A stretch of 64,000 nucleotides of DNA from a virus: positions 32,001 to 96,000 of the IMG/VR virus record IMGVR_UViG_3300030108_004965, one strand, 5' to 3'. The translations under genes and the position numbers were made by a program. Positions 1 to 64,000 of the stretch are shown here, one piece after another. The notes below the pieces were generated by a model. It was not told the DNA's origin and searched no databases. It worked only from the letters and a program-made list of their open reading frames with translations. The first letter of the stretch is position 1. Every line of letters starts with the position of its first letter.

Positions 1-382
1 TTATAAATCTGCACTGATAAATTCCTCCGGGTTGTAATGCTGTTTCCGACGATGCTTTTTTGAAACCTAAGGGGTGTGATAAAATTAAATTTTTTGCATC
101 ACAAGTCCTCATTTCCAAGAAAGGGCTTGGTATAACAAATTCTGCAACATTTAAAGGTCTAACTCTGGCGAAGTAATATGAGATTACTTCTCCTTTTGTC
201 GACAGCACATTCAACTCTTTAATGTCAGAACCTCCATTATAAAAACCAGACAAAACAATAGCGCGAAAAGATTCAGGTAATTGTTGACCGTATTCGCTGT
301 CAATTATTATTTCATTTATTGATTCATTACGCGCCTGAACTCTCGTTTGTTGATCTGATGCTGCTGTTCTGTTTATTGCCAT
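1..382 (-). CDS. hypothetical protein, partial (runs off window start)
   Basis: ATG at 382 overlaps upstream stop (TAATG); open frame MAINRTAASDQQ... to position 2 with no stop, hence absent from the ORF track. Confidence 0.7.
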   Translation of the reverse strand, partial: MAINRTAASDQQTRVQARNESINEIIIDSEYGQQLPESFRAIVLSGFYNGGSDIKELNVLSTKGEVISYYFARVRPLNVAEFVIPSPFLEMRTCDAKNLILSHPLGFKKASSETALQPGGIYQCRFI

Positions 383-666
383 TATTTATCCTCCGATTTT
401 TGAATCTGATCAAAAATTTGAGCAAAATCTTTCTCTGATAGTTCATCTGAAGATTCTTGCTTTGACATTAAGCCGCAGAGTTTTACTAACTGTTCGTTCG
501 ATCTTTGCAGTGTTTCAACGTATTTAGCCAAAGTCATACCAATGTCTTGATGTCTTGCATCATCAACGGCTAACCACTTAATGGCATCGTCTAGCAACTC
601 CCTCGTTATTTCGCGGTCATCTTCTATGTTTTTAATTGCTTGTTCTATATGCTTTTTGCTTTTCAT
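382..666 (-). CDS. hypothetical helical protein
   Basis: ORF track 382..702; likely start MKSKK at 666 just after upstream gene. Confidence 0.7.
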   Translation of the reverse strand: MKSKKHIEQAIKNIEDDREITRELLDDAIKWLAVDDARHQDIGMTLAKYVETLQRSNEQLVKLCGLMSKQESSDELSEKDFAQIFDQIQKSEDK

Positions 667-685
667 ATTACTAATTAGATTTTTT

Positions 686-1393
686 TCAAATTTTGCCATC
701 ATCCCAATTTTTTTTAAAATCTCGGTACTTTACTCTCATTTTATTGAGGTGGGTGACAACCTGTTTCGTGTTCATACCTGTTAATTCACGCAGGTACAAG
801 TAGATAGCCTTTTTATTAAAAATTTCTATGTCATCAACAGAGGATAATATTATTTTTACGGCCTCGTAAACCTTTCTCTCGGCTTCTTTTTCATAATCGA
901 TGTCCCAAGACTCTATCTCGTTCCATAAATTAGTCCAAAATTCCTTAGAAACTCTTTCTTGGTAATACTGATCTCCGGGATCAACAAATGTTGTCTCAAG
1001 TTCTAACTCAGCATTTTCATAAGGGATTTCTCTCTGGAGTCTTTTTGTGTTTCTTTTGACTTTATGTATGAACCAGTTCTTAGTTATGACACTAAAATAA
1101 GAGAATGCTTTAGAGCCGCGATTTGGATCATACTTGTCTAAAATTGTAGTTAACCAAACTTTGCATTCCATCCGCAACTCATCGATGTTGGGCAAATTTG
1201 TAAATTTATATGAAAATACTATTTTATCAACCATTTGATTAAATGCCGGTTGTATCCAATCAATGTATAGTTGTTCTTTTTCTGCTCTATTTTCACTGGT
1301 GCAAAACTTAAGAATCGCGTCTTCGTGATCCTGCGTAAAATACATTTTGCCCTTCGATTTCTTTCTCGTTCTCTTCATCACTTTCTTCCTCAA
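686..1393 (-). CDS. phage RNA polymerase sigma-factor-like protein (gp55/sigma70 region 2-like)
   Basis: KYDPNRGSKAFSYFSVITKNWF resembles sigma region 2.3-2.4 (kFDp.rG.kFstYa) and T4 gp55-type AFSYFT; C-terminal HTH-like IYLYLRELTGMNTKQVV. Confidence 0.7.
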   Translation of the reverse strand: MRKKVMKRTRKKSKGKMYFTQDHEDAILKFCTSENRAEKEQLYIDWIQPAFNQMVDKIVFSYKFTNLPNIDELRMECKVWLTTILDKYDPNRGSKAFSYFSVITKNWFIHKVKRNTKRLQREIPYENAELELETTFVDPGDQYYQERVSKEFWTNLWNEIESWDIDYEKEAERKVYEAVKIILSSVDDIEIFNKKAIYLYLRELTGMNTKQVVTHLNKMRVKYRDFKKNWDDGKI

Positions 1394-1694
1394 TAATAAT
1401 TGTTTCTAATGGATCAGTTATGGAAGTAATGTCGCCGTATTCTTTTTGAATAAGTTCCACCATTGTTCTAGTGTGGCTCATTAAAAACTCGAGAGTTTGA
1501 TCACCATAAAACATTTCCATGGAGTAAACCTTTTTTAGGTGTTCTCCATAATCTGATATTAATTCAACCAAATCACCGAGATTCTGTGAAACATAAGAAA
1601 GTCTCCTTGATTGTTCTTTGCTAAACCAAATTAATAATAAATTTAGACCAACCGAGATGGTCAAAGCAAGCCCTAGCCAAATTTTAATTGTCAT
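1308..1694 (-). CDS. hypothetical membrane-anchored protein
   Basis: N-terminal hydrophobic helix WLGLALTISVGLNLLLIWF, coiled-coil body. Confidence 0.7.
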   Translation of the reverse strand: MTIKIWLGLALTISVGLNLLLIWFSKEQSRRLSYVSQNLGDLVELISDYGEHLKKVYSMEMFYGDQTLEFLMSHTRTMVELIQKEYGDITSITDPLETIIIEEESDEENEKEIEGQNVFYAGSRRRDS

Positions 1695-1947
1695 CTCTAT
1701 AATAATCCTTTTCGGCCTCTTTTTTCATGTCATTTAAAAGGTCTCTATTTGCCTCGATAGCGGCTTTTGTTTTGTCACCTACCTTACTACCCTTTGGCTC
1801 AACAGAACGCTTCAGAAAGGGCATTTGCGGCACTCTATGAAAGTCTTTTGAATCACATTGTGGACAATTAGTTGCTTCTTCCATCATACCATGATGAATT
1901 TCGAAATGTCCGGGACAATCTGTGCACTGGTAGATATACTTTGGCAC
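1684..1947 (-). CDS. FmdB-family zinc-ribbon protein
   Basis: MPKYIYQCTDC...FE...CPQC matches MPxYxYxCxxC...CPxC pattern. Confidence 0.8.
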   Translation of the reverse strand: MPKYIYQCTDCPGHFEIHHGMMEEATNCPQCDSKDFHRVPQMPFLKRSVEPKGSKVGDKTKAAIEANRDLLNDMKKEAEKDYYRDDN

Positions 1948-2159
1948 TATTGGACACTCGTTTCAATAGTTCCGCCTTGTATAGTGGTTTCGTTTTTTAC
2001 TTCCACTGTAGGAGGATTGGTGACAACCAACTGATTCATGTCATCGATTTGTATTTCGAAACCAGTTAAGACCGGTACGATGTCTGTTTGTTCCATTAGT
2101 GATTTTTGTAGGGCCATCATAATTGCTCCTACGGCTTGGTTTGATAATGTATAATTCAT
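1947..2159 (-). CDS. hypothetical protein
   Basis: ORF track, coupled overlap with neighbour. Confidence 0.65.
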   Translation of the reverse strand: MNYTLSNQAVGAIMMALQKSLMEQTDIVPVLTGFEIQIDDMNQLVVTNPPTVEVKNETTIQGGTIETSVQ

Positions 2160-2168
2160 TTTTTCTCC

Positions 2169-3122
2169 TTACCATTTAAAATTGGCTTTATAATATCTAA
2201 CTATACTGTTTAATTCTTCAGAAAATTTCTTTTTAGGCTTCCAGCCTAGATTTTTTAATTTATCGTCGTTTAGGGCATACCTAACATCTTGACCTTTTCT
2301 TTTGTGACTGAGGTCTAAATATCTACCATATGTTTTTGGTAATTCTCCAAAAAATGCTGCTAGGATTTGTTTGGCAGTCTCAAGATTTGTTTGCTCAAAG
2401 CCCCCAGCGACATTAAAAATTTCGTTTTTTACACCAGACTCAATTATTGTTGTCACAGCAGTCGCTGTATCTGCAGAGTGTAGCCAATTTCTGATCGGCA
2501 ACCCTTGATCATGGAGTCTGATTATCTTTCCTCTTTGGAGATGCTTTACACAGATAGGAATCAATTTTTCTGGGTATTGGCCTACTCCATAGTTGTTCGT
2601 GGGTCTCAAAATCACATACTCTAAATTATATGTCCGGGACCATGCAAGAATTAACATGTCGGCTGCTGCTTTAGAGGCAGAATAAGGATTGGATGGATTA
2701 AGAATGTCAGTCTCGATGTGCTCCCCTTCTGTTATGTCTCCGTAAACTTCGTCAGTACTAAAATGAAAAAAGATTGGTCGTGATTCAATGTTTTCGGGTT
2801 TTTTTCTAATCAAATCTAGTAAGTTCTTTACACCTACTACGTTTGAGTGAATAAAATCTTCAGAATCTATTATACTATTTCCAACATGTGATTCTGCTGC
2901 TACATTGATTACATAATCACAGTGTGGTAAATATTTCAATTTAGCAATGTCCTCTTTTAGAAATTTAAAATTTTTATGTTTATCAAATTCGTCTAGAAAC
3001 TGAGGGTTTGCAGCGTATGTTATCTTGTCTATTCCCAACACCTGCCATCCTTTGTTTAGACACTCTCTCGTCACATGTGAGCCAATTAAGCCTAGGCACC
3101 CTGTTATGATTACTAATTTCAT
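2169..3122 (-). CDS. rfbB: dTDP-glucose 4,6-dehydratase
   Basis: TGCLGLIGS Rossmann motif, AAESHV, STDEVYG, YSASK, RPTNNYG, EKLIP, R.GQDVRYA. Confidence 0.9.
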   Translation of the reverse strand: MKLVIITGCLGLIGSHVTRECLNKGWQVLGIDKITYAANPQFLDEFDKHKNFKFLKEDIAKLKYLPHCDYVINVAAESHVGNSIIDSEDFIHSNVVGVKNLLDLIRKKPENIESRPIFFHFSTDEVYGDITEGEHIETDILNPSNPYSASKAAADMLILAWSRTYNLEYVILRPTNNYGVGQYPEKLIPICVKHLQRGKIIRLHDQGLPIRNWLHSADTATAVTTIIESGVKNEIFNVAGGFEQTNLETAKQILAAFFGELPKTYGRYLDLSHKRKGQDVRYALNDDKLKNLGWKPKKKFSEELNSIVRYYKANFKW

Positions 3123-3482
3123 TTAATCTCCTTTTTCTATTCTATGACTGTCGCTATCGAAGTGTTGAGTCGAGAACTCAAACAACTCAGTATCCTCCAG
3201 TGCTTCCATTTGATGTCGCAAACCGGTTGGGATGTGAAAATTGTCTCCGGGCTCTAAAATAGTAACATTGGCTTTTTTTAGATCATCCTGATGTGAATAT
3301 CTAACCAAAATTTTTCCTGATTGAATATAAAAAACTTCATCTTTTATTTTGTGGTAATGCCAAGAACACTTTTTTCCTTTTACAAAATATAAAAGCTTGC
3401 CACAGTATTGATCACAGTTGACGATCCACTTTTCAAAACCCCAGCCTTTAGGAACGAACTTTATTGGTAAAAAATTCGACAT
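3123..3482 (-). CDS. cupin-domain protein (sugar isomerase-like)
   Basis: KGWGFEKWI, SWHYHKIKDEVFY, PGDNFHIPTGLRHQM cupin motifs. Confidence 0.8.
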   Translation of the reverse strand: MSNFLPIKFVPKGWGFEKWIVNCDQYCGKLLYFVKGKKCSWHYHKIKDEVFYIQSGKILVRYSHQDDLKKANVTILEPGDNFHIPTGLRHQMEALEDTELFEFSTQHFDSDSHRIEKGD

Positions 3483-3780
3483 CTTTCACTCCTTTATCAT
3501 CTATGTAAACATCACCAGAGGGCTTTCCCAAGAACAAATTATGATACTTTACGCCCCAATCCTTCAGTTGTTGCACTGTTAAGTCGTAAAACAAATCATA
3601 CGCCATTGTTTGATTATTATTCGATCTTCCCATGCCCCTTGCTGTTAAGAGTGTTATTTTGTGCCCCTCATCAAACAGTTCATTGATAACCTTAATTCTA
3701 TTGTCAAATGGCTTTGCTTCTTTATATTCCCCACTTGTTAAAGAACAAATCGTTCCATCAATATCAAATACGTATGTCAT
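3448..3780 (-). CDS. small HAD-superfamily phosphatase (capsule-biosynthesis type)
   Basis: FDIDGT motif I, TARG motif II, GKP...YIDDK motifs III/IV. Confidence 0.8.
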   Translation of the reverse strand: MTYVFDIDGTICSLTSGEYKEAKPFDNRIKVINELFDEGHKITLLTARGMGRSNNNQTMAYDLFYDLTVQQLKDWGVKYHNLFLGKPSGDVYIDDKGVKDVEFFTNKVRS

Positions 3781-4172
3781 TTTTTCTCCAATATCTTGGT
3801 TGTAGAATAATCTCCAATGCGATCAAAGAACACAAGTTGTTTACAATGCTGTTGTCCGACGACTCTTTTTCCTTTCCAATCAGAGCCTATAACCATAACT
3901 TGGATGTTATTTTCAATCAAATGATTTTCTAATTCACCATCTGTTGAATAAGATACTACCTTATCAACGTGACGTATTGATTCCAAGAAATACTTCCTAT
4001 CATTTAAGTCATTAAAGGGCCGAAATGGACCTTTATTTGCCTTCACTCTTTCATCGGTATCAATACCTACCACCAAGCTATCTCCTAGGCTTCTAGCATA
4101 CTCTAATAACTCTATGTGGCCCCTGTGGAGCACATCAAAACAGCCATTTACCCAAACATTAGTAATTTGCAT
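3777..4172 (-). CDS. HldE/RfaE domain II-like sugar-phosphate nucleotidyltransferase
   Basis: NGCFDVLHRGH (HxGH), VVGIDTD, KG..RP, C-terminal YSTT; likely start MQITN at 4172. Confidence 0.85.
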   Translation of the reverse strand: MQITNVWVNGCFDVLHRGHIELLEYARSLGDSLVVGIDTDERVKANKGPFRPFNDLNDRKYFLESIRHVDKVVSYSTDGELENHLIENNIQVMVIGSDWKGKRVVGQQHCKQLVFFDRIGDYSTTKILEKK

Positions 4173-5112
4173 ACCACGGCCTATCAATTAGTTTGTACAT
4201 CTTTATAAGTTGCTGAATTCCTTGATCCAAGTCATACTTACATTCAAACCCTAAATCATAAATTTTTTGACTACTAACAATATAATCTCTTTTATCTGGG
4301 TCTTGTGTGAATTCTGCTTTTATTATTTCAAGGGGGACATATTCTTTTATCTTCTCTGCTAACTGAAGTTTGTTCATGTTGATACTGTCATTCCCGACAT
4401 TAAAAGTTTGATTCCTGCATTTTTGCCAATTTTCTATAATAAACTCAAATACACGACAAATGTCCCAAATGTGCACATAGTTCCTCATAAATTCACACTC
4501 ATAAAGGACTAGGATCCTGTCTTTTAAAGCCTTAAGAACAAAGTTATTTACCAACAGGTCTGTTCTTGCTCTACTAGAAGGACCGAACACAGTCGCCAAT
4601 CTTAAAGTACAACACCCCTCGGTATTTTTATATATGGTTTCGGCGTCCACCTTGGTTTTGCCATAAAGAGAAACGGGATTTAAAGGAGACTCCTCTGTGC
4701 ACACAGAACCATCCTTGCTTACTCCATAACCAGAATTGGTGCAGGGATAAATTAAAATTTGCTCTGATGTTTTATTTTGTGCTATCCATTTATTTACGTC
4801 AAAATTTATCTCTATAGTATCTCTTTGTCTTTTCTCGCATAAAGGAAAACCAACCAGAGCAGCCAGTGGTATGATTACGTCTGCTTTTTTCATAAAAGAC
4901 CGCATAACGTCAGTTTGTCTCACGTCTATCTTGTCAAAATAAAAATTGTCATGTCCGACATATCGCAACAAAGAATCGGGCTCATACTCTAGATAGTCCA
5001 AAACCTGTACTTTGTGTCCGCTTTTTAATAAAAACCCAACTAATTCACTGCCGATGTATCCGGCACCGCCTGTTACTAGAACATTCACCTTTCGATTCTC
5101 CCAATTAACCAA
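4159..5112 (-). CDS. NAD-dependent epimerase/dehydratase
   Basis: VTGGAGYIGS, LAALVG, YGKTK, LRLATVFG. Confidence 0.9.
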   Translation of the reverse strand: MVNWENRKVNVLVTGGAGYIGSELVGFLLKSGHKVQVLDYLEYEPDSLLRYVGHDNFYFDKIDVRQTDVMRSFMKKADVIIPLAALVGFPLCEKRQRDTIEINFDVNKWIAQNKTSEQILIYPCTNSGYGVSKDGSVCTEESPLNPVSLYGKTKVDAETIYKNTEGCCTLRLATVFGPSSRARTDLLVNNFVLKALKDRILVLYECEFMRNYVHIWDICRVFEFIIENWQKCRNQTFNVGNDSINMNKLQLAEKIKEYVPLEIIKAEFTQDPDKRDYIVSSQKIYDLGFECKYDLDQGIQQLIKMYKLIDRPWYANY

Positions 5113-5375
5113 TCTTTTAGCATCACCCAGTCTGCCACTTTGGCCATCAAGGGGCTCGAGAAAGCGGCAGGCTCATTTTTCTCAAAAAAATAATGACCTG
5201 ACCAAGCAAATGGGTAAACAACAAGTGGTGCAACCACCAGCAAGAGCCAGAACTTAACGTAAATAACAGCCGAAACATACAAAATCGTAACGAACTGTCC
5301 GAGGACGTGAAGTCGACGACACCATAGGTTTTGATGAAGCGACAGATAATAAACATAATATTCACTAAAGGTCAT
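5085..5375 (-). CDS. DUF962 / Mpo1-like membrane protein
   Basis: YLSLHQN..CRRLHVLG, Y.FAW.GH.FFEKN.PA.F signature. Confidence 0.85.
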   Translation of the reverse strand: MTFSEYYVYYLSLHQNLWCRRLHVLGQFVTILYVSAVIYVKFWLLLVVAPLVVYPFAWSGHYFFEKNEPAAFSSPLMAKVADWVMLKDWLIGRIER

Positions 5376-6111
5376 TGACTACATTCACTCCTTTCATTTG
5401 AACTACTTTTGTGGCGCATTCATTGGCAAACCTCAAAGATTTACCTATATTTTTGCTTCTAAGAAACTCAACACACATAGATGCTAGAAAAGTATCGCCG
5501 GCGCCACATAGATCTTTTATTTCAACTTTCTCAACGGGGAACAACTCTCCATTTAATTCACACCCTTTTTCCCCAATAGTTTTAATTACCTTCTGTTTTG
5601 TCCAATCATTTTTATTAATGTACTCAAGTGAGTTTTCATATTCATACTTATTAATTTTTATAAATGTACAGTTCTTGCAGTAATCACCAATTACTTTTTT
5701 CGTATCAATAAAGACCAAGTTATGGTTCTCACATATAAACTTTATGTCATCTTCAAGCAAAAAGCCTTTGTTATAATCAGAAATTATTATTAATTCAAAT
5801 TGCGAAATAAATTCTAATGTCAAATCATCCACTCTCTTTATGTCTTCCTCTCCGGAATCAACTCTGAGAAACATGTGATTGGTTTTTTCTTCTACAAATC
5901 TTTTCTTTTCAATGACAACATTGTTAGATTTTAAAATAACAGGGACACCCAAAGAAACAACGTTCTGGTATACATTTCCTGCCATTCCCAAGTTTTGTTT
6001 TTCAAATAGCGGGACAAATACGGGTACAGGAGCGTCTGGGCAAATTCTTTCGCATTTACCATAAACGTGCGTATCTCTGCAGCTATCTCCTATTACCAAA
6101 ATCTTATTCAT
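5365..6111 (-). CDS. PfkB-family sugar kinase (HldE/RfaE domain I, heptose-7-phosphate kinase-like)
   Basis: ILVIGD, ERICPDAPVPV, GMAGNV..N, ISDYNKG, CGAGDTF. Confidence 0.85.
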   Translation of the reverse strand: MNKILVIGDSCRDTHVYGKCERICPDAPVPVFVPLFEKQNLGMAGNVYQNVVSLGVPVILKSNNVVIEKKRFVEEKTNHMFLRVDSGEEDIKRVDDLTLEFISQFELIIISDYNKGFLLEDDIKFICENHNLVFIDTKKVIGDYCKNCTFIKINKYEYENSLEYINKNDWTKQKVIKTIGEKGCELNGELFPVEKVEIKDLCGAGDTFLASMCVEFLRSKNIGKSLRFANECATKVVQMKGVNVVNDL

Positions 6112-6514
6112 CCCAACTGATTGTCCAATCTTTAAATTCAGCCGCAAGGCAATCTATTTTATAATCTTTCCGGCCACCGGCTTTTTCTTGAATTTTATTT
6201 TTAGCAGTATTTCTTATCCCATTCAAGCCATGAGTTAATTCAAGGTTGTTTCCATCCTTAATTCCTTTCCTATAATTCGATTCATTATGCCAAATATGTA
6301 AATTCATTTGTGATAACACTACAATTGCTCTTATTGTTTTGCTATCTAATATAACATTCTTTTCCTTCAATGTCAAGTCAATATCATGTAAAATGTCAGA
6401 AATTTCTTGCCCATACTCTTCTTTATGTTCTGTTATGAACACTTCTTTTAGCTGTGCTATCGATAATCTGTCTATTAACTCCGAAAGTGTTGGTAAATAT
6501 TTTCTTTTACTCAT
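6104..6514 (-). CDS. hypothetical protein (glycan-cluster associated, ELIDRLSI motif)
   Basis: ORF track; embedded in sugar operon. Confidence 0.7.
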   Translation of the reverse strand: MSKRKYLPTLSELIDRLSIAQLKEVFITEHKEEYGQEISDILHDIDLTLKEKNVILDSKTIRAIVVLSQMNLHIWHNESNYRKGIKDGNNLELTHGLNGIRNTAKNKIQEKAGGRKDYKIDCLAAEFKDWTISWDE

Positions 6515-7206
6515 TTGTGTCCCCTTAGTTTAAAATTTAACTGATGAGACACCGCCAATCGTCCGTGTGGGGGTAACCATTCATAAGATAACATTCCCTT
6601 ATTTCTTTCTAGGGGGAAATCATTTATCATTTCAAAACCTTCGCTCTCAATAATTTTAACCCATTCAGCCCTAGGCATTACTAAACAATGTGTGTGCTTT
6701 TCGTGTTCTTCATGAAAAACATAGTCTGCTGCGGTAGTTAGCACAGTGGTTCCCTCATGGCAATGTTTGTGGATATTTTTCAAAAAATCCCTAAAGGTTA
6801 ATGGTTGAATGTGCTCTAGATGCTCAAATGAACAGATTAAATCGAACTTGACTTGTTCATTGTTTTCCTCCACCAAATTATATTCTAAATCAGTGCGAAC
6901 AATAAAATGGTTTTTTTTATCAACAAAAGGGCTGTTTATTGTTTCTGGATTTCCATCTAAAGTTACAACTATATTGTTTTTATCTTCTTTTCTCAAAAAA
7001 TAAGATAAACTACCCGCACCGGAGCCTATGTCTAAAATTTTTTTTGCATTTGGGAATTCCTTAATTAATAATTTTGATAAACCATGGTTCATAATGTGCA
7101 TCATTTTCATCCGATCAAAATAAAGCCCATCACCATGTCTATAGCCGGGCAGGTTTTCTTCCATTTTGACACCTGTATTGTTGCTATTTGTTTGTTTTAT
7201 TTTCAT
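6511..7206 (-). CDS. class I SAM-dependent methyltransferase
   Basis: ILDIGSGAG motif I, FDLICSFEHLEHI. Confidence 0.85.
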   Translation of the reverse strand: MKIKQTNSNNTGVKMEENLPGYRHGDGLYFDRMKMMHIMNHGLSKLLIKEFPNAKKILDIGSGAGSLSYFLRKEDKNNIVVTLDGNPETINSPFVDKKNHFIVRTDLEYNLVEENNEQVKFDLICSFEHLEHIQPLTFRDFLKNIHKHCHEGTTVLTTAADYVFHEEHEKHTHCLVMPRAEWVKIIESEGFEMINDFPLERNKGMLSYEWLPPHGRLAVSHQLNFKLRGHK

Positions 7207-8110
7207 TTTTATATCCTTTTTTAAAATAATCTATTGTGATTCTTAATCCATTTTTCAAAGACGTATTATTAAGGCTATTTGGAGCCAGTGCCTTATCTGT
7301 TTTGGCTGTGTCTATTCTCTTCTCTTTTACCCCAACGTATTTTGTTAAATCATGTTTTACCTGTGAATAATCATAATCATAAATTTCACAAACAATTCGT
7401 GCAAACTCATTTATTGAATGATCTATACCAGAACCTAGGTTAAACACTTGGTTGTCAAATCCTAATAGATTGATCATTGCAGACACAGCGTCATCAACAT
7501 AGATCAACTCTCTTCTTTGGTGACCATCACCCCAAACAACAAATTCACTATTATTGTATTTAGCGTTATAGCAATTCCTAATAAAATCAAAAATAAAATG
7601 ATTGTCCCCTAATTCAAAGTCTGGTCCGTACAGTGTTGAGGGGACGAAATAAAGCCACTTAAGGCCATACTGTTCTTCCAAGGACTTCAGTCCTACCAAC
7701 AACATTCTCTTCGTCATAGCATAAGTGTATAGTCCTTTGTCGGGCTGTCCTAAAAGGTAATTCTTTTCAGTCATGAACAAGTCTGGTGCGTACGAACAAC
7801 TTGTCCCCATGCAGACCATTTTTGCTTGTGGCTGCTTTTCTTTCCAATACTTAAGGACATTTGTATTAATTATTTGATTAGAGAGCCACTGGTCTCCTTT
7901 AAATTTTAAACAATAATCACCAGCTTTGGTAACTGCTGCTAGATGGAAAATGTAGTCAAATTCTATTTCATCATAAATTCTTAAGTTATCTAAATTGCTT
8001 AAGTTGGCTGTTTTTGTATTTGATATAAAAACAGCGTACCCAAGTTTTTTTAATTTTTTAACCAAATGGGTTCCCAAAAATCCGGTTGCACCAGTAACTA
8101 AAATTCTCAT
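7184..8110 (-). CDS. GDP-L-fucose synthase-like NAD-dependent epimerase/reductase
   Basis: VTGATGFLG, HLAAV, GTSCSY, YAMTK, STLYGP, VWGDG.QRRELIYVDD. Confidence 0.85.
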   Translation of the reverse strand: MRILVTGATGFLGTHLVKKLKKLGYAVFISNTKTANLSNLDNLRIYDEIEFDYIFHLAAVTKAGDYCLKFKGDQWLSNQIINTNVLKYWKEKQPQAKMVCMGTSCSYAPDLFMTEKNYLLGQPDKGLYTYAMTKRMLLVGLKSLEEQYGLKWLYFVPSTLYGPDFELGDNHFIFDFIRNCYNAKYNNSEFVVWGDGHQRRELIYVDDAVSAMINLLGFDNQVFNLGSGIDHSINEFARIVCEIYDYDYSQVKHDLTKYVGVKEKRIDTAKTDKALAPNSLNNTSLKNGLRITIDYFKKGYKNENKTNK

Positions 8111-9324
8111 TTATTTCTCCCTATAACTTTGTATGAAGGAAACGGTATTATAAATTCAGTACCTTGCAACATAATATCTTCGTTTTTTCGTATTATTTCT
8201 TCTTCAAAGTTGTGAGACAATAATAGATAATAATCAGGCCTGTCTTGCTTTGATTCTCTGACAATTGGTATGTGGGAGCCCGGTAAGTAGTTTCCTATTT
8301 TTAATTCATTGATCTCAACAGATTTATCAACTAAACTATTGTCTATCCCAAAGTAATTCAACAAAGTGTTTCCTTTGGCTGGTGCGCCATATGCATAAAT
8401 TTTTTTACCAGAGGATTTTATTTGCTGTAATTTGTTTTTTAAATCATACCTTTGTGATTCAATTTTTTTAGCAAAAGCCAAAAATCGCTCAACAGTATAC
8501 TGCTCGTCTTTGTTTAACAAATCCAAATACCTTTCAGTTTTCTGATTAAGTTCACCATTTGTATGAGTGATTTTTGCTATAATAGATCCACTATGAATCT
8601 CTGAGTAATAAGCATCGAAAATTTCTAAGCCATAAGGAGATAATAAGTTACTTAGACTCCTTAAAGTGTAATAACACAAGTGTTCATGATAGATTGTATC
8701 AAAATTCAACTTCTCTATCATTGTACCAGCATACATAAACTGTACGATCAAAACTCCATCATCGCGAAGAGAAAACTTAATGCCATCAATAACACTGTGC
8801 AACTCCTCTAAGTGGAAAAACACCCCAGAGGCATTATATAGTTTTACTTTCTTTTCTCCAATGTGCTCGTCCACACACTCTTTATTAAAATACTTTGTTA
8901 TAGTATCTATACCATTGTTTCTAGAGATCTCTGATACTCTTTTTGCGCACTCTACGTTTAAGAGAGATCCCGCTCCCAACTTTTTGTATTGAAGCAACTG
9001 GCTACCGTCATTTCCCCCGATGTCAACCACAAGATCTGTGCTTACGATTGAAAACTGTTTAACGTTTTCTTTCGCTACATCGTAGAAATGCCCAGTAAGC
9101 GTTTTCGTCATTCCCGATAAATAAGAGTGGTCTGCAAACATTGTTTCTTTCGGTACTGTGTGGTTTAATTGTAATAAGTCACAGTCTAAGCAACAAACCA
9201 AATGCAGAGGATATTTTTTTTCTTTTCCTAATTGCTCCTCGGATAAAAAATCATTACACCACGGCTGTTCTCCAAGGTCTAAAATCGACTTCATTTCGGG
9301 AGACCCACAAGATCTACAATTCAT
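8107..9324 (-). CDS. NDP-sugar C-methyltransferase (Zn-binding N-terminus + C-methyltransferase C-terminus)
   Basis: CRSCG..., DIGGNDG, FDTIYHEHLCYY, YGAPAKGNTLLNY. Confidence 0.9.
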   Translation of the reverse strand: MNCRSCGSPEMKSILDLGEQPWCNDFLSEEQLGKEKKYPLHLVCCLDCDLLQLNHTVPKETMFADHSYLSGMTKTLTGHFYDVAKENVKQFSIVSTDLVVDIGGNDGSQLLQYKKLGAGSLLNVECAKRVSEISRNNGIDTITKYFNKECVDEHIGEKKVKLYNASGVFFHLEELHSVIDGIKFSLRDDGVLIVQFMYAGTMIEKLNFDTIYHEHLCYYTLRSLSNLLSPYGLEIFDAYYSEIHSGSIIAKITHTNGELNQKTERYLDLLNKDEQYTVERFLAFAKKIESQRYDLKNKLQQIKSSGKKIYAYGAPAKGNTLLNYFGIDNSLVDKSVEINELKIGNYLPGSHIPIVRESKQDRPDYYLLLSHNFEEEIIRKNEDIMLQGTEFIIPFPSYKVIGRNK

Positions 9325-10283
9325 TGGGTATTATCCTTTTTTATTTTTTCTATAAATTTTTCTGTTGTATAATTCATAGATTTTATATATGCATTTTCTA
9401 CAATCTGTTGATAATCACCCCAATTATTTAAAACTTCTTTTATTTTTTTTTCAAGATCAATTTCATTATCAAAATATACAAAGTCTTCTTCTGGGGTGTA
9501 AAAATCCTCAATAACATTCCAGTCATCTTTTCTTACCAAATTAAGAGTTCTAGAGATTGCTGCTTCATGAAACCTTGTTTTGAACTGGGGCATCGCTGCT
9601 AGCGTATCTATAGAGGAAAAGGCTAAATTTTTCTTATATTCAGGTCTTGATTTGATCCTAGGTATGTGCTCTTTGTGCACTTGGGCCATGTTATAACAAA
9701 CTGAAACTTTCGATTCTGCTACTAAATTAATTTTATCTTTGAATTTTAAATTAGTGTTTGTAGCGTAAGGCAAAAAATGCCTAGTTAAACTGTTAATGTG
9801 CGTGGTCATCGTGCAGTACCTGTAATTAAACTTACTCATGACCTTTAGACAATCAACATGTTCTTTTGCATGGATGCCACCATGGTAAATTACGTCATAC
9901 TTTTTTTCCTGCTTTTCTGGTGTCAAAGTCTTGCAGAATGGGTAAAAAATGTATCTATATTCACGACCTAAATGTAAATTGTTCATCCACTCAACTGTAT
10001 ATGGACAGATTGAATAAACTACATCAAATTTTTCTTCGTAATCCATGGGAGACTTACCATTATGATCTTTTACCTGTGCGAATTCACAAGGAGCCCAGTT
10101 GTTAAATAAAATCTTTTTGTAATCACACAAATCTGTTTCTAACAATTTATTGTTGGAGGAGTTATAACCATATAAAAGCACTGTTTTTTTATCATCATCA
10201 GAGAATTTTTTAAAATTAAAATGATAAGCATTTGTGTCAGGCACTTCTGCTGTTAGGTTCTCTAAAATTAACATTAAACCCAC
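9321..10283 (-). CDS. glycosyltransferase-like protein (GT1-like C-terminus)
   Basis: SKVSVCYN...KTRFHEAA...DFY..EDFVYFDNE.DL..KI. Confidence 0.6.
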   Translation of the reverse strand: MGLMLILENLTAEVPDTNAYHFNFKKFSDDDKKTVLLYGYNSSNNKLLETDLCDYKKILFNNWAPCEFAQVKDHNGKSPMDYEEKFDVVYSICPYTVEWMNNLHLGREYRYIFYPFCKTLTPEKQEKKYDVIYHGGIHAKEHVDCLKVMSKFNYRYCTMTTHINSLTRHFLPYATNTNLKFKDKINLVAESKVSVCYNMAQVHKEHIPRIKSRPEYKKNLAFSSIDTLAAMPQFKTRFHEAAISRTLNLVRKDDWNVIEDFYTPEEDFVYFDNEIDLEKKIKEVLNNWGDYQQIVENAYIKSMNYTTEKFIEKIKKDNTQ

Positions 10284-11023
10284 CCTCTTTTTCGAATATC
10301 GATCTTATATTTTTTTATCATTGATCCCATTATTTTAGGATACTCGGTCAGATTCCACCTACCTTTCACTAAAGCAGTTGAAACATGGGGAAAAACTTTA
10401 GAGTCATAATGGTAAACCCCTCTTTTGGGCTCTCCATAATAACAAAATAAACCAGACAAGCCCAGTTTTCTACAAGTCTCAGTTGCTTGATATTCAAAGG
10501 AGTTTTGCCAATCAACGTTTGCTATGTGAAGGTTCGGGCCTCTTTGGTGGATTAACTCCAAGTCTCTTGTCTTCCATAGCGCAGCCTGTCCGGTGTAAAA
10601 ATAATCATTATTTATTGGCACAAAAAATAAATTATCACAAAATTTTTCATGTGGCCCATGATAAGTACCACCTTTCATAAACCTAATGAAAGATAAAGAT
10701 GGGTTTTTCATTAAAGTTGATTTAAAAAAATCTATACTCTCTTCATTAATAAAATCGTAGAGTATGTAATCCTCGGATATATAAATACAAAATTCCTCTT
10801 CTACTTTTTCTATGCAGCTTACGAACTGATTTTTAAAACTTTCGTTTTTCTCATACTTTATAATCTCATATCCTGTTGGTATCTTTGATAAATCGTCGTC
10901 CACGAAGACATATTTTTTATCAAAAAAACTTTTAGTTATAAATTGATCTATTTGATTGAAAAACATCTCCCAAACATCATTGTTCTTGGACACCGTATTA
11001 ATTACCAAACTAAGCTTACTCAT
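10274..11023 (-). CDS. putative glycosyltransferase (GT-A-like)
   Basis: IYISEDYIL DxD-like motif, QAALWK; operon context. Confidence 0.5.
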   Translation of the reverse strand: MSKLSLVINTVSKNNDVWEMFFNQIDQFITKSFFDKKYVFVDDDLSKIPTGYEIIKYEKNESFKNQFVSCIEKVEEEFCIYISEDYILYDFINEESIDFFKSTLMKNPSLSFIRFMKGGTYHGPHEKFCDNLFFVPINNDYFYTGQAALWKTRDLELIHQRGPNLHIANVDWQNSFEYQATETCRKLGLSGLFCYYGEPKRGVYHYDSKVFPHVSTALVKGRWNLTEYPKIMGSMIKKYKIDIRKRGWV

Positions 11024-12357
11024 AAAACTCTCTCAAAAAACGACTCCAAAGTATTATCAATCTTTTTTATTTTTTCATCAGTTATACCAATAAAAGTACC
11101 TATTAGGATTGAATTTCTGGTTGCCAAATTAGCATTATGAAATTTTTTATAATCGTGTTTTAATCTTAGCTTTTTATAAGCTGGGTGATATAGTAGATTT
11201 CCAGTAAAATAAGGCCTTGTTTGGATTTTGTTAGATTCTAAATAATCAATAAACTGATGTCTATTAAAAAATTCATTATCCTTTAAAATGGGCATAAACC
11301 CAAACCAACATGGATCTGATCTTTTTGTTTTCTTTGGTAGTATAAAAAACTCTTCATATTTCTTAAAAACATTTATTAGTTTTTTAAAATTGTCTCTCCT
11401 CGCTTGTTCCAAGGTTGGTAGTTTTTTTATCTGCTCTAGACCAATTGCGCCTTGTAATTCTAAAGGTTTTAAATTATAACCTATTTCATCAAAAACATAT
11501 CGGTGATCGTAGATCAAACTTCTATCGCTTTTAAACCAACTTTTGAATCGATTTCCGCATGCTGTCGACTGCATCACGCAGCCGGGCTTTTTCTCATTAC
11601 AATAACAGGCTCTTCCCCAGTCTCTGATGCTGTTAATGGTACGATTCAATAGATAATCGTCAGTTGCTACAAACCCACCTTCTCCTAGGGTCATATGGTG
11701 AGCGGGATAAAATGAACAAGTTGACATAAGACCAAAAGATCCCAGTTTTTTATCATCGTAGTATGAACCCAGAGCGTCACACGCATCTTCGAGAAAAACT
11801 AATTTATATTTATCAACTATGCTCATCAATCTTTCCATGTCTGGTGGGTTACCGAGAACATGGGCAAAAATAATCCCTTTTATTTCTCTTTTGGTATCCT
11901 TGGCTAACAACTCCTCTACTTGATCTAGATCTAAATTTAGACTTGGAATTTCAACATCAACAAAAACAGGCTCTAAACCTAATTGAATTAAGGGATTGAT
12001 AGTTGTAGGAAAACAAACTACCGGAGTTATAAACTTATCACCTCTTTTAATCCTATATTTCTTAGGGCACTTATTTTCACTTAGCAACGAGGATACCATT
12101 AATAAATTAGCAGAACTGCCTGAGTTTGTTAGTGTTCCCATTTTTTTACCTAAATTAATTGGAAAATTTAGTTCAAATTCTCTGCATTTTTTTCCAAATA
12201 CCAACCAGCCATCCAGTAGTGAATCAAATGCTGCTCTATATTCTTCAAAACCAATGTGTGGTCCCGAGTAGCTTACCCACTCAGATTGTTCGTTATTTTC
12301 ATCTAAATAACATTTTAAGAGTTCATAGATTTTGTTTCTTTTTTCTTCTTGTGTCAT
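11020..12357 (-). CDS. rfbH: CDP-4-keto-6-deoxy-glucose 3-dehydrase (RfbH/DdhC, PMP-dependent)
   Basis: NSGSSANL, FPTTINP, HVLGNP, EDACDALG, SFYPAHHMT.GEGG (His at cofactor site), RDWGRAC.C, YDHRY, GYNLKP. Confidence 0.88.
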   Translation of the reverse strand: MTQEEKRNKIYELLKCYLDENNEQSEWVSYSGPHIGFEEYRAAFDSLLDGWLVFGKKCREFELNFPINLGKKMGTLTNSGSSANLLMVSSLLSENKCPKKYRIKRGDKFITPVVCFPTTINPLIQLGLEPVFVDVEIPSLNLDLDQVEELLAKDTKREIKGIIFAHVLGNPPDMERLMSIVDKYKLVFLEDACDALGSYYDDKKLGSFGLMSTCSFYPAHHMTLGEGGFVATDDYLLNRTINSIRDWGRACYCNEKKPGCVMQSTACGNRFKSWFKSDRSLIYDHRYVFDEIGYNLKPLELQGAIGLEQIKKLPTLEQARRDNFKKLINVFKKYEEFFILPKKTKRSDPCWFGFMPILKDNEFFNRHQFIDYLESNKIQTRPYFTGNLLYHPAYKKLRLKHDYKKFHNANLATRNSILIGTFIGITDEKIKKIDNTLESFFERVL

Positions 12358-13193
12358 TTTTGTCCTAATAGTATTTTATCAATAGCAGACCATATTGTGT
12401 ATTGTTGTTTAAACCCAGTCTTGTGCAATTTATTTACATCCAAGTACATGTTCTTAACTTGTACTATTTTATGAAACTCGGGAGGCTCTATCGATTCTAT
12501 TTTGCTTTTTGAGCCTAGAGAGTTTTTACAATACATTATCACATCTTTTATCTTAGTAGGCTTACCAGATCCAATGTTAATTATATCATTTGTACTAGAG
12601 TTGCTTATACAGCACTTAATCGCATTACAAACATCGTCCACGTACATATAGTCCCTAACATGTTCTCCGTCATCGTATAGCTGTATGTCCTCGTTGTTTT
12701 TTAGATTACCAATCATAAACTGTAGCGCATTTTTTTTCTTTGAAACACCGGCATCAGATTCTCCAATAACATTACAAAGTCTCAAAATCCTATATTTCAT
12801 GTTGTGCGTTTCACAGTATGAGATTAGCATCTGTTCTGCTGTTCTCTTGGTTATGGAATAAAAACCTTTTGGATCACAAACGGACAGTTCAGTAGCTGGG
12901 AGATCTAGCGTTTTTCCATAAACAAACCAAGAACTTACAAAATTAAAAATCAGTTCGGTCTGATTTTTATTGGCCTCTAGTACTTCCAATAATTTAATTA
13001 AATTTGTCTCAACGTCCAAGAAGGGCTTATCGAAAATGTTGTAATTCGTTGTCGTACTTATAAAGTATAGCAATTCATTACTTTCAGAAGTGTTTTGTTC
13101 TCTCGGAATTTTAATCACTTCATCAGAAAATAAATTACAATATCTAGATCCTATAAACCCAGACGAGCCATAAATGGAAATTTTATTATTCAT
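12354..13193 (-). CDS. NAD-dependent epimerase/dehydratase
   Basis: GSSGFIGS, SSWFVYG, YSITK, LRLCNVIG, RDYMYVDD. Confidence 0.85.
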   Translation of the reverse strand: MNNKISIYGSSGFIGSRYCNLFSDEVIKIPREQNTSESNELLYFISTTTNYNIFDKPFLDVETNLIKLLEVLEANKNQTELIFNFVSSWFVYGKTLDLPATELSVCDPKGFYSITKRTAEQMLISYCETHNMKYRILRLCNVIGESDAGVSKKKNALQFMIGNLKNNEDIQLYDDGEHVRDYMYVDDVCNAIKCCISNSSTNDIINIGSGKPTKIKDVIMYCKNSLGSKSKIESIEPPEFHKIVQVKNMYLDVNKLHKTGFKQQYTIWSAIDKILLGQK

Positions 13194-13947
13194 TGTTGTT
13201 TCTTTTGTCTTTAGGGATCGATCTCAGGGCCCTAAATTTGTCTAAATTCTCGTCAATAGGGTCACTAGGTCTTTTCATATATTTTGTTGAGCGACCTTTT
13301 TTATCTTCAGTATTTTTTAAATAGTAATAAAGTGCTATAGATTTTCTAGTAAAATTATCCGGACAATTAAGGACCTCTGGATGTCCATGATATGATGTTT
13401 CATTTGTGTTGAAAATAACCAATCTGTTAAAGATAGGTAAGATTTTCTGCTTACATTCAGTCATTTCTTTGTCCCAAAGTTCCAAGTGTCCTCCGTATTC
13501 CTCCCTCCAATCTTTGTTCAAAAACAAAATAGCGTTCAAGCAACGGATGTTTTTCGTTTTATAGTGAACATTGAAATCAGCATGAATGTCAAGCTTACCA
13601 CCTCTTTGTATCTGATGTAGTCCACCGCCGATCAAATCGGTATCAGCAATCAGACCTTCATTTCTTGTTAGTTTCTCTAAAAATTTTAAAAATTCGTCAG
13701 AATTCATAAAATTTATTATTTTACTTATTGGCTCTTCATATTCTTCTATATTTGAATTCATTAGTTTTTTTTCTAATGGATTATCATATTCTGTCCATTT
13801 TACTTGTGAAGGAGATGGGAATACCCGTAAAGCTTGATCGAGATACTTGTCTATCATAAAGTTATCTATGACTATGTGAGGGAATGGACTAGCACTGATG
13901 TATCTGCTGCTATTGTTTTCAGCAAATGTTAAGTCAACTTTTATCAT
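13186..13947 (-). CDS. 2OG-Fe(II) oxygenase
   Basis: PFPHIVIDNF, GGGLH, HADFN (HxD), GGHLELW, FNRLVIF, HGHP, RKS. Confidence 0.9.
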   Translation of the reverse strand: MIKVDLTFAENNSSRYISASPFPHIVIDNFMIDKYLDQALRVFPSPSQVKWTEYDNPLEKKLMNSNIEEYEEPISKIINFMNSDEFLKFLEKLTRNEGLIADTDLIGGGLHQIQRGGKLDIHADFNVHYKTKNIRCLNAILFLNKDWREEYGGHLELWDKEMTECKQKILPIFNRLVIFNTNETSYHGHPEVLNCPDNFTRKSIALYYYLKNTEDKKGRSTKYMKRPSDPIDENLDKFRALRSIPKDKRNNNE

Positions 13948-14756
13948 GCCACCCCTCTCAGATAGTAATTTATAAATTGATCATCTTTCTCTAAAAAACT
14001 GAATACTAGGTTAGACAACTCATTATTAAACTCAATTATTCCGGGATAGAATAGGTCCATGGATACCCCATGCTTAGATGAAAGCTCTTTTCTTTTCCAG
14101 ATGTCTATAGAGTCATAAGCAGGTCTATTTCCAGATCCATTGTGAAAAATCAAATCATCATAAACAGCAAACATAAGAGGGTGTAAGTCACAACAGTTAG
14201 TTCTTAACATTTTGCCCCAGACGACCCCTAGGTTGTCCAAGGTCTCTTTCAATAATACACCGGCACAACTTGCTCCTCTAGAGGGATTTAATTCCCAAGA
14301 TAAATTATTGTTTTTCCAAAAACCGTATGTAGTCGCAAGGAAACAAGGGTGAGGATAAGGCTTAAATTTTTCATCAAGCAAAGGCTCTATGTTCTCTTCC
14401 CTAGAGATTGCAACTAGGGGGTAAACTTGTAGTTTATTAATTATTTTTTCATACCAAGAGTCATTAATTGGAAAAGCATCAGGGTCTATAAACACAATCA
14501 CATCATTATCACTGGGGTTGAATGAATTCAAAATATTGTACATTTTATTCATTTTCACATAATGCTTGTTTTCAACACTTGAAATGTCATAAACATTAGT
14601 AGAATGTAATTTCAATTCATTTTTTACAGAACCTACATCAATCTCTGTTATTCCACAAATAACTTTATATTCAACAGTGGTATTTTTTTTTATGAACCTA
14701 GACTGCAGATTCATCCACTTATGTGATTTATGGTGGTTTGTCATTAAATAGAGCAT
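13944..14756 (-). CDS. putative glycosyltransferase (GT-A-like)
   Basis: IVFIDPDAF DxD motif; operon context. Confidence 0.5.
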   Translation of the reverse strand: MLYLMTNHHKSHKWMNLQSRFIKKNTTVEYKVICGITEIDVGSVKNELKLHSTNVYDISSVENKHYVKMNKMYNILNSFNPSDNDVIVFIDPDAFPINDSWYEKIINKLQVYPLVAISREENIEPLLDEKFKPYPHPCFLATTYGFWKNNNLSWELNPSRGASCAGVLLKETLDNLGVVWGKMLRTNCCDLHPLMFAVYDDLIFHNGSGNRPAYDSIDIWKRKELSSKHGVSMDLFYPGIIEFNNELSNLVFSFLEKDDQFINYYLRGVA

Positions 14757-15367
14757 TTTACCACCCCTACATCTTTGAATAAATCAAACTCTTTTAGATT
14801 TCTATAAAAAGGTTTTTCTGGTAGATCCTCTACATGATCCGGATAATTTTGCATTAACATCAAGCCTCTCGCAGCCTGCTCGGGAGACATGTAGGCATTC
14901 CATCCATTGATTTGAATGTTGTCTTCATGATACATAACTTCTCCACGACCTTCATAACGACCCTTTCTGAACCACCTCGCGGCATCTTCATCATCTGTTA
15001 GTATCATTCCCCCTTTACCAATCTTTAAGTGCTTTTTGATATGAAAGGAAAGGCACATATAAGATCCCGGGATGTACATTCCGCTTGTAAGTCTTTTCGC
15101 TGCATCCCAAATTGGGTATGGCTCTAATTGATAAATGCCTTTCCACCTATAGTCTTTAAACTTTAGTGATCCTCCAGCATGTAAAATAGATTGAGGAACC
15201 GATAAATAAGTTCTAGAAGGTATTGTTACTTCTTCTACTTGCAAGTATTCACAGCACAACAAAAGAGCGTCTGTACAATTATCTGTTGAGACAGCATATT
15301 TCGATCCGCAATAATCTGCTACTGTTTCTTCAAACATCTTAACTATCTTATAAGGGTTGTGTCTCAC
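14744..15367 (-). CDS. short DegT/DnrJ/EryC1/StrS-like aminotransferase
   Basis: FEE.VADYCGSKYAV...CTDAL, WDAA, SFHIKKHL.IGKGGMI, GWN.YM; only 207 aa. Confidence 0.8.
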   Translation of the reverse strand: MRHNPYKIVKMFEETVADYCGSKYAVSTDNCTDALLLCCEYLQVEEVTIPSRTYLSVPQSILHAGGSLKFKDYRWKGIYQLEPYPIWDAAKRLTSGMYIPGSYMCLSFHIKKHLKIGKGGMILTDDEDAARWFRKGRYEGRGEVMYHEDNIQINGWNAYMSPEQAARGLMLMQNYPDHVEDLPEKPFYRNLKEFDLFKDVGVVKCSI

Positions 15368-15747
15368 TTTTTCTCCATTAAATAATATTTGATTTCAAAA
15401 CCAGACTTCTCAAAGAGTTTTCTACTTGCTTCATTTTGTATTTTAACTTTTGCTTGTGCATTCGGGTGCGATTTCATTATTTCGTTAACCATAAAAGATG
15501 CAACCCCTTTACCTTGATGATCAGGGTGAGTTGCTACCCTTATATCATCATCTATTATACCAATATAACCGATTGGATTGTTGTTGTCAACACAAATATA
15601 AAAAAAATGAGAATTTTTTTTCATATAACTTTCATGATCTTTTTTGGAAATGACTTCTTGTTGTATGAAACCTTCTCTTACGCCATCTAAATTTCTTAAA
15701 TTACGGATGAACTCCCAGTAAACATAATTGTTTTTAATTAACTCCAT
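15364..15747 (-). CDS. GNAT acetyltransferase
   Basis: HPDHQGKGVA acetyl-CoA motif A, NEASRKLFEKSGF. Confidence 0.85.
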   Translation of the reverse strand: MELIKNNYVYWEFIRNLRNLDGVREGFIQQEVISKKDHESYMKKNSHFFYICVDNNNPIGYIGIIDDDIRVATHPDHQGKGVASFMVNEIMKSHPNAQAKVKIQNEASRKLFEKSGFEIKYYLMEKK

Positions 15748-16532
15748 ACGTCCACCTGATTTTTAAAAGGACTATTCGAGCCCAAAAGCCAGCCTGTTAA
15801 GTATCCTCGGGTATATTGCCAACCCTCTAAGTCAAGAAAAGGGTTCAGGCAAGACCCAATGTCCAAAAATGTGTTGTTTGGGTTATCTCTAAAGCATTCA
15901 TAAATTATAAAATTTGATAAAGAAGCGGCTGAGCAAAGTATTATTGCGTCATTTATTTGATTCTCTTTTATATAATTTTTAACTTTTTCTACTGTATCGT
16001 AATTCTCAATCATACAGTTTGATCCAATTTTAAATTCTTTTGAAATTTTAAATTTTAAATTAGATGTTTTTGCTAACTCATTCACAACATAAATTATTTC
16101 ACGATCAAAAAAAAGAGGAGCCAACTCTTTTATAAATCGAACATAATTGCCATTTATAAGCAAGTTGGAAAAAGTTAAGTTTTCATGGTCTCCGCCGTGA
16201 AAATCAATCATCCAATTAAAATTTTCTCTGCCGACATGAGCATCTGTTGCCGAGACAATACCTTTAAAATAGTTGTCTTGATTGTGCATGTAGCATTCTA
16301 TGAGCTTCTCTCTATACATCTGGTGTTTTTCAGGATAAAATTCTTTTTGCTCTTCTTTTGTGTATTTATTGGGCCCACGAATATCACCAGTAATATAGTA
16401 ATTCTCTGCTAGTACCACTGTTTTATTTTGCAAAATGAACAGTTCACCATCAGAAAATCTTGTGAAAGCAAAGTTTTCTTTGTTTTTTATCTTATTCAAT
16501 AATACATCAAACGCTTTTTTAAAATCTTTCAT
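15738..16532 (-). CDS. putative GT-D fold (DUF1792-like) glycosyltransferase
   Basis: FAFTRFSDGE, FLDIGS motifs. Confidence 0.6.
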   Translation of the reverse strand: MKDFKKAFDVLLNKIKNKENFAFTRFSDGELFILQNKTVVLAENYYITGDIRGPNKYTKEEQKEFYPEKHQMYREKLIECYMHNQDNYFKGIVSATDAHVGRENFNWMIDFHGGDHENLTFSNLLINGNYVRFIKELAPLFFDREIIYVVNELAKTSNLKFKISKEFKIGSNCMIENYDTVEKVKNYIKENQINDAIILCSAASLSNFIIYECFRDNPNNTFLDIGSCLNPFLDLEGWQYTRGYLTGWLLGSNSPFKNQVDVWS

Positions 16533-17706
16533 ATAATTGGTCCTTAAAAATTAAAATTTGTCTCCAAAGCCTTGGGTTTTTCACCTCAAAACAAGAAGTT
16601 ATATTTAATGTATCGGCTCCCCATGGAAACTTCAAAAAAAATAGAAGATCTTCTGAATGTAAAACCCCTGCTATTTTTGAAGAGGGGACAGTATCTTCAT
16701 CAACAAAAGCTGCTTTGTTTCTTGCCAAGTCTAACATAAAAATTTGTTTTTTATCATATAATCTAAAATAAGTTTGTTCTGGTTTGTTTCTTCTTTTTGT
16801 ATTGACAAAAGAAATTAATTCATTGGCTTCTTTCAAAATGTCTTCGTTATTTTTTGACTTGTGTTCTAGAATTGGTTTTTCTCCTAGAAAAACTCTTTGC
16901 CATTTCAAATTATTTATTTTATTACGTTCTCCACAATCCTCATAAAGTAATTGGTCTTCATAAAACAAAATCTGCAATGGTAAATCGCCTAAATCTTTAA
17001 TAATTTCATTTATGTTGATTATGTAATCATTCAAAAATTTATTATATTCTTTACAGAAATAAATAAAACTAGCAAACGGGATAACAACTTTTGGCTTGAA
17101 GTAATCATAATATTTTCTTATCATATTTTTATGAAAACTTTTTGCCTCGGTCAGACCTTGAACATCGTCTTTGTTTGCATAATACCCGGCTAAAGAGAAT
17201 TGCATGAACCAAAAATCTATTTTTGGATATTTATTTTTTATCAAAACACATTGAGATCTGCTTAATTGACAATCATTTTGATTCAAATAAACCTTATCAT
17301 TGACTTTGAAGACATAAGCGGAATCATGACCAGTTGGATAGTTTGAAATAGACAAAAAATTATTTAATTTAAATTCTTTGTTAGGAGGTATTTCAGCACA
17401 TTTAAAACCAATTTTCCTAAGGTTATTAGCCACATTTTTATTTTTACGCAACGGCAACAAAACATTAATTTCTCTACTGGTGTTTTCTATTATCTTTTTT
17501 AAAGTTGGCCAATGCAGGTGATCTGGGTGTTCGTGTGTGATTATAATAAATTTTATTTTTTCATAATCAATTTTTTCGGTTTCCCTTAGTAGAGACCACG
17601 AATCATTAAAAACCTTACCAAAGAACCATGGGTCAAAAATAACAGACTCTTCCTCATTTTCAATTAAAAAACAAGCGTGATTTATAAACCTAATTTCAGC
17701 AGTCAC
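16519..17706 (-). CDS. metallo-beta-lactamase-fold hydrolase (CMP-sialic-acid hydroxylase/UlaG-like)
   Basis: INHAC, DPW, THEHPDH, HDS, NQNDC, IPFAS. Confidence 0.75.
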   Translation of the reverse strand: MTAEIRFINHACFLIENEEESVIFDPWFFGKVFNDSWSLLRETEKIDYEKIKFIIITHEHPDHLHWPTLKKIIENTSREINVLLPLRKNKNVANNLRKIGFKCAEIPPNKEFKLNNFLSISNYPTGHDSAYVFKVNDKVYLNQNDCQLSRSQCVLIKNKYPKIDFWFMQFSLAGYYANKDDVQGLTEAKSFHKNMIRKYYDYFKPKVVIPFASFIYFCKEYNKFLNDYIININEIIKDLGDLPLQILFYEDQLLYEDCGERNKINNLKWQRVFLGEKPILEHKSKNNEDILKEANELISFVNTKRRNKPEQTYFRLYDKKQIFMLDLARNKAAFVDEDTVPSSKIAGVLHSEDLLFFLKFPWGADTLNITSCFEVKNPRLWRQILIFKDQLYERF

Positions 17707-19316
17707 AGAGACACCTCCTTAACAGTTTTCCATCCCTTCCGAAGTCCAGTTTGAACACAAACATCTCTCTCAGAGAAAAACTTCTGATGAGATACGGCGG
17801 AGTTTGTTGATGTCGCCTTATTATCAATACCCAGTTCGTTCCCCAATATCGATCCGTGCAACTCTGGGTCTTCAGGAGGGTGAGGCGGACAATATGTTGG
17901 GATTCCACCATGTATCTTCGCCATAAATCCGAATTGAATATCCTCTCCGTTATCCCAAGTCACAGGTTTTTCTTGCCAGAGGTACCTAAGCCACTCTCTC
18001 TTAAAGAACCAAGAGTGCCCAACGAGATCAACTTCTGTTACCTCAGGATTTTGTGTTGGCCAACCACATCTGTCGTGATTGACGTAGCGATTTCCCTTCA
18101 GGATGATTCCCGCTGATCCCATGATACCCTCGTGAGTCTTCATTGTTTCTAAGCAGTTCTCGTGCCATCTACGGCCCGGTATTGTATCGTCGTCATAAAG
18201 TGCCACGTATTCTGTATCTGCCAAGAGTGCTGCGGCGAATCTGCCATAGAACTTCCAATTAAAATCGTTCTTAAAAACTCTATCAACCCCAAGAGTTTCA
18301 GGATCAAAATCCTTATTATCTTCGTGGTAGTTTATCCATAGCCAGATTTGCGCTGGTTTAATAGATTGTGCTCTGATTGCATCGACTTGCATCTTCAGAT
18401 TATATGGTCTTCTGTAGCAATTCAGAATGACAGTGATGTCTCCCTCTTTGGATTCGTGCTTTGTGACCTCGAACAACTTGTCTTGGATTTTTGATACCAC
18501 AACGTCTCGTTGAGAATCAACATAATCGATCAAATCTTGCCCTTTAAGGCCTTTGAACCAAGGTTCATAGGTACACCCATTAAGGTGGTTTGTCATTAGC
18601 TTACAGCCTAACATACGGGCTTCTAAAATGACCCTACAAAAACTCTCCAATGTCTTAGGGAAGAAAACAAATTTGTCATACTTTGCAAGAGTAGAAAGAT
18701 ACTGCTCGTAAGGCAGTTTTGGTATCAAGTCGTACTCTACATTCTTTTTTAAGCATGTATCAACTGCTTCCTTTGTTCCTTTGATGATATTTGGGTCATT
18801 AATGATCATCGCTTTGTTATTCTTCTCAGAGATTTTACTTCTAATTAAATCAAGTTGCTCCCTCGACCAAAGAGAGCAACCCAGATTCGTAACATTATTG
18901 ATACCCAAATTCTCTGATAATACTTGGGTGTGTTTAATTGATTGACAAAAGACGTGTTTTGCTGATGCGTAGAAATCACGATTGATAATGAAATTTGCTG
19001 GTGCTTTAAAGTTTTTAAAATCAGCAGGATTTCTATTAGACAAGTATTTGTGATCATGTTCTAAAATACAGTATTCCGCTGAGGCTTGTAAGAACTTTAA
19101 AATCTTTGGTTTTAGTCTAAAGAAGTTAGAAACCAAAAAAGTAAAACCCATTTCATTATATAATTTAAGGTGATTAAGAGAAAACTCTTCAGAATTAAAT
19201 TTACAAACCTTAATTCCTTTATTTTCTAACTCTTGGATTAACAATTTATCATAAGTCTCTGCTCCGCCTTGGACTTGACTATAGAAGAAGTCGGCTATGA
19301 AAACTACCTTTTTCAA
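17703..19316 (-). CDS. two-domain glycosyltransferase (GT4-like + GT2-like)
   Basis: ESFCRVILEARMLG (E-x7-E) and ITVILNCYRR...DDDTIPG. Confidence 0.8.
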   Translation of the reverse strand: MKKVVFIADFFYSQVQGGAETYDKLLIQELENKGIKVCKFNSEEFSLNHLKLYNEMGFTFLVSNFFRLKPKILKFLQASAEYCILEHDHKYLSNRNPADFKNFKAPANFIINRDFYASAKHVFCQSIKHTQVLSENLGINNVTNLGCSLWSREQLDLIRSKISEKNNKAMIINDPNIIKGTKEAVDTCLKKNVEYDLIPKLPYEQYLSTLAKYDKFVFFPKTLESFCRVILEARMLGCKLMTNHLNGCTYEPWFKGLKGQDLIDYVDSQRDVVVSKIQDKLFEVTKHESKEGDITVILNCYRRPYNLKMQVDAIRAQSIKPAQIWLWINYHEDNKDFDPETLGVDRVFKNDFNWKFYGRFAAALLADTEYVALYDDDTIPGRRWHENCLETMKTHEGIMGSAGIILKGNRYVNHDRCGWPTQNPEVTEVDLVGHSWFFKREWLRYLWQEKPVTWDNGEDIQFGFMAKIHGGIPTYCPPHPPEDPELHGSILGNELGIDNKATSTNSAVSHQKFFSERDVCVQTGLRKGWKTVKEVSL

Positions 19317-20557
19317 TCGAACTCCAGCACAACTTCTTCATCATCGCTTGGCTCTATCAAAGAACTATCAAAGCCCAAGACTGAGTCTACAAATAATTTA
19401 TACAATTTTTCGTCTGAAAATTTAACTTTATTTATCTCTTGTAATTCTGTTGCAAGGTTTTTTGCTTCATCCCAGTTTTCATAAACTTTTCTAATTGATT
19501 CTTTATACGAGGATTCTTTTGCATTCGCCCATTGAGAATCAGCCTCTATTACACCTTGCCAAACAGCAGAAGGTTGGACTTGTTCAATTGTGAAACCAAC
19601 ATTAGTAAAATAATCTTTTCCTTCATGGGTTAAAAAATCTGTTTGACCAGACCAGCCAACGGTCACAACCGGAAGTGCCTCTCTCGACGCTTCAAACAAA
19701 GGTAATCCAAAGCCCTCACCGTGTGCAATGTTGACAAGTGCCTTTACTTTTTGGTTTGTATAGAGGCTGGCCATTTGTCCACTAGACAAATCCCCATGTA
19801 ATAAATGTACTTTACATTTTCGATCTTTATAATTGCTCAAAAGGTTTTTCAGAGAGTTCTCAGTTACTTCAAGATCCATGACTGAATTTCCTCTCATATT
19901 TGTCTTGATTATCAATCCAACATCATCATTCAGAAATTCTTCAACCCACCAACATATTGTGTTTTCAAAGTTTTTTCTTGGACTTATTTGAGAACACACA
20001 ACAAAATTGAAATCCTGTGGTGGATCAAAGCCCGGGATAGCCTCCGGAGTTGCTCTAGGGGTGGTTTCCCATACAACTTCGACAGGGGTTTCCAATTTAT
20101 AATCAGTCTCTTCTTTTGTTTGATTGTTGATTGCTTTAGCAACTGTTAACTCATAGGTTTCTTTTGCGTGGTTAGATACCACTAAAATTTTATCAACCTG
20201 TTCATTTCCTTTTTGGAGCCACTGTGGTGCAACACGATCAGTTTCTATGCCGGCTGTATATCCAATGTTAATAGGGCACAGTCTTTCAAATTCATTTGGG
20301 ATAGTAATCTGAAGGGAGATGTCTGGTTGTAACTCTTGTTGTTGTAACTTTATCTGTGTTTCTATTATTCTGGAGTCTAGCCAGACCCTAAATTCATCAT
20401 CTTCCCAAATCCAACCTGTTTGTCCCCAAGGGATTGGCTGAACGTAAATGTCAAACAAGTCTTCGCGAGATCTTAATGCTCGAATAGCAAACCTAGATTG
20501 TTCTCCGTAACCTGATTGACTTAAGCACGGTGCTCTTACAAATATCTTTTTTTTCAC
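19313..20557 (-). CDS. glycosyltransferase family 4
   Basis: SGYG, RKN, GEGFGLPLFEA, WSGQTDF. Confidence 0.85.
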   Translation of the reverse strand: MKKKIFVRAPCLSQSGYGEQSRFAIRALRSREDLFDIYVQPIPWGQTGWIWEDDEFRVWLDSRIIETQIKLQQQELQPDISLQITIPNEFERLCPINIGYTAGIETDRVAPQWLQKGNEQVDKILVVSNHAKETYELTVAKAINNQTKEETDYKLETPVEVVWETTPRATPEAIPGFDPPQDFNFVVCSQISPRKNFENTICWWVEEFLNDDVGLIIKTNMRGNSVMDLEVTENSLKNLLSNYKDRKCKVHLLHGDLSSGQMASLYTNQKVKALVNIAHGEGFGLPLFEASREALPVVTVGWSGQTDFLTHEGKDYFTNVGFTIEQVQPSAVWQGVIEADSQWANAKESSYKESIRKVYENWDEAKNLATELQEINKVKFSDEKLYKLFVDSVLGFDSSLIEPSDDEEVVLEFD

Positions 20558-21819
20558 GCTATCTCCTTAAAAGTGATTCCATTATAATCTTTTCTAGTGT
20601 CCCAAGACCCTTCTTTTTCGTAAATCTCCAACATTAAATCAACCCAAGTGCTTTTAAAGTTTTCAAAACCATAATTTTTATGGGCATGAGCGAGGCCATT
20701 CGTTCCCATCTCTCTTCTTTCTTCATCGCTCAAACTGTACATGTTGTTCAAAGCGGAGATCACATGATCTTTTGACAATCTGTCTTCGTAAATGTAGGGA
20801 ACCTCTTGAGATCCAATTATTGCTTTTGATGTTGGGAACAAAGGGATACCAAATGGACCATTGTCGCCAATAATCTGCTCTTGAAGACCACCTGTCATAG
20901 TAGCAATTATCGGAACCCCGCAGTATAAAGACTCCAAAGTGGAAAGGCCAAAACCCTCAGCGTCTGAAATGTTGATTGTTACATCAGACATATTATAAAA
21001 GACATTCATGTTGTCTTTAGGTATCTTTGCTGTTGAGAACAGTACTTCTCTATTGTTTAGTCCTAGATGCTCTGCTATGTGCAGCAGGTCTTGTCCGTGG
21101 CCATCTTTAGGGTCTGTGTGCATCAGCAACATAACTTTGCCACTAAGGTCATTCTCTTTTACCCATTCTCCCCACCACCATAGAAGAGAACCTGATTGTT
21201 TTCTTCTGGCATTTCTGTTATTCCAAAAAACAATAAATTTGTCGAGATCTTCTTCTGGAAGGTTATTTGATCTTAATTCTTTTTTCTGCTCTGGTGTTGC
21301 CGGTCTAAAAATTTTCGGATCTACTGCATGGGGAACGTAACTGCATGATACTTCGGGCGAGACAGTTTTTACAATGTCGTGAGTAACTTTAGAAATGCAA
21401 GCAATATGATCATTAGAATCATAATATTTTTTATTAAAGAACGGAAACGGATAATTATCCCAGACATGATAATAAACAATTGGACACAATGGTCTAATTT
21501 CATTCTCAATAGACCACAGCCAACCGTAAAATCTTGGATCCGTCATCATCCACAACATGTCTATTTTTTCGTTTCTTATGATTGATCTGATCATTTCTTC
21601 CGTACCGTAACCATCGACCGGTATTATTTTCCAATCTTCGTTATAGGGGTCCACGAGCCTTGGTGTATAATCTTTATGTTTCATAGCACCACCCAATGAA
21701 ATCACTTGAAACTTTCCAGAATCTAAAAGAGACTGTATTACATAACCTGTTTGTGTTCCAACTCCTGATGGACTTAGTGGGTGATCACTTAGAGTTAGAA
21801 TCTTTATTTTCTTAGACAT
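20554..21819 (-). CDS. glycosyltransferase family 4
   Basis: SGVG, NRNARRKQ, EGFGLSTLES...G.PII. Confidence 0.85.
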   Translation of the reverse strand: MSKKIKILTLSDHPLSPSGVGTQTGYVIQSLLDSGKFQVISLGGAMKHKDYTPRLVDPYNEDWKIIPVDGYGTEEMIRSIIRNEKIDMLWMMTDPRFYGWLWSIENEIRPLCPIVYYHVWDNYPFPFFNKKYYDSNDHIACISKVTHDIVKTVSPEVSCSYVPHAVDPKIFRPATPEQKKELRSNNLPEEDLDKFIVFWNNRNARRKQSGSLLWWWGEWVKENDLSGKVMLLMHTDPKDGHGQDLLHIAEHLGLNNREVLFSTAKIPKDNMNVFYNMSDVTINISDAEGFGLSTLESLYCGVPIIATMTGGLQEQIIGDNGPFGIPLFPTSKAIIGSQEVPYIYEDRLSKDHVISALNNMYSLSDEERREMGTNGLAHAHKNYGFENFKSTWVDLMLEIYEKEGSWDTRKDYNGITFKEIA

Positions 21820-21846
21820 ACGTATCCTTAATGTTATTTTACCTAT

Positions 21847-21875
21847 AATATAACACCAGAGAGATACGATGTCAA
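21847..21875 (-). promoter_or_regulatory. sigma70-type promoter heading the glycosylation operon
   Basis: minus strand TTGACA-N17-TATATT with TG extension and upstream T-tract. Confidence 0.75.
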
Positions 21876-21893
21876 GAAAAAAATAAAAAAATT

Positions 21894-22316
21894 TTAATTT
21901 ATTTTAATAATAGTGGGTGTAGTGCCCAATAATTGGGGAATTTCCACAGATAAAAGACCGTTAATAAAGGTCGCTTTTGCTCTTGGAAGGTCAAGTTTGT
22001 TCTGATAATCAGTAAACACCTTGGAGAAAGACCGCTTTGCAATCCTTCTATTGGCTTCTTTGCTTTGATTTACACTATCGCAAGAAATTTTGATGTTATT
22101 GTCTTGAACTTCAATGTTTATATCATCCTCCGAGAATCCGGCAAGAGCCATCTGGATTACTTGGCTTCCGTCGTCATTTTGAAAGATGTCGGTTACAGGG
22201 TAACCTTCTGTTGATCGCTTAATGTATGGTCGAGGATCATTAAAAAATTGATCAAATAGTTGATCGAACGCGGTTCTACCCAATACCGCAGGGGTTCTCA
22301 TTATTATATTAGTCAT
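21894..22316 (-). CDS. small heat-shock protein (Hsp20/IbpA-like)
   Basis: YPVTDI, MALAGFSEDDINIEV, IAKRSF..F, A.F.NGLL.VEIP. Confidence 0.9.
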   Translation of the reverse strand: MTNIIMRTPAVLGRTAFDQLFDQFFNDPRPYIKRSTEGYPVTDIFQNDDGSQVIQMALAGFSEDDINIEVQDNNIKISCDSVNQSKEANRRIAKRSFSKVFTDYQNKLDLPRAKATFINGLLSVEIPQLLGTTPTIIKIN

Positions 22317-22323
22317 TATATTT

Positions 22324-22374
22324 CTCCTAAATTAGCAAGTTTTTGACTTATGTATGGCCCAGTTGGCGCCATAC
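22324..22374 (-). promoter_or_regulatory. ROSE-like RNA thermometer in hsp20 leader
   Basis: mRNA CUUGCU-AAUUU-AGGAG: UUGCU pairs with SD leaving a bulged G; upstream hairpin GUAUGGC-N9-GCCAUAC. Confidence 0.55.
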
Positions 22375-22394
22375 TATAATTATAATCGCAAAAT

Positions 22395-23168
22395 TTATTT
22401 GCAATGTTCTGTTTGATAAAATTCACATTTAGAGCAGGATTTCCTGTTTTTTACTTTTAATCCTGCCTTGATAGATCTGCATCCATCTGTTAAAAGTTTC
22501 ATAGCATTATTGGTCTTTCTTGTTCCGGAAGTTACTCGAAATATTTCAACCCGATCTTTTTTAGCCGTTCTTTTTAGGAGACCAAAATGAGTCTCAACAT
22601 TTTTTGGATCAATACCATGTTTCTCACAGAAAAACTTCTTATACAGGGTCAACTGATAGGTCACAAGACGTTCGGATCTCTTTTCAGCATCCCAACCCCA
22701 TGAGCAACTCTTCCAATCCAAAATGTGATACTTACCGTCCTCAGTTTTGATTACTAAATCTATAAATCCTTTGAGGTGCCACTTGTATTTTAATTCTCCT
22801 ATTGTTTGGTAAAGTTTTTCTTCCGTCGAAAAAACTTCATAAGATCCAAAGTGCTTTTTAAGTTGTGGAAAAACAGAAGGGGAAATTTCTCTCCCCTGCT
22901 GTCGCATATCTTTGATCAATTGGTTGTCGGGTTTTTCTTCCAGTTTCTTTAGTTCAACAAGAAATGCTAAATCAAAATGCTCATCGTAGTCAATCGGATC
23001 TAATTCGCCTTTTGCTATAAATTCACATACACTGTGGATTGCAGTCCCAAATGCAGTGAAAGCATTACCGGTAAACCCGTTAATGCCATCTATGTATTTT
23101 AGTTTATGTTTGAATGGGCATTCGGCCCACGTTTTCAACTCTGAAAACGAAATGTGTTGTTTTGTCAT
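22395..23168 (-). CDS. PD-(D/E)XK nuclease (Cas4/RecB-like, Fe-S)
   Basis: ISFSELKTW.ECP, KGFIDL, ILDWKS, QL..Y, C-terminal CSKCEF...C. Confidence 0.85.
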   Translation of the reverse strand: MTKQHISFSELKTWAECPFKHKLKYIDGINGFTGNAFTAFGTAIHSVCEFIAKGELDPIDYDEHFDLAFLVELKKLEEKPDNQLIKDMRQQGREISPSVFPQLKKHFGSYEVFSTEEKLYQTIGELKYKWHLKGFIDLVIKTEDGKYHILDWKSCSWGWDAEKRSERLVTYQLTLYKKFFCEKHGIDPKNVETHFGLLKRTAKKDRVEIFRVTSGTRKTNNAMKLLTDGCRSIKAGLKVKNRKSCSKCEFYQTEHCK

Positions 23169-23833
23169 TAGTCCTCCAAATGAACAAGTGTGTCAATTAC
23201 CCCAAACAAAACAGGGCTTAATTGCTTTAATAATTCTTTGTCTCCAATAAAATATTCCTCAAAACCTCGAGCAAAATATTCACTTACAGATGTCGCTGCG
23301 TATCCAGACACAAAGATGTTTGCGACTATTTGATTAAGGATTTCATACCCGATTGTCTTGTAGAGAAAATCATCTATCTCTCTGTTATAATCAATGTCGC
23401 TCAAAAAGTTTTTTGGTACATCGTACATGTCTTGAATTATTGTATGTAGATTTTTTCTTTTTGCTTTGAACTCTCTCTGTAGGCTTCCTGTTCCATAAAT
23501 TATTTCTTCATTATTTTTTTCAACTGCGTGAGCCAATTCGTGTATGATGTCATCAATCATATCCATTTCATCGTCCTGATCATTAGTTACATAAATCGCG
23601 CCATCTTCGTAGTAGGCATTGATTTCTCTTTTCTTCATTTCCGGAAACTGTCCTACATAAATTATGTCAACATTTCTTGTAAAAGAAAATGGAACTCTTG
23701 CACTTATGTAGTTAAAGACAAAGTCAGGGTCAACATCATCTGGTAACCTATCTTTTATGTAAACATCTACACCACTGAGATTATACATGTCTTTCATTCT
23801 CCTACCTTTTTTGGCTGATTCTTCAATCCACAT
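23168..23833 (-). CDS. HExxH zincin-like protein
   Basis: IIHELAHAVE and downstream SEYFARGFE third-ligand motif. Confidence 0.6.
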   Translation of the reverse strand: MWIEESAKKGRRMKDMYNLSGVDVYIKDRLPDDVDPDFVFNYISARVPFSFTRNVDIIYVGQFPEMKKREINAYYEDGAIYVTNDQDDEMDMIDDIIHELAHAVEKNNEEIIYGTGSLQREFKAKRKNLHTIIQDMYDVPKNFLSDIDYNREIDDFLYKTIGYEILNQIVANIFVSGYAATSVSEYFARGFEEYFIGDKELLKQLSPVLFGVIDTLVHLED

Positions 23834-23860
23834 AAGTTTTATTCCTTGTTAATTATTATC

Positions 23861-23889
23861 AATATAACATAGGGGAAGAAGTTTGTCAA
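23861..23889 (-). promoter_or_regulatory. sigma70-type promoter
   Basis: TTGACA-N17-TATATT with TG extension. Confidence 0.7.
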
Positions 23890-23890
23890 A

Positions 23891-24310
23891 TTATTTATTA
23901 GTCTTCATAATCCAATCAGCAATTGGCAATACCACATTCCAGTTTTGATTTGGGTTTTTCATGTGATGCTTCCAATGCCAGTTTTGGTATTTTTTTGCCC
24001 ACGACGGATTCCTATGTCCTAAATTGTGCAAGATAATAAAAGCTATTGCATAGACAACTGTAGCACAATAGAACATAGGACTAATAAGGATAATAGGCAA
24101 ATGGACAGCGCTAAGGAATAATAAGCCAATTGTTTCCCGCCTAGAAAATTGATTATCGTAGAAATTATTTTTGATACAGTCTGCATGGTGTTCCCTCAAA
24201 TGAAATGCCCAAAAACTACCTCTTTTTTTTCCGAGTTCATGAAATAATTTCTTGTGAACCCACCACTCTAAAAAACTTGCATAAACTGTTCCAAAAATAA
24301 ATCCTATCAT
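23891..24310 (-). CDS. fatty-acid hydroxylase / sterol-desaturase superfamily membrane protein
   Basis: His boxes EWWVHKKLFH, HLREHH, HNLGH, HWKHH; hydrophobic segments. Confidence 0.8.
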   Translation of the reverse strand: MIGFIFGTVYASFLEWWVHKKLFHELGKKRGSFWAFHLREHHADCIKNNFYDNQFSRRETIGLLFLSAVHLPIILISPMFYCATVVYAIAFIILHNLGHRNPSWAKKYQNWHWKHHMKNPNQNWNVVLPIADWIMKTNK

Positions 24311-25650
24311 AATAATTTAGCGGCGGCGGTAGCCAACTTTGAGCGCTCTCCTTTTCTGAATGTTATGTGACCCGCCAGTTCGCTTTCTTTGAACTTCTCA
24401 ACAGCATATGTCAAACCGTTGCTTGTTTCGTTTGTGTAAACATTGTCAATTTGCTCGATGTCCCCAGTTAAAACAATCTTTGTGTTCTCGCCAATTCGAG
24501 TGATAATCGTCTTGACTTCGTGTGCCGTTAAGTTTTGGGCCTCATCTATAATTACAAACGCATTAGAAATTGACCGGCCTCTTATGTAAGTTAATGCCTC
24601 TACCTCGATTTTCCCTTTCTCCACATAAGCCTCTAACATCGTTCTATCGTCTCCCATGAGGTGACGGATGTTATCCTGAATGGGCTTTAACCACGGTAGC
24701 ATTTTTTCTTCCATTGTGCCGGGGAGAAACCCTATGTCTTTCCCTAAGGGCTGTACCGGTCTAGAGATGATAATTCGGCGATATTGGTCCCCTTTACCGC
24801 CCAGACCCTGCTCTAATCCAGCAGCAATGGCCATCAGCGTTTTTCCAGACCCCGCTTTACCGATCAAAGAGACCAAAGGGATTTCATCGTCGAACAAAAG
24901 ATCGAACGCAAAGGACTGCTCTTTGTTTCTAGGGTGCACTCCCCACATCAATTCATTTTTTAAATCTCTTATGTGTCGCAAAGGTTTTGAATACTCAGTA
25001 AATCTAGACAAGGCCGTCTTTTTTTCATTACTTGAAGCAACCAGCATAACAAACTCATTTGGGTAAAGTTTTATATTTTGTTCTATGCACAGTTCTTCAT
25101 CCAAATATACATCATCTCCGAGGTAAAATTGGTTCACTTGTTCTTCATCCACAAGAAGTTTTGTAAAACCTTCATAGATTTTATCAGCATCATCAACAAC
25201 TTTTGAATTTGAATAATCTTCGGTTAACAAACCAAGAGAATCCGCCACAACCCTCATATTGATATCCCTAGATACCACTATTGTTTTTCTTTTTGGATTT
25301 TCTGTTTTAATTGTTAATGCTGTTGCAAGAATGATGTGATCAGACATCTTGTGAGACAGGTCTCTTGGAAGCTCGTTAAAGGCTATTTCAGACGCTTTAA
25401 TTACACGAAGCACTCCTAACCCCTTTGCGATACGAACACCTCTAGAAAGGCTACCAGCGAGCCTCAGAGCATCAAAGTTTCTTATTGCTTGTCTAGCATG
25501 GTGACCGACAGAGTCCTGTCGCTTCTTGTGGAGGTCAATTTCCTCAAGGACTTTTAGTGGAACAATTATGTCATTGTTCTGGAATTTATAGATACAATTT
25601 GAATCTGTTAGAAATACACTTGTATCTATAATAAAATTCTTTTTAGCCAT
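24307..25650 (-). CDS. PIN-domain + PhoH ATPase (PhoH2/YlaK-like)
   Basis: IIDTSVFL, VLEEID, DHIIL, SRDINMRV (PIN); GKAGSGKT, GFLPG, RGRSI, IIDEAQN, GDIEQ (PhoH). Confidence 0.92.
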   Translation of the reverse strand: MAKKNFIIDTSVFLTDSNCIYKFQNNDIIVPLKVLEEIDLHKKRQDSVGHHARQAIRNFDALRLAGSLSRGVRIAKGLGVLRVIKASEIAFNELPRDLSHKMSDHIILATALTIKTENPKRKTIVVSRDINMRVVADSLGLLTEDYSNSKVVDDADKIYEGFTKLLVDEEQVNQFYLGDDVYLDEELCIEQNIKLYPNEFVMLVASSNEKKTALSRFTEYSKPLRHIRDLKNELMWGVHPRNKEQSFAFDLLFDDEIPLVSLIGKAGSGKTLMAIAAGLEQGLGGKGDQYRRIIISRPVQPLGKDIGFLPGTMEEKMLPWLKPIQDNIRHLMGDDRTMLEAYVEKGKIEVEALTYIRGRSISNAFVIIDEAQNLTAHEVKTIITRIGENTKIVLTGDIEQIDNVYTNETSNGLTYAVEKFKESELAGHITFRKGERSKLATAAAKLL

Positions 25651-28600
25651 CTCTTCCCCTGAGCATCTGCTCGATTATTGGTTTTAATTTATTTACTAGT
25701 TGCTCTTCTATACTTTCTCTTCCTTCAAGTGCTGCCTCTAGAGGATCTTTTTTATCGTCCTTCATAATTTTATACAAAGTTCTTATTTTTTGACTTTTAT
25801 TTTTTTCTTGACCTATAGAAATGAACTCTATTATAATATTGAATTCTGAATTTTTAAACTCTGCTATTGATTCGGTTTTTATTTCGCCCATCAAAACAAT
25901 CTGACCGACAACTGGTACGATTTCTGATATCATTTCCATCTCAGTATTTTTATTTTCTTGATAATAAAAATTTAAAGGCTCATCAGAAAGGCCAGCTTCA
26001 TTGTTATAATCCATCACAGCCTTAAAAATTCCTAAAAGTGAATCTTCAATTTTTTTATTTGCTTGTGTTTGTTCTTCCGGTTTGACATATGCTGTTGAGG
26101 AAACGAAAAGCGTACGAAGATCACTTGAAAATCTTTGTTTTATCTCTTCGATTTCATTTTGTGGCTCATCATCATCAACGCCCAATGCTTTATCTAAAGA
26201 ATCAACATAATCTTCTTCACCTGCGGGGTTTAAAGATGAGGAAAGATCATCATAAAGATCTACAAAGGTATTAGCCATTCTTTTTACATTCCCAAATACT
26301 TTGTTACTCAAATCTTTTGTTAAAGTACTGTAGGTATCTTTCAATTTATCAAATTTTTCTTGATAATCCCTGATAGAATCCGCTAAATTTTCTTCCAATT
26401 CCAAATCTTTGGATACAGAATTTTCATCCTCCACGAAGGACTTAAGTTTTTCATATACTTCTTTTTTATCTTCTAAGAACTTCCCTATGTCTCCAATCAA
26501 ATCTGGGTCTTCAAAATCATCAGATACCGCTGTTGGATCTTCGATCGGTGTTGCATAATCTCCTAAATCTGGGCTCCAATCTTCTAGTTTTTCATAAGCA
26601 CTTAGGAATTTCTTTAGGGCATCACTGGTTGGCTTGTCCATCCCAGCATCATATAACGAGATAACCTCTTCAATTTCATCAATAATCTCTTTCTTGTATT
26701 TTCCAATATCTTCATTTAGTGCCATCTCTCGAGTATAAGCAATGACAAGTTCATCAATCTCTTTGTTTGTCTTTAGCTCATCGCTTTCAAGTCTTTCGAT
26801 CAAATCCTTAAGATTATTGATTTTTGCTTCATACTTTTCAAACTCATCTTGAATTTCTTGTGGTGATAACTGCGGTTCATCAGAAAGCTCTGGTTCTACT
26901 TGATCTGTTGTCAAGGTATTTTGTTCCGGATTAGCGTCCTTCATAATTTTCTTGTCTTTTTTGGTGATCTTTGAAGGAATGTCAAACTTGTCCGCTATTA
27001 TGCTTGCCAACTCTTCTAGAGAAAGTGCTGCATCGCTGATTTGTTGAGGAGCAATTGACTGATCTTTGACTGTCATAAAGATGTCTCGCAAAACTTTAGA
27101 GAAAACTTTGATACTGCTTTCTAATTCTTCGATTGCATCATTCAAAGAAACTATTTGACCACCAGAACTAAGTCTTGTTCTAGGGAAATAAGGAACAATC
27201 TCTTTCGCCAAATCATACATTTCTTTGGCAACTTGCTTTGCTTTCGCATCGTTCCCAGATTCCATAGAAGGCTTTAGGCTTTTTACATATAAATTGCCAG
27301 TTTTATTAAAGAAATTCTCTACATTCCTGATTTTTTCTTTTCTGTCCACGTCACCTTCTTGTTCTTGGAGTTCCACTCCTTCGCCTGCTTCTGCTTCATA
27401 CTTCTGGTATGCTTTCAATAATTCATGCACAAGTCTTGCAAGGTGTGTTTGTACGTGACCCAAGATTGTATTTAGTGATTTTTCTAAACTTGTTCCATCA
27501 AATCTTTTGTTGGCGCTTGTTCTTGTTGCAGACTTTTCATATTCTTTTGCAATTCTTTTTGTTCTTGTAAGAAGATCTGCCATTGCTGATAGTTCTCTTT
27601 TAAGGGTAACCTTTTCGTTTCTATTGAACTCAAATTCTTCAACGGGGGCACTATCTCCTTGGACTCTTCTTTTCATCTTGTTTATTCTAGATGTAATGTC
27701 ATCGGAGGTATCCGAAAATCCTTTCTTAAATGCTTCTTTGCCCTTCTTGACAAGATCACCTACTGCTTCTGGTAATTCCTTAGGTTCAGTTGAGGGTTCT
27801 GTGGCTTCCTCATCTGGAGCCGGTGATTCTGGTCTTTCTGCTCTTGAGGGTTCAGCGTTTGTTAGCGCCGCTTGCTCTCCATCCGAGTCTCCCATTTTTC
27901 CTTTAATAATATCATCAAGATTTTTTACTAAATCGCGCAACATCATTCCTTGCGCAGATAGAAAAATTTGTTTCATAAAAGATGAGCCTTCTCCTTGCCC
28001 ATAGAAATTATCCATCTGTTTGTAAATGGCTTCACCATATGCTTCGGCTGTTACATTTGGTGAATTGTCGCTGAAGTCTTCTTCAGGGTCTGCTTCGTTC
28101 TCTGCTTGTTCGACTTCTTGCTTTTGTTCATCTTTATCTACTTCGAGTTCATTCCCCCCAGTTGTCACTGTTTGGTCTGTTTGAGGATCTTTGTCCTTGT
28201 CATCATCCGTGCCGGTATCTGTGCCTGTACTAGAGTCTAGGGCTGGTCTTATCAGAGCAAGTTCTTGTTTAGCAAAAACTTTCCTGAACTCTGCTTGTGC
28301 TTCTTCATCTTTGATGAATCTTATAAGAGCCTGAATAGACTCATCGCCTAAAGTTTTCCAAAGCCATTTTTTACCTTCTCTGAATTGTTTTTCTGGAACG
28401 CTTGTGTCTCCGAATTCGTATTCATTCAGTCTTCCATCTCCAAATGGTTGCTCGAGGAAATAGATGAAATAGGCGAGAGCCCGTCTTGTTACCTCATCAT
28501 TTACTAGATCAAACAAAGGCCTGTATTTTTGCTTTCCTATGACTTTTTCCGCATTTTGTTCTGCTTCGGTCGGCTTGAAATATTCTTCATTGCCATCATC

Positions 28601-29728
28601 CGTGTCGGTATCGGTATCTGTGTCCGTGTCGGTATCTGTGTCTGAGGATTCTTCTCCATCCCTTAACCACTTCATGAAGGGCTTACCGATTTTATAACCA
28701 CCGATAAATGGCACTGCATCAGGCACCTTGGCTTCTTCAAGTTCTTTTATTTTGGCTTTGAGGTCAGGATACCTTTCTGCTACTGTTAAAATATTCTGCA
28801 TCAATTTTTTAAAACCGACATCTTTTAAAATTTGAAGAGCAGCATCTTTTTCAAATTTTGCTTCAACTAACTTTTCGTAATTCTCTTCTCCAAGAATTTC
28901 TCTTCCTATTGCTTCTCCGCCCTCTGCTCCTGTTTTTTCCCAAACTGATTGAACCAACCAATCTACTGGGGTAAAAAGTACCTCTAGAACCCACGCAGCG
29001 GGGTCGCCAATGCCAAAAAGTTCGGCGCCATCTTGAGCGATGTCAGCAATCTGTCCGGCGGCGGGTATTTTTCTGACTGCTTTCATAAACCAAGGCTTTG
29101 CTTTTTGAGCCATTTGGGATTTTATAAATTCGCTCAAGAGTTTTGCTAACCCTTTAAGGTCAGAAGTTGTATCTGCTTTTATTGCTGTGCCGGATTTCTT
29201 CTCTGCTGCATTTTTCAGAATTTCTTTTTGTTCATCCGATAGACTATCTTTAAAATCTTTTGAGATACGTTCGTACGCTTTAGGATTATTCCCAATGGCT
29301 CGTAAAAATGCCTCCATTTGGTCATCAGTAATAGTCTTTTTGGTTGTATCTTTTTGTTGCTTCTTGAGGTCTTCGAGTGTATCCCTGACAAATCCTAAAA
29401 TTTGGTTACGTTCTTTCTCGTCTGTTATCTCGGACCACTTACCATAAGGGATCTTTCCTTTCTCTAAAGGGCCTTCATATTTTTTAACAAAAGCATCTAA
29501 TTTATCGTTATTCCTTGCCTTTCGTAAATTTCTTTTTATTCCCTGTAGGGCATTGTAGGCCTTTGATCCTCTTTTTATTACAGATTCTGCCTCCTCCAAC
29601 TCATCTTCCATCATTATCTCTTCGACGATCAATCGGTTAACAACGGATGACTCGGCAAGTTTTCGCTTGAGGATTTCTTGAATAAGAGGGTGTCTCCAAA
29701 CATCAATAGCAATTTCTTTATTGTTCAT
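25643..29728 (-). CDS. large acidic hypothetical protein, probable virion/internal protein
   Basis: 1361 aa, strongly D/E-rich, DT repeats, many (L/I)xE motifs. Confidence 0.7.
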   Translation of the reverse strand: MNNKEIAIDVWRHPLIQEILKRKLAESSVVNRLIVEEIMMEDELEEAESVIKRGSKAYNALQGIKRNLRKARNNDKLDAFVKKYEGPLEKGKIPYGKWSEITDEKERNQILGFVRDTLEDLKKQQKDTTKKTITDDQMEAFLRAIGNNPKAYERISKDFKDSLSDEQKEILKNAAEKKSGTAIKADTTSDLKGLAKLLSEFIKSQMAQKAKPWFMKAVRKIPAAGQIADIAQDGAELFGIGDPAAWVLEVLFTPVDWLVQSVWEKTGAEGGEAIGREILGEENYEKLVEAKFEKDAALQILKDVGFKKLMQNILTVAERYPDLKAKIKELEEAKVPDAVPFIGGYKIGKPFMKWLRDGEESSDTDTDTDTDTDTDTDDGNEEYFKPTEAEQNAEKVIGKQKYRPLFDLVNDEVTRRALAYFIYFLEQPFGDGRLNEYEFGDTSVPEKQFREGKKWLWKTLGDESIQALIRFIKDEEAQAEFRKVFAKQELALIRPALDSSTGTDTGTDDDKDKDPQTDQTVTTGGNELEVDKDEQKQEVEQAENEADPEEDFSDNSPNVTAEAYGEAIYKQMDNFYGQGEGSSFMKQIFLSAQGMMLRDLVKNLDDIIKGKMGDSDGEQAALTNAEPSRAERPESPAPDEEATEPSTEPKELPEAVGDLVKKGKEAFKKGFSDTSDDITSRINKMKRRVQGDSAPVEEFEFNRNEKVTLKRELSAMADLLTRTKRIAKEYEKSATRTSANKRFDGTSLEKSLNTILGHVQTHLARLVHELLKAYQKYEAEAGEGVELQEQEGDVDRKEKIRNVENFFNKTGNLYVKSLKPSMESGNDAKAKQVAKEMYDLAKEIVPYFPRTRLSSGGQIVSLNDAIEELESSIKVFSKVLRDIFMTVKDQSIAPQQISDAALSLEELASIIADKFDIPSKITKKDKKIMKDANPEQNTLTTDQVEPELSDEPQLSPQEIQDEFEKYEAKINNLKDLIERLESDELKTNKEIDELVIAYTREMALNEDIGKYKKEIIDEIEEVISLYDAGMDKPTSDALKKFLSAYEKLEDWSPDLGDYATPIEDPTAVSDDFEDPDLIGDIGKFLEDKKEVYEKLKSFVEDENSVSKDLELEENLADSIRDYQEKFDKLKDTYSTLTKDLSNKVFGNVKRMANTFVDLYDDLSSSLNPAGEEDYVDSLDKALGVDDDEPQNEIEEIKQRFSSDLRTLFVSSTAYVKPEEQTQANKKIEDSLLGIFKAVMDYNNEAGLSDEPLNFYYQENKNTEMEMISEIVPVVGQIVLMGEIKTESIAEFKNSEFNIIIEFISIGQEKNKSQKIRTLYKIMKDDKKDPLEAALEGRESIEEQLVNKLKPIIEQMLRGRDG
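28595..28642 (-). repeat. hexanucleotide repeat encoding about seven Asp-Thr pairs
   Basis: degenerate GAYACN x7; shorter TGTDTGTDD copy near 28200-28230. Confidence 0.9.
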
Positions 29729-29903
29729 CTTGAATTCCTCCCTCGAGACTTGAAATGTAAGCCAAGATCGCTTCCTTTATTTCATCATCGACAATTTCCT
29801 CGATTTTTTCCATTGCATTTGCTCTCATGCTCTTTTGTTGAACTTGAGCAGCCTCTAGTTCTTCTTTGATAATCTTGATCAATCTGTTTTTTGAAATCTT
29901 CAC
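29718..29903 (-). CDS. small protein with MKISKNRLIKIIKEELE motif
   Basis: ORF track; RBS GAGG; CTATTTA motif at 29931-29937. Confidence 0.75.
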   Translation of the reverse strand: MKISKNRLIKIIKEELEAAQVQQKSMRANAMEKIEEIVDDEIKEAILAYISSLEGGIQDEQ

Positions 29904-29930
29904 TATTAATACCTCTAGACATTATGACTA

Positions 29931-29937
29931 TAAATAG
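29931..29937 (-). promoter_or_regulatory. candidate late-promoter motif CTATTTA
   Basis: intergenic, upstream of probable virion genes; recurs at 39146, 41281, 45810, 51691, 55502. Confidence 0.45.
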
Positions 29938-29948
29938 ACTTCTTTTTA

Positions 29949-30194
29949 TTAATGTTCTACAGGTTTAATGCCCATCTCATTCATTTTTATAAGATATTCG
30001 AAAAAGGCTTTGATGCTTTCATCATTTTCTAGTTGATACCCAACAGTCCCAACGGCAGCGATCTCTTGTAGAGAAATACCGTGAGCGGCTGCTTCTTGGC
30101 ACCAGTAAATAATGCCCTTCATAATTTGCATAATTTCTGGATCTGCTTCGGCCTTTGTCAGAAAAGACTCTAAATTTTTATCACTTAATTTCAT
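29949..30194 (-). CDS. hypothetical protein
   Basis: ORF track. Confidence 0.65.
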   Translation of the reverse strand: MKLSDKNLESFLTKAEADPEIMQIMKGIIYWCQEAAAHGISLQEIAAVGTVGYQLENDESIKAFFEYLIKMNEMGIKPVEH

Positions 30195-30612
30195 TTAATT
30201 GCTCCATTGCTTTATTTACTAACCAAGAGGATGATTGCGGCTTATCTTTTCCTCCAATACCCCATAACATTTGTATTCCCATTTGTTCACACAAATCCAT
30301 TTCGGGGGTGTTTTCTTTTTTTCTATCTCCGCCGTTTGCGAATGCATCTGGTCTATGATATCCAATAGCATTACACACCGTTCCATCAGCGTCATTCACG
30401 CCGGTTACAAGACTAACTCCTTTGATGTTGCCCATAATGTAGGCTCTTTCTTTCCAAGGCATAAATACGTATCCTTTCTTTCTCATAAGCCAATCATCAG
30501 AATTGATGACCACAATGACAGTGCCCCACTTTGAAGCCTCCTCGATCATCTTAATATGTCCAATGTGAACCGGATCAAATCCACCACTCACCATAATTTT
30601 TTTCATTTTCAC
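30181..30612 (-). CDS. cytidylyltransferase-like nucleotidyltransferase
   Basis: SGGFDPVHIGH, VINSD.WL.RKKG, FANGGDR, SSSWL. Confidence 0.88.
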   Translation of the reverse strand: MKMKKIMVSGGFDPVHIGHIKMIEEASKWGTVIVVINSDDWLMRKKGYVFMPWKERAYIMGNIKGVSLVTGVNDADGTVCNAIGYHRPDAFANGGDRKKENTPEMDLCEQMGIQMLWGIGGKDKPQSSSWLVNKAMEQLNEIK

Positions 30613-31106
30613 CTCGCAATAAAATTAAGCCAAATTTCTGGGACATCAAGATGGTGATAAAAATCTATGATGCTTACATTTGGTACGTATGGTGTTTTAA
30701 TTAGTCTCATAGAGGCCTCAGAAGGCGTTTTATTGCCTTTTTTTTGATTACAAGTGTGACAACAAGTAACAAGATTTAACCAGCCTCTACCACCCCCTCT
30801 AGACTTTGGAATAACGTGGTCCAATGATAATTCTTTGTATCTAAACTCTCCACTGCAATATTGACAAGTATACTTATCTCTCCAGTAAATGTTTTTTCTG
30901 GTTGGACTCATTGACACTCTTCTTTTCTGTATATAATTTTTAAGAACAATGACCGATGGAAACAAAAAACGGGCACATGGCCCGTGAGTATAATTCTCAA
31001 TAGGCTGTGCCCGTCCGCTGTAAACCATACAGAATCCTTTTTCTGCTGGTATTATTTCTATAGGACGCCAAGCAGCATCCAACTTTAGTGTCATTAAGTT
31101 CCGCAC
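30609..31106 (-). CDS. HNH endonuclease (McrA-like)
   Basis: RD.YTCQYC, LDHVIPKSRGG, NLVTCC..CNQKKG. Confidence 0.92.
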   Translation of the reverse strand: MRNLMTLKLDAAWRPIEIIPAEKGFCMVYSGRAQPIENYTHGPCARFLFPSVIVLKNYIQKRRVSMSPTRKNIYWRDKYTCQYCSGEFRYKELSLDHVIPKSRGGGRGWLNLVTCCHTCNQKKGNKTPSEASMRLIKTPYVPNVSIIDFYHHLDVPEIWLNFIAR

Positions 31107-31113
31107 ATATTAA

Positions 31114-31437
31114 TTAGGCCTTTGTCATTAGTTTCGACGCCGGGCCATCGGGAGTTAGTTTAGAAGTCACAATCTCAGGTAGGTTGAAATTATCAACAAA
31201 AGATTTGAGTTCCCCAAATGCCTTCTTGTAATCAGGCTCCATAACAACTTCGGTTTTTCCACCGTGACCGTGAATTGCATGAACTTCACCAATTGAATCA
31301 TAAACAGTTACACTAGGGTGTTCGCTTAGCCAAGTAACTGCTACTTTACCATTATCAAACACGAAGCCTTGAGCGACCCTTCCTGTGCCACTAATTCCGC
31401 TTTCATCTTCAGTTCTGTTTAAGTAAAAAATTTTCAT
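31114..31437 (-). CDS. hypothetical protein (R.ED.SG.SGTG.VA.G motif)
   Basis: likely start MKIFYL at 31437. Confidence 0.65.
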   Translation of the reverse strand: MKIFYLNRTEDESGISGTGRVAQGFVFDNGKVAVTWLSEHPSVTVYDSIGEVHAIHGHGGKTEVVMEPDYKKAFGELKSFVDNFNLPEIVTSKLTPDGPASKLMTKA

Positions 31438-31450
31438 TGTGTTTGTTCTC

Positions 31451-31891
31451 CTAGATCCATTCATAATCATCATCATCACTGGATTCTTCTTCGATCTCTT
31501 TTTCTTTTGTGCTTTCATCTTTAATCCTGTTAACTTCGCTTGGTGTTTCAATTTTTATTTCTTCCAATCCTCTAAATTCAGTTACTATCACAAGGTGCCT
31601 ACTCGAAATAAATTTTAAAACCTCCGTAAAAATTTCCAACACATCTTCAACATATGGAATCAAATATAATGTAGACTCTGATACTCTTAATTCCATGGCC
31701 AGAACCATATCTTTGTTTTCAATTTCAATGACTCTATCCCCTCTTAAATAGGCTGATAAATCTGTTTTATCCTCGAAATACTCTAGCATTTTCAAAACAT
31801 AGTGCTGTTCTTCTTCCATAGATTCTAGGTTCAGATTTATACCATGCAAAAAAATGTTAGCAATACCAGATGAAAAGTAATCACTACTCAT
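31451..31891 (-). CDS. hypothetical acidic protein
   Basis: ORF track. Confidence 0.65.
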   Translation of the reverse strand: MSSDYFSSGIANIFLHGINLNLESMEEEQHYVLKMLEYFEDKTDLSAYLRGDRVIEIENKDMVLAMELRVSESTLYLIPYVEDVLEIFTEVLKFISSRHLVIVTEFRGLEEIKIETPSEVNRIKDESTKEKEIEEESSDDDDYEWI

Positions 31892-32681
31892 TTTTAACCT
31901 CTAAATTGTTGATAATGTTCTCAATTATTTCTTTAGTTTTCTCAGGACCTTCTGTTGTGTAGGCCTGATTGAGGCAAGCATTATAAATCTCATAATCATT
32001 TCCATTTTGCCCACAACGATCACCAACAAACCAAACATCCCAATTAGGAAAATGTTTTAGTCCATAAGTTTTATCCCATCCTGTTGGATAAATGTCAAAC
32101 GAAGTATCTCCACCAAGTTTTATCGTAACATCATTGTTTATCTCTTTTAGTTGTAGGATTGCCCTTAGTTCATCAATAAAATGCTTACGAATACTTCGTT
32201 CCTTATCCATTTTGATGAATTGTTCTCTTTGTTTTTGATTAGCATTTCTGCCAATCGGACTCCAGTTGATCAGAGAACCTCTGCAGTTTATAAAATGTCC
32301 GGTCAAAGGACAGCCAATGTGACAGACATCCAATTGAGAACAGATCAACTCACAAATCAATTCTCTATATTTTTTTTCTCCGAGTTCTTTTTCCATAAAA
32401 ACTTCGTGTGCAAGTTCAAAGTCCCCATCAGCAGTTTGTGGGGGCTTAAAGTACTTTGTTCCATTACAAGGCATCAAGTGCGTCTTATAACGACAAGAGG
32501 AGTTTTTCAAAAAACTTTTCATTTGCTCCCTTAGATAGTCTTCATCGGAACCGGTTATTATTCCGATTTCTGCGAATTCACTAAGTCTTCGTAATGATGG
32601 CTCTAAGATCTTGGGATTAAATTGTTGTCTGGGTTCAGTTAACGTTCCGTCCATGTCGAACAATACAATTGTCCTACTCAT
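31884..32681 (-). CDS. eukaryote-type phosphomannomutase (HAD-IIB, PMM family)
   Basis: LFDMDGTLTEPRQ, GSD, RGSLINWSPIGR, GGDTSFDIYP.GWDKTY.L, FVGD...GNDYEI. Confidence 0.88.
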   Translation of the reverse strand: MSRTIVLFDMDGTLTEPRQQFNPKILEPSLRRLSEFAEIGIITGSDEDYLREQMKSFLKNSSCRYKTHLMPCNGTKYFKPPQTADGDFELAHEVFMEKELGEKKYRELICELICSQLDVCHIGCPLTGHFINCRGSLINWSPIGRNANQKQREQFIKMDKERSIRKHFIDELRAILQLKEINNDVTIKLGGDTSFDIYPTGWDKTYGLKHFPNWDVWFVGDRCGQNGNDYEIYNACLNQAYTTEGPEKTKEIIENIINNLEVKNE

Positions 32682-32883
32682 TATTTGAACTCCCAATTGG
32701 GGTACCTGATTTTACAACAAACTTGGTGCCAAAAGGTCCACAGCGGCGAACCTTTGTAAGGCCGTCTAGATTATTTCTATGTTCGTCGGCTTGCTGGAAA
32801 TTATCATAAAATGCAACGTTGTTCCACATAACTTTTTGTGGGTTCGGTAACCTTTTGTCAGTAGTCTCCGTGTTCTCACTCAT
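32674..32883 (-). CDS. hypothetical protein
   Basis: ORF track; RBS GGAG and upstream promoter. Confidence 0.65.
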   Translation of the reverse strand: MSENTETTDKRLPNPQKVMWNNVAFYDNFQQADEHRNNLDGLTKVRRCGPFGTKFVVKSGTPIGSSNNE

Positions 32884-32919
32884 ACTGTTCTCCTATTATA
32901 AAAATGTAGTTGTTCTTAT

Positions 32920-32948
32920 AATATAACCTATGTAAGATCACTTGTCAA
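32920..32948 (-). promoter_or_regulatory. sigma70-type promoter
   Basis: TTGACA-N17-TATATT with A-tract. Confidence 0.7.
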
Positions 32949-33108
32949 GTTTTTTTTCTACTTCGCCTTTAACATCCTTTATAATGTCGAGAGCCTCGTA
33001 AATCTTTCTTTGGTAAGGTTCTGCTGTGGCCAAGTAAGCGGCTCTTCTAATTTTATGTTCAATTTTGTCCAGAGCCAAATAAATTTTTACATCTAGGTCA
33101 TTGCTCAT
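32938..33108 (-). CDS. hypothetical 56-aa protein (not in track)
   Basis: MSNDLDVKIYLALDKIEHK..., coupled to upstream stop. Confidence 0.55.
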   Translation of the reverse strand: MSNDLDVKIYLALDKIEHKIRRAAYLATAEPYQRKIYEALDIIKDVKGEVEKKLDK

Positions 33109-33325
33109 TTTCTACAACCTCTAAATAAATTTCTGGTATTGTTTCTTCCCTTCCGTTCGCCCACAATACGGTTATTTTACCTCTATCGATACCATCATAG
33201 GAGTGTGTTGTTTTTTCATGTACTTCCTTGACGATCCCCAATAGTCCTAAGTTTAGTGAACTACGAATAAACTCCGACATAACTACTCCAGAACCTCTCT
33301 GTTTAACTAGGTCACCTACTTTCAT
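33098..33325 (-). CDS. GDLV-family SH3/KOW-like microprotein
   Basis: MKVGDLVKQ...GIVKEV...VLWANG...YLEVV. Confidence 0.75.
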   Translation of the reverse strand: MKVGDLVKQRGSGVVMSEFIRSSLNLGLLGIVKEVHEKTTHSYDGIDRGKITVLWANGREETIPEIYLEVVENEQ

Positions 33326-33539
33326 TTAATAACTCCAATTCATAATCTGAGAACTTCCAGACACCATCTGTTGTATGTACATAATAAATGATTCCTCGAA
33401 ACTCTATGCACCTATCAACCTCTATTATGATGCCAACACCCTTATGTTCTCCTCTAACAAAGAAAGGAGCGAATCCGGAATGTTTTATGGCTACAAGATC
33501 CCCTATCTTAAATATAGCAGATTCTTCTGTCATTGTCAA
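33312..33539 (-). CDS. GDLV-family SH3/KOW-like microprotein
   Basis: FKIGDLVAIK...GIIIEV...YELELL; C-terminal NESR* is the next gene's ATGAAAGTAGGTGA read in another frame. Confidence 0.7.
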   Translation of the reverse strand: MTMTEESAIFKIGDLVAIKHSGFAPFFVRGEHKGVGIIIEVDRCIEFRGIIYYVHTTDGVWKFSDYELELLNESR

Positions 33540-33589
33540 ATTTTCTTTTTGTTTATTTTTTCTTTTATATACATGTATAATAAATACTA

Positions 33590-33934
33590 TTAATCGTTAT
33601 TAAATAACTTTTCTGTATTATACCTTTTAATTAATTTATCAAACTCTCTTATATCTATACCTAACATTCTAGCACCATCTCTTTTAGATTGACATGCTGA
33701 TAATACAAATCTCAATACAGCATCTTTACAAATAGAGGGCATGGCTTTCCACAATGGAAAATTGTATAACTTTTGCTTGGTTAATTGCGCTGATAATTCT
33801 AATTTTATTGCAATTATTTCTTCAAAAGTTAACGTGGATAGCGTGTTTAAGAATTGATCGTTCACTCTTTGTTTTTTTCTCATAAGAGAAATAAAAGAAT
33901 AATTCTTAAATTTGTTTGTCTTTTTAGTTGACAT
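33590..33934 (-). CDS. hypothetical protein with C-terminal Fis-like helix-turn-helix
   Basis: QSKRDGARMLGIDIREFDKLIKRY. Confidence 0.6.
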   Translation of the reverse strand: MSTKKTNKFKNYSFISLMRKKQRVNDQFLNTLSTLTFEEIIAIKLELSAQLTKQKLYNFPLWKAMPSICKDAVLRFVLSACQSKRDGARMLGIDIREFDKLIKRYNTEKLFNND

Positions 33935-33972
33935 CAGAACCTTTATAGGTTATATTATATCTGTAGTTGTTT

Positions 33973-34866
33973 TTAGTTTTGCATAGAATCATATTGATCC
34001 GTTGATGGCTCCGATACTTCTTTTTGGATTTCATCTTCGAATTTGTCAAAATATAATTTCATGTTTGTGATCAGGTAGTCTACAAATATTTTTTTGTCTT
34101 CTACATTTGCCAACATGTCATAAGCATCAAGGATATATTGTGATACTTTCTTAAATGTTGTAAACGCCATATTTCGTCCTGTTTCGTCCAAGCCAGACAA
34201 ACCATCTCCAAATTGTTCTACCTCGTTTGGTTCGTCATCGTCTTCGACAGGTATCTTTTTTTCTTCATCTTCGACATCGATCTGGATTTCTGCTTCTTCT
34301 AGCGCACCTAGGACATCTTCCAAATCATCATCGCCTTCTTCTGCTCCCGTAACATCTTCTGGTGTTTCGGTTTCGGTTTCTTGACCATAAACTTCTTCGT
34401 CAGAGTTTGGTCCCCCAAATTCCGGAGTTGGCTCAGCCATCAGCGCATCAGTTCCTGATAAATAAGTATCATTAACAAGTGAAGGTGCAAGTGCCTTTTT
34501 GACAGCAGAAATCATGTGGGCACGAAATGACTCTCTTTGGGTTTTTGATGTTGTCATTCTCTTATAGTCAGTTCGAAGAGTTGTGATCATTTTCTTGAGG
34601 ACATCTTCGAGAACATTAATACCAGTAGATCGATGAGGGTGCATATCTGAAATGTCTCCCTCTTGAAGAAGTTGTCTTATTATTTTTCTCAAACGCAACT
34701 CTTCAGAGATTCGTCTTTTCTTATTTTCTAAAATAATTTTATTTATTTTTTTTCTTATGTATTTTCTGACAACTTGTTCACCAATAATTTCTTCTCTCAC
34801 AGGCTCTTCCTCTTTATCAATTAGTTCAAACAGTTGCTTGAAACTTGTAACTTCAATTTTGGCCAT
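33973..34866 (-). CDS. acidic hypothetical protein, probable virion protein
   Basis: LRLRKIIRQLLQE motif, acidic linker. Confidence 0.65.
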   Translation of the reverse strand: MAKIEVTSFKQLFELIDKEEEPVREEIIGEQVVRKYIRKKINKIILENKKRRISEELRLRKIIRQLLQEGDISDMHPHRSTGINVLEDVLKKMITTLRTDYKRMTTSKTQRESFRAHMISAVKKALAPSLVNDTYLSGTDALMAEPTPEFGGPNSDEEVYGQETETETPEDVTGAEEGDDDLEDVLGALEEAEIQIDVEDEEKKIPVEDDDEPNEVEQFGDGLSGLDETGRNMAFTTFKKVSQYILDAYDMLANVEDKKIFVDYLITNMKLYFDKFEDEIQKEVSEPSTDQYDSMQN

Positions 34867-35966
34867 TATTTAAACCTTAATCTAATTTTTCTATTATTTT
34901 TTAACACTCTTTTGACTGACTCTTGTAGGTCGTTTCCTTCTTTCATCTCTTCTTTGTCTTCTTCTTCATTGTCATCTCCACCAACGTGCTTACGTAATTG
35001 TGGAGGAACTTTAGACATATCTTTCTTTTTAGAGCCACCTTCTTTTTCTTTCTTGTCCTGTTGTGCTTTAGAGATAGGTTCTTCTTTGTCTCCGTCACCA
35101 TCAACATCAGGAAAGTCAGGCTTTTCTGCCTCGTCTACGATGTTATTTCTTTCCTTGGTTTTCCGGAGCATCTCGTCCGCTCCTTCATTGTCAATCATAT
35201 CTTCTTTTTTGACCGGAGGGTGATCATCTCTCTTGTGATCTTCTTCTGTAAATGCCTCCAGAACAGTCAATTTTGATTCATGTATGTTCCTGATAATACT
35301 ACCATCTTCGAACTTAACATCGTACTTGGTGACTTTCTGTAATGATTCGTTCCAATTATGGTCAACAGTTACGCCTTTTTTTCCTTCATGCACAACATGG
35401 TGCGCACAATAGTGATTTGGGGCAAAAACTCTATCTTGGTTTTCTTCAAGATCGTATTCTTTTTTGTTTTCTTTTAAAATACCGAACTTTTTCATAAGAA
35501 GCTTGTTGAGTTCGTTGTTTTTCCATTCATTTAGAGACATTTGTTCGTTCCTTTTTAATTTTAATCCGTCTTCATACTCGCGCAAGGTTTCATTACCATC
35601 TTTCATGGCTTCTTGTTCAAGTTTTTTCAATCCTTTGTTCTTTAAATAGTACCCTTCCCCATGATATCCCCCAACGTCTAATCTGCCTTCGAGGTTCTGT
35701 CTGTGGTGAATAAGTTCGTGTGCGATAGATCTAAGCATGTCTTTTGGGTGTCGACCGTCAGTATATACGTGTATTTCAAGGGTGCTAGGGTCATAATAAG
35801 CTGTTTTTCCCAAAACATCAGCCTGATTACTAGGTTCTGAGTCGAAAACCATCACAGGAGGCTTAGAGAAGCCGTATTTTTGATCAAAATGATCATACAT
35901 ACCGTTGACATGACCTTCTAAAGAGGACAAATCAATGTTTGCGGGGTTTTTTATCTGACAGGGCAT
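34866..35966 (-). CDS. HExxH zincin-like domain + DxDGDG motif protein, probable virion protein
   Basis: DMLRSIAHELIHHRQ; KPDFPDVDGDGDKEEP; multiple LxE motifs. Confidence 0.65.
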   Translation of the reverse strand: MPCQIKNPANIDLSSLEGHVNGMYDHFDQKYGFSKPPVMVFDSEPSNQADVLGKTAYYDPSTLEIHVYTDGRHPKDMLRSIAHELIHHRQNLEGRLDVGGYHGEGYYLKNKGLKKLEQEAMKDGNETLREYEDGLKLKRNEQMSLNEWKNNELNKLLMKKFGILKENKKEYDLEENQDRVFAPNHYCAHHVVHEGKKGVTVDHNWNESLQKVTKYDVKFEDGSIIRNIHESKLTVLEAFTEEDHKRDDHPPVKKEDMIDNEGADEMLRKTKERNNIVDEAEKPDFPDVDGDGDKEEPISKAQQDKKEKEGGSKKKDMSKVPPQLRKHVGGDDNEEEDKEEMKEGNDLQESVKRVLKNNRKIRLRFK

Positions 35967-35973
35967 ACCTTAA

Positions 35974-36282
35974 TTAGTCCTCTAAATCCGATTTTTTAAC
36001 TAAAATAAGGCTTATTTTGACTGGTTTTGAGTGTCCAAACGGCAGTATTTCGGCTATTTTTATCTCTCTTTTGTCTAATTTACCGGTATATATTGACATT
36101 AATACCCCATATTTGTAGTCTCGGGACACTTTTTCGTGCTCAATATGCCATCCGGGCCACCTAACTATCTCTCCGATGTCGAATTTTTCCGTCTGAGAGT
36201 CCCCAAAAACCTTATTTTTGAGTTTATCGAGCATTTCTTTGCTCAATTTAAGTATTTTCACCTGAATTGCGTCCATAATCAA
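35974..36282 (-). CDS. hypothetical protein, possible GDLV-family relative
   Basis: FDIGEIVRW...YGVLM. Confidence 0.55.
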   Translation of the reverse strand: MIMDAIQVKILKLSKEMLDKLKNKVFGDSQTEKFDIGEIVRWPGWHIEHEKVSRDYKYGVLMSIYTGKLDKREIKIAEILPFGHSKPVKISLILVKKSDLED

Positions 36283-36562
36283 TCAATTCCACGCAATTTC
36301 CCCAAGGATCGGTCAAATAATGGTATTTTGAACCGTCTCGGTGCTCCTTGAACTCTAATTTACTAAAAGATTTCGGATTTACCTCCACAGCGAAGTGATT
36401 TGGGTGCGAATTTCGCAAAAAAAGTGCTAATTTTACGTTATCGAACCTCAAAAGCGCCCAAGATTCGTCATGATAAAGCATTTCTGCTTGAAAAGCGGCC
36501 CTATACCACCCACATGCCTCATAAATATCATCAACAGGTATCGCTATGTGGTCAATTTTCAC
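36248..36562 (-). CDS. VOC / glyoxalase-family protein
   Basis: IDHIAIPVDD...WY, NHFAVEV, DPWGNCVELI. Confidence 0.85.
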   Translation of the reverse strand: MKIDHIAIPVDDIYEACGWYRAAFQAEMLYHDESWALLRFDNVKLALFLRNSHPNHFAVEVNPKSFSKLEFKEHRDGSKYHYLTDPWGNCVELIDYGRNSGENT

Positions 36563-36927
36563 TCTTCACCCAGTTCTTCAAGCATTTTCACTATAGTATT
36601 GTCTAAATTTTGCATCCCAACAGGCTCAACTGGGTCCATTTCAGGTGTTACTTGGTCATATGCACCCTCTTCCATGCCATATTCCACATAATGCTTGACA
36701 GTTTTAAGGTAATCAGCGGCTTTTGTCAGTTTTGCTTGTACCCAAGACTCTAATTGTGTAGTATCTGTGAGCATTTGGCTTAATTCTCGTGAATATCTTT
36801 CCATATCGTGCAATTGTCTCTTAGCCATAGCCCCTTCGTGGTCCATTTCTTGACCCATATGGGGGTCATCCATCATTTCACACTCTTCTTGGATGATTTC
36901 AACAAGTCTTTTTTTACTAATCTTCAT
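36559..36927 (-). CDS. small protein with MKISKKRLVEIIQEE motif, probable virion protein
   Basis: DHEG.MAK.QL, LESWVQAKLTKAADYL helical motif. Confidence 0.7.
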   Translation of the reverse strand: MKISKKRLVEIIQEECEMMDDPHMGQEMDHEGAMAKRQLHDMERYSRELSQMLTDTTQLESWVQAKLTKAADYLKTVKHYVEYGMEEGAYDQVTPEMDPVEPVGMQNLDNTIVKMLEELGEE

Positions 36928-36930
36928 TTT

Positions 36931-36993
36931 TTAGCCCTTTATAAATGCAATATAGAATAAAAGCAATACAATAACTGTCATTTCTTCAAGCAT
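36931..36993 (-). CDS. 20-aa hydrophobic micropeptide
   Basis: GGGAG RBS, MLEEMTVIVLLLFYIAFIKG*. Confidence 0.45.
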   Translation of the reverse strand: MLEEMTVIVLLLFYIAFIKG

Positions 36994-37070
36994 CGCTACT
37001 CCTAACATAGTAATTAGAAAAAAAATTGTTATTTTTATTGTATTTTCGATTTTTTCTTCTATCGGTATCA

Positions 37071-37445
37071 TTAATTCAGCCCTATAAATTGTAATTCACT
37101 CCTAGGAACCTTCAAGATCATACCAATGAACCAAGAATGGTGACAATAAATGTAGCATTCGTCAGATTTAGCTGCCTGCCAAGGTATATAATAATACTCA
37201 GAGTTCCTAGGGCAAGGAACAAACTTCTTATCATTATGAGAATAGTAATAACCTACCCCCTTTCCTTTTAATCTGACGGGTTCCAAAAGGGTACCATCAT
37301 CATCCTGCAGCATTTTTGCGAGTTTTTCAGCCATTTTCAAGGGATTTTTGTATAAATACTCCCTTAACTTTGCTTTATTTTTGATCTCGCTATTCTCCGC
37401 CGCCACCATCGCCGCCTCCATCGTTGCTATCACCGTACCCGCCAC
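37071..37445 (-). CDS. hypothetical protein (start uncertain)
   Basis: ORF track; 5' end overlaps Gly-rich tail of upstream gene. Confidence 0.55.
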   Translation of the reverse strand: MAGTVIATMEAAMVAAENSEIKNKAKLREYLYKNPLKMAEKLAKMLQDDDGTLLEPVRLKGKGVGYYYSHNDKKFVPCPRNSEYYYIPWQAAKSDECYIYCHHSWFIGMILKVPRSELQFIGLN

Positions 37446-38652
37446 CGTACCACCAAGATCCTACGCCCCAATGGTACTTATTTGTACGTTTTTTTCTTCT
37501 AGAGCCTTTTTTAGGCCCGGGTTTCTTACCTTTTCTACGTTTCTTACGCTTTTTTTTCTCATCAATGTCGTAAACAAACCTAATTTTTATTTTTTTTTCT
37601 TTTTTTTTGTCATTTTCTTCCTCAAGAGCGCCACCGAAACCAACTGGAGCGCTTTTTGACCGAGGTAAACTCAAATTCTTCATACCAGAAGTCTTATATT
37701 TATTCAAACCAGTATCTACAATCTTTTTTTTCTGGTTGTTGTATCCTTTTCTGACCTGTTTTTGATACTTTTCCATTTCTAAAAGTAAATTTTCATCCTC
37801 AGAGATAAAATTTATTACATTTTTTAGATTTTGAGTTGCACCTTCTCTTGAAGACATCTTGTCTATTACTTGATCAAGAGTTCCACAAAAATAATCTTCA
37901 ACTTCCCACTGCAATTTTACAATTCCTTTGAGTTCTTCACAAGAATACGGTACCATTGCCAAGAAATAATGAACCAATTTGTCTTTTTTCTGCCAAACTG
38001 TGTCTTTGGAGCCAAGATATTCGACTCCCCTGACTTCTAGGGCGAGTTCTTCCTTCACTTCTCTCCAAAATGCATAGGGAGCCTCTTCTCCTTCCATCAA
38101 ATGACCACCGGGAGCATCCCACTCCAAGGAATCAGACCTTTGCGCTATGACAAAACGATTATCATTAGTCATTATTATACCCTTTGAGATTACTTCGATG
38201 TCTGAAAGCAGTTCATCGGGGTATTTTACTGTGATGTTGAAGTCTTTGTGAAGATTTCCATATGCTTTTATGGCTTCATGTTCCTTTGGATCATCATCCC
38301 AGTGCATTGAAGAACCCAATTCATAAAGTTTTTTTGCTTTTGTGTCTCCGTTTGTATAGAAAATACCATCAACATCTAATTTTAACTGATCCAACATAGT
38401 TCGAACAGACGATTCAGGGACTTCTAAGTCAACATTTCGAGAAGTTACAACAAAAACAGTGACTCCAGCTTCTTTAAACTTCTTTAATTTAGAAATAATT
38501 TTTTTATTCAAGCCACCAAACTGATATTGTATCTCAACATCATCATTACTGTTCTCAAAAGACTTTACAATTGTGTTATCGAAATCAAAAGTTACAACTT
38601 TTGCATTTTTATTCTCATTAAGTTTTTTCATTTTATTTATAAGGTCTTTCAT
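37390..38652 (-). CDS. HAD-like phosphatase + Nudix hydrolase fusion with basic/Gly-rich tail
   Basis: FDFDNT, VTSR, WDDD (HAD); GGHLMEGEEAPYAFWREVKEELAL (Nudix box); tail KKKRKKRR...GGGYGDSNDGGGDGGGGE. Confidence 0.85.
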   Translation of the reverse strand: MKDLINKMKKLNENKNAKVVTFDFDNTIVKSFENSNDDVEIQYQFGGLNKKIISKLKKFKEAGVTVFVVTSRNVDLEVPESSVRTMLDQLKLDVDGIFYTNGDTKAKKLYELGSSMHWDDDPKEHEAIKAYGNLHKDFNITVKYPDELLSDIEVISKGIIMTNDNRFVIAQRSDSLEWDAPGGHLMEGEEAPYAFWREVKEELALEVRGVEYLGSKDTVWQKKDKLVHYFLAMVPYSCEELKGIVKLQWEVEDYFCGTLDQVIDKMSSREGATQNLKNVINFISEDENLLLEMEKYQKQVRKGYNNQKKKIVDTGLNKYKTSGMKNLSLPRSKSAPVGFGGALEEENDKKKEKKIKIRFVYDIDEKKKRKKRRKGKKPGPKKGSRRKKRTNKYHWGVGSWWYGGGYGDSNDGGGDGGGGE

Positions 38653-38670
38653 TATGCTCTATCTTCCTAT

Positions 38671-38699
38671 ATTATAACACATTTTTGCTACTTTGTCAA
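38671..38699 (-). promoter_or_regulatory. consensus sigma70 promoter
   Basis: TTGACA-N17-TATAAT with TG extension. Confidence 0.8.
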
Positions 38700-38709
38700 C
38701 TATTATTAT

Positions 38710-39138
38710 CTAAATGTCCTCGTCTTCTTCCATTACGTTTTTTAATCCTTGATGCATTGATCTTTCAACGTGTCCTTCGTGCTCTTTTTCAGCACTGACA
38801 AAGCGAATACGAACGCCTCCCATAGTGCCGGAGGTTGAAAACAATTCATTTAGCTTAGAAATGTCTTCTTCTTTCTTGTTGAACTTTTCTATTTCATCTT
38901 TAGTACTGAAAGGAACTCCACCAGCACCCGAAATACCACCGACACCACTTATTTCATCTAGCTCTTCGACTTCTTTTAGTTCACCTTTGTCTCTCAGGAC
39001 GCTCGCAACGTAAGCATTACCTCTTTTTTCATCAAAACCTTTCTGGTTTTGGATACATTGTGATTTTGAATCAAAATCTTTTTCTTGAAAACAATCTTTT
39101 TTCTTTTCTTTTAAAATTCTAACTTTCATGGAACCCAC
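38710..39138 (-). CDS. hypothetical protein, probable virion protein
   Basis: ILKE, LKE, LDEISGVGG, LNELFSTSG motifs; CTATTTA upstream (39146-39152). Confidence 0.6.
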   Translation of the reverse strand: MGSMKVRILKEKKKDCFQEKDFDSKSQCIQNQKGFDEKRGNAYVASVLRDKGELKEVEELDEISGVGGISGAGGVPFSTKDEIEKFNKKEEDISKLNELFSTSGTMGGVRIRFVSAEKEHEGHVERSMHQGLKNVMEEDEDI

Positions 39139-39164
39139 CTCAACTTAAATAGTAAGGGCAAATG

Positions 39165-39683
39165 TTAATCTGGGATCCAAAATAATTCTCCACCTTGTTC
39201 ATGAATCGGGTGCATCATATGGCCTATCTTCTCTACGTGCCTCATGCCGAAAGCATGCCCTAGTTCATGCTCCAAAAGCCTAGGCATGTACTTATGTTCA
39301 TTGGGTAGTATGATTTGAGCAGAAACCATTTTGTTGAGAATAGTCAACCTAGAGGTTACAGCATATGTGTTGGGCAATAAATCACCTTCGCTACGAATTA
39401 AAATCATTCCTTGTGACCATTTATTGCTGCAAATTTTACCATTTTTGTCCCAATGTATGTATCCAATCTCGTATCCGCGTATGCCCCACCACTCAACAGC
39501 CTTGTGGACACGGTAGTTTGTCAATTGGCTATCTGGGCATACAATAACTATTGGTTTCTCTTCCCATTCTCCAATAATAAATCTACTTTCTTCCCAAGCT
39601 GTTTTTATTGCAACACCGATTGCAAACCCAAGAACACCAGATAAGAGAAGCCACCAAAAGTAATAACGCTTTAGCATCCCCAA
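39165..39683 (-). CDS. matrixin-like (metzincin) metalloprotease with N-terminal membrane anchor
   Basis: HELGHAFGMRH (HExxHxxGxxH) plus Met-turn HMMHP. Confidence 0.85.
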   Translation of the reverse strand: MGMLKRYYFWWLLLSGVLGFAIGVAIKTAWEESRFIIGEWEEKPIVIVCPDSQLTNYRVHKAVEWWGIRGYEIGYIHWDKNGKICSNKWSQGMILIRSEGDLLPNTYAVTSRLTILNKMVSAQIILPNEHKYMPRLLEHELGHAFGMRHVEKIGHMMHPIHEQGGELFWIPD

Positions 39684-41257
39684 ATACCATATTCGATAGT
39701 AATGGTCTGGCTTGGCTCTGGTACGTACCCATCCTCAAACACAACAGAGTTGTTGTTCGGATCATAGAACCAGCCTGTAGTCGTTAGTTGGCCATTAATT
39801 GAAACCTGAATCGAAGACTCAATAGGATCTGGCTCATCTAATGGGAATCTTGTGCGAATAGTTACAGTGTTTGCAAGATCTTGCATTTGATTACCCCAAT
39901 CAGTAGCACAAATAGAATACCACTCACCATTATAACGCTGAGTCATGTCCCAATATCCTTTACCAAATTGAATTGTGCGCAAAATTGATCCCCATTGAAA
40001 GCTGCAACCAGCAGGATAATCGCCAATCACAGCAAATTGTCGAACCATGTCAACGTTTGGTTTTAAAACATCAAAAAAGCCAGTATAAGCATTCCAAGAT
40101 CCAATACTGTGATCTGGTTCGTCTGAGACATAAATAATAACTGCCGTTGCATCATCTCTCCAGAATGCTGTCCCCGGTGCTCCACCATTAGCATAGTCAG
40201 TATTTTCAAAAAATTGTTTCGCAGTCATAATTCCCATTTCATGGGCTGATCCTGAAATGCCTATTTGCGCTATTACTCCTTGGGCCCAATCGACAGGGTT
40301 TAAGGAATTAATATTGATAAAACAAATAGAACCAGTGCATTGTAGTCCCCATCGATCTGTTGTTATGAACCCTAAGTGAAAATCAGCACCCGAGGCCAAA
40401 AAGACATTCATAAAAGCAGTCATTTGGTTTGATAGTTCTCCTTGAAAAACACCCATAGAACCGGAATTATCAATGACAAATACGATGTCTAAAATAGGTA
40501 TTTCTTCTTGAATGTGCTCTTGTGTTATAATTTGTTCAAAAACTCCTTTTCCAAATTGATTCAGTTCTTCTTCTGCGTTTTGAGGATCATCTCCGCGAAC
40601 TATTATTGAACTCTCATCATCACCAGCGTCACTTGGTATGTAAGAAACAAGAAAATCTATTTCTTGATTTGGATCGAGAACCCATGGCGGAGGAGGTAAA
40701 GAGCCGAACTCCATAATGATATCAACAGGTTGCGTCACCATCTGAACTATCTCATGAATTGTGAGGGGTAAATTCCCATCATTTCTGATTGTTATTCTTT
40801 CCTCATTATCGCAACCCATTGAAATCGTTCCATAATCGAATTCTGAGGGGCCGACAGTCATTACAGGGGCATCACCCTTGCCAATTAAAAGAACTTCAAT
40901 TAAAGGGCTCTCATCGTCGTTAGAAAGCACTTCTATGAGGCCACCATTACTCTCAAATGTTTGAGGCTCATAATACACATCGATTTGAATTCCTTCTCCG
41001 GGCTGTAATTCCCAGCGATCTGATTCATCATGATCTACTGTAAACCTTGAGTTTCCTGCAATAAGATTCAAGGGATCAAGTAATAATACTTCATCCCCTG
41101 CATTTACAATAGTTAATTCCTCAACACCAGTTTCTTCTCCCGATCTTATGTTACCAAAATTAATAACTTCTGGTAAAACCACAATTTCAGGCTCTGGATT
41201 GTGTATTTTATTTAATGCTATGTCTTGACAAGCAAATAAAACTCCTAATAACAACAT
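39671..41257 (-). CDS. lipoprotein: two Ig-like (choice-of-anchor D/ASH) domains + vWA domain
   Basis: lipobox MLLLGVLFA-C; two FG.I...I.N.G..L.....L.PG/N.....V.Y.P repeats; VIDNSGSM MIDAS, SDE. Confidence 0.8.
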   Translation of the reverse strand: MLLLGVLFACQDIALNKIHNPEPEIVVLPEVINFGNIRSGEETGVEELTIVNAGDEVLLLDPLNLIAGNSRFTVDHDESDRWELQPGEGIQIDVYYEPQTFESNGGLIEVLSNDDESPLIEVLLIGKGDAPVMTVGPSEFDYGTISMGCDNEERITIRNDGNLPLTIHEIVQMVTQPVDIIMEFGSLPPPPWVLDPNQEIDFLVSYIPSDAGDDESSIIVRGDDPQNAEEELNQFGKGVFEQIITQEHIQEEIPILDIVFVIDNSGSMGVFQGELSNQMTAFMNVFLASGADFHLGFITTDRWGLQCTGSICFININSLNPVDWAQGVIAQIGISGSAHEMGIMTAKQFFENTDYANGGAPGTAFWRDDATAVIIYVSDEPDHSIGSWNAYTGFFDVLKPNVDMVRQFAVIGDYPAGCSFQWGSILRTIQFGKGYWDMTQRYNGEWYSICATDWGNQMQDLANTVTIRTRFPLDEPDPIESSIQVSINGQLTTTGWFYDPNNNSVVFEDGYVPEPSQTITIEYGIWGC

Positions 41258-41280
41258 TCATAAGTCCTCCCTGTCTAAAG

Positions 41281-41287
41281 TAAATAG
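41281..41287 (-). promoter_or_regulatory. candidate late-promoter motif CTATTTA
   Basis: intergenic, 24 nt upstream of lipoprotein start. Confidence 0.45.
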
Positions 41288-41314
41288 AGGGCGAATCAAT
41301 CATTTGGAAGATTT

Positions 41315-44300
41315 TTAATATTTCTCTATGTCCATAAATACTTTGGGTGCCCCATCATACCAATCAGCGCCGATGTGAATTTCCCTCTTAAGTGGTCGAT
41401 AAAAGTCCCTTAATGCATCTTGTAATTTTATAGCGGCTTGCTTTGAGTCCACTTCGAACACATATTCATCTTGAAGAACCTGAAAGTCCCTAGGAATGTC
41501 CTCAGCACTAAAAACGTCGTGCTTGCCTTCTATAAAAATCTCTAGTTCATTTGCAGCCATCATATAGATTCCATAAATTATACTTTCTGGGTTTTCAAAT
41601 TCTAGCATCAAATCGTGATACGGCTCATTTTTATTTTTTGAATACTCATCACCTAGAACTTCCATAATCATCGAGGTCAAATAGTTTCTATCAAGTTTTA
41701 TTTTCCCTTCATTGGCCTTCTTTTTTCCCTCAACAGCCAAATAAACCAACAGCGCTTGACTCGGTAGGTCTCTTAATGTTCCCTCCAATAGTTGTTCGAA
41801 TCTCATTGCTAACAAATGACCTTTGCTTTCACTCCAAGAGCGAACATCAATCTCGAAAGACACCCTCATCCTCATCTTATAGTTACCCATTCCTCCTAAT
41901 CTTAGTCTAGGATTGGAAATTTTACTGTATTTTATGTCAAGGCGAGTTGGTCTAGTTATTCTTTCTGGTATTGCATTATAAAGAAGTTGCTTGAACCCTT
42001 GGGACTCACCAAATTCCCTTGCTTCTCTAAAGATATCCGGATTTGCCTTTCTCCATTCTTCTGCTTTATCTGTTTCTTTTGTTTGTAAAATCACTTGGAG
42101 GTTTAAGGTAATTATAGCCACTGCTCCGGGCTTATCAACAGGCCCCGTCATTCCGCTATATGACAGAGAGGCTCTAAAAACATTTGTCTGGTTATTAATT
42201 GGGGCATTAGTTTCAATCTTCTCAGTGTAATACCCATCTCTGATTTGTTCTTTCATTGCCTCCCAAGACTCAATAGCCGGTCTTGGCTTGGTTCTCGCGC
42301 CAATACCTTGAATGAAAGCATCAATCCTTTTATCTAAATCTTTTTCGTCGTCCTCTTCTCCGTACATATGCTGAAAGGCATCTTTATCCAGTTCTGGATT
42401 CCCAGTAGCATTAAAAAACTCTGTTATGGAAGGCCAATATTTTTCTTTCGGCAGAGTGTTTGCTTTTCCGAGGACTTGAAGAATTTTATTCTCATCTTTA
42501 TTGTATTCAAGGGTTACATGATATCTCATTTTCCCCCCTTCACTAGTTGACATAAGATTGTATAAAGTGTTTCCGATCCCAGATGCAGAACCACAATTAG
42601 ACATTTCTGCTTGAGTTATTTCACAATAGTCTGTCTCGGTGCTATGCCAGAACATTCCATCATCTAGTCTCAAGAAAACACAAGGTTGACCAGCCTCCAC
42701 ATCACCACAATCTTTAAAATATTCTTCATTATAATCTACACTGAAGCCTCTTAGCCCTTCAATATATTCATCTAGGGGCAAATCTTTATTTGTATCCAGC
42801 CAATCATTAAGTTTTTGAGCAGCATCTTTACCAGTGCCTCTTATGCTTTTTGCATAACGAAATAAATAACCCACATCTTTTTGAAAAGTCTCAAAGACTT
42901 CTATTGCGTTATCTTGAAATTCACGTTCAACTCGATCAATTATGCCCTTAACAACCAGTTCTACCCGTTTGAACCCAACAGTATTATTTTTGTTCCATTT
43001 TACCAATTGTTTTTTTATTGATTTTAGTGTTTTATTTAAATATCTCATTAGTGGCATGTTGCTATTTGGATTAGCCTCGGCAATTTGACGAGATTGAAAC
43101 GAAACCTCTTTTCTCCTCGCCCTTCCAAAATAAAAAGGATCTCTTGCCAAAGACTTCACCTTTACATACAGATCGAGAAATTTTTGTTCTTCTTTTATTT
43201 TTGTTTCAAAATCAGCAATCTGCTCATCCTTTTCTTCTTGTGGAAAATCAATGAGAGGTGCTTCTTTTATACCTTCGATATACTTTTTGTAAGTTGCGAT
43301 CTTATTCTCATGAAGCCTTTCGCCACTTTCGGATAGGTCTATACTATAAATCCCAGCAGAGGTGATAAAGCGAACGGGTCTAATTCTTGAAATGTTTGCT
43401 GTCCTCAAGAAAACCTTAGAAAAAGCTTCTTGAAATGGCTCTTTCACGGAACCTTTTATCGAGTTGGTAAGGATTTTAAGTTCCGGAGGCCATTGATCCT
43501 CCCATCCTTCTTGCAGGACCTCATCGCCCCGCGATTCGCGCCCAAAATTTTCCTCATTTAACTCATTGAATTGGTCATAATTCGCCAAAATATTTTGAAA
43601 AACAAGTAGCGCAACCTGTCGGTACATTTCATAATAAATCGTACTATTATAGCGCCCTTTAATACTATCCCACTTTCCGAGTTCAGTAAAAGGTAATCCA
43701 ATTTTATCATCGTTCAACCACCTTTTGAGTTTATCTCCTAACTCAGGACGTGTAAGAGCATAGTCTAATATGGCAACAGTGCCTTTGTCAGAGATTGCAA
43801 AAGTAAGTCCGTGGTCATAGGAGTTACCCTCATCATTGACAATTCTTTGGAGTAATTCTTTATCCATTTCTAAATCATCAGCAAACTCAAATGCTTGCTT
43901 CACGTTACCGGAGGAAACTAGTCCAAACAATTTTTCCATAATACCTTCATCTTCACTCTCTTCTTCCCTAAGCACCTCGTTGATCATTTTATAAAGATAG
44001 TTACGGTCAATCTTTTCGTTGATATCACCAGATTCAGACCATCCAGTAAATTTTTTGATTTGCTCGGGGACTTCTTCTTTAGATAGGTTTCCGCCCATTG
44101 GAATGTAAGTGCCACGATCACTAGCAATCTCCATTGTAATTTTTCCGGGAGAAAGGGATTCAATAGTTGGAATCTCACCAGAACCATCGTCAGGGTTCAT
44201 AAATATCCATGGGTCGGATGGGTGATCGACATTGTTCCCTTCAAACCAAAATGTAAAAATCAATTTTTTATTCCGAGGCAAAGGAACACTTAATCTAGTA

Positions 44301-45766
44301 TCCCCATTGTCACTGTTAAATACAAACTCTTGGTCTCTTGGGGGAGTAACACCAAAAACTTCCGTAAATTCGTTGTGTAAATCGTAACCTATTTCGATAA
44401 GTTCTTTGCCCGGTTCATCGGCGTTATAAATAATGTTTTTTGCTACGATGTTACGCAATTCATCTATTTGTCCATCTGTTAGATCGAAGTATTCGTGCAT
44501 TTCCCACGCTTGCATTGCATTGCCCTCACCTTCTTGTTGGGCAAGATCCATTAGTTTTTGGAATTCTTCGTTGGACTCGTTTTCTTTCAAGGGATTTTTT
44601 CCTCTGCGAATGTCCCACGACGCATATGGCCTTGCGGGAGCATTAGCGTAAGGTAGTTGACCATCACTTGGAGGTTCGGTAAGTTGAGCGGAGAACATTA
44701 ATTGAAAAGCGAATGCATATCCCTCACGCCATTTTTCGTTTGGGTGGTTTTCTGTCGCTTTCTGGATGTAAGCCCGTAATCCTTTGGCGGATTGCTTTTC
44801 TCCTTTTCGAGCAAGCCGTTTTGCATCGCGATTCCCCTGTATGTGACCCCTAACCCAAGGAGAAGGTGTATTATTACGAGATTCTTCCAAACCAATGGCG
44901 CTGAATACACCACGTCGAAAATTGGATTTTAAATATTTGTTTGGGTTTTTAAGAAACCGTCGTTGCTGGGAGTGTTTAAGGATCTTGTCAACAAAACTAA
45001 GCAATTTTATTTTATCGGCTATCAATTGAACATCTTCTTCTTTGTTACCAGAAAAACTCCATACCTGACTGTTTACCCATTCATCGAACTCTGGCAGGGG
45101 TGGTGGTGGCTTTTCGCGATCTTTGATTATTTGACTCTCACTGGATTTGAAATATAATTTTGGTAGTTGCATGTCTGCTTCAAGATTTAGGATAAGCCTA
45201 ACGTCATTTGTCAAACTGCTTCTGGATTCACGCGATCTGTAATCCATAAAAAGTCTGGGAGCGATTGACACTCCGGCAGCGGTATTGTCATCTTCCATGT
45301 TGCCTTCCCAAGCAATAACATCGTATTTTCTCTGCGCGTTCCGAACCACGGGATCCGTAACAATGCTTTTCATAAATGTTACGACGTCGCTGTCTGTAGG
45401 TTGTGCTACGTAGCCGGTTTCGTCAGCTTCCGGTTCCGGTTGCACACCAATTAATTCGCCCTCTTCATCGTAACCTCTTTGTCCAATGTTGTATGCTCTC
45501 ACTGGATCTATGTCACTTCTTGCTCTTACGTAACTAGCAAGGAATCCATCTGGGGTGTTTGCTATTGCTTGTAATAGTTCATCTGCCTGTTGAATGTTAT
45601 CTGGGTCGCCTGTATTCAACAAATTATTAATAAATTCAAAATCGTCTTCATCAACCCCTGTTAATTTAATCCCTAGTCTGTTAGCCCATTCTTCAATTGA
45701 ACTGGGAATGTATCGGTCGAACGCCTCTTGTACCATTTCCATTAAGAGTTTCGATGTTACTTTCAT
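41315..45766 (-). CDS. 1483-aa multidomain protein with PcfJ-like domain, probable virion protein
   Basis: three K(I/V)xxxxLxxM(I/V)xE motifs; EMSNCG...LYNL...HVTLE...ILQVLGKAN..P PcfJ-like segment. Confidence 0.65.
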   Translation of the reverse strand: MKVTSKLLMEMVQEAFDRYIPSSIEEWANRLGIKLTGVDEDDFEFINNLLNTGDPDNIQQADELLQAIANTPDGFLASYVRARSDIDPVRAYNIGQRGYDEEGELIGVQPEPEADETGYVAQPTDSDVVTFMKSIVTDPVVRNAQRKYDVIAWEGNMEDDNTAAGVSIAPRLFMDYRSRESRSSLTNDVRLILNLEADMQLPKLYFKSSESQIIKDREKPPPPLPEFDEWVNSQVWSFSGNKEEDVQLIADKIKLLSFVDKILKHSQQRRFLKNPNKYLKSNFRRGVFSAIGLEESRNNTPSPWVRGHIQGNRDAKRLARKGEKQSAKGLRAYIQKATENHPNEKWREGYAFAFQLMFSAQLTEPPSDGQLPYANAPARPYASWDIRRGKNPLKENESNEEFQKLMDLAQQEGEGNAMQAWEMHEYFDLTDGQIDELRNIVAKNIIYNADEPGKELIEIGYDLHNEFTEVFGVTPPRDQEFVFNSDNGDTRLSVPLPRNKKLIFTFWFEGNNVDHPSDPWIFMNPDDGSGEIPTIESLSPGKITMEIASDRGTYIPMGGNLSKEEVPEQIKKFTGWSESGDINEKIDRNYLYKMINEVLREEESEDEGIMEKLFGLVSSGNVKQAFEFADDLEMDKELLQRIVNDEGNSYDHGLTFAISDKGTVAILDYALTRPELGDKLKRWLNDDKIGLPFTELGKWDSIKGRYNSTIYYEMYRQVALLVFQNILANYDQFNELNEENFGRESRGDEVLQEGWEDQWPPELKILTNSIKGSVKEPFQEAFSKVFLRTANISRIRPVRFITSAGIYSIDLSESGERLHENKIATYKKYIEGIKEAPLIDFPQEEKDEQIADFETKIKEEQKFLDLYVKVKSLARDPFYFGRARRKEVSFQSRQIAEANPNSNMPLMRYLNKTLKSIKKQLVKWNKNNTVGFKRVELVVKGIIDRVEREFQDNAIEVFETFQKDVGYLFRYAKSIRGTGKDAAQKLNDWLDTNKDLPLDEYIEGLRGFSVDYNEEYFKDCGDVEAGQPCVFLRLDDGMFWHSTETDYCEITQAEMSNCGSASGIGNTLYNLMSTSEGGKMRYHVTLEYNKDENKILQVLGKANTLPKEKYWPSITEFFNATGNPELDKDAFQHMYGEEDDEKDLDKRIDAFIQGIGARTKPRPAIESWEAMKEQIRDGYYTEKIETNAPINNQTNVFRASLSYSGMTGPVDKPGAVAIITLNLQVILQTKETDKAEEWRKANPDIFREAREFGESQGFKQLLYNAIPERITRPTRLDIKYSKISNPRLRLGGMGNYKMRMRVSFEIDVRSWSESKGHLLAMRFEQLLEGTLRDLPSQALLVYLAVEGKKKANEGKIKLDRNYLTSMIMEVLGDEYSKNKNEPYHDLMLEFENPESIIYGIYMMAANELEIFIEGKHDVFSAEDIPRDFQVLQDEYVFEVDSKQAAIKLQDALRDFYRPLKREIHIGADWYDGAPKVFMDIEKY

Positions 45767-45809
45767 ATTAAAATCTCCAAAATTTTTTTTGAGAATATTT
45801 TCGTCACTC

Positions 45810-45816
45810 TAAATAG
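45810..45816 (-). promoter_or_regulatory. candidate late-promoter motif CTATTTA
   Basis: intergenic, upstream of the 1483-aa gene. Confidence 0.45.
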
Positions 45817-45988
45817 TGCCTCAGTGATCTAATTTGGGGAAATTTGAAATCTGGGAAATTTTGTGGGGAGTATTTATGTATCTCGCTTCGCTCGTTGCGC
45901 AAATGGCAACATGAAGAACTTATTTCGACCTCTCCATGACCTCCACCACTAGGGGGGAGGGGGGAGCATGTGCGCACAAACGCAAAGC

Positions 45989-46017
45989 AAAAAAAAACCT
46001 GCTCAAAAATGAACAGG
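45989..46017 (-). terminator. intrinsic terminator
   Basis: CCUGUUC-loop-GAGCAGG followed by a U-tract, 20 nt after stop at 46038. Confidence 0.75.
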
Positions 46018-46037
46018 CTTCTCTACACACTCGATGC

Positions 46038-46634
46038 TTACGCAGGATTAGAAGGTATCCACATATCTCCGAACGCTTCATTCATTTCAGCAACCAGCCA
46101 ATCTGGCTTAGTGGGATCTTCGAGAGTGCCGACACGAGAAGCAGGCTTCTGATAAGGTCGAGGAGCCGGGGCTTTACCACGCTTACGCTCAGACTTAGGA
46201 CGCTCGGTGAGATAGGTATCGAACTCCCAGCCTACATCCTCGGCACCATCGATAGCAACGAGCATCTCGTTAACACCGCGAGTACGGGAGATGATGGACT
46301 CTTGCATCTGCTTGACCAGCGGACGGGCTTCATAGAGAGCGTCCAGAGGGTCGGCAGAACGGGCATCCAAACCATCAATCATTGCAAGCGCGGTGTTCTC
46401 GGAAGCCTCGGCAACACGGGACATCCAAGCCTCACGGGAGATAGTGCCGGAGGAGAGGACAACATCGGTAGCCTCGGAGAAGTCGGTAACACGGACACGA
46501 ACGCGCTCACCTACACGACCGACAACATCGCAGAAGCCGATGGAAGGGTGATAAGCAAGAGTACCAATGGCCGGAATGCGCGAGCCTCTGGGGGTTGTAA
46601 CGAAAGAAGGAGAGTTGTTAGTTGAGTTAGGCAT
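46038..46634 (-). CDS. hypothetical protein
   Basis: start MPNST after GGAGG; own promoter. Confidence 0.75.
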   Translation of the reverse strand: MPNSTNNSPSFVTTPRGSRIPAIGTLAYHPSIGFCDVVGRVGERVRVRVTDFSEATDVVLSSGTISREAWMSRVAEASENTALAMIDGLDARSADPLDALYEARPLVKQMQESIISRTRGVNEMLVAIDGAEDVGWEFDTYLTERPKSERKRGKAPAPRPYQKPASRVGTLEDPTKPDWLVAEMNEAFGDMWIPSNPA

Positions 46635-46684
46635 GAAGCCTCCTATGGAAAAGGGTAGAGAACCATTCCCGACCCTGTACATAT

Positions 46685-46748
46685 AATGTATCATATTAGA
46701 ATAAAGATTGCAAGGAAAAAATAAAAGAGTTGAGGACATAAAATGTCC
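46685..46748 (-). promoter_or_regulatory. class A promoter + GGACA-N5-TGTCC palindrome
   Basis: TTGCAA-N17-TACATT (TGA-TACATT); palindrome 46734-46748. Confidence 0.75.
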
Positions 46749-46760
46749 TATTTGTATGGT

Positions 46761-46871
46761 CTAAGTCTCATCATTGTAGAACTCCATGAGATGGTAGGCT
46801 TCACAAATAAGGAAGCCTAACAGGGTTGAAAGGAAAAAAACGATAGTAACATCAAAAGGGGTAATAATCAT
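46761..46871 (-). CDS. 36-aa hydrophobic micropeptide (not in track)
   Basis: GGAGG RBS; MIITPFDVTIVFFLSTLLGFLICEAYHLMEFYNDET*. Confidence 0.6.
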   Translation of the reverse strand: MIITPFDVTIVFFLSTLLGFLICEAYHLMEFYNDET

Positions 46872-46883
46872 GTAACCTCCAGA

Positions 46884-47270
46884 TTATTGTCTAAGGTGCG
46901 CTACGTAGGCGGCAGTTGCGAGTTCACAGCCAACACCGTTCTTAGCGTAGTGACGGGCGGTCTGGGCATTAGCAACGTCCATGCGAACAACCTGTGAACC
47001 AGCGTGTATCTCGACATAGTACTGACCTGAGGGAGACACGAAGGGCACGGCCTTATAGGTGTAAGTTGTTTCATCAACTTTGTTAGGGGCGCGACCTTCT
47101 GAAATAGCCCGTGCAGACGCGATGTTAGCACACGCTACAACCTCGGAGCGGTTGGGACGGACAGCCCAGATAGTTGGAACCATACGATTGAGAGGTCGTT
47201 CTAGACCTTCGACATGTACGGGGGTGAAAAGAGTTCCTTCGAAGTAAGTAGAGTTTGAAATGGTAGTCAT
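46884..47270 (-). CDS. hypothetical protein
   Basis: ORF track, GGAGG RBS, own promoter. Confidence 0.75.
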   Translation of the reverse strand: MTTISNSTYFEGTLFTPVHVEGLERPLNRMVPTIWAVRPNRSEVVACANIASARAISEGRAPNKVDETTYTYKAVPFVSPSGQYYVEIHAGSQVVRMDVANAQTARHYAKNGVGCELATAAYVAHLRQ

Positions 47271-47316
47271 AAGACCTCCGGAAATGAAAACAGAACCATT
47301 CTGCCTTCTTGTATAT

Positions 47317-47359
47317 AATGTATCATATTGAGAGAGAAATGCAAGGACATTATTTGTCC
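47317..47359 (-). promoter_or_regulatory. class A promoter + palindrome
   Basis: TTGCAT-N16-TACATT; palindrome 47345-47359 abuts -35. Confidence 0.75.
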
Positions 47360-47880
47360 GTTTTTTGATAACGCCCGAATGGTCGGTTCTTTGGAGGAAT
47401 AAAATTTCCTTCTGGATTAAAAGATTGTACGCGCCATCCGTATCGGTTGCCTCCTACAACCACGAGAGGATCGACGTATCCGCACTCTTGTTTATAGACA
47501 AGTTCGAGAGCATAAATATAATAACTGTTTAACTGAAGAATAGCACTACTGTAATCATCCCAGTCCCTCAGGACTTTCGCCTTCGCTACACGCCCGATGG
47601 CTAGGGACAACTTAGTGCCATTGATTTTATCGCTAGGTGTTCCGAATGGTCGGAGTTTTGCGATAGCCGCCGCATTGTCGTACAACCACTGAACCAACCA
47701 ACCGCATTGTTTCAACAACTTGGCTTCTACTTCCTCGATGAGCCGGGCTTCATCGGCATAGTTGTGAATGGAAACTTTGGAAAGTCTCTTCTTTCTCGAC
47801 CAGTCGAACCATTTATCGGTGTGGTGTGAAACGTCGGTATAATCGACCTTTGGGATAAACAGGGTTTTAAACTTCTTCAT
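47350..47880 (-). CDS. hypothetical protein
   Basis: ORF track, GGAG RBS, own promoter. Confidence 0.75.
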   Translation of the reverse strand: MKKFKTLFIPKVDYTDVSHHTDKWFDWSRKKRLSKVSIHNYADEARLIEEVEAKLLKQCGWLVQWLYDNAAAIAKLRPFGTPSDKINGTKLSLAIGRVAKAKVLRDWDDYSSAILQLNSYYIYALELVYKQECGYVDPLVVVGGNRYGWRVQSFNPEGNFIPPKNRPFGRYQKTDK

Positions 47881-47914
47881 CGTAACTCCTTTGGTGAAGA
47901 TTGCTTATACCTAT

Positions 47915-47942
47915 ATTGTATCACGATGAGCCGATTTGTCAA
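47915..47942 (-). promoter_or_regulatory. class A promoter without palindrome
   Basis: TTGACA-N16-TACAAT. Confidence 0.75.
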
Positions 47943-47957
47943 ATAAATAATGGTCTT

Positions 47958-47986
47958 TTGACATTCTCTTGACATTTGGCTATAAG
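47958..47986 (+). promoter_or_regulatory. divergent plus-strand sigma70 promoter
   Basis: TTGACA-N17-TATAAG pointing into the non-coding repeat tract. Confidence 0.55.
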
Positions 47987-48039
47987 CCCCGTGGCTCTAG
48001 GAGCGGAGCGACTTGGGTTTGGAGCGGCCTCCGGCTTAC

Positions 48040-48123
48040 ATAGTTATGTAAAGTTTTTTGTCCTCTCATAGTTATGTAAAGTTTTTACATTTAGAGACAT
48101 TTGTATAGTTATGTAAAGTTTTT
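48040..48123. repeat. three 19-bp direct repeats ATAGTTATGTAAAGTTTTT
   Basis: copies at 48040, 48068, 48105; gaps of 9 and 18 nt. Confidence 0.9.
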
Positions 48124-48147
48124 TGATCTCCTGCAAAACTTCGTTTT

Positions 48148-48312
48148 GTTACGCATGTAACGCTCGCACCTCACATATGACACACGTAACACGTAACACA
48201 CGCATTTTTTCACAAATGAAAAAACCTAATAAAATCGGGGGGTTAATGGTGGTTGCTCCTAAAGGATGTTACTCGGTTACGCTCGGTTTCTCCGTAACAC
48301 ATTGGCGGTTAC
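48148..48312. repeat. cluster of eight GTTAC/GTAAC pentamers incl. palindrome GTTAC-gcat-GTAAC
   Basis: 48148, 48157, 48186, 48193, 48268, 48276, 48294, 48308. Confidence 0.7.
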
Positions 48313-48631
48313 GATTGTTGCACACTACTTACAGATGGAGTTTCGTCTATAATGCCCGTAGAGCCGAAGGCTTCGTGCTTATTACACCCATAATACCAGC
48401 ACACAGGCACACACAACACAGAAGCCGCACAATCACGCATAGAGGCTTCTAAAAGCCCTCTCCTATACGACACCCACACGCAACGCAGGAAACGTTCACA
48501 AACAGCATTTACAGCCTTCTATGAGCATCTGTGAACACATACAAGTTCGCTCCTGTGGGAGTGAAGTGGGCTTAGGGATGGGGGGTAGTAGAGTAGTAGA
48601 GTAGACCGGACGGGGATAGGGTAGGGGAGTA

Positions 48632-48829
48632 CTAGTGTAGAAGGCCGCAGGACAGGGGCTTTAATCGTTTACTCTCAGTCCAGAAAGGTTTTATTTTATG
48701 TAAGAATGAAACATAAACATCAAGACCGTAATCATAAAAGGGTTCTTCTGGTACAGTCCTGAGAACCAAGACCATTCTATGGCCGTCCAGCATAAGCAAG
48801 TCACCTGCTGTTATGTCATTCCAGTTCAT
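48632..48829 (-). CDS. GDLV-family microprotein
   Basis: ITAGDLLMLD...VLVL...KRLKPL. Confidence 0.65.
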   Translation of the reverse strand: MNWNDITAGDLLMLDGHRMVLVLRTVPEEPFYDYGLDVYVSFLHKIKPFWTESKRLKPLSCGLLH

Positions 48830-49010
48830 CTAACACCTCGTAGTATATAAGGAATGACGACCAGTTTGTTGTGTGGACATTATCATAACTACCGAACATT
48901 CTAACACGTAAGTGTTCTACTGTGATATCATTCGTTTCATTCTTTCCTACAACTTCAGCATGTCCATAGTTTCCTTTACTATCTCTCACCAATAACTTTT
49001 TATTTTTCAT
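48816..49010 (-). CDS. hypothetical microprotein (paralog of 52040..52210)
   Basis: start MKNKK after GGAGG; LLVRDSKGNYGHAEVV. Confidence 0.7.
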   Translation of the reverse strand: MKNKKLLVRDSKGNYGHAEVVGKNETNDITVEHLRVRMFGSYDNVHTTNWSSFLIYYEVLDELE

Positions 49011-49186
49011 GTGTCCTCCGATGTTTTCACTTTGATTAACCATTTATTTGAGTGGTTGCTTGTTACGCCATTTGCCCATTGTACAGCACTTGCGCCCGAA
49101 TGAGATACAGAACCCTCAACAACTCTTATCACGATACCTAGACAGTCTTTGCTTCCGCTGTATCGCACTAAATCTCCTACCTTCAT
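49007..49186 (-). CDS. GDLV-family microprotein, 59 aa (not in track)
   Basis: MKVGDLVRYSGSKDCLGIVIRV...VQWANG; RBS in upstream LEAL codons. Confidence 0.75.
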   Translation of the reverse strand: MKVGDLVRYSGSKDCLGIVIRVVEGSVSHSGASAVQWANGVTSNHSNKWLIKVKTSEDT

Positions 49187-49371
49187 AATGCCTCCAAATA
49201 ATCTTTGTGTACTCGCCTTGTCTCACCATCGCTCCATGTTACATACCATCCAAGATCCCATTCTCTAACCAGAACACCGACCTGCTCTCGATAGTCAACA
49301 TTGTCCATCTGCTCGTATTTCCTTCCAACGCACCATACCATCGTCCATTTAACTAAATCTCCTTTTTTCAT
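49183..49371 (-). CDS. GDLV-family microprotein
   Basis: MKKGDLVKW...VGVLV...VTWSDG...YLEAL. Confidence 0.75.
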   Translation of the reverse strand: MKKGDLVKWTMVWCVGRKYEQMDNVDYREQVGVLVREWDLGWYVTWSDGETRRVHKDYLEAL

Positions 49372-49378
49372 TTTGTCC

Positions 49379-49552
49379 TCACGGGTTTGAGCATGCTATC
49401 AGTTCCATATCTTCATAGGAGCAAAGAACCGTTGTGTTGTCGAACAACTGGACAACAGCATACATTTCGCTTTCTGTGTCCTCCCAGTGGAGATCAATGA
49501 TGATCCCCATCTGGTCGATTATCTTGTCCTTTACCAAGTCTCCAATCTTCAT
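49379..49552 (-). CDS. GDLV-family microprotein, 57 aa (not in track)
   Basis: MKIGDLVKDKIIDQMGIIIDL...EDMELI. Confidence 0.75.
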   Translation of the reverse strand: MKIGDLVKDKIIDQMGIIIDLHWEDTESEMYAVVQLFDNTTVLCSYEDMELIACSNP

Positions 49553-49713
49553 TCTATCTTCTCCAGTTCATCGCTTGCCCACACACACGGCACAGGATAG
49601 GCACAGCCAGTTAACAATGAGCGCACAACGTAGAGCGCAGGTCTAATCTCGATGACTACCGCCAGTTCACCGAACTCTTTATCAAGCACCAAGTCTCCAA
49701 CATTAAACATCAT
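49549..49713 (-). CDS. GDLV-family microprotein, 54 aa (not in track)
   Basis: MMFNVGDLVLDKEFGELAVVIEI...DELEKIE. Confidence 0.7.
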   Translation of the reverse strand: MMFNVGDLVLDKEFGELAVVIEIRPALYVVRSLLTGCAYPVPCVWASDELEKIE

Positions 49714-49937
49714 CACTTCCAAGTAGGCTGAAGAGTTTCAGTGCAGAAGGTCAGGTCTTTGTGAGTAATCCACTTGTCGATACCATCGAACAGTTCGAGA
49801 TCCCAAGTTCGCAACTTGACTTCTTTGCCTTTGGTGTCGGTAGCATCGACATAACTGTACCCTTGCGATATAACTATGAAGAGTTCTCCGGTGCGTTCGT
49901 GGCGAACCAAGTCGCCTGATTTAAGTCGTAATCTCAT
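49713..49937 (-). CDS. GDLV-family microprotein
   Basis: LKSGDLVRHE...FIVI...DLELF. Confidence 0.75.
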   Translation of the reverse strand: MRLRLKSGDLVRHERTGELFIVISQGYSYVDATDTKGKEVKLRTWDLELFDGIDKWITHKDLTFCTETLQPTWK

Positions 49938-50116
49938 TTTGCCTCCAAAGCGTAGATTATTTCGTCGATTGCTTCATCAAGTTCGAGAAGGTCATGTGCC
50001 TCGTCTTGATTGGTTGTTGTTGATGTTCGATGGATTATCCATCGCTGGATTTGTACCAGTCTTTCGTAGTCAGGATTTTCAGTGTTGTTAAGGTATTGCC
50101 AAATCTTGTCAATCAT
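49934..50116 (-). CDS. hypothetical helical microprotein
   Basis: start MIDKIWQ after promoter leader. Confidence 0.65.
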   Translation of the reverse strand: MIDKIWQYLNNTENPDYERLVQIQRWIIHRTSTTTNQDEAHDLLELDEAIDEIIYALEAK

Positions 50117-50145
50117 CTTAGTTCCTTTTGTTGGGGTTATACTAT

Positions 50146-50188
50146 ATTGTATCACGTTGAGGGGAAAAGTCAAGGACAGAAAATGTCC
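50146..50188 (-). promoter_or_regulatory. class A promoter + palindrome
   Basis: TTGACT-N16-TACAAT; palindrome 50174-50188. Confidence 0.75.
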
Positions 50189-50190
50189 GT

Positions 50191-50406
50191 TTATGCGATT
50201 TTTGTTATGCCTCGGAGTAGACCGAGTTTTGTAAAGACCTTTTCTTTTCCCTTGCCATAAACAGGGGATTTAATGACCTCAGTTGTGATGTAAGGCGCAC
50301 CATAACGGCTTGTATCGCAAGAAGTGCCCGTTACAATGAGAACCTCATTGCCTACGTTACATTCGTTAAGGAGAATGTCTCCTATTTTGATCTCGGTGAT
50401 GTTCAC
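50191..50406 (-). CDS. GDLV-family microprotein
   Basis: IKIGDILLNE...LIVTG; GTG start after GGAG. Confidence 0.65.
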   Translation of the reverse strand: MNITEIKIGDILLNECNVGNEVLIVTGTSCDTSRYGAPYITTEVIKSPVYGKGKEKVFTKLGLLRGITKIA

Positions 50407-50437
50407 AGTGAACTCCTTTTGTTTGGGTTATATAAGT

Positions 50438-50480
50438 AATGTATCACGTTTTGAGAGTTTGTCGAGGACATAAAATGTCC
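50438..50480 (-). promoter_or_regulatory. class A promoter + palindrome
   Basis: TCGACA-N16-TACATT; palindrome 50466-50480. Confidence 0.75.
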
Positions 50481-50482
50481 GT

Positions 50483-50761
50483 TTATGCAATCAGCCCAGC
50501 ATGTCGAGCCGCTTCGGGAAGCATAATACTTGATGGCTTGACTTCACGCTTGATAAGTCCAACGTGTTGAGAAGTTGTCATCGAGATGAAGTCACCGCCT
50601 GTCGCTGTGAAGTCATAGACAACGATACCGCTTGTTGTCCACTCGGCAATCTTGAGTTTGTAAGAATAAAGAGCAGTACCATCGGTAAAAAGGTTAAGGC
50701 CGAGAGCGTCGCGACCGTTGAGGAAAGAGTTGATTACTTGTTCGTTTGTTGGGATTGGCAT
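50483..50761 (-). CDS. hypothetical protein (paralog of 52207..52512)
   Basis: TNEQV..F, TDG..LYSY, YD.TA.G, TTSQHVG. Confidence 0.75.
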   Translation of the reverse strand: MPIPTNEQVINSFLNGRDALGLNLFTDGTALYSYKLKIAEWTTSGIVVYDFTATGGDFISMTTSQHVGLIKREVKPSSIMLPEAARHAGLIA

Positions 50762-50791
50762 TGTTGCCTCCATTGTTTGGGTTACATATAT

Positions 50792-50834
50792 AATGTATCA
50801 CGTTTTAAGGTTTTGTCGAGGACATTTTATGTCC
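50792..50834 (-). promoter_or_regulatory. class A promoter + palindrome
   Basis: TCGACA-N16-TACATT; palindrome 50820-50834. Confidence 0.75.
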
Positions 50835-50855
50835 GTTTTTGTTTAGTCTCGAACA

Positions 50856-51074
50856 TCAGGGAGTTACAGGGAACACTTCATGTGCATGAAGCCAATAGGC
50901 CGAACCAAGCGATTGAAAGTGAACCTTGACCAGAAGCGTTGCTTGGTTCTTGTAACCCTCGACAGCAACGACTATTCCGATAGAACAGGTTCGCCATTGT
51001 CGATAGACGTTCTCATGCACATGGATACGAAGTGTCTCGCTATCCACGGTCACAAGATCGCCCACCTCGAACAC
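50856..51074 (-). CDS. GDLV-family microprotein
   Basis: MFEVGDLVTV...IGIVVAV...VKVHF...HEVF. Confidence 0.75.
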   Translation of the reverse strand: MFEVGDLVTVDSETLRIHVHENVYRQWRTCSIGIVVAVEGYKNQATLLVKVHFQSLGSAYWLHAHEVFPVTP

Positions 51075-51662
51075 CTATGAAACCAACTTTAAGGCGCATT
51101 GACCACGGACAACAGCGGCTACACCGTCCTTCTCAACCATTCTCATACCAGCCTTGCGGAAGTCCTCGATAAGTTGGGAATGTTCGGCAACATCATCACC
51201 AAAGCCATCACCAGCGATTTCATTGATATACTCTTGTATCCCCACAAGATCGAATACATAGATACTAACGTGTGGATTAGAAGTTGGATACTTCGTATAG
51301 GTGAAGTCAGGGAACTGACTACCATGTGCGCTATCCGCTTGATACACGATAAATCGGTTAAACTGTATCATTTCACGGGAAATGCGGTGCGCTTTGCTTG
51401 TATGGATCGAACCGCTTCTAACGTCTTTGGTAACGTATCTATAAGCATATTGGCGAAGCAAATCACCAGTAATCCCCTGAGCGATACGCTCAACAACCAC
51501 ACTGTCATGTTCCTCCATCAGTGCAGTCCAATAGATATAACCGCTGTCATCGCTTTCAAGTTTCAAGCCGTGAAGAGAATAGCCAAGAGCAGACATGAAG
51601 ATTGCTCTAAGAGCGTCGAGAGTTTGTAGTTGTGTATGACATTCAAAAGTAGGATTTAACAT
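51075..51662 (-). CDS. hypothetical protein
   Basis: likely start MLNPTF after GGAG. Confidence 0.7.
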   Translation of the reverse strand: MLNPTFECHTQLQTLDALRAIFMSALGYSLHGLKLESDDSGYIYWTALMEEHDSVVVERIAQGITGDLLRQYAYRYVTKDVRSGSIHTSKAHRISREMIQFNRFIVYQADSAHGSQFPDFTYTKYPTSNPHVSIYVFDLVGIQEYINEIAGDGFGDDVAEHSQLIEDFRKAGMRMVEKDGVAAVVRGQCALKLVS

Positions 51663-51729
51663 AAGAACTCCGAAGGAGAAGAGGTTATTGTAAATAGGGC
51701 TTAGAACCATTCCTTGCCCTCTTGTCTAT

Positions 51730-51803
51730 ATTGTATCTCGTTTAGAACAAACTGTCAAGTAAATCGGCTAAGTTTTTTGGATCTTTTCGGACATTTTTTG
51801 TCC
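51730..51803 (-). promoter_or_regulatory. class A promoter + distal palindrome inside upstream CDS
   Basis: TTGACA-N17-TACAAT; palindrome 51789-51803. Confidence 0.7.
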
Positions 51804-52050
51804 GTTTCTTAAATCCTCCGTTGCGTCCTTGCTTGTAAAGTTCGTTGGCACGGGCTTCATCAATAAATTCTATTTCTTCTTTGAGATTGAAATGTTTTGT
51901 ACAAAAGAACCATTTTTTACCATGACCCATAGACTGAAAAGTGACCATCCACAAGTCATCATTCGGGTTCTTTCGGGGCTTTATCCAAAGAGCATAGCCA
52001 ACCCCATACACTTGATGTTCACAGTATTTATATTTATCATCATTCGACAT
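51742..52050 (-). CDS. hypothetical protein
   Basis: ORF track, GAGG RBS. Confidence 0.7.
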   Translation of the reverse strand: MSNDDKYKYCEHQVYGVGYALWIKPRKNPNDDLWMVTFQSMGHGKKWFFCTKHFNLKEEIEFIDEARANELYKQGRNGGFKKRTKNVRKDPKNLADLLDSLF

Positions 52051-52210
52051 AATCGTAATCCTCAGTTAAAATGTGCAAGATGTTATGGTAGTGTGCATTG
52101 TAGTGAAAAATAACAGGAGTGTCGTAGTCATCGAAGAAATGAACATGCCAATAGTTATCAACTCTCTTGGCATGTCCGTATCCTCGATCAAAGTGACGAA
52201 CCAAAATCAT
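52040..52210 (-). CDS. hypothetical 56-aa protein (paralog of 48816..49010; not in track)
   Basis: MILVRHFDRGYGHAKRV...HVHFF. Confidence 0.6.
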   Translation of the reverse strand: MILVRHFDRGYGHAKRVDNYWHVHFFDDYDTPVIFHYNAHYHNILHILTEDYDYVE

Positions 52211-52512
52211 CGTCTGTTCTGCGGCAGAAGGCCGGAAGCCACCGCAGTCTCGACTAATACGACGTTTCGCCTTGGTACACGTTGCTTCACCATGCCAACA
52301 TGCTGTGATGTCGTTTGAGACTTGTAAGCGTTGCCACGGGCAGTGTAGTCGTATACTAGGGTAGTAGCCTTTCCATAATCATCTGGAATATGTTCGGCAA
52401 TCCGTAGGTTGTAAGAGAAGAGAGATTGACCATCTGTGGTCAATGCACCCCCATTTGCTGGTCGTTGGTTCATAAAAGCATTTACTACTTGTTCGTTAGT
52501 GTGTCTAGCCAT
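52207..52512 (-). CDS. hypothetical protein (paralog of 50483..50761)
   Basis: HTNEQVVNAF, TDGQSLFSY, YDYTARG, SQTTSQHVG. Confidence 0.75.
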   Translation of the reverse strand: MARHTNEQVVNAFMNQRPANGGALTTDGQSLFSYNLRIAEHIPDDYGKATTLVYDYTARGNAYKSQTTSQHVGMVKQRVPRRNVVLVETAVASGLLPQNRR

Positions 52513-52545
52513 TGTTACCTCCAATGGGTTTTGGGTTGTATATAA

Positions 52546-52583
52546 TACCTATCGGGTTGGATAGGATTTGTCAAGAAAAAAGT
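52546..52583 (-). promoter_or_regulatory. class B promoter
   Basis: T-tract-TTGACA-N17(ending AACCCGA)-TAGGTA. Confidence 0.7.
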
Positions 52584-52598
52584 TGAAAATAGTTCCAA

Positions 52599-52934
52599 TC
52601 ACCCCAGTTCTTCGCAAGCCAGATCAGCCTTTAATCTTCTGACCAGTGCGCCAGTCTTGCCCATGTCGGGGTGTGAGGTGATCAGATCGTAGGTAGGCAT
52701 GAGCCAGATTGGTTTGTGTTTTAGTTTATTAACGAACAGCAGGGCATTTTTGTAACTTGGAAATACCCCAACTTGCGCTCCAGAAAGCAGGTGAGTTACA
52801 ACATGCTTTTTGCTGTATCGTGTCCGTTCTTTTTGCTGTTTCTCTTTCCATTCTTTCACGCACCGATGAATGATAAAAGGATAAACATGTTCGGCTGGCA
52901 TTGTACAGGTCAGTTGATCAAAGTTGTATGTCAT
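52599..52934 (-). CDS. hypothetical protein
   Basis: ORF track; start uncertain (MTYNF). Confidence 0.6.
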   Translation of the reverse strand: MTYNFDQLTCTMPAEHVYPFIIHRCVKEWKEKQQKERTRYSKKHVVTHLLSGAQVGVFPSYKNALLFVNKLKHKPIWLMPTYDLITSHPDMGKTGALVRRLKADLACEELG

Positions 52935-53024
52935 AATGTTAATTGTTTGTCTCGTAAGGCTCATAAACGCTCCTATAAGGCATTTGTGAAGGTTCATAGG
53001 GGTACAGGTAGGGTAGGAGGAGAG

Positions 53025-53042
53025 AAGCCCCTAAAGGGGCTT
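53025..53042 (-). terminator. hairpin terminator
   Basis: AAGCCCC-4nt-GGGGCTT at the stop of 53041 gene, followed by pyrimidine tract. Confidence 0.65.
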
Positions 53043-54294
53043 ATTTGTCCACCGCAATGACACGCTCATTCGTTGTGAAGTATGGACGAGAAGCACACTC
53101 CGGAGTAGTCATCCACATACGCTGACACTTCGATGGTACGGGCTTAGGTGCTTCCATATCAGTTAGAATGATATGACCATCAAAGTTGCGCTCATTGACC
53201 CAACGGGTCGGAGCGTCGAAGCAAGTACCACCGCAAGAGACACGCTCGAAGGTTCGACGTTTCCCCTTCTTCCAGACATAGACTTCATCTTCAGCAACGA
53301 CTGTATCGAAGGGAACAACGGTAAACTCGGCATACTTGGCAAGTCCGTTAAGTTCTGCGAAGAAGATGGAAAGCATTTGATCTGAAACAGATCCCGACTG
53401 GTCGATAGAGATAGCAATCTTGGCTGTACGGTTGACCTTCTTTCCAGCATGAATGTAAGGGAAACGCTTGTTAATCCTACGGACTGTCGAGCGACGATTA
53501 GCCCGTTGGGAAGTCTTGACAAAGTATCGAAGCACAGACCGCCAGTTCACCTTCGGTGTAACCATATCTTGGATCTTCTTTCTCATACCTTGGGATACAG
53601 TACCCCAGCCACGACCGCCAGCATTGACTTCATCGGTTGCCTTGCGGATAACGTCTTTCAAGCGTTCCTCGGCCATAGCCTTAGTCTCTTGATCGACTTC
53701 TCCCCAACCGCTGTGGTCATCGAGGCTATCAGGCAAGCCGCCACCGCCTTTACCTTGCCCATCACCATCGGAAGGATCGCCAGAGCCAGAACCTTCGCCA
53801 TCTTGACCTTCGCCTTGACCTTCGCCTTCGCCATCTTTAGGCTTGAACTGCTCGTCATTCTGAAGTTTGGAGAAGTACCACTCAGCCGACATTTCCAGAG
53901 GATAGTCTTGAAACGGCTCTTGTGTCGGGATACAGCCACCTTCGGGAAGTTTACCAACCAAGAAGGAGTTGATCGCAAGGTCTGTGGCTACATTCCACAT
54001 TTTGGACATACCCTCCGGTGGTAGGCGACCAGTAACATGTTCTAAGATAAGATGATAAAACTCATGCATAAGAACCCCAAGCCGCTGTTCTTCTGGAAGA
54101 TCAGCAAAGAAGTTAGGATTGTACATCATGACGAACTGAGCAGTCTCTTTGTCAATCATTACACCAGCGGTAGGAATAGCGGTGCTTTCCACTTTGTGAA
54201 TACGACGAGACAAGCCAGCGAAGAAGGGTTCGGATTGTAGCAACTTGAAAGTGTGTTTGTTCAAGTCAAACTTGGGAGTTGTTTTGTCAGTCAT
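53041..54294 (-). CDS. DUF2201-type putative metallopeptidase + vWA domain
   Basis: PTAGV, LMHEFYH (HExxH), N.A.DLAINS, acidic Gly linker, LDDH..W, IDQSGS MIDAS, GGT.F, ILTD. Confidence 0.88.
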   Translation of the reverse strand: MTDKTTPKFDLNKHTFKLLQSEPFFAGLSRRIHKVESTAIPTAGVMIDKETAQFVMMYNPNFFADLPEEQRLGVLMHEFYHLILEHVTGRLPPEGMSKMWNVATDLAINSFLVGKLPEGGCIPTQEPFQDYPLEMSAEWYFSKLQNDEQFKPKDGEGEGQGEGQDGEGSGSGDPSDGDGQGKGGGGLPDSLDDHSGWGEVDQETKAMAEERLKDVIRKATDEVNAGGRGWGTVSQGMRKKIQDMVTPKVNWRSVLRYFVKTSQRANRRSTVRRINKRFPYIHAGKKVNRTAKIAISIDQSGSVSDQMLSIFFAELNGLAKYAEFTVVPFDTVVAEDEVYVWKKGKRRTFERVSCGGTCFDAPTRWVNERNFDGHIILTDMEAPKPVPSKCQRMWMTTPECASRPYFTTNERVIAVDK

Positions 54295-54324
54295 AAGACC
54301 TCCAAGGTTTTGGGTTATGTAATA

Positions 54325-54359
54325 TACTTATCGGGTTAGACAGGAGTTGTCAAGAAAAA
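54325..54359 (-). promoter_or_regulatory. class B promoter
   Basis: TTGACA-N17(AACCCGA)-TAAGTA. Confidence 0.7.
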
Positions 54360-54393
54360 GGAGTAAAAAACCTTGACAACCCCCGTCACTTCG

Positions 54394-55458
54394 TTAGTCC
54401 TTCTTAGCACCAAGGATCTCGATCATGTAATCACGAACAGAAGAACCGTTGGAAAGTTGCACAGAATGGACACCAGAAGCGTTGTGACGCTGTTCAGCAC
54501 CTGAAGCAATAACAGTCCAGAAAGACATGCCAATCTCCGATGGTAGCGTGATCATGTACTCAGCAACATTTTTCAGTTGATCAGCAGACAACTTATCATC
54601 GAAGCACTTAGATTGCTTGAACTTCTCGATAAGAGCGTTGTGGTCGTTGATCTTGAAGTCTTTGGTCAAATCAAGTTTGCCTTCATCCAAGATGTTCTCG
54701 ACAGTTACAATCTTCTTGTAGTTTGCAACGAAGTCATTGAAAGCGACCGCACCCTCGAAGCCAATGAAAGAAGAGGCAAGGTGATAAAGCACAGGGCTTT
54801 GCTTAATCTCCCCATTCATCGAGAGTAGAGCGTCTGAAAGACGAACCCAAGAGCGACGAGAAGGATAAACCTTGTTAGGCTCGTATTCATCGGTATGTTC
54901 AAGGTGTTGATGGTTTTGGTTGATGAAGTCCCAGATTTGAGAAACTACGTTTCCATCTGCCCAATCGAGCCAATCTTCAACCGTAGGTTGTACATCAAAG
55001 ACAGTATAGCGATCCAGTTCCGCTGGATCCATTTCACCAACTTGATACTGTGCCCCGTGTTCTCCACCGTTTACACAAGCAAAGATAAGGGTGTCGGGGT
55101 GTAGGGTATACCCTGCGATCTTCCGACTGTCGCATAACTCGAAGATACCTTGGCGAACTTCCATAGTTGCACGGTCTACTTCATCGAGGAATAGGATAGC
55201 AGGTTCATTGCAAGCGTTATGCAACCATTCTGGTGCAAGCCACGTAGTAACGTTGCCCTCTACCTTTGGTAGACCAAGCAAGTCACCTTCGGTCATCTGT
55301 GAAGCACGACGCTCGATGACAGGCAGACCACGGGCTTCTGCAATCTGATAGACGATAGCGGATTTACCGATACCGTGACGACCACGAATGAGAACAGGAA
55401 ACTTAGCGTCAAGGATGAAAGGAAGAACTGAGTTGAGAGTTTTGAAGTCAATAGCCAT
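54394..55458 (-). CDS. MoxR-type AAA+ ATPase
   Basis: GRHGIGKS Walker A, GDLLGLP, LFLDEVDRA Walker B, ACVN, MDPAELDRY, SRRSW. Confidence 0.9.
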   Translation of the reverse strand: MAIDFKTLNSVLPFILDAKFPVLIRGRHGIGKSAIVYQIAEARGLPVIERRASQMTEGDLLGLPKVEGNVTTWLAPEWLHNACNEPAILFLDEVDRATMEVRQGIFELCDSRKIAGYTLHPDTLIFACVNGGEHGAQYQVGEMDPAELDRYTVFDVQPTVEDWLDWADGNVVSQIWDFINQNHQHLEHTDEYEPNKVYPSRRSWVRLSDALLSMNGEIKQSPVLYHLASSFIGFEGAVAFNDFVANYKKIVTVENILDEGKLDLTKDFKINDHNALIEKFKQSKCFDDKLSADQLKNVAEYMITLPSEIGMSFWTVIASGAEQRHNASGVHSVQLSNGSSVRDYMIEILGAKKD

Positions 55459-55550
55459 AGTTGGCCTCCAAGGGTGTGTCCAGTAAGGACGGGTTATATA
55501 ATAAATAGTGATTGAGAATAGAAAGGTTGTTGTTTCGCTTTCATACTAAT

Positions 55551-55593
55551 AATGTATCATGCTATCAGAAAAAAGCAAGGTCAAAAAATGTCC
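55551..55593 (-). promoter_or_regulatory. class A promoter + palindrome (1 mismatch)
   Basis: TTGCTT-N16-TACATT; GGTCA-N5-TGTCC 55579-55593. Confidence 0.65.
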
Positions 55594-55757
55594 GTTTTTA
55601 TTTTGCCTCGACAGGCTCGTTTGTTGCGCTTCTTTTTTTTATCGGTGTGCGCTCCAGCACCGCTTCTTTGAAATGCGTGAACTGCTATCCAGTTACGCTC
55701 TTTGGGTTGTTTATTCTTCTTAGAAGATTTGCAGGGTGATCTACACTTGTATGACAT
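55581..55757 (-). CDS. 58-aa highly basic peptide (not in track)
   Basis: GGAGG RBS; ...RNWIAVHAFQRSGAGAHTDKKKKRNKRACRGK... Confidence 0.65.
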   Translation of the reverse strand: MSYKCRSPCKSSKKNKQPKERNWIAVHAFQRSGAGAHTDKKKKRNKRACRGKIKTDIF

Positions 55758-55771
55758 GGTGTCCTCCAGAT

Positions 55772-55843
55772 TTAAGCGTTAATGATACCAGCAAAGGCAT
55801 ACATAGTGAAAAGAAAGGCGATGTAGATAGTGATCAAAGTCAT
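55772..55843 (-). CDS. 23-aa hydrophobic micropeptide (not in track)
   Basis: first gene after class B promoter, GGAGG RBS; MTLITIYIAFLFTMYAFAGIINA*. Confidence 0.6.
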   Translation of the reverse strand: MTLITIYIAFLFTMYAFAGIINA

Positions 55844-55886
55844 AGTGACCTCCAAGTTGATCGGTTGTTGTTTCGGTTATATTATA

Positions 55887-55925
55887 CTCTTATCGGGTTA
55901 GGTTAGATTTGTCAAGAAAAAAGTT
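55887..55925 (-). promoter_or_regulatory. class B promoter
   Basis: TTGACA-N17(AACCCGA)-TAAGAG; near-identical to 56988 and 58259 copies. Confidence 0.75.
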
Positions 55926-56088
55926 TATTTTTTTCTATCACCTCGAAATTCTGGTCGAGTGTCCATTCCACCCCCCAACTGTTGTTAAGCCAATGGATTT
56001 TGGTTGTACTGGCTACTTTGTTTGTTTCTACTATTATCCCCAGCGCACGGGTGTGGACACGGTGTCTTACTAAATCTCCTATTTGCAT
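55912..56088 (-). CDS. GDLV-family microprotein, 58 aa (not in track)
   Basis: MQIGDLVRHR...LGIIVE...IHWLN...FEVI. Confidence 0.75.
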   Translation of the reverse strand: MQIGDLVRHRVHTRALGIIVETNKVASTTKIHWLNNSWGVEWTLDQNFEVIEKNKLFS

Positions 56089-56261
56089 AAGACCTCCAGT
56101 TTATTAATCCAGTAATCCCCAACTCCCATTCCATTGAGCCAATGAACAGTTACCATAGTATAAATGCTCTCCGATGGCGATGTTATTTTCCTGAGTTCAA
56201 CCACAATACCCATGCCTTGGTGCATATCACTTTCATGCATTACTAAAGTTCCTATTTCCAT
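56079..56261 (-). CDS. GDLV-family microprotein
   Basis: MEIGTLVMHE...MGIVVEL...VHWLNG...LEVLCK. Confidence 0.75.
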   Translation of the reverse strand: MEIGTLVMHESDMHQGMGIVVELRKITSPSESIYTMVTVHWLNGMGVGDYWINKLEVLCK

Positions 56262-56956
56262 TATTTACCTCGCTTTTTACGGGATACAAGTTTGATTGCT
56301 CGCTCTTGTCGAAGTTGTTCGCCCGAAGGGAACATTATTCTGTATGTTCGAGTTCCACCTTTGGTTTTGTTGTATGTCGCGACCTCATGGACAACAGAAG
56401 CATCTACTTCTGTGATGAAGCCCATCTCTTTGTGTTCTCCCTGCTTCTCCTGCCAGTAGGTATATTCAGACTTGCGAACCTGTACCAAGTCACCTACGGA
56501 GTAGAGTAGGGGCTTTTCAAAAGTGTCTCGAAGTCTTGGGGCTAACTTGGAAGAAGTAAGTCTATTGCAATCTTCGAGACACGGTACACTACCTTCCGTA
56601 TCACGGGAGGCATGCAACACAGCACGAGCAGTTCGCTTGCGGTTGTCGATGTGATGGGCATAAGCCGATTGTCTTGAAGTGAGGAAGAAGGTAGCCAAGA
56701 ACAGAACCCATTCGCGATATGCACCATCCTCTTGCCACATTATACGGTGGTTCTCACGTTCTTCATCAATCTTACTAGCCTTCTCGTCCGAGTTGCGTTC
56801 CATAAGAACCTGAGCGAACTGGGCTTGACCAGAAGTCAATGCGCCCCACTTCTTCAGGCTTCTCGCCATGTCCTCTAGGATGCCGCTGTCTCGCAGATTA
56901 TTGAGTTTGTAGGCGTTGTTCATAGCGTTGATAAGTTGGTTGTGAGTGATGGTCAT
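56261..56956 (-). CDS. hypothetical protein with C-terminal GDLV-family domain
   Basis: N-terminal helical region; YSVGDLVQVR...MGFITEV...YRIMF. Confidence 0.7.
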   Translation of the reverse strand: MTITHNQLINAMNNAYKLNNLRDSGILEDMARSLKKWGALTSGQAQFAQVLMERNSDEKASKIDEERENHRIMWQEDGAYREWVLFLATFFLTSRQSAYAHHIDNRKRTARAVLHASRDTEGSVPCLEDCNRLTSSKLAPRLRDTFEKPLLYSVGDLVQVRKSEYTYWQEKQGEHKEMGFITEVDASVVHEVATYNKTKGGTRTYRIMFPSGEQLRQERAIKLVSRKKRGK

Positions 56957-56987
56957 TGTGACCTCCATTGTTTTGGGTTATATAATA

Positions 56988-57026
56988 CTCTTATCGGGTT
57001 GAGTTAGATTTGTCAAGAAAAAAGTT
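56988..57026 (-). promoter_or_regulatory. class B promoter
   Basis: TTGACA-N17(AACCCGA)-TAAGAG. Confidence 0.75.
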
Positions 57027-57030
57027 TATT

Positions 57031-57213
57031 TTAGTTGTTATCGGCCATTCTGTCGGCAACCATTAGCATAGCCAAAACTGTCTCCCAAATCAAGTCGCTA
57101 TCTTCTTTCGACAAATGCTTGGTTTCCTCGATTGTTGCTTGTATAAGTCCGGCAAAACTTAGGTTCTCCGCTAACTTCCTTATATTCTCTTCTGCTTGTT
57201 CAAATGGTGTCAT
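57031..57213 (-). CDS. hypothetical helical microprotein
   Basis: ORF track, GGAGG RBS. Confidence 0.7.
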   Translation of the reverse strand: MTPFEQAEENIRKLAENLSFAGLIQATIEETKHLSKEDSDLIWETVLAMLMVADRMADNN

Positions 57214-57544
57214 AGCCAGCCTCCATCATTATCAATGCAAAGGAAGTCAAGAGTTCATCGGCTGTGTGATCTCTGCCACCAGCGATTTCAACCATGCGGT
57301 CGACCTTTCCTTCTTCATTACAAGCAAACACTAATGTTTCCAAGTAGCCCATTCGGGTGCTTTCCGAGATTACGAAGTGATTGATCTTCGTAGCACCACC
57401 AATCAAAGAGCCGTGATTGCTTGGGTATCCATCGCTATCAATATAAAGACCCCATTCGGGAGCATGGACAACATACTGCTTGATGTAGGTATCATCGGAA
57501 AACACTGTCTTTTCTGTTTCGTTTATTACCTTCGGTATCATCAT
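57200..57544 (-). CDS. hypothetical protein
   Basis: ORF track. Confidence 0.7.
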   Translation of the reverse strand: MMIPKVINETEKTVFSDDTYIKQYVVHAPEWGLYIDSDGYPSNHGSLIGGATKINHFVISESTRMGYLETLVFACNEEGKVDRMVEIAGGRDHTADELLTSFALIMMEAGYDTI

Positions 57545-57738
57545 TTATCACCTTCCTTTGTTGGTGGTTGGAAGCCCATAGAAGGCTTCTCTGTGGCTTC
57601 TGGTGGTGTTGCCCGAACCATCATGGGCATACCCCCCATTTGGGGTGGTAGAGTAGCACTGGACAGGGCTAACACAGTTATTACTTTGTTTAATAGTTCA
57701 TCGGAAATGTCGATGGTTAGTTTGATTTGATTACTCAT
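57541..57738 (-). CDS. hypothetical microprotein
   Basis: start MSNQIK, RBS in upstream LEVL codons. Confidence 0.7.
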   Translation of the reverse strand: MSNQIKLTIDISDELLNKVITVLALSSATLPPQMGGMPMMVRATPPEATEKPSMGFQPPTKEGDK

Positions 57739-57917
57739 AGTACCTCCAAGTATCGGGGATCGCACCATTGCAATCCGTTTAGTTTTTTTATTTCATGTCC
57801 GAGGAAATGGACACGGATAGTGTGGTGTCCTCGGATTGGTTTGTTGTCGATAAGCACGACAATGCCTGATCTGAAGCCAAGTGCGCTCCCCATTCTTACC
57901 AAGTCTCCTACTTGCAT
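57735..57917 (-). CDS. GDLV-family microprotein
   Basis: MQVGDLVRM...GIVVLI...VHFLG...YLEVL. Confidence 0.78.
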   Translation of the reverse strand: MQVGDLVRMGSALGFRSGIVVLIDNKPIRGHHTIRVHFLGHEIKKLNGLQWCDPRYLEVL

Positions 57918-58069
57918 ATTACCTCCAAATCCCACACAGACATATTGCATATATCCCCATCATTCCAAAGGACTTCCACTTCATTGTCGTCGCCTATCTG
58001 TTCGGGGTCTATACAGGCAATGATACCGATGTGTCCTTGGTCGTGTCTAACTAAGTCTCCTACTTTCAT
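57908..58069 (-). CDS. GDLV-family microprotein, 53 aa
   Basis: MKVGDLVRHDQGHIGIIACI...VLWNDG...DLEVICK. Confidence 0.78.
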   Translation of the reverse strand: MKVGDLVRHDQGHIGIIACIDPEQIGDDNEVEVLWNDGDICNMSVWDLEVICK

Positions 58070-58227
58070 ACGGCCTCCAAGTCGTCGGGGTTGCTTGTCC
58101 AAGTCTTTGCTCCACTGTGTTCTCCAAACCATTGGACATGGTGGTGAAAACCTACTATCTCGATGATGACACCGAGACACTGTGTGTGTCTGCAAGATAC
58201 CAATGTTCCTACTTTCCAGTTTCGCAT
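58066..58227 (-). CDS. GDLV-family microprotein, 53 aa (not in track)
   Basis: MRNWKVGTLVSC...LGVIIEI...VQWFG...DLEAV. Confidence 0.75.
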   Translation of the reverse strand: MRNWKVGTLVSCRHTQCLGVIIEIVGFHHHVQWFGEHSGAKTWTSNPDDLEAV

Positions 58228-58258
58228 AAGACCTCCAAGTCTTTTTGGTTATATTATA

Positions 58259-58297
58259 CTCTTATCGGGTTGAATTGGATTTGTCAAGAAAAAAGTT
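58259..58297 (-). promoter_or_regulatory. class B promoter
   Basis: TTGACA-N17(AACCCGA)-TAAGAG. Confidence 0.75.
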
Positions 58298-58530
58298 TAT
58301 TTTAGTTCTATGACCTCGAAGCAGTGGGAGTATTCCATTTCGAGTTCTTCTTCTGTGTATGATAGGATGGTGGTGTAGTCCTTCCCTAGTCCACGCACAT
58401 TTCGGGGGCAAACCCAATAAATACTGTAAATGTTATCACCACGATAGTCTACATAGACTTGGAAAACTACGCCTGTATCTCGACAACCTCCAGTTGTATC
58501 TATGATAAGTTGTCCAAGTTTCAGTTTCAT
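58297..58530 (-). CDS. GDLV-family microprotein
   Basis: LKLGQLIID...TGVVFQV...IYWV...FEVI. Confidence 0.72.
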   Translation of the reverse strand: MKLKLGQLIIDTTGGCRDTGVVFQVYVDYRGDNIYSIYWVCPRNVRGLGKDYTTILSYTEEELEMEYSHCFEVIELK

Positions 58531-58688
58531 AATGCCTCCAAGTCACAGGGGTCTAGCCACCCACCAGTTTGGTGTTGTATCTCGAACCAATAAACCCTTG
58601 CATATGTTTTCGATCCCCATTCCATAACATGGGTTACAACACCCATCAGCCCGTTGACTTCGCCTCTTATCAAATCTCCAACATTCAT
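58527..58688 (-). CDS. GDLV-family microprotein, 53 aa (not in track)
   Basis: MNVGDLIRGEVNGLMGVVTHV...VYWF...DLEAL. Confidence 0.75.
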   Translation of the reverse strand: MNVGDLIRGEVNGLMGVVTHVMEWGSKTYARVYWFEIQHQTGGWLDPCDLEAL

Positions 58689-58897
58689 TTCGCCCCCTTA
58701 AATCTTTTGATTTCATATCGAGCCATAGGGAAGTTGTATGTTGTTCCGTCTTTTTTATACCAGTCAATCTGGTAGCCATGTCTTTGGTTCTTATATTCTA
58801 CGACCATTCCGAAAAGTCCGAGGACATTGTGGTTCTGGTCTAGTTTCTTCCCAGCCGCAGATAGTTCGACCAGTTCGCCATTCTCTATTCTTTTCAT
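58685..58897 (-). CDS. GDLV-family microprotein
   Basis: IENGELVEL...FGMVVEY...IDWY...YEIKRF. Confidence 0.7.
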   Translation of the reverse strand: MKRIENGELVELSAAGKKLDQNHNVLGLFGMVVEYKNQRHGYQIDWYKKDGTTYNFPMARYEIKRFKGAK

Positions 58898-59064
58898 AGT
58901 GCCTCCAGCACTTGCTTTGTTGCGTAGTATTCCCAGTCTAAGGACTGGTCAAGGGTTATTACTTTGTAAACGGGGTCATCTGTTGCAAGGTCATCATAGG
59001 TTATACCAACGATAAGCACGATCTCCTCGACAGTTTTGTCAAACGCTATGTCTCCTATTTGCAT
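58894..59064 (-). CDS. GDLV-family microprotein, 56 aa (not in track)
   Basis: MQIGDIAFDK...LIVGI...YKVI...VLEAL. Confidence 0.75.
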   Translation of the reverse strand: MQIGDIAFDKTVEEIVLIVGITYDDLATDDPVYKVITLDQSLDWEYYATKQVLEAL

Positions 59065-59225
59065 ATTACCTCCACATATTTGTTGGGCAAAGACAGTTCA
59101 TACGTGTTTCCCACCGCCTTGGTTAAACCGATGATTTTCCAGCGGTTAAACTCGTTGGATACCCTTGCGGTTACGATCCCGATTTCATCGGTAGTTGTTA
59201 TTCTTACTAAACTTCCTATTTGCAT
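59055..59225 (-). CDS. GDLV-family microprotein, 56 aa (not in track)
   Basis: MQIGSLVRITTTDEIGIVTA...YVEVICK. Confidence 0.75.
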   Translation of the reverse strand: MQIGSLVRITTTDEIGIVTARVSNEFNRWKIIGLTKAVGNTYELSLPNKYVEVICK

Positions 59226-59413
59226 GTTACCTCCATAGGGTAGGAAATAAGTTTCAAGTCATAATCCTCATACCACCCGTTATGCTGGGGAGTAGAGGGG
59301 AAGTGTACTTCATAGGCACGTTGCTTCTTTCCGCTTTCTGGAAAGATCCAGCCAAGAGCCACGATAAAACCGATGTTGCCAAGCCCATCATCTACTAAAT
59401 CACCTATTTGCAT
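59216..59413 (-). CDS. GDLV-family microprotein, 65 aa
   Basis: MQIGDLVDDGLGNIGFIVAL...YEVHF...MEVTCK. Confidence 0.78.
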   Translation of the reverse strand: MQIGDLVDDGLGNIGFIVALGWIFPESGKKQRAYEVHFPSTPQHNGWYEDYDLKLISYPMEVTCK

Positions 59414-59592
59414 ATTACCTCCAACCTGTGGCACTCCCACCAATGCTCGTAGCCTTCTGGTGTCCAGCAAACAAGAGCCGTGGGGTTGCTGGTGATAGTT
59501 GAACATTCAACAATCTTGACTACAATCCCGAAGGAAACACCAAAGGTGTTGACTTGGTTGTCTTTTATCTTCACTAAATCTCCTACTTTCAT
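59404..59592 (-). CDS. GDLV-family microprotein
   Basis: MKVGDLVKIK...FGIVVKI...VCW...LEVICK. Confidence 0.78.
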   Translation of the reverse strand: MKVGDLVKIKDNQVNTFGVSFGIVVKIVECSTITSNPTALVCWTPEGYEHWWECHRLEVICK

Positions 59593-59759
59593 GATACCAC
59601 CTCACACATAAAGTAAAGCCATTCTTTCTCGACACCTTCACAAAGAACAGTGTAAGTGCCATTCATAGCGTTTAGCCGAAGGCAAAGCCCAACATAGTGT
59701 TGGGGTTGCCCTCCAGTGTAGTCAGTGTATTGTATCAGTGATCCAACTTCATCATTCAT
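59589..59759 (-). CDS. GDLV-family microprotein, 56 aa (not in track)
   Basis: MNDEVGSLIQY...VGLCL...YTVL...CEVVS; first gene after class A promoter. Confidence 0.7.
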   Translation of the reverse strand: MNDEVGSLIQYTDYTGGQPQHYVGLCLRLNAMNGTYTVLCEGVEKEWLYFMCEVVS

Positions 59760-59789
59760 AATGTCTCCAGTTGTTTGGGTTATGTTAGT

Positions 59790-59832
59790 AATGTATCACG
59801 ATTTGAAGATTTGTCGAGGACAGAAAATGACC
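59790..59832 (-). promoter_or_regulatory. class A promoter + palindrome (1 mismatch)
   Basis: TCGACA-N16-TACATT; GGACA-N5-TGACC 59818-59832. Confidence 0.72.
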
Positions 59833-59835
59833 GTT

Positions 59836-60735
59836 TTATAGCCAAAGTTGTATAAGGTCGGTCACACCTTCTTCATAGAGTTTTTCTTGTGAGCGTTTTT
59901 TCGTTAGGAACTCCATTGCTTTGGCATGCCCTTCTTCTATCCACTCCGCACCAAGGGGAGTTTTGGAAGGAGACAAGACAGATATAAACTGGGGTTCGTT
60001 CCAAGAGTATCGAGAACCTGTGTATTTCACCAAGTTTCGTTCAAGACTATTGCTTATTCTAACTCCTATACCATCTGTGCCGAAGGAAACAAGTTTTGTC
60101 TCGTTGCCGATCTGGACTGTGACTTTGAGGTGCTGTCTGTAATCGTCTTTTCGATAATCATAACCGTTGCTGTGTGTTTTACTTCCGCAGAATAAAGACA
60201 GTTCATGCCAGTTTACATCTGTAACAACTCCGATAAACTCTTCGGTTGTACGGTTGTTACCATAGCCGCTCTCGGTCTTTAGGTTGAGTAATGCTCCTTC
60301 GGAGATACCCATTTGCTCGACAAATACCTGATGGAACATTTTACGCCAGTTGCGATTGGCATTGATAGCATCGGTGTTGTAAGCGTCCATATCTTCGCAG
60401 TGTCTACGATTGTGTTCTGTTGAACCACAGAACCCACACTTCGATTTAGACCGCTTGCGACCAGTGTTGCCACGTTTTTTGGCGGCTTCTTGCTTTGCAT
60501 AAGCGTTCATGCAGTTTTGATACCACTCTCCCCAATACTTTGGGTTCTTGTACCAATGACAGGTAGCAGTAGACTTACTTACCCCGATGGGTATCACGGG
60601 AGGAGACTTTGTAAACCAAGCATAGTCCTCGGCTACACGGGGGCAGTTGGTTGCGTTGTGCCCTTCTGCTCGGCAGTAGGAACATTTTGATTTACTTCTG
60701 TAAGAAGTGTTTCCGCTGTTGTTGTATATATTCAT
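59836..60735 (-). CDS. double CCHC zinc-knuckle protein (paralog of 61792..62784)
   Basis: CSYCRAEGHNATNC and CGFCGSTEHNRRHC, both CX2CX4HX4C. Confidence 0.82.
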   Translation of the reverse strand: MNIYNNSGNTSYRSKSKCSYCRAEGHNATNCPRVAEDYAWFTKSPPVIPIGVSKSTATCHWYKNPKYWGEWYQNCMNAYAKQEAAKKRGNTGRKRSKSKCGFCGSTEHNRRHCEDMDAYNTDAINANRNWRKMFHQVFVEQMGISEGALLNLKTESGYGNNRTTEEFIGVVTDVNWHELSLFCGSKTHSNGYDYRKDDYRQHLKVTVQIGNETKLVSFGTDGIGVRISNSLERNLVKYTGSRYSWNEPQFISVLSPSKTPLGAEWIEEGHAKAMEFLTKKRSQEKLYEEGVTDLIQLWL

Positions 60736-60737
60736 GA

Positions 60738-60989
60738 TTACTTCTCCTGTGAAGTTCGGGGTGTTTGTCCACCTGTGGACTTTGGTTTTTTAGGTTGTTT
60801 TTTAATGGGCATATAACACAAGCCCTCTTGTATCATTACAGAAGCGGTGCGACCGAAGAAGCCCTGCATAGACCATGCAAGTCCTGTGTCAATAAGGTGT
60901 TGCCACGCTTGAATGTATTGCTCGTCGCTATCGGCTTCTTGTGCGCCTTCGGCTATCATCGTAGCCTCTAAGTTAGTTAGTTTCTTCAT
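60738..60989 (-). CDS. hypothetical phage protein (AWQHLIDTG.AW..QG.FGR.A motif)
   Basis: start MKKLT after GGAGG; own promoter. Confidence 0.72.
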   Translation of the reverse strand: MKKLTNLEATMIAEGAQEADSDEQYIQAWQHLIDTGLAWSMQGFFGRTASVMIQEGLCYMPIKKQPKKPKSTGGQTPRTSQEK

Positions 60990-61020
60990 CGAAACCTCCA
61001 TTTGTTTGGGTTATACTATA

Positions 61021-61063
61021 AGTGTATCACGGTGGTGGGATTTTGCAAGGACAAAATATGTCC
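61021..61063 (-). promoter_or_regulatory. class A promoter + palindrome
   Basis: TTGCAA-N16-TACACT; palindrome 61049-61063. Confidence 0.72.
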
Positions 61064-61067
61064 GTTT

Positions 61068-61220
61068 TCATAATAGTTCGAGATTACAGCCGTTGTAGCC
61101 TTGTTTGTATTTTTCATCGAACCAGTAGACCACCCACCTATCGACACAACCTACTTGCCATAGAATAATACCTATGCCTTCGCCACAGCCGTCTGTTACC
61201 AAATCACCTACTCCGAACAT
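61068..61220 (-). CDS. GDLV-family microprotein, 50 aa (not in track)
   Basis: MFGVGDLVTDGCGEGIGIIL...VYWFD...NLELL. Confidence 0.75.
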   Translation of the reverse strand: MFGVGDLVTDGCGEGIGIILWQVGCVDRWVVYWFDEKYKQGYNGCNLELL

Positions 61221-61221
61221 G

Positions 61222-61494
61222 CTACACCTTCCCACTGTCTACATTTTGTACTACAAGTAAAGGTTCACCATTCGCATAGGAGGCTGAGACAAACGCATAT
61301 TCGCTCACAAATGCCCCTTGGTTGAGTTCCTTGTGGAAATGCTTAACCTCACCGCTGGTGAGCCACAAACGCTCGTCAGGGGTAACATATGCGCTTGCTG
61401 TGGCAAACTCATGAACATCGCCCGACCATTCGCCTCGGTTCTCTTCTGCTAGCATTTTGGCTGTTTTCATTATTATTTCCAGTTTATCGTTCAT
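61222..61494 (-). CDS. hypothetical protein
   Basis: start MNDKLE after GGAGG. Confidence 0.7.
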   Translation of the reverse strand: MNDKLEIIMKTAKMLAEENRGEWSGDVHEFATASAYVTPDERLWLTSGEVKHFHKELNQGAFVSEYAFVSASYANGEPLLVVQNVDSGKV

Positions 61495-61717
61495 GTTGTC
61501 CTCCTTTGACAATCTTGAATGTTTCAGTTGAACCATAAAGGTCATGATCCCACATAGCGTCATCGTCATCTTCACTTAACCACTTAATGTAGATAAGATG
61601 GGCAAAGCCACCATTTTTGTGGTGCGCCTCGGTATGAGTTACCCACCCTATGTCATTAGCCTCTGGATGATTATTTTCCCAATGTTTATACAGTATCATG
61701 TCTCCAACTTCTATCAT
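61484..61717 (-). CDS. GDLV-family microprotein
   Basis: MIEVGDMILY...IGWVTH...IKWL...FKIV. Confidence 0.72.
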   Translation of the reverse strand: MIEVGDMILYKHWENNHPEANDIGWVTHTEAHHKNGGFAHLIYIKWLSEDDDDAMWDHDLYGSTETFKIVKGGQHER

Positions 61718-61746
61718 AATGTCCTCCAGTGTTGGGGTATAGTAGT

Positions 61747-61789
61747 AATGTATCATGTCCTCGAAATAAATCAAGGACATTTTTTGTCC
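61747..61789 (-). promoter_or_regulatory. class A promoter + palindrome
   Basis: TTGATT-N16-TACATT; palindrome 61775-61789. Confidence 0.7.
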
Positions 61790-61791
61790 GA

Positions 61792-62784
61792 TTATGGAAC
61801 ATGGTATCCATAAGATTTCAATCGTGCCTTAAGTTTCCCAGCGTTGCGACCTCTACGGGATGGATGGAACTTTGCTATCAACGGGGCTAGTTTACAGTTA
61901 ACTTCCCAAAGATTTTTGTTTTTTGCAATCCATTCCCAACACTCGGTATATCCATTGTTAAACCATTCTTCAGTAGGAATGTTCTCACTTGGTGCAAGGA
62001 TGTTATCTATTCTAGCACCCCAACTAGAGCCACGGTTGAACAACTCAGCAATCTTACCTTCTTTGCCCTGCTGGGTGTCGTTAATAACAAGAGAATGAAA
62101 CGGGTTTGTTAGTGTATGAGTTTGACCATCTATCAATACATCAATGCTTAACTCTGATTTGTAATCCCAATCTGATAGCGTCAAACCCATGTTGACCTGA
62201 TCCCAAGAAATAGCGGTGACAATACCAATCCCTGACCAGTTCTCTAGCCATAGGCCATTTTGTCGAAAGTGACTAGCAGACAAAGAAAGCAATGCACCTT
62301 CAGCAAAGCCCATACCCTTCACAAAACGCTCATAGAATAACTTGCGATAGTTCTGAGAGGCTCGGCCAAGATCGTCGATGAAGTTGTGCATAACATCGCA
62401 GTTCCTACGGTTATGCCCAGTCTCTCCGCAGAAGCCACAAGAAGTCTTGCGCTTTCGAGGCTTAACGCCCAGCCGTTCTAGTCGATCTTTCTTTTCCTTT
62501 CTGGCTTGTATCCGACGTTGTTGTCGGTCGTAGGCAGACTGCATGTTTCTGAAGATACGGTCATGATAAATCAACCTACCATCTTGATCTCTCTTACCGT
62601 AGGTGTTCCCATACCAAGTGGTGAACAGGCTAATGTCGGGTTCTTTGCCCTGCTTCTTCAGTTCCACCATCTTGGCTGGTACAGGGCAGGTCATCCACAT
62701 GTGACCTTCATTGCCACAGGTAGGGCAGTGTGTTGCTCGTTTATATCGATTTCTTTCTTCGTATATTTTCATTTCGACCTCCAA
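61792..62784 (-). CDS. double CCHC zinc-knuckle protein (paralog of 59836..60735)
   Basis: CPTCGNEGHMWMTC and CGFCGETGHNRRNC. Confidence 0.82.
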   Translation of the reverse strand: MEVEMKIYEERNRYKRATHCPTCGNEGHMWMTCPVPAKMVELKKQGKEPDISLFTTWYGNTYGKRDQDGRLIYHDRIFRNMQSAYDRQQRRIQARKEKKDRLERLGVKPRKRKTSCGFCGETGHNRRNCDVMHNFIDDLGRASQNYRKLFYERFVKGMGFAEGALLSLSASHFRQNGLWLENWSGIGIVTAISWDQVNMGLTLSDWDYKSELSIDVLIDGQTHTLTNPFHSLVINDTQQGKEGKIAELFNRGSSWGARIDNILAPSENIPTEEWFNNGYTECWEWIAKNKNLWEVNCKLAPLIAKFHPSRRGRNAGKLKARLKSYGYHVP

Positions 62785-62804
62785 GTCGTTTGGGTTATAT
62801 AGAA

Positions 62805-62833
62805 CACTTATCGGGTTCAGTTGGTTTTGTCAA
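62805..62833 (-). promoter_or_regulatory. class B promoter
   Basis: TTGACA-N17(AACCCGA)-TAAGTG. Confidence 0.7.
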
Positions 62834-63024
62834 ACATTTTCTTGATTTTTCTTTATAGCCTCGGTGATCTCGATAAAGTCATCTTTTTTTATTTTTGCAA
62901 GAGCCAGACTAACAATGGCTGGGTCTGTATCCATTCCTTCTATTATATCTTGCAGTTCCCATATGCCCGATTGCTGTAAGATGTGCAATGAGTTAACGGA
63001 GATTTCTAAATCAACTAGGTTCAT
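62830..63024 (-). CDS. hypothetical microprotein
   Basis: start MNLVDL after GGAGG. Confidence 0.65.
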   Translation of the reverse strand: MNLVDLEISVNSLHILQQSGIWELQDIIEGMDTDPAIVSLALAKIKKDDFIEITEAIKKNQENV

Positions 63025-63259
63025 TTTGTACCTCCTGTATGACTTCGATTTCATTGGACGAACAGCCGATATAGTCTCCGTTCTCCAATGCTACGTGCCA
63101 ACGACCCCAGTGTTCTTGTCCGTGTTCATCGACACCTTCATCGGCCATGACTATCCCGATCCTGTCGGAATAAACATAGCCCCTTTTATCTTTCCATTCT
63201 TTTACAATGACCAGTTCCCCGATCTGAATGGCTTTTTTGCTTCTGTTTATTTTTAACAT
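63011..63259 (-). CDS. GDLV-family microprotein
   Basis: IQIGELVIV...IGIVM...WHVAL...EIEVI. Confidence 0.72.
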   Translation of the reverse strand: MLKINRSKKAIQIGELVIVKEWKDKRGYVYSDRIGIVMADEGVDEHGQEHWGRWHVALENGDYIGCSSNEIEVIQEVQNEPS

Positions 63260-63420
63260 AGTATCTCCAAATCTTCTTTGTCTACCCAATCATCTACCAA
63301 ATCTTCTTCACAGACCCAATAGCAAAGTATCATTCCATCCGCTAAATCTTCATGATCCACGATGATACCTATCCCCCAGTAGGGATAACGGGGGTTGTGG
63401 ACTAAATCTCCTATTTTCAT
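63253..63420 (-). CDS. GDLV-family microprotein, 55 aa
   Basis: MKIGDLVHNP...IGIIVD...CYW...DLEIL. Confidence 0.78.
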   Translation of the reverse strand: MKIGDLVHNPRYPYWGIGIIVDHEDLADGMILCYWVCEEDLVDDWVDKEDLEILC

Positions 63421-63617
63421 ATTACCTCCAAGTAGTAGCCATATTCGTGCGTAGGAGATGCGTTGTGTGCCCACAGCACCGCATACTCCTCATGTTCGTC
63501 CTCATACCCCCCTGCACCTCGGTAGGAGACTATCATCCCGATCCAATCGAACTCATTGCCAGATGGATCAGCGAAGCCCTTCTGGATCTTTACAAGGTCG
63601 CCTATCTCAAAGTTCAT
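63417..63617 (-). CDS. GDLV-family microprotein
   Basis: FEIGDLVKI...IGMIVSY...AVLW...YLEVI. Confidence 0.78.
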   Translation of the reverse strand: MNFEIGDLVKIQKGFADPSGNEFDWIGMIVSYRGAGGYEDEHEEYAVLWAHNASPTHEYGYYLEVI

Positions 63618-63894
63618 CCTTCACCTCCTTAACGTCCAGAAATGAGCCTATATAACCCACAGGACACCTATACATTATGACCCTCCAGCCCATGAACTGG
63701 GTAGGTAGACGGGTATGCCACGGGGATACCTCGGTATCCTCTGTCTCTGCGTATACGTCTAGTGTAGTACCGCAGTCATTCGATGCCTTGCGGATGTAGA
63801 AGGCACTATCCGTACACTCTATCACTAAGGATTTTATCTCTTCTTTTGCCTCGTCAAACGGGGCTTTCTCTTTATTCCAATGTATGTTAGCCAT
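63607..63894 (-). CDS. hypothetical protein
   Basis: ORF track; RBS in upstream MEVI codons. Confidence 0.7.
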   Translation of the reverse strand: MANIHWNKEKAPFDEAKEEIKSLVIECTDSAFYIRKASNDCGTTLDVYAETEDTEVSPWHTRLPTQFMGWRVIMYRCPVGYIGSFLDVKEVKDEL

Positions 63895-64000
63895 TTATCA
63901 CCTCCATTTCGCTTTCTATGTGATAGCCTTGTGTGCCATCAGTCCACTGAACATAAAACTCTCCGTCGTATACCACTTCTGTGATAATGCCGATGTCTCC
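63887..64000 (-). CDS. GDLV-family microprotein, partial (start beyond window)
   Basis: ...GDIGIITEV...VQWTDG...EMEVING*. Confidence 0.65.
   Translation of the reverse strand, partial: GDIGIITEVVYDGEFYVQWTDGTQGYHIESEMEVING

Follow-up and report, generated by a model that had tools for sequence, protein, structure and literature searches.

In overlapping gene pairs, the Shine-Dalgarno (SD) sequence normally lies inside the upstream gene, and coupling was found for 13 of the 14 pairs tested (PMC6728339, Huber et al. 2019). In T4-type phages, modular shuffling in hyperplastic regions is mediated by promoter-early stem-loops (PeSLs; PMC2839356, Arbiol et al. 2010; PMC4122927, Comeau et al. 2014). 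The locus described here shares with overlapping pairs (PMC6728339; reviewed in PMC12548453) short ATGA-type overlaps, a strong SD 4-6 nt before the start, and an upstream gene end whose codon choice is shaped by the downstream SD; it differs from them (PMC6728339) in that the SD is embedded in strand 5, a structural motif conserved within a paralogue family, that the next gene is mostly a paralogue as well, and that 10- and 14-nt overlaps occur with the same regularity as ATGA.

The 64,000-nt stretch that we analyzed (the window) belongs to the 191.7-kb genome of a marine phage, which is T4-like by its match to the gp23 major capsid domain (4.7e-62) and which encodes a RecA/UvsX-type recombinase (8.6e-41). 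The minigene stretch falls within this phage's hyperplastic early region, which is full of small genes of unknown function as in the T4-type phages with PeSLs. We show here the anatomy of the gene junctions, the selection acting on their codons and synonymous sites, and the spread of this architecture through the family. Our reading, which we hold to be probable, is that the arrays consist of packed SH3-like minigenes, each with a TGGAGG(T) initiation region written into the codons of the upstream strand 5.

A minigene family and its junctions

By using our own HMM, we found about 41 copies of the family in the genome, all on the minus strand and mostly at 49-67.6 kb in window coordinates (table 1). 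Their consensus is about 55 aa long and reads M-x-[IV]-G-D-L-V ... [LMV]-E-[VA]-[IL]. An AlphaFold2 model of one member (57908..58069) has a pLDDT of 91.4 and five strands (6-9, 14-20, 30-35, 40-44, and 48-52), the last of which is LEVIC; the family protein is a predicted single-domain, five-strand SH3/KOW/Tudor-like barrel. The top fold matches of the model are HspQ, the UvrD/PcrA Tudor and KOW domains, with TM scores of 0.7-0.8 (5ycq, 7egs_B, 5dma, 3p8b_B, and 2heq; lowest Foldseek E-value 7.8e-3, for 5ycq), and the predicted barrel is of the same five-strand, approximately 55-residue kind as the small SH3-like beta-barrels of NusG/Spt5 and eS4 (KOW), UvrD/PcrA (C-terminal Tudor), HspQ/YccV, and SPbeta YorP. 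At the sequence level, the PDB profile match to the NusG KOW domain was weak (E 0.012), similarity to any solved protein was not significant, and Pfam and PHROG searches with the family returned zero matching families. Some members are named "HspQ" in the JGI annotation. The family profile matched 2,914 representatives (E ≤ 0.001), and the tails of 255 small metagenomic homologues were mostly of the CK, NESR, or one-residue type. Databases also hold two- and multi-module relatives (P0017, P0026, and P0028; repeat proteins P0001, P0036, and P0125).

Because strand 1 begins at the initiator Met (M-x-[IV]-G-D-L-V) and strand 5 closes the protein (hydrophobic-Glu-hydrophobic-[IL]), neighboring genes can be packed with overlaps of 4, 10, or 14 nt, as neighboring copies indeed are; the commonest overlap classes of minus-strand gene pairs are -4 (29), -14 (15), -1 (10), and -10 (7). 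The GGAGG of the downstream gene is formed by the last-strand codons of the upstream gene, NTG-GAG-G(T/C)N, and sits 4-6 nt ahead of the ATG in all 24 coupled family junctions. At CK junctions, the upstream frame reads x-E-V-x-C-K-stop and the downstream frame GGAGG, 4 nt, ATG CAA (A/G)TA GG. The initial annotation had quoted five such minus-strand junctions (ATG at 56088, 57917, 59064, 59225, and 59413), ATGA variants at 49186, 57738, 58069, 58530, 58897, and 63420, and an NESR variant at 33325. All five read as quoted, the ATGA variants are present (ending in LEAL, LEVL, LEAV, LEAL, LEAL, and LEVI, respectively), and so is the NESR variant, whose SD is merely GGAG. It was also right in taking the CK tail as the next start read out of frame: this tail consists of the M-Q-I-G or M-K-V-G-D codons that open the following gene, translated in the other frame up to a stop; the same is true of NESR, which forms a third class with a 14-nt overlap.

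The pattern TGGAGGNNNNATGNAARTAGG occurs seven times in the window versus 0.00 expected (100 shuffles), and a repeat search recovered the junction as a 38-nt repeat family (D3) with 10 copies at 48-64 kb of the window. TGGAGG also occurs in noncoding leaders (T at -1 in 27 of 44), and the preferred initiation region of the phage, TGGAGG(T), 4-6 nt, ATG, is common to arrays and leaders.

Table 1. Minigenes, promoter-like cassette, and junction repeats (window coordinates)
Feature	Position	Strand	Remarks
Two chained family minigenes	63253..63617	-	63417-63617, ...YYLEVI-stop; 63253-63420, ...DLEILC-stop
Family minigene, 62 aa, MKVGDLVK...HRLEVICK-stop	59404..59592	-	TTG GAG GTA is the SD of the next gene
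Family minigene, 65 aa, MQIGDLVD...PMEVTCK-stop	59216..59413	-	10-nt overlap at both ends
Family minigene, 56 aa, MQIGSLVR...YVEVICK-stop	59055..59225	-	
Family minigene, 56 aa, MQIGDIAF...QVLEAL-stop	58894..59064	-	ATGA overlap with next gene
Divergent family member, 70 aa, MKRIENGELVELS...	58685..58897	-	L014 orthologue begins MQVGDLVELS
Family minigene, 53 aa, MNVGDLIR...CDLEAL-stop	58527..58688	-	
Last gene of operon, 77 aa, ...CFEVIELK-stop	58297..58530	-	No gene directly after; TTC GAG GTC, no GGAGG
Promoter-like 66-nt cassette, family D2 (6 copies)	58242..58307	-	Followed by leader ...GACTTGGAGGTCTTATG
Family minigene, 53 aa, MRNWKVGTLV...DDLEAV-stop	58066..58227	-	
Family minigene, 53 aa, MKVGDLVR...WDLEVICK-stop	57908..58069	-	AlphaFold2-modelled; strand 5 is LEVIC
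Family minigene, 60 aa, MQVGDLVR...RYLEVL-stop	57735..57917	-	LEV codons are the SD of non-family gene 57541-57738
231-aa protein, single family domain at C-terminus (...YSVGDLVQVRK...)	56261..56956	-	
Family minigene, 60 aa, MEIGTLVM...NKLEVLCK-stop	56079..56261	-	
Terminal family minigene, 58 aa, ...NFEVIEKNKLFS-stop	55912..56088	-	No gene after; TTC GAG GTG, no GGAGG
Small second array 3' of ATPase	49007..49552	-	Minigenes 49379-49552, 49183-49371, 49007-49186 (L015 orthologue of the last placed within upstream array)
D3 38-nt junction repeat copy	56065..56102	-	Repeat search
Remaining D3 copies	49163-49200, 57894-57931, 58046-58083, 58665-58702, 59041-59078, 59202-59239, 59390-59427, 59569-59606, 63397-63434		Repeat search

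Turnover of the arrays

Phages with 94-96% protein identity in the flanking ATPase have greatly different arrays. Gene adjacencies among relatives comprise 23 conserved, 14 rearranged, and 46 one-sided cases, and the canonical -4/-10/-14 overlaps were kept at the new adjacencies (10 of the 14 rearranged and 35 of the 46 one-sided). Homology begins or ends at most about 10 nt from the SD-ATG in five aligned events, and one of the L015 junctions is visibly a chimera formed from two junctions of the window. Of the ends of homology blocks, 26% lie no farther than 10 nt from a start, versus 6% at random.

These data, together with the recombinase of the phage and the precedent of the T4-type phages (PMC2839356; PMC4122927), are consistent with a role of the 30-38-nt junction repeat as a substrate of homologous recombination, through which minigenes would be gained, lost, or moved in frame and their portability selected. 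Such a role, which would supplement the SD function of the junction rather than replace it and would make the junction a coding-sequence analogue of the T4-type PeSL cassettes, is one that we entertain only tentatively. In a gap-free array, selection for intact genes would leave breakpoints at gene boundaries under any mechanism. Moreover, one event (E3), in which a non-family 114-aa gene is inserted or deleted exactly from ATG to ATG with no more than ATGA shared, shows that the long junction is not needed, and homology breaks form a second cluster 60-100 nt upstream of starts, in repeated promoter-like cassettes. The relatives compared are approximately 25% diverged in DNA, so that a recent event could not be caught among them, and the contigs of a near-identical strain, which are short metagenome contigs, displayed no module indel. 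The initial annotation had proposed the junction as recombination homology; array order and content do vary and the breaks are non-random, as this proposal implied. Because breaks also fall at non-family genes and promoter-like cassettes, and because selection for intact genes would leave the same pattern, a recombination role of the junction is, as judged from sequence, only plausible, and the junction may ease gene shuffling.

The arrays are interrupted by 13 copies of two promoter-like cassettes (D1 and D2), D1 carrying TCGACA-16-TACATT with extended TG as well as a GGACAT..ATGTCC hairpin. Promoter-like matches in the region were not enriched over shuffles (30 vs. 24.1), and the D1/D2 promoters are thus putative. 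As with PeSLs (PMC2839356; PMC4122927), short boundary repeats coincide with points of indel, replacement, and translocation between relatives; however, the LEV junction is coding, carries a translational signal, and has neither sigma70-like promoter nor stem-loop terminator. D1 and D2 bear a closer resemblance to true PeSL counterparts. Neither mini-circles nor recent events were seen in the material compared, which for mini-circles consisted of short metagenome contigs.

PeSL-mediated shuffling is nevertheless a closer precedent than integrons, to whose cassette arrays the minigenes had initially been likened. In both, small and variable genes on one strand follow each other with a recurring sequence at their boundaries, but the boundary here is a direct coding repeat devoid of attC-like dyad symmetry, and several internal promoter-like cassettes are found in place of the single Pc of integrons. 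The expected absence of integrase and attC was confirmed: PF00589 (IntI/tyrosine recombinase) had no match in the 191.7-kb genome, whereas control genomes all matched, no attC-like hairpin was found in ten junction folds, most of them no more stable than shuffles, and an Rfam search gave no match. With no integrase, no attC-like hairpin, and internal promoter-like cassettes, the integron-like label was rejected. Overall, the observation underlying the initial annotation is confirmed and its interpretation partly supported.

Codon choice and initiation at the junctions

In this genome, the Glu of strand 5 is encoded by GAG in 24/24 coupled copies versus 4/12 uncoupled ones (Fisher p = 1.6e-5; binomial p = 1.5e-10). 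The codon before it is NTG in all 24 (17/17 Leu are TTG/CTG; the others include Met and Val GTG), and the codon after it, Val or Ala (GTN/GCN), starts with G in 22. Background frequencies of GAG are 31% in the genome, 39% in the early region, and 35% in Glu-Val pairs, and that of NTG among Leu codons is 28-32%. In other phages (12 loci on about 10 contigs), GAG was found in 83/88 coupled versus 13/34 uncoupled copies (Fisher p = 1.5e-10). These counts are not fully independent because paralogues share ancestry, although gene bodies are only about 30% identical and the pattern recurs in distant relatives. When this genome and relatives are pooled, copies with no gene directly behind have GAG in 17 of 46 cases, and their strand 5 mostly contains GAA with Ile, Leu, Phe, His, or other neighbors. 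Over 28 orthologue pairs, the fraction of identical residues encoded by the same codon is 0.61 in the bodies; the N-terminus reaches 0.74 (p = 0.002) and the C-terminal motif 0.87 (p = 4e-6), so that synonymous sites are under more constraint in the junction than in the bodies. On the strength of the GAG counts relative to background, codon choice in strand 5 shows, at the sequence level, selection for the SD of the next gene, and the earlier claim that the last conserved strand encodes its neighbor's SD is upheld.

An alternative is that junctions are identical because of recent tandem duplication or ongoing gene conversion rather than translational selection. Junction types are indeed grouped locally, GGAGGTGATAAATG at window 63.9-66.4 kb and GGAGGTAATATGCAA at 56-59.4 kb, and codons 3, 6, and 7 of the downstream gene have an excess of A-ending forms that is only partly explained by the N-terminal preference for AT. 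Yet bodies beside identical junctions share only about 30% identity, the same junction types are found in phages with an ATPase just 58-69% identical and in metagenomic homologues worldwide, synonymous divergence between orthologues is unequal in junction and body, and conversion would leave unexplained why uncoupled copies switch to GAA, all of which makes such homogenization improbable. Still less credit can be given to the view that the junction is kept only through the first and last beta-strands of the paralogues, GGAGG being an accident of Leu-Glu-Val codons with no role. Strand 5 does belong to the predicted barrel, and Glu and its hydrophobic neighbors are conserved as protein even in copies with no gene behind; however, GAG, the preceding NTG, and the following G-codon are near fixed only where a start lies 4-6 nt on and are otherwise at background, and nowhere in the genes are synonymous sites better conserved than in the motif. 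The codon differences between coupled and uncoupled copies thus contradict a pure by-product. SD-stimulated frameshifting is known from prfB and dnaX, but programmed fusion of successive modules into multi-domain proteins by a strong internal SD before an out-of-frame start is the most improbable reading of all, the multi-module relatives being ordinary in-frame fusions, every downstream gene having its own ATG at optimal spacing, and no slippery heptamer or shift-prone codon being read in any of the three junction classes.

According to the preferred reading, that of an initiation region encoded by strand 5, each junction would let the next minigene be initiated efficiently, through termination-reinitiation or direct binding of the SD, and long polycistronic strings of minigenes would all be translated. 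RNA folding of ten junctions left the SDs free rather than buried in structure, with z-scores against shuffles mostly near zero (eight between -0.1 and +0.9, the other two -0.86 and -2.33). Because the SDs are strong and not buried, independent initiation of each gene would be as possible as the translational coupling that the anatomy permits.

The arrays neatly exemplify, throughout a family, a known principle, the SD within the end of the upstream gene. As this SD lies in strand 5 of paralogues that are mostly followed by a further paralogue, a single 30-38-nt repeat with three functions (end of strand 5, SD, and start of strand 1) is found dozens of times in a genome and throughout the family. 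It is conceivable, if rather doubtful, that this junction is a selected "universal connector" for UvsX-type homologous recombination between any two of its copies, by which entire minigenes would be added, deleted, or transposed in frame while remaining translatable. If true, this would explain both how the family expanded to at least 40 copies per genome and how quickly it turns over between related phages, and the junction would be a coding-embedded counterpart of PeSLs, giving rise to a library of small binder proteins that is reshuffled rapidly.

Small-barrel minigenes and their genomic setting

An HMM trained on the array and run iteratively against every ORF of the genome identified 41 copies of the minigene family, all on the minus strand and most of them at window positions 49-67.6 kb. 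They share the consensus M-K-V-G-D-L-V ... G-I-V-V ... V-x-W ... L-E-V-I, and their bodies are mutually only about 30% identical. AlphaFold2, run on the family alignment, gave a confident five-strand barrel (pLDDT 91.4), with predicted strand 1 starting at residue 6 and residues 48-52 (L-E-V-I-C) forming strand 5. The top structural matches were SH3-like small barrels, namely HspQ, the UvrD/PcrA Tudor domain, YorP, and the KOW domains of Spt5/NusG/eS4 (TM-scores 0.7-0.8, none with an E-value below 1e-3), and a sequence profile search of the PDB gave a weak match to the NusG KOW. Searches of Pfam and PHROGs returned no family for the minigenes. At E <= 0.001, the family profile retrieved 2,914 metagenomic representatives (50% identity), a few labelled "HspQ" by JGI and the rest unnamed. 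Several metagenomic homologues (P0001, P0017, P0026, P0028, P0036, and P0125) carry 2-7 family domains fused in a single reading frame; in P0028, ...DEVI continues directly into MIGSLV..., which suggests that modules may also be joined in frame. Fusion by frameshifting was rejected, as there is no slippery site. A 231-aa protein, kept in the homologous loci L014 and L015 of related phage contigs at 54-71% identity, bears one C-terminal family domain after an unrelated N-terminal part of ~160 residues.

The window covers bases 32,001-96,000 of an IMG/VR virus record (191,696 bp, rated complete by CheckV) in which nearly all genes lie on the minus strand. The products of this genome include a major capsid protein of the T4 gp23 type and a RecA/UvsX-type recombinase; no tyrosine integrase, RecT, or ERF was found in the genome. 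The 20 sequencing runs holding parts of the stretch come from marine or seawater metagenomes. The minigene arrays lie within a GC-richer early region, dense in very small genes (44-47% GC vs. 33-38% elsewhere), and an Rfam search of window 46-64 kb found no family. Neither megablast of the array nor tblastn of one family member (E <= 0.01) matched any of 50,697 phage records; at this sensitivity, the family appears absent from cultured relatives. The best conserved local anchor is the region of a MoxR-like ATPase, 94-96% identical in close relatives, whose nearest isolate counterparts, in Vibrio phages, are 32% identical. The adjoining 417-aa protein falls in a group labelled HNH endonuclease; its sequence looks like a VWA/metallopeptidase partner. 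Embedded in the arrays are two paralogous proteins with two conserved C-x2-C-x4-H-x4-C zinc-knuckle motifs, 60-72% identical in relatives and devoid of any PHROG match.

Features of the window, with coordinates in window positions
Feature	Positions	Strand	Details
x-E-V-x-C-K junctions	56088, 57917, 59064, 59225, 59413	minus	
ATGA junction variants	49186, 57738, 58069, 58530, 58897, 63420		
NESR* junction variant	33325		
Operon-final family genes	55912-56088, 58297-58530		TTC GAG GT(G/C)
D1 cassettes	50121-50192, 50413-50484, 50767-50838, 55526-55597, 59765-59836, 60996-61067, 61722-61793		72 nt, 7 copies
D2 cassettes	52529-52594, 54308-54373, 55870-55935, 56971-57036, 58242-58307, 62788-62853		66 nt, 6 copies
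MoxR-like AAA ATPase, then 417-aa protein	53041-55458	minus	phrog_1297, phrog_1314
231-aa protein	56261-56956	minus	C-terminal family domain
299-aa protein	59836-60735	minus	zinc knuckles
326-aa protein	61792-62772	minus	zinc knuckles

The last strand as Shine-Dalgarno sequence of the next gene

Reading of the minus strand and a scan of every GGAGG recovered all five x-E-V-x-C-K junctions of the initial annotation, and the ATGA and NESR* variants also match its description. At these five junctions, the upstream frame reads (T/C/A/G)TG GAG GTN NTA TGC AA(A/G) TAG, or x-E-V-x-C-K-stop, and the downstream frame GGAGG, 4 nt, then ATG CAA (A/G)TA GG. The 21-nt junction pattern occurs 7 times, versus none in 100 shuffles, and a repeat search picked out a junction family of 38 nt, present ten times at 48-64 kb. 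Across the genome, the commonest overlap lengths for adjacent genes on the minus strand are 4 nt (29 pairs), 14 nt (15), 1 nt (10), and 10 nt (7). The 14-nt class, predominant immediately past the end of the window, consists of GGAGGTGATAAATG(A/G)AAGTAGGTGA and reads E-V-I-N-E-S-R-stop in the upstream frame. Most of 255 small homologues end in CK, NESR-type, or one-residue tails.

We sorted family copies by the presence (coupled) or absence (uncoupled) of an ORF start codon 4-6 nt behind the motif. In long genes of this genome, GAG accounts for 31% of Glu codons (39% in the early region, 35% before Val) and TTG/CTG for 28-32% of Leu codons. In the coupled copies, Glu is GAG in 24/24, the preceding codon ends in TG in 24/24 (17 Leu, all TTG or CTG, 5 Met, and 2 Val GTG), and the following codon starts with G in 22/24 (Val or Ala). 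In contrast, Glu is GAA in 8 of the 12 uncoupled copies, with Ile, Leu, Phe, His, Asp, Cys, and others as neighbours, and the two operon-final genes lack GGAGG. The GAG contrast is highly significant in this genome (Fisher's test, 1.6e-5; binomial against 0.39, 1.5e-10), and recurs at 12 loci from roughly ten further phage contigs, in some of which ATPase identity is as low as 58-69% (83/88 coupled vs. 13/34 uncoupled, p = 1.5e-10). Pooled, 17 of 46 uncoupled copies have GAG, exactly the background. Glu-Val codon choice is thus GGAGG-biased when a start follows and at background otherwise, which gives strong support to the proposal that the codons of the last strand encode the neighbour's SD. 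It follows from the same contrast that strand 5, as a protein feature, accounts for Glu and the hydrophobic residues beside it, while the downstream SD imposes GAG, the preceding NTG codon, and the restriction to Val/Ala after Glu.

In 28 pairs of orthologues, each matching the window to one of three related contigs, junction codons were conserved beyond the synonymous expectation. When only positions with identical amino acids were compared, codon identity was 61% in the bodies, against 74% for codons 2-8 (p = 0.002) and 87% for the four codons of the motif (p = 4e-6). Codons 3, 6, and 7 of the downstream gene favour GTA/ATA, TTA, and GTA, exceeding the AT-rich N-terminal background of other genes. 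Only part of this preference is covered by the need of the upstream frame for a stop (TAG from ATA-GG, TGA from GGT-GAT).

The same signal is found outside coding sequence. Among 44 genes with a non-coding GGAGG, 27 have a T just before it, and spacing is again mostly 4-5 nt; one leader behind the repeated cassettes, GACTTGGAGGTCTTATG, is almost identical to the coding junction at 56088. Because coding junctions and non-coding leaders share the TGGAGG consensus, the phage favours a single initiation region, composed of TGGAGG(T/A), 4-6 nt, and ATG, and the codons of strand 5 are set so that they include it. The T forms no pair with the canonical 16S tail, and extended rRNA pairing was therefore rejected as its explanation; the T is nonetheless preferred in non-coding leaders as well.

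The junction belongs to the class of overlapping pairs with an intragenic SD, whose anatomy it shares and for which coupling was strict in 13/14 tested examples (PMC6728339). The anatomy permits translational coupling of the minigenes, which is plausible. However, ten junctions folded with their flanks were mostly no more structured than shuffles and left the SDs free, so that independent initiation of each minigene is equally possible.

Array turnover and a possible role in recombination

Homologous regions of related IMG/VR contigs were retrieved by anchoring on the zinc-knuckle proteins and the MoxR-like ATPase (the loci were obtained with an alignment query, a single-sequence query with the 299-aa protein giving none). 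Array content differs strongly among phages whose ATPase is 94-96% identical at the protein level. L015 lacks the genes at 59225 and 59064, and has the 49186 orthologue within the upstream array; in L015, the 58530 orthologue lies behind the operon of the 231-aa gene, whereas L014 has it ahead of that gene. Many array positions are occupied by non-orthologous paralogues in relatives. Across the four genomes compared, we counted 23 conserved tight adjacencies, 14 rearranged ones, and 46 with a one-sided orthologue, so that array order and content are far from invariant, and the canonical 4-, 10-, or 14-nt overlaps are retained at new adjacencies.

Nor do breakpoints fall randomly: 26% of homology-block ends lie within 10 nt of a start, versus 6% of random points. 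In five aligned events, homology starts or stops within about 10 nt of the SD-ATG, and one L015 junction is a visible chimera of the left half of one window junction and the right half of another. The orthologues at L014:5014-5217 and window 58685-58897 differ solely at their extreme N-terminus (MQVGDLVELSAAG vs. MKRIENGELVELSAAG), as if an exchange at the junction had brought in or removed the canonical N-terminal motif.

These breakpoints are not proof of recombination at the junction, because in a gap-free array only events at gene boundaries leave viable phages. Furthermore, the presence or absence of a non-family 114-aa gene results from an exact ATG-to-ATG event sharing only ATGA, and breaks also cluster 60-100 nt upstream of starts, within the two promoter-like cassette families. 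We regard the proposed role of the junction in recombination and module shuffling as plausible, but less likely than not. Contig joints at junction or promoter-cassette repeats in four metagenome runs have sides of 20-37 nt on short contigs and are unreliable; likewise, that no module indel was seen in the near-identical strain X2, covered by short run contigs, is not evidence either way.

The D1 and D2 cassettes stand before operons, and homology breaks between relatives are also located in them. D1 contains a GGACAT..ATGTCC hairpin, TCGACA-16-(TG)TACATT, and a leader ...TATAACCCAAAC; D2 has a TTGACA, but 23 nt separate it from TATTAT. Judged by sequence, they look like counterparts of the promoter-early stem-loops (PeSLs) of T4-type phages and are putative promoters; a sigma70-type promoter scan showed no enrichment over shuffles (30 vs. 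24.1).

A structural motif with several functions

The initial annotation likened the array to an integron, a label that we do not retain: the integrase, the attC-like fold, and the single promoter of integrons are all missing. The junction resembles PeSLs in that it may likewise act as recombination homology, but lacks their defining promoter and terminator. What is unusual is that, in a family of paralogues, the SD of each next member is supplied by a structural motif of the member before it; the result is a three-function repeat (end of strand 5, SD, and start of strand 1), present in dozens per genome and family-wide in marine metagenomes.

These junctions are a clean natural case in which one set of bases encodes a structural motif of a protein and also carries a translation signal: at more than 100 junctions in several phages, the SD dictates codon and residue choice (Val/Ala, not Ile/Leu) at a protein C-terminus. 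They also explain why thousands of tiny metagenomic proteins end in the recurrent "CK" and "NESR" tails, and they aid start calling in dense arrays. Should the junction also serve recombination, this would extend the idea of PeSL-type modular shuffling in T4-type phages from regulatory to coding repeats, and would supply a mechanism by which an abundant, uncharacterised family of early phage proteins turns over.
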